19,415 nt of DNA, taken from NCBI GenBank assembly GCA_023515725.1, contig JALDTO010000318.1, positions 1-19,415 on the forward strand. The letters run 5' to 3'. A program made the position numbers and the translations under genes. This DNA comes from Amoeboaphelidium protococcarum X5. Lineage: Eukaryota; Fungi; Aphelidiomycota. The first letter of the stretch is position 1. Each line of letters begins with the position of its first letter. Under the pieces are notes generated by a model that was not told the origin of the DNA, did not search any database, and saw only the letters and a list, made by a program, of their open reading frames with translations. Below are positions 1 through 19,415 of the stretch, piece by piece.

Positions 1-336
1 CCAGCCGTATCCAATGCAATGATCAACTAGTACAGCGCACCTGCACCTGTCGCTAACTCTGGAGTTGAAGTTCAGCAGTAATAGTAGTAGCAAGCTGTAA
101 GAGCAAGTTAGTAACAATTGGCACCGGAAGATGTCCGCGCCTCCGCGTAAAACATTGCTGCCATACTTTACAAGGCTTCTTTCGCGTATCACCCTGATGC
201 AGATGATGAGCTGTCCTTCGATGTCGGTGACAGCATTGTGGATGCTCAAGTCGTAGCCGAGGGATGGTTGTATGGTACGAATCAGCGCACCGGCAAAGCG
301 GGCCTTGTCCCTGAGCCATACGTGCAGAAAGTCTGA
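1..336 (+). CDS. 3' end of a protein with a Gln-rich linker and a C-terminal SH3 domain (LASP/nebulin-like SH3); 5'-partial
   Basis: Frame 1 with TAR=Gln reads ...VEVQQQQQQQAVRASQQQLAPED...YKASFAYHPDADDELSFDVGDSIVDAQVVAEGWLYGTNQRTGKAGLVPEPYVQKV, then TGA at 334-336. SH3 motifs ELSF, GW and GLVP..YV are present. Confidence 0.85.
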
Positions 337-882
337 ACTGATCATTCATTTTTCAAATGGCTGTTGATGAGTGTTGATCGTATCGGAAGTGTGTGTTTTT
401 TGGTACTAGAATGATGTTTCTTAATTGAAATGACTAAAATAGATTTGTCTCTTTGTTTCATGGTGATTTCTCCTTGAACACTGCATGAATGATGATGGCC
501 CTTCATTCTGGTGAAAGACTTTACGGTTAAAGATGGAGCGTTAAAATTTCTCCCTAAAATATAATTTCAGATTAGCTTCTCTTCGCACCAGAACTTTTTC
601 AGTATTAAAAGTGTCTATACACCCACAATAAATGCAAATATAATCTCGATTCATTGCGGACCAAGAGGGTGGATTTACGAAACGCGAAATGATCTTCAGT
701 AGAAACGTTCTTCAGTTGAGAGACTTTGCACAGAAGGAGATCTCAAGTCCAATCGCCTAGAAAACGTTTCATAGTGGAAACTATTAACTCTTTCGATTGT
801 TTGTTTGTTTGTTTGATTTCAAAAGTGCCTAGCCTATGTAGAAGCCACGTTGTCTTATTATTATTTTTTCACACAGCATTTG

Positions 883-902
883 GACTGACTGACTGACTGA
901 CT
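883..902. repeat. (GACT)5 microsatellite in the upstream region of the VIT-vWA gene; a (TTTG)n tract lies nearby at about 797-815
   Basis: Direct reading: gactgactgactgactgact. Confidence 0.9.
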
Positions 903-1070
903 GGGAAAATATCTTCACGCTCTCTTTCCCAGGCAACGTTAATTTATTCAGAGACTAATATAAACGACAAAGTTTGTTTCAACTTGGTAATTGGTATTCA
1001 TCGTATTGGTCTTACTTAATATACATCAATCAAATTGTAAAGTCAAAATAAAGTCAAATTATAATCAACT

Positions 1071-4018
1071 ATGGCCAGCAAGCAGATTGTGAATAAAGCT
1101 CCGTAAGAAGCCGGTTTGTACTTGGTTCCCTTGGTTTACACTGGACAAGGAGACGTTTTGGTTCCCACGGATCAGGTATCTTGTCAAGTTAATGGTAGGA
1201 ATCATTTTTTCATATCTCCTATATCACATCTTCTATTGCTGTTTATGCCTCTTTCGTTTATGAATGTGTAGTGATTAATCTCCTCTGCCATAATCGAGTA
1301 ACGTAAACTTTCAAGGTGAGTGCGATTTAGAATGCAGCAGACGTTGTTGGGGATGTTGAAGCAATCTATCGTTTGCCACTAGTCGATAGAGCTCTCATCA
1401 ACGGGCTGGAGATTAACATTGATGGAAGGAATATCACAACTTCCATCTCTGATGCTGATACCGGTAACAATCAAGAGGATATGATTGCCTAGATGGATAA
1501 GCCAAAGCGTGAATTGTTGCAGATCAATATGGGACAGTTGAAGGCCAACTCTATCGTTACCGTATCCATCTCTATGCTATATGAGCTAAAGAATTATAGT
1601 CAGCAGTGCGTCAATTACGTTATACCTACCCATCTGATTGGTAAGGACTGGAAGGAGGACCATAAGGTTTCTTTCAAGGCCAGTATTCATTTCTAGATGC
1701 TGTCTCAGATTAAGAATATTGTTTCCTCCGTACCAGATGCGCAAATTGAACTCAATTGTGGTAGAGATGCTAATAAGCGCGTAGTGAAGGAGGAAGATAA
1801 GGCTAGACATGCACAAGTGAACGTCGATTTGAAGTTGTCTAAAGAAGACTTGTCATCTGAGCACACTCTGTCCATTTATACTGCAAAGTGGGGCTAGTCT
1901 ATGGCTATTACTGAGTTCAATCCCAAGACTAAAACTTACTGCACTATGCTGGATCTGTGCCCATAATTCAAACAGGGAGAAGGTGAGATGAAGTGTGACT
2001 TTGTTATTTGTTTTGATATGACTTCTCAGATGGTTGGAGGTAAAGCGTATAGAATGAAATAAGCTATTTAAGTGCTGTTGAAGTCGCTACCTGAAGACTG
2101 TTTCTTCAACCTAATTGGATTCGGTGCTGGCTGTGCTGCCATGTAACCTTATAAGAGCTTAATAAATGGCCCTGATGCTCAGGAAATGGCCACTGCTTTC
2201 TTGGATGGAATACAGCCAGACATGGGTGCTAAGCGTGATTTAGAAGTGTTTAAGAATGCTTTTACTGAAATCAAGCTGCAGCCTAATTATCGCCGTCAAA
2301 TTTTTGTGATTACTGGTGGAGAGTTTGAGAAGGCTGATGAAGTGCTCAAGTATGTTCGTAGCTAGGCTAATGGTGGTAGAGGAAGATTGTTTTGTGTTGG
2401 CGTTGGTAAAGCGTCAAATCCGGCGTTCTTGGAGAAGTTGGGCTCTTATGGAAGTGGCGAAGCATACTTTGTCAATTCTCAGGATAGATTGGAGCTGAAG
2501 ATGTTGGCCATGTTGAAGAAGGCTATGTAGCACGGTGCTCGTAATTTCAGAGTGCGCTGGGTTGACAACAAGGTGTTTTAATCTGCGGCGCCATCCACTC
2601 CTGAGAGCGCCAGTGTGAAGAGTAAAGATGGATCCGCGAAGACTTTCGGTATGAAGGACTTGTTTACTGTGGATGAAGCTGATGTGGCTAAATAAGAGTC
2701 TTATAAGTTTGACGAACATGTTTTATGTCAGACCCCAGCCGATATTCATTCCCTGTACGTTGGTAAGAGAACCTCAGTGTTTGCATTCACCAAGTTACCT
2801 GCGCAGCTGCTGAAAGAGCTATTCCTGTCTGCTGCCTCCACGGAAGGCCCACAGGATTTCACGGCTGAGGTTGTGAACTCTGTCATGATTGTCGGTGAGA
2901 ATGATGTGCCAATCATTCATACTATGGCTGCAAAGCGCTTGATCAATGATTTGGAAGACAATCGCTCCTACTTTCATATTGGTCTTCCTTTTCATCCGAC
3001 ACTGGAGGCTAAGAAGAGATCTCCATCTCATGTTGATGCAAAAGATATCTCTGCGACCATTGTCAAGTTAGGCAAGGAGTACAATTTGATGACTTCAAAG
3101 ACTTCGCTGATTGCCACTAATGAGTTTGGAGAGTAGTTGAAGAAGACAGATCTGAGTATTAATTGGATCATTCCAAGTCATCGCACGGCTAATGCTAAGG
3201 CTTTAAGTCCACGTGGTCAGACTCCGAGTCCGTCACCAATAAAGTCTCAACTGAGCGACAAAAAGGATTCAAGTTCCGGTGATGTTAAAGGATTAGGATC
3301 TCGCAGCAGTCGCACCAGTTTGTTCTCGTTCAAGCGCAAAGATTTGAGTAAGACTCCAGCCAATGCTCCTGCACCTAGTGTTGACTCGGGTAAAGGATCA
3401 TCTTTAGCTCCGGGTGGTGGTCAGTCGTTTGTAGAGACGCATATTTCGTAGGGATCAGATGGTGGAGCTAAGATGTCTTAACTTTCCAGTGATCATTACG
3501 GCAATACTTCCGCTTCCATGTCTAGAATCTCGGCTGATGGAGAAGGAACAGCTACGGAGGCTTCCAACTTTTAGGAACCGCCAGCGAATGACAAGTATTC
3601 AATTATTGTGTCTCTGCTACGTTTTCAACAAGCTGATGGCTCTTTTGTGTGGAAGAATGAACTGGTTGATCAATTGTCTCTACTGCCTTAAGCACCCGGT
3701 CAACAACAATAGTCGGACTAAAATCAGGCCTCTCTAGCTGAGGATGATAAGAGCACGATATATCGCAACGACATTTCCGGAAAGGTGAATAGCGGTAAGT
3801 CTTAGGTAATTCTGGATCCTAATGCAGAAGAATAGCAAGCAGTGTGGGCCACGCTTCTGGTGCTAGCTTATTTTGAAATCCATCTACCGGGTGAACGTGA
3901 CATTATTGCATAGAGTGAAAAGAAGGCCAGCAAGTGGTTGGATTAGCCTCAGTAACTTGGCTATTTGAGCGTTTCCAAAGATTAGGCTGTCGATGCTGCA
4001 AGATCCGTCTACGCCTGA
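1071..4018 (+). CDS. VIT + vWA domain protein (VWA5A/PARP4/ITIH-like family), about 956 aa; exons 1071-1194 and 1272-4018
   Basis: ATG at 1071. VIT-like RVTQTF...VEAIYRLPL...INGLEINIDGR. vWA-like DFVICFDMTSQM...LLKSLPEDCFFNLIGFG, RQIFVITGGE and RLFCVGVG. VWA5A-type C-terminal motifs IHTMAAKRLI, FQQADGSF and VWATLLVLAYF...KKASKWL. One frame joins the track ORFs at 1493, 1697, 2777 and 3137 through TAA/TAG. TGA at 4016-4018. Confidence 0.9.
1195..1271 (+). other. Spliceosomal intron (77 nt, phase 1) in the VIT-vWA gene
   Basis: GTAGGA...pyrimidine-rich...TGTAG. Removing it joins QVSCQVN-V-INLLCHNRVTQ in frame with the long downstream ORF. Confidence 0.8.
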
Positions 4019-4502
4019 AGTTCGCATGGTCGTAAGTGCGTTAATTACGATACAGTTGGTATTTATGATGATATGAGGTGAATAAAGGTTGAATAATAAA
4101 GTAGGTTGTGGTGTACGGTATGTTGATTTTACTTACAATAATTGATAGTTGCCGCGTTTACAATTAATTGAATCCAGTCTTTGATGTTGTGGAGTAACAA
4201 CACTACATCACCGGATCTGTACTTGATTCTCAAAAATTATATCTAGCGTAATGTTTGTATTGTTCATGTTTTTATCACGGCCAGGCTCGACTATTTAACG
4301 TTCACACAGCTTTGTTTGATTTCAATATAATAATACGCCTTGGCAACGGATCTTGCTCGATCAGCTCAGCTTTGAGACTCAATGGTATTGGTAATGTTTG
4401 TTTTGGCCTGTGCTTGCTTGCCCAGTCTGTTGTCTACTCTTTTTCTCATCCGACTCTGCACATTAAGACTTTAGCTATACTTGCATTTTTGACTTACTTA
4501 TA

Positions 4503-7058
4503 ATGACAGTGTTTAGCAAGGCTTTAACCTGTGCATTGCTGTTTACCGTTTCCCAGTTTACTCATGCTGCGGTGCCTGTCATTGGTGGCGGGTCAACTTT
4601 TCAGACTGATATTTAGGTCATCTTTAATGATTATTATGCTTTCTCTTTGAATTCCACGGGTGTGGTGAGTTACAATTCTACTGGAAGTTCAGCGGGACTT
4701 AGTTAGACTATTGCTGGATTGTACATGTTTGGTGGTTCTGATTTCCGTCCTCCAGTTGGTTCAGCTGTGCAGGCTATCCCTATCTACGCCGGTGGTGTGT
4801 CTGTGGTTTACAACGTCCCTGAGTTGTAATCTGCAAACATAAACTTGAGGCTATCTCGCAGTGCTCTGGTTGGTATATTTAGTGGTCAGGTTAAAAAATG
4901 GAATGATCCCCTGATTGTGGCTGCCAATCCTTTGGCGACCTCTATACTGCCTGATTAGAACATTACCATCGTTCGTCGTTCCGATGGTAGTGGTACGACT
5001 TTTGCCTTCTCATCAGGTCTATCATCAGTTGATAGTACAACCTGGGTATATGGTGGAAACACAGTGTTCAACTGGACTTGGGCAAAGAATATTGCTGCTG
5101 CTGGTAGTTCTGGTGTGGCTAAGAATGTTCTCGGATTGAGGTACAGTATTGGATATGTCGATTCTTACATTGCCACCGATTATCAGATCTAGTCGGCCTT
5201 CATATAGAACAAGAAGCTGGAATACATTGAGCCGTCCTCTCAGTCTATCAATGCTGGCTTTCAGCGTATCCAAGGCGCTAATTTCGATACTCAAGACTTT
5301 ATTGATGTGGATGAGACTGGTGCATACCCGTTCGTCGTGTTTACGTACAATCTGCTGAATGATAATATGAAGCAATTCTTCTCCATCACTCAAGTGCGTG
5401 AGACGTTGAAGTATCTGTATTGGTGTTTGACTGATAATTTTGCCACCAACTCGCTGCTTGCCAATACTCTGATTCCTGTTTAATAGAATATTAGAGATGT
5501 CAACTTGAATTTGCTCAAGACTTACAAGTATGGTGATGTTCAAGTTTTCGGTTAATCTCCGTGTGACGCTCCCAACTAGTGCAAGAATGGTGGTTAGTGC
5601 AGTGTTATCTACCCGTTTACTGATCCTGTGGTGAAGTGCAAGTGTAATGCTCTGTTCACTAATGTCGTTAATAGCGATTGTTCTGAGCTATCACCAGGAG
5701 AATTTGTCGATCTCCCTTAATTGCCTGCAGTCTTGATGACCATATTCGCTTTGGCTGGCATCTTGTACACCATAGTCATGGGTCTCATGCTGGTGACCAG
5801 AGCTGATCATCCGGTGGTGAAAGCTATGAGCCCGTTCTTTTGCTTCTGGATTCTTGCTGGCTGTATCTTAAGTTATGTCTCTGTGTTCCTGTTCATCGGA
5901 GAGCCTAACAATTTTACGTGTGGTGCACGTCCTTGGTTCCTCTCTACAGCTTTCGGTGCCGTGTTTGGTATGCTTGCTGCAAAGACATGGCGTATCTACT
6001 CAATTTTTGGTAATGTTAAGCGTATGGAGGAGAGTCTTACTAACTTGAATCTATTCATTCGCTTCGGAGGTGTCGTGCTGAGTAGTGAATGGCTATTGGC
6101 CATCATATGGTCCGGTGCGGGTATCCTGTAGCCTTACAATACATTCTCTGAGAACGGACTTAGCGTGGCTAGAACTTGTGCGTCTTTGAATGGAGATTTG
6201 TAGACGGCCATGTCTGTCTTATTCTACCTCTCTAATGCAGCCTTGTTGGCTTTCTGTATTTATCTTGCTTACAAGACGCGTAATTATCAGTATCAGTACA
6301 ATGAGAATCGTGAAATCTCTTTGACCCTGTCTCTGATCACGTTCCAACTGGTGATTGGTATCCCTTTGACGTATGTTATCGCCTTGGATCATGAAGCTGT
6401 TTTTGTTATCACAGCTGTGACTCTCACTCTGGTGCCGTTCACTGTGACTACAGTCATGTTTGGACCAAAGTTTTACAGCCTTTACTTGGCCAAATTCTTC
6501 AAGAAGGAGGGCGCTTATGATATTGGAAAGTCCACGTTTGGTGCTAGTGCTACGAATGCCTCCACTGCAACTGGAGGTGCCGCATTGAGAAAGAGTACTG
6601 AAATTCTACCATCTGGACTGTCTTTCTGGCATTGCAGTCTGAAGCGTAATCGTATCGGTTCTCCGTGGTTTATGTGCACCATTGCCATTGTACCGGAGAT
6701 CAACTGGATTGCATTTGTCGACGATTGGGCCAATTCCTCCCCTAAAGTGTATGAAGTCTTCAAGTTTACCGATGTGAGTTTCTCTGATCAAGTGCCGAAA
6801 GGTCAGGACCCGGAGACAAGTACACTGCTGAAAGTGGGCGCTGTTGAATACATCATGGAGGTGAAGACTAAAGAGTACATGGCCAAGTTCAACAAGGTGC
6901 TATCAAAAGTGCAACACGGCGCCGAAGCCAATGTCAAGATTAAGAATACTGCCACAGGTGAGAGTGTCAAGCAGCCAGCAACTATTGATCGATCGGCCAA
7001 GATTGATAGAACTGCAAATGAGAAAAAGATGACCATTGTTGAGTCGGATAAACTATGA
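4503..7058 (+). CDS. Receptor A: signal peptide + PstS-type phosphate-binding domain + EGF-like domain + class C (7tm_3) GPCR + cytoplasmic domain, 851 aa, intronless
   Basis: Signal-like MTVFSKALTCALLFTVSQFTHA. PstS motifs GGGSTF, YNSTGSSAG, FGGSD, VVYNVP, IFSGQVKKWNDP, RRSDGSGTT, SIGYVD and AYPF. Six-Cys EGF at 5562-5681. 7TM motifs HPVVKAMSP, CGARPW, AKTWRIYSIF, YNENREI and FGPK. One frame with no TGA until 7056-7058. Confidence 0.93.
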
Positions 7059-7320
7059 TGATGTATCTGGTCGCACTATGATACTTAAAGGATGATGATT
7101 ATTGATTAAAGGTTTATAATAAAGTTTAAAGTTGATAATGATAGCTGTCTTTTTTTACAATGTACTGTATAAATAAAGGCAAAACTTCAACGTATGGAAA
7201 TTCTATTGCATCAAATTCTAAACTTTATCAACCTTTATTACCACTTTCATCAAGTAAACCAAATTCTTTCACCTCAGTCATTATTAATTTCATCATAGCG
7301 AGTTGATACATTCATGTTGT

Positions 7321-9003
7321 TCAATCAGCCAAAATAGACTTTATCTCGGCAGACTGCATAAATCTAGGGAAGCTGGCCTTTTGCATCAGCTGGAAAATAT
7401 GATCATACGCATCACGCAGAACATTAATGTCAAGAGAGTTTGGATTTGATTCTGCTGCCTTAATGTCAGCCAGGATTGTATCACGCGTACCTGCTAGCAA
7501 ATTCAACTCATTAGGACTTCCAATGGCGACAAAATTGTAACAAATCTCTTTACACTTGATGAAATACTCCGTGCGATCCATAATAGACTCCAGCTCTTGA
7601 CAGGCCAAGTAGAACTTCAAGTTCTCAGTTGAGTAATCCTTCTCCAAGAAGGTCATGAACCACTTCAATCCAAGAGGATCCTGTAGAACATCACGCAACC
7701 CCAAATTCCACATACGCGCATGACTAAATGAAGGAGTATCTGGCACAGGTACCTCGACATACTTCTCCGTCTCAGACTTATCCCACGGGTTGTTCTTGTG
7801 CAAGTCAGAGCGAACCAGCGGATCAAATCTTGTATACATGTCAATACGCGTAATAAGATTCTTGACCGCCGTGGAGGTTGGCAGACGATAGATGTTCAGA
7901 CAGGCAGTCAGATTATCCACCTACTTCTTAAGATAAGCCTCCACTTTGGCTTCATCTTTCAACTTCTTCTCGTACTTCTCCGGGCTATAGCGGTGCTTCT
8001 TGATCTTGGTAATTGGCGTCTCCTCAATGTAAAGGCGACTGGCTTTCAACGGTCTCTGCACCTTCCAGAAGGCAGCCTCACGCAACTCAAACAACTTCTT
8101 CTCACCACGGTCCAGCCTGCTAAAATGAGCCTTCTGCTTGTCCTTCATCTCTCTGATCAGGTCCTATTTGAACTCAACAGCCTGTCCCAGGGTGGCAAGG
8201 CGCTCCTTCTCCTCAGAGTTCAAGTTGGACTTACGCTTCAAGTACAGGTAGTAATCCAGATCGGAGGTTTCCCAGAAACGGCTAGGATAAAAGAAGTCAG
8301 CCTAGTACGTGTACAAGGAGTCGTCTTCACGATACACCTGCTGATTATCATCGACCGAAATTATGTAGCCGTTGTCAGTCATGTTTTAGATGATCAACTT
8401 GGCATCGGCCGGGTTCAGAGCATTTAACTCCTTCAAGAACCACACGGCAATATCATAACCAGTAGCGCACAGTGGCTGAACATTAAGCAATCCTTTGATG
8501 TCCTTAAAGTGGACTCCATCCACGGGATCGCGCAATTTACGCAGCAACTTCTCGTAACGCTCAAAGCGGGCCTTGACAGCGAAAGATTACCAGCGAGGCG
8601 CCACAGACAGCAGCTTAGATTAAAGCAATGCCAGCTTATAGTCCTTCTCCTCGACATAGATCTCCTTCTTACCAGACACGGTAGTGTTAATAGATGTGCC
8701 CGCATTTTTGCTATTCAACGATTCACTCGATATGCTGACCCTACTTCCCTTGGTGCCAGAGAAAGCCTTACTGATGATCGAGGTCTGCTTGTTATTCTTG
8801 GATACGACGGACATGTTGTCATCACCAACGGTGCTATCTCTTGTGGTTGATGTCATGATATCTCCACCAAGAGATGGTTATGGCGATATACCAGAGCTGG
8901 CAGCAGATGCAGTCTTTTTGCGGTAGTAAGATTGCTCCTATTGTTTCATGGCCAGCTTCTTCAGTGCAGCCTTGGTCTCTTACAAATCTTCGGTATCACT
9001 CAT
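7321..9003 (-). CDS. R7-family-like regulator of G-protein signalling (DEP-DHEX-GGL-RGS; RGS6/7/9/11/EGL-10-like), 560 aa, intronless
   Basis: ATG at 9003, with an in-frame TGA upstream. DEP: LRDPVDGV...ATGYDIAVWF...NGYII...DDSLYTYQADFFYPS. DHEX: DYYLYL...EAAFWKVQRP. GGL: LNIYRLPTSTAVKNLI...FDPLV...NNPW. RGS: LRDVLQDPLG...FLEKDYSTENLKFY...ELNL...HIFQLMQKASFPRF. TGA at 7323-7321. Confidence 0.9.
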
Positions 9004-9614
9004 GTTAGTATTGATTGTATTGCTAGTGGTGCTTTAAAAGACAAATACTTCCAAATTGGTCAATCAGTATAAGTCAATATAGTTACAGATATACACCAAT
9101 TGTAAATGAAGAGGAAACGTTGCCTACTTCAGTCAGTGAGTAAAAGTTTCATGATGAGCTAATAAACAATTGCAGTTTTACTGTTTGGTATAAAAATAAA
9201 CTCTGATGGAAACCTCACCAAGTTCCCACAGTTTATGCCCGTAACTATGTAGGATAAACTCGGTTCTTAGATGCAATATCAAGTGTTGATATTTGGAAGC
9301 ATTAATGCGTGCGGTACATTAAATTCCATCCAGTGTGTTTTATGTGTTACCGTATAACACGATTCCGTACCATACTATTTAAACTCGGTATGTATATTTT
9401 GGTAGATGTGGCAGTTGATTACGCAAAAGTCAGCTGTCAACAGTCAAACTGATGCTAATACACTATGAAATATGACGTATCTATCATTTATACAGCACCA
9501 AGATACCTTTCACAAAATGGAAATATGTTTGATATCATCATAATTTATAACCACTTTATATCATCTTTTATTTTAATCTTCCACATCGTCTTAATTAATG
9601 TAACCTTAAGAGAA

Positions 9615-12160
9615 TCAATTGTCATCCACAACGCTGGAACTGATCGATGACGATGCCTTGGTAGCAACGGCCTTGTTCAACTCCAACGCAGTCTGCTGAA
9701 TACGAGGGAAGAACTTCTTGAATCTAGCCATCATATCCTTGTTCTTACTCTCCAATGAATACTCACCGGTTGGGTGTTTAATCACACAACTCTCAGGAGT
9801 ATCACCGTCAGCCAATTAACACTCGGTCAATTTCAAAGACTCGTACACTTTCAACTGGGAGCTGGTCATATCTTCAACCGCGGCGAACCAGTTCAACTCT
9901 GGAATCACAAATATCACAGCTTACAACCAGGCAGCACCTAAACGCTTCTTACGGATGGAGAACTGCCAGAAACTCAAACCAGACTGACTGACATCACCAA
10001 AATTCTTATTACCTGAATTCTCAGCCGTAGCCGTACGAGCAAAGATGGAGTTGGACATATCATAGGCCAAACTCTTTCTAAAGAAGCGGGCAAAATACAA
10101 CTCATAAACCTTGGAGCCAAACATGATCGTCGTGATGAAGAGCGGGCACAAGATAAGCAGCAAGCACGTAAGAATATTAATGGAATTGTAATCCAGCGAT
10201 GGCAAGTACACCAGGGGCAGTCCAACAAGCAGAGGCAGAATGGTGGTATAGATGGCGAATGAGATCGACTTGGACTCATTGAACTTTTCACCAGCATATC
10301 TAGTCTAAAATGCGACATAAATACATGCACAAAGCAAGATTGCATTAAATACGTACAACAGAGCACTCATAGTAGACGCAACGGTAGCATTGCCAGAGAC
10401 ACAAGTCTTCACGACAAAATTAGACGCATTCAGCACTACCGTGGGCTTCAAAGGTGATGCTGCCACCCAGATGATGCTCAACAACAACTCCAGACCACAA
10501 ATGACTGATCCAAAACGCAACAATAGACTTACATCAGATAATGATTAATTCACACGACGCAGATTACCAAAAATGGTGTACACACGATAATTCTTCGCAG
10601 TCATCATACCAAACACCAGACCAAATGCAATGGACAACCAAAATGGACGCGCATTACACATAAAATCATTCGGCTCACCCAAGAATAAGAACACTCCTGT
10701 ATAACTAATGGTACAACCACCCAGAATCAGTAAACTAAAGGTTGGTGAGATGGCCTTGATCAATGGATGATTTCTACGGAACACCAACATCATAGCAACC
10801 ACACCATTGTATATAATACCGGATATGGCAAGAAACAATAGGAAACCATTAATCGGCTCTTGGTAAGTAATAAACAGGGACGGCGTTAATTCGCTACAAT
10901 CGTTTTTGAGATTATTGGTGTACAACTTGGGACAGCTACATCTTATAGTAGCCGGAATGAAAGGGCTCGTCTTTACCGGACACACACCATCATTCTGGCA
11001 CAAGCCATCAAAATCACAGACAGAGGTACCATACAATGGTTTAGAGTCACTGTACACAAACGACTGTAGTGTTGAGATAGCATTCTACAAGTTGGCATTA
11101 TCCAGCTGCACGTAAGAGAATCTAGAGATAACACGCTAAGCATACGTATCAGTGTACGTCCAGTAAATGTAACGCATGACAGATCTAAACTGATCAACGT
11201 TATAGTATCTAGACACATTCTTATTCAGAGCATAGAACGTGAACGTGGTAATAGGATACGAGCCACTCGCGGTAGAATCAACATTACCAAGCGTCTCAAA
11301 GTCACCCTGTGCAGCGGCAAGAGCAATCTGAGCAGAAGTCTAGTTGGCCACAGTGAGCTCATTCTGTCTGTTATACAGACGAGCGTAATCAATCTACTTT
11401 GTCGCAGCATCAGCCAAATCAAGATATCCAACAGAGTAAGCATTACCAATGATGTTCTAAACCACACCGATGGAACCGGCACCACGAGCAAAAGGTGTCA
11501 AACCAGCATTGCCCCAATTAGGAAGACCATTCACGCCAACTTTACTGCTCCACTCCGGAGACACCTTGGTCAGAAACTGTGTGAATGCAGTAGTAGTTCC
11601 AGAACTGTCATTTCGCACAATGACTTTGATATCCTGGTTGACGCTAGAAAGACTAGGATTGTTTGCCACTAAAGCGGGATCGTTCCATCTAGTGATAGTG
11701 CCATTGAATATCTTCACAACAGTCATGCGGTCCATGATAAGGGAACAACTTTGAGAAGAACATCCAATATCAGGCACATTATAAGTGATAACAATCGCAG
11801 AGCCAAAGGTGGGCAGAGTGACAAAAGAGTTGGCAAACTCAGGTGCGATAACAGATGGCAAAGCATCAGTACTACCCCAAGCAGCACCACCATTCGCAGC
11901 TGTTCTCACACCAGACCCGGAACCAACTGCAGAATACTGAATAGAAGTATTGGCATAACTGAAGGGTAAACTGTTGTATGACAGAGCCCAATCAAACTAA
12001 ACTTGAGCCTGCAACGTAGACCCAGCGCCTTAAAGATCTACACAATACGCATTTATTAGAGATTATTCGAAACAGCTATTTTATCAATGCTCTATCAAAA
12101 CTTACTCGCTTATATAAGAGTTGCATACAATGCGGCAAAAGCAAATTTAGTTAGTATCAT
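9615..12160 (-). CDS. Receptor B: paralog of receptor A (signal peptide + PstS + EGF-like + class C 7TM + cytoplasmic domain), about 825 aa; exons 12160-12106 and 12037-9615
   Basis: MILTKFAFAALYATLIQA-NLQGAGSTL. PstS motifs YSAVGSGSG, WGSTD, ITYNVP, IFNGTITRWNDP, VRNDSSGTT, SVGYLD and SYPI. EGF at 11018-10896. 7TM motifs HPLIKAISP, CNARPF, AKNYRVYTIF, FNESKSI and FGSK. The track ORFs starting at 11909, 11057, 10523, 10211 and 9815 share one frame. TGA at 9617-9615. Confidence 0.92.
12038..12105 (-). other. Spliceosomal intron (68 nt, phase 1) between the signal-peptide exon and the PstS domain of receptor B
   Basis: Minus strand reads GTAAGT...CTAAT (branch-point-like)...TGTAG. It contains an in-frame TGA, and splicing restores the frame into LQGAGSTL. 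Confidence 0.88.
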
Positions 12161-13108
12161 CTTTCAAACAATGTACTGAATGATTTAACAGGTGGATAGT
12201 TATTGATGATGATGATGATATATATATGTTTAAGCAGAGTCTAGTGATGTATGTTAAGTAATAGTCAATACGCTGATGGATTAAGCCTATATCAGAAATA
12301 TAATAATCAGAATACTCGCCAGGCAGCACGACTGGACAAGGTGATGATTGTATAGATTTTATCAAATGAGAAGGATGGGAAAGCCCATAAATCGATTGTT
12401 TGTTGTACAGTAATTTGCCGTTCGTTCGTTCTCTCATGATTACTTTGTAAAGTAATACACATAATCTTTCTGCATAGCAACGGCGTAATCAGTTGGAACA
12501 GTGGTCTGGCTATATAAATATCGGCAATCAGTTCTTACAAAGTCGATGAATTAAATGTTTGGCTTTTGAAGAAAATACACTTTACAGATGATGTGACTAA
12601 ACTGGCGAAAAATGTACCAGCACTGTATACGAAAGATTGACCACGTTGATTATTCGCTCAAAGCATGGTTGTAATGCAAGTAAGCAAAGTATCACGCGTT
12701 CCTAAAAAGAGTTGAGCAGATAAAGAAATAACATAGGCGTGTAAAGTACGAATACCATTCAGTACCGCAAAGTTTTATAGGAAGAAGGAGAACAGTGTTA
12801 ATGAAGTCCTGATGCAGAGCCCGAACTTTCCCCCTGTACCTGAATGCTATTTTTTTGTGATACCATCTACCTCCTCTGTGTAAGATCATCATCACGAACG
12901 CGCACAATCACTCTCTGGAACAAGCCGACGAGTTCTCTCATCTTTGTCCGCCCGCCCGTTCGTTCGCCGATCTCTCTTTTCCTTATTCTCGCCTTTAAAT
13001 AGAAAGATTTCCCTTTTACTCTCTTTCGTCAGCCGATTCTTGTTAAATCTATACAGCAAATTGATAATACTAGGTGGCTCACACACACACTCTCTCTATA
13101 TAAATATA

Positions 13109-14398
13109 ATGCCATCACCCGCAAAGCCTTGGGAATCTGCAGCGATTTCCAATCAAATAGATAGCTAGTAGTAAAGCTAATCCACAATGGTCGATTCTAC
13201 TGCTGCTAACACTTCTGCTCCTCCATTGCCTGTGCAAGATTATCAGGATAGTGGCACTTATGGTGCTCAGTCTTCCATTTACAATAATAATAACAATCTA
13301 ATGTCCAGGTATGGAGGCAATAATTATCGATATGGATTAAATGGTGGCTACAATAGCAACATCTCGTCATATGGAGCAGCAGCGTATTCTTCTCCTTATT
13401 CATCACCGTACAATTCTGCGTATTCCTCGTCGTATGGCTACAATAGCTCTCCTTATGGCTCATATGGCTATGGGAATAGATATGGCGGTGGAATTTCATA
13501 CGGTATGGGAGGCTACAATCAGTAGTAGTAGAATATGTTGTAATCTCAATAGGGTGGTCCCTCGAATCCGCTCATGGTTCTGGAGCACGCGGTGTAAATA
13601 TTGTCCTCTGTGACGCACCTGTTAGATTCCACCATAATGGCCACTCATAGCTCTTTCATGGGAGTTATTGGATTGATTGAACAGGTCGGTGTGCTCAAGT
13701 CTATTGTCGGAGGTGTAGTTGGCTTGAAGTGGTTATCTACATTCATGGGATTGTCTTCTAGAGATTATTAGTCACATGGTTAATCCACGATGAGGTCTGC
13801 ATTAAGTGTTGATGAGTTTAATAATAATAATAATGGTGCTGGTGGTTTAAATTCATCATAGTAGATGCAATAAAGAAACAGTAGAAGGCGGAGTAGATTT
13901 TTTAGATCTAAATCCTTCATGATTATGGTTGCATTGGCTGTCATTTTCGTAATACCATGGCTAATGAAAAGAGTATAGAGGCGGAGATAGTTGTAATAGA
14001 CTTAGTAGTAGGAGTAGTTGTCACTTGAGAAGTCATAAACCACTGAAAGTTCTAATAAGGTTAATAATACACTGGATATAACGTATCCTGATGGTGTTAA
14101 ATAGAATACGGATGGTTCGTAGATTGAGTTTGCTAGAGCACTTTATGACTTCACGGCGCGTAATTAGAATGAGATTTCATTTAAAAAGGGAGATCTGATA
14201 GCTGTTACTTTCAAAGGTGGTGATAATAGTCAAAGTAATTTATTGCAATAGAATACTGATCCCTCTTGGTGGAGAGGCAAGAAACGCCAAGGACATATTG
14301 GCTACTTTCCATCTAATTATGTGTCTCTTATTGGAAAGTAGGTGGACATATCTGCCGATTAGTTTATCACTTAGTCGAAAGGTTAATAAGTGTAATGA
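13109..14398 (+). CDS. PEX13: Peroxin-13 (peroxisomal import docking/pore protein), 429 aa, intronless
   Basis: N-terminal MPSPAKPWE, a Tyr/Gly/Ser-rich YG region, the Pex13 core LLDSTIMATHSSFMGVIG and a TM segment FMIMVALAVIFVIPWLM. C-terminal SH3 EFARALYDF...EISFKKGD...WWRG...IGYFPSNYV. TGA at 14396-14398. Confidence 0.93.
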
Positions 14399-14564
14399 GA
14401 ATTTATTTTCTAAGTTTGTACAATGTGAATGAAAACTTTAACAAATAAATCATATTCAAAATGTATTATTAATGACTGTTATAGCTTCACTTTGATATAT
14501 TGTAATCCTTAATCAAAACTTATTATTAAGATCATCTTACTACAGTTATACAATGGTTTATTTT

Positions 14565-17468
14565 TCAAATCAGAGGTGGAGGTAAATCTACAGAAGAACT
14601 TAAGATCTTCTCCACCTGACTCTGATCATTTTCATTGTCATCAATAGTGGCGACCAATGTGGTGGATATAAATGGCAGATTCTACTGCTGTGCATTGGGC
14701 AATCCTATGAAGTCCGACGGTGGAGCAGGCCGTATTGACATTCTAAGAGCAGCAGAACTTGCAGATGATGATGATGAAGATGGTGGTGTAGTCGCCCCAT
14801 TAGATAAAGACTCTTTTGATCTCCCGGGTCGACTTACTCGGTCATTCACGTTGAAATTAGTCTCTGTTTACTATGACGCTTATTATTCAACATTTGTCGC
14901 CTGAGTCGATGATGACAACTGCGGCGATTACGGACCATGACCATCCATCATCAGCAGTCTCGACCTTCTCTTTTACTCATCGTGCTTCTCTAAAATGCGC
15001 TTCTTCAGCATCTCATCCAGGACTCCATTACCGGGCATTTCGCGTCTCAATGGAGGGTAATCAGGCACGGGAGGAGCAGGACGTCTAGAGGTGGGAGTAT
15101 GTACGCCATTAGACGTGGAAATCATACTAAATCTATTATTTTGATTTTGATTAATAACTTAAGAGTGACGGCGCGATACAGATTAAACGTCTACGGTTAA
15201 GGTGGGAGATTGCAGTGAAGTACTACCTTGTGCAATAGGCGAGGATGGAGGAGTCTTATCACCACTTCTAAGGCTTAGTCGTTTATCATTTAGACTATTG
15301 TTGATATCATTATTGTTATTACTACCAACGCTATACCGCAGACTCTCTTTCAATCGATTCAACTCAGACTCCAACTTCTGGACCATGGCACTCAATTTCT
15401 CATTCTACTTTACCAGTTTACTATTCTCATCCATAAGCTTCGAATTCTTCTTCTGCAACTATTCACATTCGTCAGTATATGAAGACTCTTGCAATGTAGA
15501 CTAACGTTACTGGGATGTACGCAAACTATTAATGTCCAATACCAATTCGATATCAGAGCATATAACTTCCAGAAAATTAGATGGCACTAGACCATGCATC
15601 TCAATCTATGCCTATCGACTGCTACCACCAATCTGCTCACACGTCCACCATCCCTCTTTATGGAAATCAAAACTGGAATCAGCACGCGCATAGATAATAA
15701 AAAACTAATTAACATCAAATGACAACTCTTAGAGACCTTGGGCATCCACCACATCACTTGCTGATTAATACGCATATATAGACTTGGCGATACCAACAAC
15801 TTTGTACTGAGTGCTACCAATTTAGCTCTAACTTGCCCACCATAATCCAGAGTCCCCAGACTAAAAAAACTTGGAGCACAGATCAGATACAGACATGAAC
15901 AGCATATCCACATGCTTAATCATATCCAGAACAACGGCATTGATATAAGCTGCATTCATCACCATCTACTAGGCACTAGTCTCTTCGGCCAATTCACATC
16001 TGAGAATATTAGGAGCCAGCACAGTGGCCATATTCTATAGAGACATTTTGTTATGAGCGCTATTACTCTCTGCCGATACTAAACTACTAAACTGTAACAA
16101 TGTGCATAGCAAGTCTCTATTCTCGGACGGCAAACTGTTGACCAGGACATACATCTACCATAGACGTTATGCGCCACTTTTAATTTGATCCGTAGACTAT
16201 TGAGACTGAGCACATGCAATAAACGCATCAAATAGATCAAATGTCAACAGAGGATCAGGCAATTCACGAAGAAATAACTTGACCACACCAGCAACAGCAT
16301 GTCCATCACCCAGATTTATATAATCCAAAAGAGCATCTTCACCACCGACCAGAAACTTCATTCCACCATCAGGATCATTATCGAAAAGGTTCTTCAACTT
16401 TAACACGGTGGATTACGCGCCACTTAATCTGAAAATTCCTTCAGTCTACAATTCATACTTTTTCAAATGCCTCAGCAATACTTTAATGATGACAGGGATC
16501 TGAGTACCGGGAACTTTTGGCACAGCATAAAGTGGAATGTCAAATGTGCTATTGATCGAACTCTGAGGTGACGAATATTTACCATGTGCAGATTTACCAC
16601 TACCTTTACTATGGCCATGGCTGACAATCTTGGTCAACTTCTTCATGGTACTGGAGGACATTTTCTTGGTCTCTTAAAAAAATTGGCCAACTGTTATAGA
16701 TGCAGATGATGTGGTGGAATAGTTACCGGCTTAAAGCTCGGATTAAATCTACTGATTATTAATATCTTTAGATACAGAGTGAAGAGATGGAGACGACTTG
16801 TGAGAGGACAATAACGTAATATCTGACGCACAATCACTCAGCTGTTACTTATAAGCACCTGATGATGATGATGTTTACTACTACTAAACTGTGAGCAGTG
16901 ATGGCGATTAGTCATTCTAAGCCATTGCAGATGATGTCTGATGGGAAATCTTACCATCCGCTGCAGAGTTAACATCACCACTGTGCATGCTGAGAGTGGT
17001 AAACTGCTTCTATAAATTCTACTAATCTGCACGCCTCAATTTCCTCAGAGTCTTGGACTTTTCACCGGCAGCTTTCACCAATGCCTAATTACTATTGCTG
17101 GTAATATAATTATTAGCATTATTACTCTTCTTATTAGAAACTTCTTATTTCAACAATGAATGGTCAAATTTGACCAACTAGATCGCGTCATTGTCCAGCC
17201 ACGAGAATTGCGGGTATTAGTTCAGAGATAGGTTATGATCGAGCATCAATCCACTGCCTCCATCATCAGTGCTGTTATTATGAGATTCAGTAGTAGATGC
17301 AGAAGGCTTGTAAAGAGTACAATCTCGCATAAATTCCGCGTCTAGATTACACTTCTTCTGCACCAGATGCATCACCGTCTTTAGAGGATCATCCCGCCCC
17401 ACACGAATACACTTCATCACACCCAGCTCTGGGATCTCCACACGCAAAATAACACTATCCTGAGTCAT
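14565..17468 (-). CDS. Rho GTPase-activating protein with N-terminal FERM-F0/SPN-like ubiquitin fold, RhoGAP, SH3, coiled coil and Pro-rich tail, 967 aa, intronless
   Basis: One frame from ATG 17468 to TGA 14567-14565. RhoGAP: IPVII...EGIFRLSG (Arg finger), VAGVVKLFLRELPDPLL, LPSENR and NKMSLQNMATVLAPNIL. SH3: AKSIYAY...ELSF...EGWW...GLVPSNFL at about 15800-15560. Heptad-like EQLQKKNSKLMDENSKL...LESELNRLK, and RRPAPPVP. Confidence 0.9.
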
Positions 17469-17898
17469 AATAATCAATGTATAAGTAAGAATATTATTCT
17501 AGTAATCAAACCAGGCACACAAAATTTCTAAATTAGGCAATGACTGAATTTGGATAATAAATAAGGCAAAAGAACAACTCCTGTAACACGCGTTGTCCTG
17601 TTTACTGTACAGTCAGCCTTGTCGAATTGATGTTGCCGCGTGTGGGGAATGGAAGGGAAAATGGTGTAAAATGGGCGCAACGAAACACCACAAAAAGAGC
17701 GCCCCTGAGAATATTTCTTGACGCAGCTCACATTTTGATTGATTCTTTACTAGTGGCTGGCTGTTTCAGAATCTAATGAAATTCTAGTGTGATTTTATAC
17801 GTGTGATTTAATACTCCATTAGCCGTCTTCAAAACAGTATAATACTGTAACAATCATAAAGATCAAAGAGCAAACTTTCTATGATATAGTAAACAAAA

Positions 17899-19011
17899 TC
17901 AAACATTATATTATTACTATTATTAGTAGTTGTTGGCAGCATTCTAGTTGTTATGGTACATGTTCAGAAAATAGTCCAATTCGTACATGAGAATGTCTTT
18001 AGCATAGTGTATGGTGACCGGCGTGGTGGGATAGAAGTTGACTGTGCGATCCCACTCCCTCCACATTTCAATGTCGCGCGGCAGGTGAGGAGTGAACGCG
18101 TCATTGTGACTCAGCGTAACGTTAAAATGCTCTTTCACACACCAACTGAGAACCACATCTTCACCCAGCGATTCCTCAATCACCTGGCCATTATTGAGTC
18201 GCCGGCAGCGGTTAACATTGGGTGCAAACTGAGATAAGAATTTACTGCTCAACACATAGCCAGCACCGCCCGACAGGATATAATTATCTCCCGTAAACGC
18301 AGTCTTTATCCTTCGCCCAATTACATAAGGCTTAGATTGCGGATCTTTATACTAGCTCAACATTCGGACCAGACTGGGAATCAGTACGCTGGTATCATCA
18401 TCAATCTTTAAGAACCATTTATACTTTATTCTAGGCAAGCGCATTTTATCGATCGAATTATCTGAATCTAAAGACACCTGATGTTTGTACAAATACTTCC
18501 ACATTGTCAGTGTCTTCTCTGTGATGTGATGTGAATTTTACTCCCATGTAGGTAGCTGGATGAACATATGTCTAGGTGGAGCGGTGAGATTACGATTGAG
18601 GAATGGGTGTACGTTACTACCATACTTGTTGTATCTAGAGTTACCGGCACCACTACTCCCGCTATCACCCAGATCTTTACCGAGATTAAAAATGTCTTCG
18701 TAATCCATAGACAAGCCCGTCCTTCCAATAAAGAATCTGATAGTCACCTGCGACCGCTCCGGTGCTCCCCAAGTATTAAATATAGCAAGACATCGCTGAA
18801 TAGTCTATGGAGAAGTCATCACAGCTATGAATATATCTCTTCCATTTTCGCGGATTTCTCTGTCCAACACTGCTTGATAATACATATTCAGCTGAAATGA
18901 TGTAGCAAGTAGGATAATCACAACAACCAGTACAATCACTGGCGATACCCAACTCCTCTTTACCATTTTCAATTTCCTGAATCTAGCGTTTAATTAAAAA
19001 TCATAAGCCAT
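17899..19011 (-). CDS. GT31 (Fringe/C1GALT1-like) beta-1,3-glycosyltransferase, type II membrane protein, about 370 aa (alternative start 18966)
   Basis: Basic N-tail and TM anchor VIVLVVVIILLA. Motifs IFIAVMTSPQ...NTWG, KWFLKIDDDT (DxD), VIGRR, LSGGAGYVLS, EDVVLSWC and VTIHY. TGA at 17901-17899. Confidence 0.88.
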
Positions 19012-19332
19012 CTCTTTTCCGCTATTTTTATGAATATTAGATGCTTTTTAATCTATTTAGGATCTGACAGCGTTACGTAATGTAGAGCAAGAAAATCTAA
19101 TAGAAACTTACGGCAAATAGGAGAGAGAGAGAAGGAAAGCGATCGGGAAAACGCGTTACGCCGCCACTCAAATCAGCCAAAGTAAAACAAACAAACAAAG
19201 CATTTTGGTCAGCAGATCGTTCTCAAACTTATGATATGGTTATTCAAACGTTCATAACGGAAATGTTGATGAGCAAAACGTGATAATAATAATAGATTAC
19301 TATATCTTAAAGTTCTTGGGCACCGTCCGTAA

Positions 19333-19415
19333 TCATTATTCAGGACCTTGGCCGTGGATAATCACATCGTCAATCTTGAGAATCATCTTGACCATTTGGG
19401 TGGCCAGCAGTAATT
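19333..19415 (-). CDS. CCT5: 3' end of chaperonin CCT/TRiC epsilon subunit; 5'-partial
   Basis: LLLATQMVKMILKIDDVIIHGQGPEQ, then TGA. LATQMV.MILKIDD is the CCT5-type C-terminal motif. Confidence 0.85.

Follow-up and report, generated by a model that had tools for sequence, protein, structure and literature searches.

Candidate phosphate-sensing class C receptors and a neighboring R7-type RGS gene in the aphelid Amoeboaphelidium protococcarum

Introduction

Do two class C receptor genes and the RGS gene between them in Amoeboaphelidium protococcarum form a dedicated phosphate-sensing unit, or do they represent a receptor family with an RGS gene as a neighbor? The sequence-only reading of the window (the 19,415 nucleotides of contig JALDTO010000318.1) likened the trio to the animal GPR158/GPR179-RGS7-G-beta-5 system. 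It also took the source to be a parasitoid of algae, and the aphelid host supports this.

Parts of this architecture have been described before. The pairing of PBP_like_2 with 7tm_3 was published in 2012 for Spizellomyces SPPG_06488 (PMC3251606), and a variety of type II binding domains is found in other early-fungal class C receptors, including those of gut fungi (PMC3251606, PMC5168858). These Glutamate-family receptors share 7tm_3 and a type II periplasmic-binding domain with the proteins studied here, but they were given as domain lists that name no PstS, phosphate site or PH tail, cover no aphelids and include no ligand test. A chytrid RGS7 was reported in 2014 (PMC3971589). Literature searches on PstS-GPCR, Amoeboaphelidium GPCR and class C plus PH found nothing relevant, nor was any published account of the family's phosphate site or PH tail found. 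A dual RNA-seq paper on A. protococcarum mentions neither phosphate nor G proteins.

Results

Three contiguous genes read in code 6

With TAA and TAG read as Gln (code 6), three long ORFs were found where the genes had been proposed, separated by 262 bp (A-RGS) and 611 bp (RGS-B), in agreement with the spacing of about 260 and 610 bp first described. Codes 1, 4, 12 and 26, also tried on the locus, gave no long ORFs. Receptor A (4503-7058, + strand) is a single exon encoding 851 aa (record P0151; 99% to KAI3651901.1), and its transcript contig terminates near 7135. The R7-type RGS gene (9003-7321, - strand) encodes 560 aa and has a transcript contig at 7234-9051. Receptor B (12160-12106 plus 12037-9615, - strand; 825 aa) has two exons. 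Exon 1 (12106-12160) encodes a predicted signal peptide and is in the same place in NCBI 825-aa models from other assemblies; exon 2 (9615-12037) encodes the PstS, EGF-like, 7TM and PH-like parts. The 68-nt GT..AG intron between them (12038-12105, - strand) has been removed in contigs from two runs: X13, which is RNA on record, and X8, which is spliced and of unrecorded type. NCBI gene calls in other assemblies have identical lengths for all three genes.

The flanking genes (LASP, VIT/VWA, PEX13, RhoGAP-SH3 and Fringe-like) are unrelated to the trio, as had been noted. The locus had also been called invisible to standard-code gene calling. Such calling does fragment the trio (longest piece 284 aa), but GenBank already annotates all three as hypothetical proteins. 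Run X8 gave three separate transcript contigs, one per gene, with no sign of a polycistronic or fused transcript. Purifying selection acts on each of the three (dN/dS 0.02-0.06), and values below 0.06 rule out pseudogenes. Apart from faint A/B paralogy, a repeat search of the locus returned nothing but short matches attributable to chance. JGI metagenome contigs scanned with RGS and receptor patterns yielded no loci.

Receptor A was searched at full length through its database record, and B and the RGS were searched as stop-free pieces that were joined for pairwise comparison and trees alone.

The ectodomains match PstS and keep its phosphate site

A and B share one layout: signal peptide, PstS, EGF-like linker, class C 7TM and C-terminal PH fold. 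They are paralogs with 36% identity over residues 28-807, and Pfam PBP_like_2 and 7tm_3 match both (A at full length, B in pieces). The PstS ectodomain of A (4569-5537, + strand) matched PstS 2z22 in phmmer (E 2.7e-31), and PstS was also its best structural match in Foldseek (E 8e-19, TM 0.85 by target). Its counterpart in B lies at about 12037-11043 (- strand). Compared with bacterial PstS (E. coli 1ixh, Yersinia 2z22), the rmsd is about 3 Å and identity about 25%, and the phosphate-site residues are kept at 9/9 positions in A and 9/9 in B. In A these are T32, F33, S62, D80, R159, D161, S163, G164 and T165, equivalent in order to T10, F11, S38, D56, R135, D137, S139, G140 and T141 of E. coli PstS. 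D56 of PstS selects phosphate over sulfate, and bare phosphate is buried in the PstS cleft. The proposed PstS-fused ectodomains are thus supported, with an intact set of phosphate-site residues, and the receptors are probably phosphate sensors. Bacterial PstS serves an ABC importer, whereas the aphelid domain is fused to a GPCR. A nanomolar-to-micromolar PstS site could, however, be permanently occupied, or structural.

The receptors might instead signal in response to a phosphorylated or polyanionic host cue (a sugar phosphate, a polyphosphate end or a phosphorylated wall polymer) with which the zoospore finds or recognizes algae. The parasitoid lifestyle would suit such a ligand, as would the varied type II domains of other early-fungal receptors. 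Among chytrid members of the family, moreover, the residue equivalent to D137 is variable, and further site residues have been lost in some; the majority of site residues is retained in chytrid and Calcarisporiella members. The aphelid sites, however, equal PstS at all nine positions, the cleft is one that buries the bare ion, and the family also occurs in the saprotrophs Spizellomyces and Calcarisporiella, so it is not parasite-specific. We consider a host cue unlikely, and inorganic phosphate is the preferred ligand.

The family ranges over aphelids, chytrids, Paraphysoderma and Calcarisporiella, and an ESM Atlas cluster with the PBP_like_2 plus 7tm_3 make-up holds 50 proteins, mostly chytrid. 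The receptor tree placed A and B in one clade of aphelid proteins (SH-aLRT 98), and a related aphelid has a separate ortholog of each. A and B therefore stem from an aphelid duplication and the two receptors count as a single event; that they lie close together is probably due to local duplication. In a tree with 30 prokaryotic matches, a single branch separates the eukaryotic PstS domains from all of these, as one ancient capture would predict. A recent bacterial capture is ruled out, since the PstS domain is common to aphelids and fungi.

Linker, 7TM and a predicted PH-fold tail

The EGF-like linker has six cysteines in A (5562-5681, + strand; C354-C393) and lies at about 11018-10896 (- strand) in B. 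Its cysteines are at least 90% conserved among 30 family members, and one homolog gave a weak EGF match. The 7TM of A (5712-6500, + strand) scored 141.9 bits for 7tm_3 (E 3.6e-41) against a Pfam cut-off of 33.5, and the B piece, with its 7TM at about 10865-10077 (- strand), scored 85.3 bits. Receptor A carries the class C motifs K3.50 (KTWR), the ICL3 Glu and FGPK in TM7, so the class C assignment stands. The type I Venus flytrap (ANF) of mGlu, GABA-B and CaSR is not present; the type II PstS fold is found instead. CaSR is likewise a class C GPCR, described as responsive to extracellular phosphate (PMC11252437), but there phosphate binds at anion sites within a Venus flytrap of type I, whereas the aphelid sensor is a whole phosphate-binding protein.

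What follows TM7 in receptor A is predicted to be a short helix, then disordered sequence and finally a PH fold; B aligns with this region. Residues 667-704 have pLDDT below 50 and one 7-residue helix; the PH-fold domain that follows (6615-6926, + strand; AF2 pLDDT 87.5) is modeled as the seven-strand sandwich and C-terminal helix of the PH superfamily. Foldseek matched it to the Dbs PH (E 5e-5), with the GRK2 PH also among the best matches, and VIA gave Z 12.6 at rmsd 2.2 over 101 residues. The A tail had no match in Pfam, PDB sequences or Atlas features and was identified by folding. The PH-like tail of B lies at about 9977-9663 (- strand). The tail is found family-wide, and at pS about 0.24 the PH domain shows 100% identity.

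The middle gene is an R7-type RGS

The RGS protein consists of a low-complexity N-terminus followed by DEP (about 8565-8329; PDB RGS7 24-78, E 0.006), DHEX (about 8295-8023; Pfam), GGL (about 7911-7774; Pfam G-gamma) and the RGS box (about 7698-7351; Pfam RGS), all on the - strand. The DEP, DHEX and GGL pieces scored under the Pfam cut-offs, yet they stand in R7 order, and the best PDB match of both the GGL-RGS piece (E 4.7e-24) and the DEP piece was RGS7. The R7 type claimed for this gene is borne out by a true DEP-DHEX-GGL-RGS architecture, the order found in RGS6/7/9/11 and chytrid RGS7 (PMC3971589). The longest stop-free RGS piece, used as a query for homologs, retrieved one protein, full-length R7 relatives being beyond the reach of this search. 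The aphelid protein differs from the R7 family in having about 140 additional aa at its N-terminus and in the last RGS helix, where both aphelids have Ala for the Asp of RGS7. In RGS4 the corresponding Asp touches G-alpha switch I.

This substitution bears on the possibility that receptor signaling largely bypasses G-protein activation, with the PH tail as output or scaffold or with B as a silent dimer partner. Compared with its ortholog, B is also best conserved in the PH domain (66% vs 51% for PstS), and in place of the TM7 FxPK motif B has FGSK and its ortholog in the related aphelid FGGK, without the proline. Against this, both receptors retain K3.50, the ICL3 Glu and the TM3-ECL2 cysteines, the ligand site is intact in both paralogs, and the RGS retains its catalytic Asn and E-N motif. 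Signaling of this kind is in our view quite improbable.

Linkage and the GPR158-like reading

The original proposal was that A and B directly recruit the adjacent R7 RGS and G-beta in the manner of GPR158/179, that phosphate tunes GAP activity, and that the genes are a selected module. Some observations favor it. The adjacency is improbable a priori: an R7 gene is expected among the four nearest genes with a chance of about 0.001-0.002 under an assumed gene count, and any of 50-200 signaling genes with a chance of 0.03-0.12. All three genes are transcribed in run X8, and a distant, independent PBP-PBP-7tm_3-RGS fusion protein exists. As with GPR158/GPR179, a class C 7TM, a sensor other than a Venus flytrap, an EGF-like linker and an R7 RGS with its full domain set occur in the same cell. 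In GPR158 a Leu/Ile-rich cytoplasmic two-helix coiled coil binds the RGS7 DHEX domain (PMC8611064), whereas this coiled coil is absent from the predicted structure of the A tail and the aphelid receptors have a PH fold. Their sensor is PstS rather than Cache/PAS, and the best PDB matches of the A 7TM are mGlu2 and GABA-B2, with GPR158 absent among the best 60. The animal genes, moreover, work without linkage, and G-beta-5 reportedly arose by duplication in Holozoa (PMC3971589).

Synteny also spoke against the proposal. Trio adjacency is retained within A. protococcarum assemblies. In the related aphelid (55-60% identity), whose three contigs were put in one organism by shared run, code and GC3, a VIT gene lies 163 bp after the RGS and LASP follows B, so both 3' junctions are broken, although the neighborhood persists, with RGS and B in the same region and the unrelated LASP and VIT equally retained. 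The RGS 5' side could be head-to-head with B there. In fungi other than aphelids, four family loci (two in Calcarisporiella, one each in Spizellomyces and Cladochytrium) had no RGS within 10 kb. We regard a GPR158/179-style module as decidedly improbable, and the best reading is that the linkage is neutral and the RGS looks like a neighbor, not a proven partner. The persistence of the RGS in the same neighborhood in the related aphelid counts against neutrality.

Discussion

We somewhat favor a joint reading in which A and B belong to an old aphelid/early-fungal GPCR family that most likely senses extracellular inorganic phosphate, with a neutral RGS linkage. Phosphate would close the two-lobed PstS domain, and the disulfide-braced EGF linker would relay this closure to a 7TM dimer. 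That dimer, perhaps formed by A together with B, would switch a heterotrimeric G protein; the PH tail may dock G-beta-gamma, a phosphoinositide or an effector. The R7 RGS would be a separate ancestral opisthokont regulator in a syntenic block whose gene order has been reshuffled locally (LASP, VIT, A, RGS, B). This RGS may switch off the same G-alpha, its position being no proof of a dedicated complex. A bolder version, which we hold to be very improbable, makes A and B a phosphate-gated heterodimer that holds the neighboring R7 RGS through PH tails or loops, an independent counterpart of GPR158-RGS7 whose genes are kept regional by selection and with which the zoospore finds phosphate-rich algae.

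To our knowledge, no characterized GPCR has a dedicated phosphate-binding protein as its sensor domain, and the literature searched yielded no GPCR whose tail contains a folded PH domain. What appears to be new here, judged from residues and predicted folds, is the phosphate site and PH tail of the family; the PBP_like_2 plus 7tm_3 pairing and chytrid RGS7 were already known. The value lies in the receptor family and not in the three-gene cluster, which adds little unless receptor-RGS interaction is demonstrated. Aphelids are pests of algal ponds. If the receptors report phosphate, they could serve as a naturally occurring template for phosphate biosensors and would make it possible to test directly how aphelids and zoosporic fungi read nutrient status or find hosts.

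A gene trio open under code 6

Long frames in the window are open only under code 6, in which TAA and TAG encode glutamine, and the trio is, as the sequence-only reading had stated, missed by standard-code ORF calling. Receptor A (4503-7058, forward strand, 851 aa), the RGS gene (9003-7321, reverse strand, 560 aa) and receptor B (12160-9615, reverse strand, 825 aa, one 68-nt intron) were confirmed to be contiguous, with gaps of 262 bp (A/RGS) and 611 bp (RGS/B). The closest database relative of receptor A (98.7% identity) is annotated as Amoeboaphelidium protococcarum. Database searches with spliced B and read-through RGS used stop-free pieces only, and the joined forms were confined to local scripts.

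The B intron (12038-12105) is skipped exactly by contigs of two public runs. Run X8 gave separate contigs for three stretches (the first stops near 7135, the second spans 7234-9051 and a group of contigs covers 9565-12216); thus, A, RGS and B are transcribed, apparently separately, in one sample, and this evidence consists of contigs, whose depth is no gauge of expression level. Selection on the trio is reflected in dN/dS against the copy in another assembly (A 0.044, B 0.026, RGS 0.055).

Receptors A and B combine a PstS ectodomain with a predicted PH tail

A and B are 36% identical across almost their full length, and their description as PstS-fused class C receptors was borne out. The A ectodomain (E 2.7e-31) and a piece of the B ectodomain (E 1.9e-22) match PstS in sequence, as does the ectodomain in fold (Foldseek E 8e-19, TM 0.85 by target). 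An EGF-like linker with six cysteines lies C-terminal to the PstS domain, and the 7tm_3 domains, closest among solved structures to mGlu2 and GABA-B2, carry K3.50 and the ICL3 Glu (TM motif FGPK in A versus FGSK in B). All nine E. coli phosphate-site positions are retained in both receptors, which supports the part of the earlier interpretation that saw a candidate phosphate sensor. The ligand could also be a phosphorylated host molecule, which we consider unlikely.

The A tail (698-812) has no match in Pfam or among PDB sequences, and its confidently predicted structure (pLDDT 87.5) is a PH domain (Foldseek: Dbs PH, E 5e-5, with GRK2 PH also among the top matches; VIA: Z 12.6, rmsd 2.2 over 101 residues). 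Structure prediction was run on the A tail only; the B tail, at 41% identity to A, presumably shares the fold. The PH tail is identical between A. protococcarum copies despite pS of ~0.24, is the best-conserved part of B relative to its ortholog and is detectable family-wide. PH-based or asymmetric signaling by the receptors is conceivable, at a small probability. We lean toward a phosphate-sensing GPCR mechanism with a PH-tail partner, for which the domains, residues, folds, expression and selection are observed, and ligand binding, dimerization, coupling and the partner itself are inferred: phosphate would close the PstS lobes, closure would be relayed by the EGF linker to a dimeric 7TM, the 7TM would switch a G protein, and the PH tail would bind Gβγ, a lipid or an effector, while the RGS would be a neighbor acting separately.

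An R7-type RGS

The R7-type assignment held: its Pfam domains run DHEX, G-gamma, RGS, and the DEP and GGL-RGS pieces each match RGS7 best. The same architecture is known in chytrids, and Gβ5 was reported as holozoan (PMC3971589). The protein retains its catalytic Asn as well as the E-N motif. In the last RGS helix (window 7369-7383; residues about 541-545), both aphelid proteins have Ala for the RGS7 Asp, a position that we take to be comparable to RGS4 Asp163; by this analogy, the change might shift Gα preference or selectivity.

The RGS gene as a neighbor

The order PSME4-IMD-LASP-VIT-A-RGS-B-PEX13-RhoGAP is constant in three other A. protococcarum copies (same-species synteny), one of which has a Tc1/mariner element between RGS and B. 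Its transposase gene (L002:15089-16152, a copy in assembly GCA_023515725.1) is missing from the window and from the other two copies, L001 and L003. Upstream of the trio, the VIT/VWA gene (1071-4018, forward) starts at 1071 and has an intron after about 1195; a long code-6 ORF from 893 runs through its leader and intron. PEX13 (about 13100-14398, forward), a RhoGAP-SH3 gene (14565-17468, reverse) and a Fringe-like glycosyltransferase gene (17899-19167, reverse) are unrelated neighbors.

Beyond the species, the linkage changes. Run SRR9661224 contains A, B and RGS orthologs (55-60% identity, in-frame TAA/TAG, similar GC3), taken to belong to one related aphelid. There, the first VIT exon lies 163 bp beyond RGS on the same strand (56% identity, pairwise E 1.7e-12), and the gene after B is LASP, in convergent orientation (85% identity). 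The A-RGS junction and the RGS-B junction are both broken, and the trio genes, like LASP and VIT, still lie in one, reshuffled neighborhood. Because the contigs stop inside coding regions, B and RGS may still be paired head to head in this relative. An RGS gene within 10 kb is absent at all four fungal family loci examined.

The sequence-only reading had proposed a GPR158-like module in which receptor and RGS interact directly. GPR158 grips RGS7 via a cytoplasmic coiled coil conserved in GPR179 only (PMC8611064); where GPR158 has that coiled coil, A has a disordered stretch and the PH fold. This difference, the broken junctions and the fungal loci make a direct receptor-RGS module quite improbable, even though a distant fusion protein favors some receptor-RGS link. 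On a 625-kb ENA metagenome contig, an intronless gene (L006:10001-14350) encodes a 1449-aa chain with two PBP-like domains, 7tm_3 and an RGS box, adjoining a 1205-aa PBP-7tm_3 gene (L006:5299-8916). The fusion protein lies outside the receptor family clade, its RGS box is not R7-type and the phosphate motifs of both PBP domains are degenerate. Most neighbors of the fusion gene have no Pfam match.

The prior chance of an R7 neighbor is small (~0.001-0.002, assuming 6,500-13,000 genes) but rises to 0.03-0.12 if any of 50-200 signaling genes would have attracted equal notice. The A-RGS-B cluster is probably ordinary microsynteny.

Receptor family and origin

Among the proteins retrieved by a full HMMER scan with a B fragment, about 26 likewise have a PstS-like domain; the named members come from many chytrids, Paraphysoderma and Calcarisporiella. 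None of the 30 matches looked up is a further Amoeboaphelidium paralog, which hints, from these matches and not a genome count, at a single receptor locus per subgenome. In quick tree searches without bootstrap, the 7TM tree places A and B within an aphelid clade (98), each paired with its own ortholog and the clade adjoining a chytrid clade (90), and in the PstS tree, of limited sampling, a single branch (100) divides the eukaryotic domains from 30 prokaryotic matches. Chytrid members keep most phosphate-site residues, with the D137 position variable (E. coli PstS numbering), whereas the aphelid pair keeps all nine.

At the D56 position, the members from Calcarisporiella carry Glu. For one of their genes (L009:10001-13782), the annotation gives two neighboring ORFs of 518 and 500 aa with the break inside the 7TM; these are probably one gene. 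A Spizellomyces region (L010:19000-22274) includes an ANF-type class C receptor, at a distance of 6 kb from PstS-type receptor SPPG_09437, and, just upstream, an arrestin-C-like gene.

A 2012 paper (PMC3251606) lists the pairing of PBP_like_2 with 7tm_3 in Spizellomyces, and the ESM Atlas holds a 50-member cluster with both domains. By domain content, receptors A and B belong to a PstS-EGF-7TM-PH family with a candidate role in phosphate sensing, a variation on an already known kind of receptor.

Follow-up and report, generated by a model that had tools for sequence, protein, structure and literature searches.

Locus Organization and Gene Models

The window, a stretch of 19,415 nucleotides of Amoeboaphelidium protococcarum DNA, carries two paralogous genes, here called A and B, that are predicted to encode G protein-coupled receptors of class C with a PstS-type ectodomain. 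Receptor A is one intact open reading frame that is open only if TAA and TAG are read as Gln, and 16 such codons lie inside it. TAR and CAR codons interchange between the two genomic copies of A at residues 18, 38, 257, 327, 347, and 804, positions that are otherwise unchanged, which shows the reassignment to Gln. Database searches used the pieces of A and B between TAR codons as queries, and the read-through proteins and the spliced model of B served for local translation, dN/dS, alignments, and trees only. Receptor B, on the minus strand at 12160-9615, is built like A, with PstS, EGF-like, seven-transmembrane (7TM), and PH-like parts; 304 of 807 aligned positions are identical between the two, and 32% in the ectodomain. 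The features of the window are as follows.

4503-7058, plus: receptor A coding sequence, single exon, 851 aa with TAA/TAG as Gln (open reading frame, second copy, RNA-like contigs over 4474-7135)
4503-4568, plus: probable signal peptide of A, residues 1-22 (judged by eye from a basic start, a hydrophobic core, and a small residue ahead of PstS)
4569-5549, plus: complete PstS (type II periplasmic binding) domain of A, residues 23-349 (profile alignment, Pfam, TIGR00975)
4596, 4599, 4686, 4740, and 4977, plus: codons of A site residues T32, F33, S62, D80, and R159 (PstS alignment)
4983, 4989, 4992, and 4995, plus: codons of the remaining A site residues D161, S163, G164, and T165 (PstS alignment)
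5562-5681, plus: six-cysteine EGF-like linker of A, C354-C393 (Cys spacing; kept in B and fungal homologues)
5721-6488, plus: class C seven-helix domain of A (Pfam 7tm_3, alignments to GABA-B2 and mGluRs, helices in a homologue model)
6615-6914, plus: cytoplasmic PH-like domain of A, residues about 705-804 (low-confidence model, Foldseek, fungal tail profile)
12106-12160, minus: B exon 1, signal-peptide-like, 18 aa (predicted gene model)
12038-12105, minus: predicted GT-AG intron of B, 68 nt (66-nt counterpart with the same ends in the second copy)
9615-12037, minus: B exon 2 (open reading frame, Pfam, PDB matches, PstS profile, dN/dS 0.026)
about 12037-11031 and 11018-10896, minus: PstS and EGF-like parts of B, within exon 2
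about 10856-10086 and about 9989-9705, minus: 7TM and PH-like parts of B, within exon 2
7321-9003, minus: R7-type RGS gene, DEP-DHEX-GGL-RGS, between A and B and transcribed separately (domain matches)
about 1330-4018, plus: vWA-domain protein, an ordinary neighbor, start approximate
about 13109-14398, plus: Pex13 with SH3, an ordinary neighbor, start approximate
about 14565-17468, minus: RhoGAP protein, an ordinary neighbor, start approximate
about 17899-19011, minus: Fringe-like glycosyltransferase, an ordinary neighbor, start approximate

The whole block has a collinear second copy (G000:C264:1454000-1472000) that is 90-92% identical, and dS between copies is about 0.22 in the receptor genes; judged from sequence, this doubling is that of a hybrid or duplicated genome. 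The second copy of A is 94.6% identical, with 19 amino acid differences, four of them within the signal peptide. The dN/dS values between copies (A 0.044, B 0.026; within the PstS domain 0.05 and 0.04) indicate purifying selection, and no phosphate-site residue differs between the copies of A or of B. Across the 23.6-Mb assembly, the matches to PBP_like_2 (at least four) are both copies of A and B, and those to 7tm_3 (at least four) are the same four genes, which makes A and B the only class C genes found among the matches listed.

Sequencing run X4 yields one gap-free contig of 1862 nt (4476-6337) that covers the start of A and runs on into the latter half of its 7TM domain, with no joints found. 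Runs X4 and X5 are RNA-like: they leave 4200-4470 and 9125-9520 uncovered, and a poly(A) end follows B at 9528; their run type is unrecorded and they are available as contigs, so they speak to continuity rather than to level or strand. A single contig across the PstS-7TM junction in a run without intergenic cover argues for one transcription unit. The first-pass annotation had raised the prospect of separate PstS and 7TM transcripts, and here both parts lie on one RNA-like contig. The intact copies, the purifying selection, and the spanning contig together exclude separate genes or a pseudogene.

The R7-type RGS gene is one of three such loci per genome copy, the other two being in tandem on C137/C181, and the genome has at least nine strong G-alpha matches. 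At five homologue loci in fungi, one of which stops at a contig end, no RGS gene was found within 10 kb, and no conserved linkage of receptor and RGS was seen.

A PstS Ectodomain with the Phosphate Site

A profile of 321 positions, built from 78 PstS homologues of bacterial length and numbered after E. coli PstS (NC_000913.3), aligns with A at positions 4-313 (E 1e-61) and with B at positions 2-314 (E 1e-70). Pfam assigns PBP_like_2 and 7tm_3 to the pieces between TAR codons, the best PDB matches of the ectodomain pieces are PstS structures, and the best NCBIfam match is the PstS equivalog TIGR00975. The window pieces, too short to reach the equivalog cut-off of 205 bits, score 114 bits on 179 aa against TIGR00975, and whole homologue domains score 200-213. 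The proposal that the ectodomain of A is a complete PstS is thus borne out by profile, structure, and family matches alike; the motifs quoted for it are all present, and the interval then given, 4569-5550, corresponds to residues 23-350. The fold itself was taken from a homologue, P0050, rather than from A or B: a model of its residues 42-690 (pLDDT 94.5, pTM 0.77, seven helices) superposes on PstS with a TM score of 0.92 by target and an rmsd of about 2 Å, which supplies, for a homologue, the superposition that had been proposed as a check.

At the binding site, E. coli T10, F11, S38, D56, and R135 correspond to T32, F33, S62, D80, and R159 of A and to T26, L27, S58, D76, and R160 of B. The remaining residues, D137, S139, G140, and T141, correspond to D161, S163, G164, and T165 of A and to D162, S164, G165, and T166 of B. 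The same set is therefore aligned in B, as had been claimed, apart from the Phe11 to Leu replacement. In PstS, Asp137 pairs with Arg135. Seven residues are listed as phosphate contacts in PstS, Phe11 and Gly140 through their backbone only (PMC6549937), so that Leu in B would be neutral; the earlier list of ligands holds for the contacts, and Asp137 as a direct contact falls outside these seven. Outside the site, A and B are 26-27% identical to E. coli PstS. No PstC permease was found in the genome, which argues that the PstS domain of A and B serves no ABC importer.

Linker, Seven-Helix Domain, and Tail

An ESM Atlas cluster of homologues is named EGF-like, and no Pfam EGF match to the six-Cys linker was obtained. 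The 7TM domains score 143-151 bits against 7tm_3 (cut-off 33.5), and their best PDB matches are GABA-B2 and mGluRs. Class C motifs are kept, namely, the TM3 Lys, the TM3 and ECL2 Cys pair, NE before TM6, and F-x-P-K in TM7. The canonical ANF-type Venus flytrap and nine-Cys domain are absent from A and B, and the ANF flytrap has no match in the genome. For the tail of A, a single-sequence model gives seven strands and a helix (pLDDT 40 overall, 50-70 in the core), and the top 50 Foldseek hits are all PH-superfold proteins (best E 6.5e-5). A tail profile built only from other fungi matches A and B with E values of 3e-8 and 1e-11. The PH-like tail is conserved in fungal members and was not found in the tandem-PstS protist receptors examined.

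Distribution and Origin of the Family

The first-pass annotation had allowed that uncharacterized fusions may exist in databases, and the family indeed proves widespread in fungi and protists. A piece of B retrieved long proteins carrying both PstS and a class C 7TM domain. Receptors with one PstS domain and the linker of A and B were identified in Calcarisporiella, Jimgerdemannia, Endogone, and Paraphysoderma, and those of full length also have the PH-like tail; a divergent single-PstS receptor is found in the amoeba Arcella, and tandem-PstS receptors in Plasmodiophora and environmental sequences. In the ESM Atlas, four clusters of at least 50 members each carry the PstS and class C 7TM pair, one mostly Chytridiomycota and one mostly Discosea; chytrid members are known here only as this Atlas cluster and are absent from the returns of the word-based homologue search. 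In Paraphysoderma, PstS/7tm_3 genes form a tandem array at L014:871-13771, and the annotation splits some of them.

In both trees, A pairs with B, and the two share a clade with the single-PstS receptors of fungi, with support just below the starred level (SH-aLRT 93 in the PstS tree; 94/93 in the 7TM tree). This placement suggests that the fusion probably predates the split of the aphelid lineage from those fungi, and the A/B split is probably a duplication later than the fusion. A single origin of all eukaryotic PstS-7TM fusions is neither shown nor rejected (p-AU 0.088). In a quick, small-sample, unrooted tree, the 19 PstS domains from eukaryotes group together, opposite 19 sampled PstS sequences labeled bacterial from their length (SH-aLRT 99). 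A recent pstS capture or bacterial contamination is rejected on the strength of the placement on the eukaryotic side and of the fusion shared with distant fungi.

PstS domains were also seen in other eukaryotic settings: on a kinase and nucleotide cyclase (P0011, Fabomonas tropica), on WWE and PARP (P0020), on a sulfate-permease/STAS transporter (P0051), with a cysteine-rich and TRP-like multi-pass domain (P0001, Chromosphaera; P0003, Entosiphon), and with an ANF flytrap and multi-pass domain (P0010, Rigifila). The phosphate site is intact in domains 1 and 3 of P0001, in domain 1 of P0010, and in P0051. From these architectures, PstS looks like a general eukaryotic sensor module.

Possible Selection on the Phosphate Site

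The site is kept in A and in B at 8 of 8 positions. At 27% overall identity, this would occur by chance with a p of about 1e-5; other conserved PstS columns, however, are kept at 30/33 and 27/33, and at that rate 8 of 8 has a p of 0.2-0.5. Retention in two paralogs, which had been taken to imply selection for phosphate binding, is therefore unremarkable next to the scaffold. A different contrast comes from tandem proteins. In the 19 eukaryotic PstS domains that bear the site, which are first domains and one additional repeat, 145 of 152 site positions (95%) and 534 of 627 other conserved columns (85%) are retained, whereas in seven degenerate second or later domains the site falls to 18/56 (32%) and the scaffold to 133/231 (58%); the rows are related rather than phylogenetically independent, and the tallies describe a pattern and carry no test statistic. 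The site is lost faster than the scaffold in second domains and kept in first domains, which suggests that it decays where it is not needed. At the level of alignment, this contrast is a stronger argument for selection than retention in two paralogs.

Several members vary at the site, with D56E in P0050 and P0019 (Calcarisporiella) and S139G/G140P (paralogs P0159 and P0144) or G140S in Paraphysoderma. The standard-code homologues P0154 and P0202 carry the site in full. In P0012, P0013, P0069, P0094, and P0010, a membrane-proximal PstS without the site accompanies a distal PstS with it; the degenerate membrane-proximal domain may serve as a spacer or bind a different ligand.

Comparison with Known Systems

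Like E. coli PstS (1IXH; TIGR00975), A and B have the two-lobed fold and all seven contacts plus Asp137; unlike it, they are fused to a 7TM domain, carry N-glycosylation sequons, and lack a PstCAB transporter. With canonical class C receptors (mGluR, GABA-B, CaSR, T1R), they share a 7tm_3 domain with the Cys, Lys, NE, and PK motifs and a bilobed ectodomain, and differ in having a type II PstS rather than a type I ANF flytrap, a six-Cys EGF-like linker rather than a nine-Cys domain, and a PH-like tail. CaSR has its own link to phosphate, which antagonizes this calcium receptor non-competitively through an anion site, R62 (PMC6795806), whereas in A and B the whole ectodomain has the fold of a phosphate-binding protein. 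GPR158 (mGlyR) and GPR179 resemble A and B as class C 7TM proteins with a non-flytrap small-molecule sensor, an EGF-like linker, and an R7 RGS on hand; their ectodomain is a Cache rather than a PstS domain. The DING/HPBP proteins have a PstS-related fold and are reported from eukaryotic samples; they differ in being soluble and match the homologue model less well (TM 0.65 vs 0.92).

Closest in design are non-animal class C receptors with type II ectodomains. In two surveys, Spizellomyces SPPG_06488 appears with PBP_like_2 and 7tm_3 among unusual class C ectodomains (Krishnan 2012, PMC3251606), and gut-fungal class C receptors are described with type II, sugar-binding-like folds (Seppala 2016, PMC5168858); SPPG_06488 is likened here by its Pfam pair alone. 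The word "phosphate" is absent from the main texts of both. The main texts of other GPCR surveys (PMC3971589, PMC10445921, bioRxiv 2024.11.25.625238, and PMC12716839) give no phosphate reading, and PMC10445921 has PBP_like_2 among its domain abbreviations. In the searchable literature, which leaves most subscription journals outside its scope, nothing was found that pairs PstS or a phosphate-binding protein with a GPCR. The claim that no PstS-GPCR had been characterized thus stands within that literature, and its novelty was overstated, given the type II folds and the Pfam pair just cited. The architecture is already catalogued, and neither an identification of it as an intact PstS site nor an experimental test of it was found.

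Proposed Mechanism and Alternatives

On balance, the domain content and the site favor a reading of A and B as cell-surface class C GPCRs for the sensing of inorganic phosphate outside the cell. With about the same confidence, by analogy, phosphate would close the PstS lobes and the linker would relay this closure to the 7TM domain, probably in a dimer, with activation of a G protein. From PstS biochemistry, phosphate would be held between the two lobes, and sulfate would be rejected by the equivalent of Asp56. By analogy with mGluR, GABA-B, and GPR158, lobe closure would pass through the disulfide-bonded linker to the 7TM domain of a probable AA, BB, or AB dimer, the 7TM domain would act on one of the G-alpha proteins of the genome, and the PH-like tail may dock a lipid or a signaling partner. 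More speculatively, an affinity in the sub-micromolar range, as in PstS, would serve a free-swimming or crawling stage in fresh water that is poor in phosphate, where the receptor might report phosphate status or a nearby leaking host cell. The affinity also counts against sensing: E. coli PBP binds phosphate at 0.03-0.07 μM (PMC6549937), so that most media would saturate the site if it is unchanged.

That saturation lends itself to a different account, in which phosphate would be a permanent structural or allosteric cofactor, or would be used by one paralog only, and the stimulus would act elsewhere, at a 7TM pocket or through a protein partner. A site of very high affinity would stay filled, phosphate is a non-competitive modulator of CaSR (PMC6795806), and the degenerate PstS domains that persist in tandem receptors imply non-binding uses of the fold. 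We nevertheless regard this account as quite improbable: PstS is the sole extracellular sensing domain of A and B, and the site persists from the aphelid lineage to Mucoromycota, Plasmodiophora, and other protists. A little less doubtful, though still unlikely, is a pocket for a related anion or phosphorylated compound (a phosphoester, a pyro- or polyphosphate end, or phosphite), for example, as a host or prey cue. The low identity to E. coli PstS outside the site and the variants in other members leave room for such a ligand; all direct contacts, however, are those of PstS, the best family and structure matches are phosphate-specific, and sulfate and vanadate are not taken by E. coli PBP (PMC6549937).

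Phosphate may also be the ligand with a different output, in which the receptor, like GPR158/GPR179, would anchor the adjacent R7 RGS and tune its GAP activity. GPR158/179, likewise class C proteins, combine a sensor other than a flytrap with an EGF-like linker and partner with R7 RGS proteins, and the mGlyR GAP activity is inhibited by glycine (PMC11437087); the DEP-DHEX-GGL-RGS gene, at one of only three such loci per genome copy, sits between what are, among the matches listed, the only class C genes found. Against this, no RGS gene was found within 10 kb at the five fungal loci, the adjacency was spotted after the fact in a gene-dense genome, and the 7TM domain is not placed with GPR158-like proteins, its best PDB matches being GABA-B2 and mGluRs. 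We give this output as little credence as the alternative ligand. The 16 in-frame TAA/TAG codons could, finally, raise the suspicion of bacterial contamination, a broken gene, or two genes fused by stop read-through, an artifact that we consider extremely improbable in view of the TAR/CAR interchange, four intact copies, eukaryotic neighbors, a transcript-like contig that crosses the junction, and the presence of this fusion in fungi with the standard code.

Returning to A and B as phosphate-sensing GPCRs, we lean slightly toward a broader reading, in which they would be the first recognized dedicated GPCRs for extracellular phosphate. They would belong to an ancient family of aphelids, chytrids, the Blastocladiomycota side, and Mucoromycota, with tandem relatives in Plasmodiophora, amoebae, and other protists, and to a PstS toolkit that takes in GPCRs, kinase-cyclases, and transporters; some members would perhaps act with an R7 RGS.

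Implications

The detection of extracellular phosphate by eukaryotic cells is poorly resolved, and, to our knowledge, the known eukaryotic phosphate-sensing routes are intracellular (SPX/inositol pyrophosphate) or transporter-based. Their domain content makes A and B good candidates for a eukaryotic sensor dedicated to phosphate outside the cell, and the PstS ectodomain leads to a specific prediction of the ligand for an entire family of orphan GPCRs. If the prediction is true, a binding fold of type II is able to drive a 7TM domain of class C via an EGF-like linker, and the receptors would offer a ready-made genetically encoded phosphate sensor. The family spans root-associated Endogonales (Jimgerdemannia and Endogone), algal parasites, and Plasmodiophora, organisms in which phosphate bears on relations with the host.
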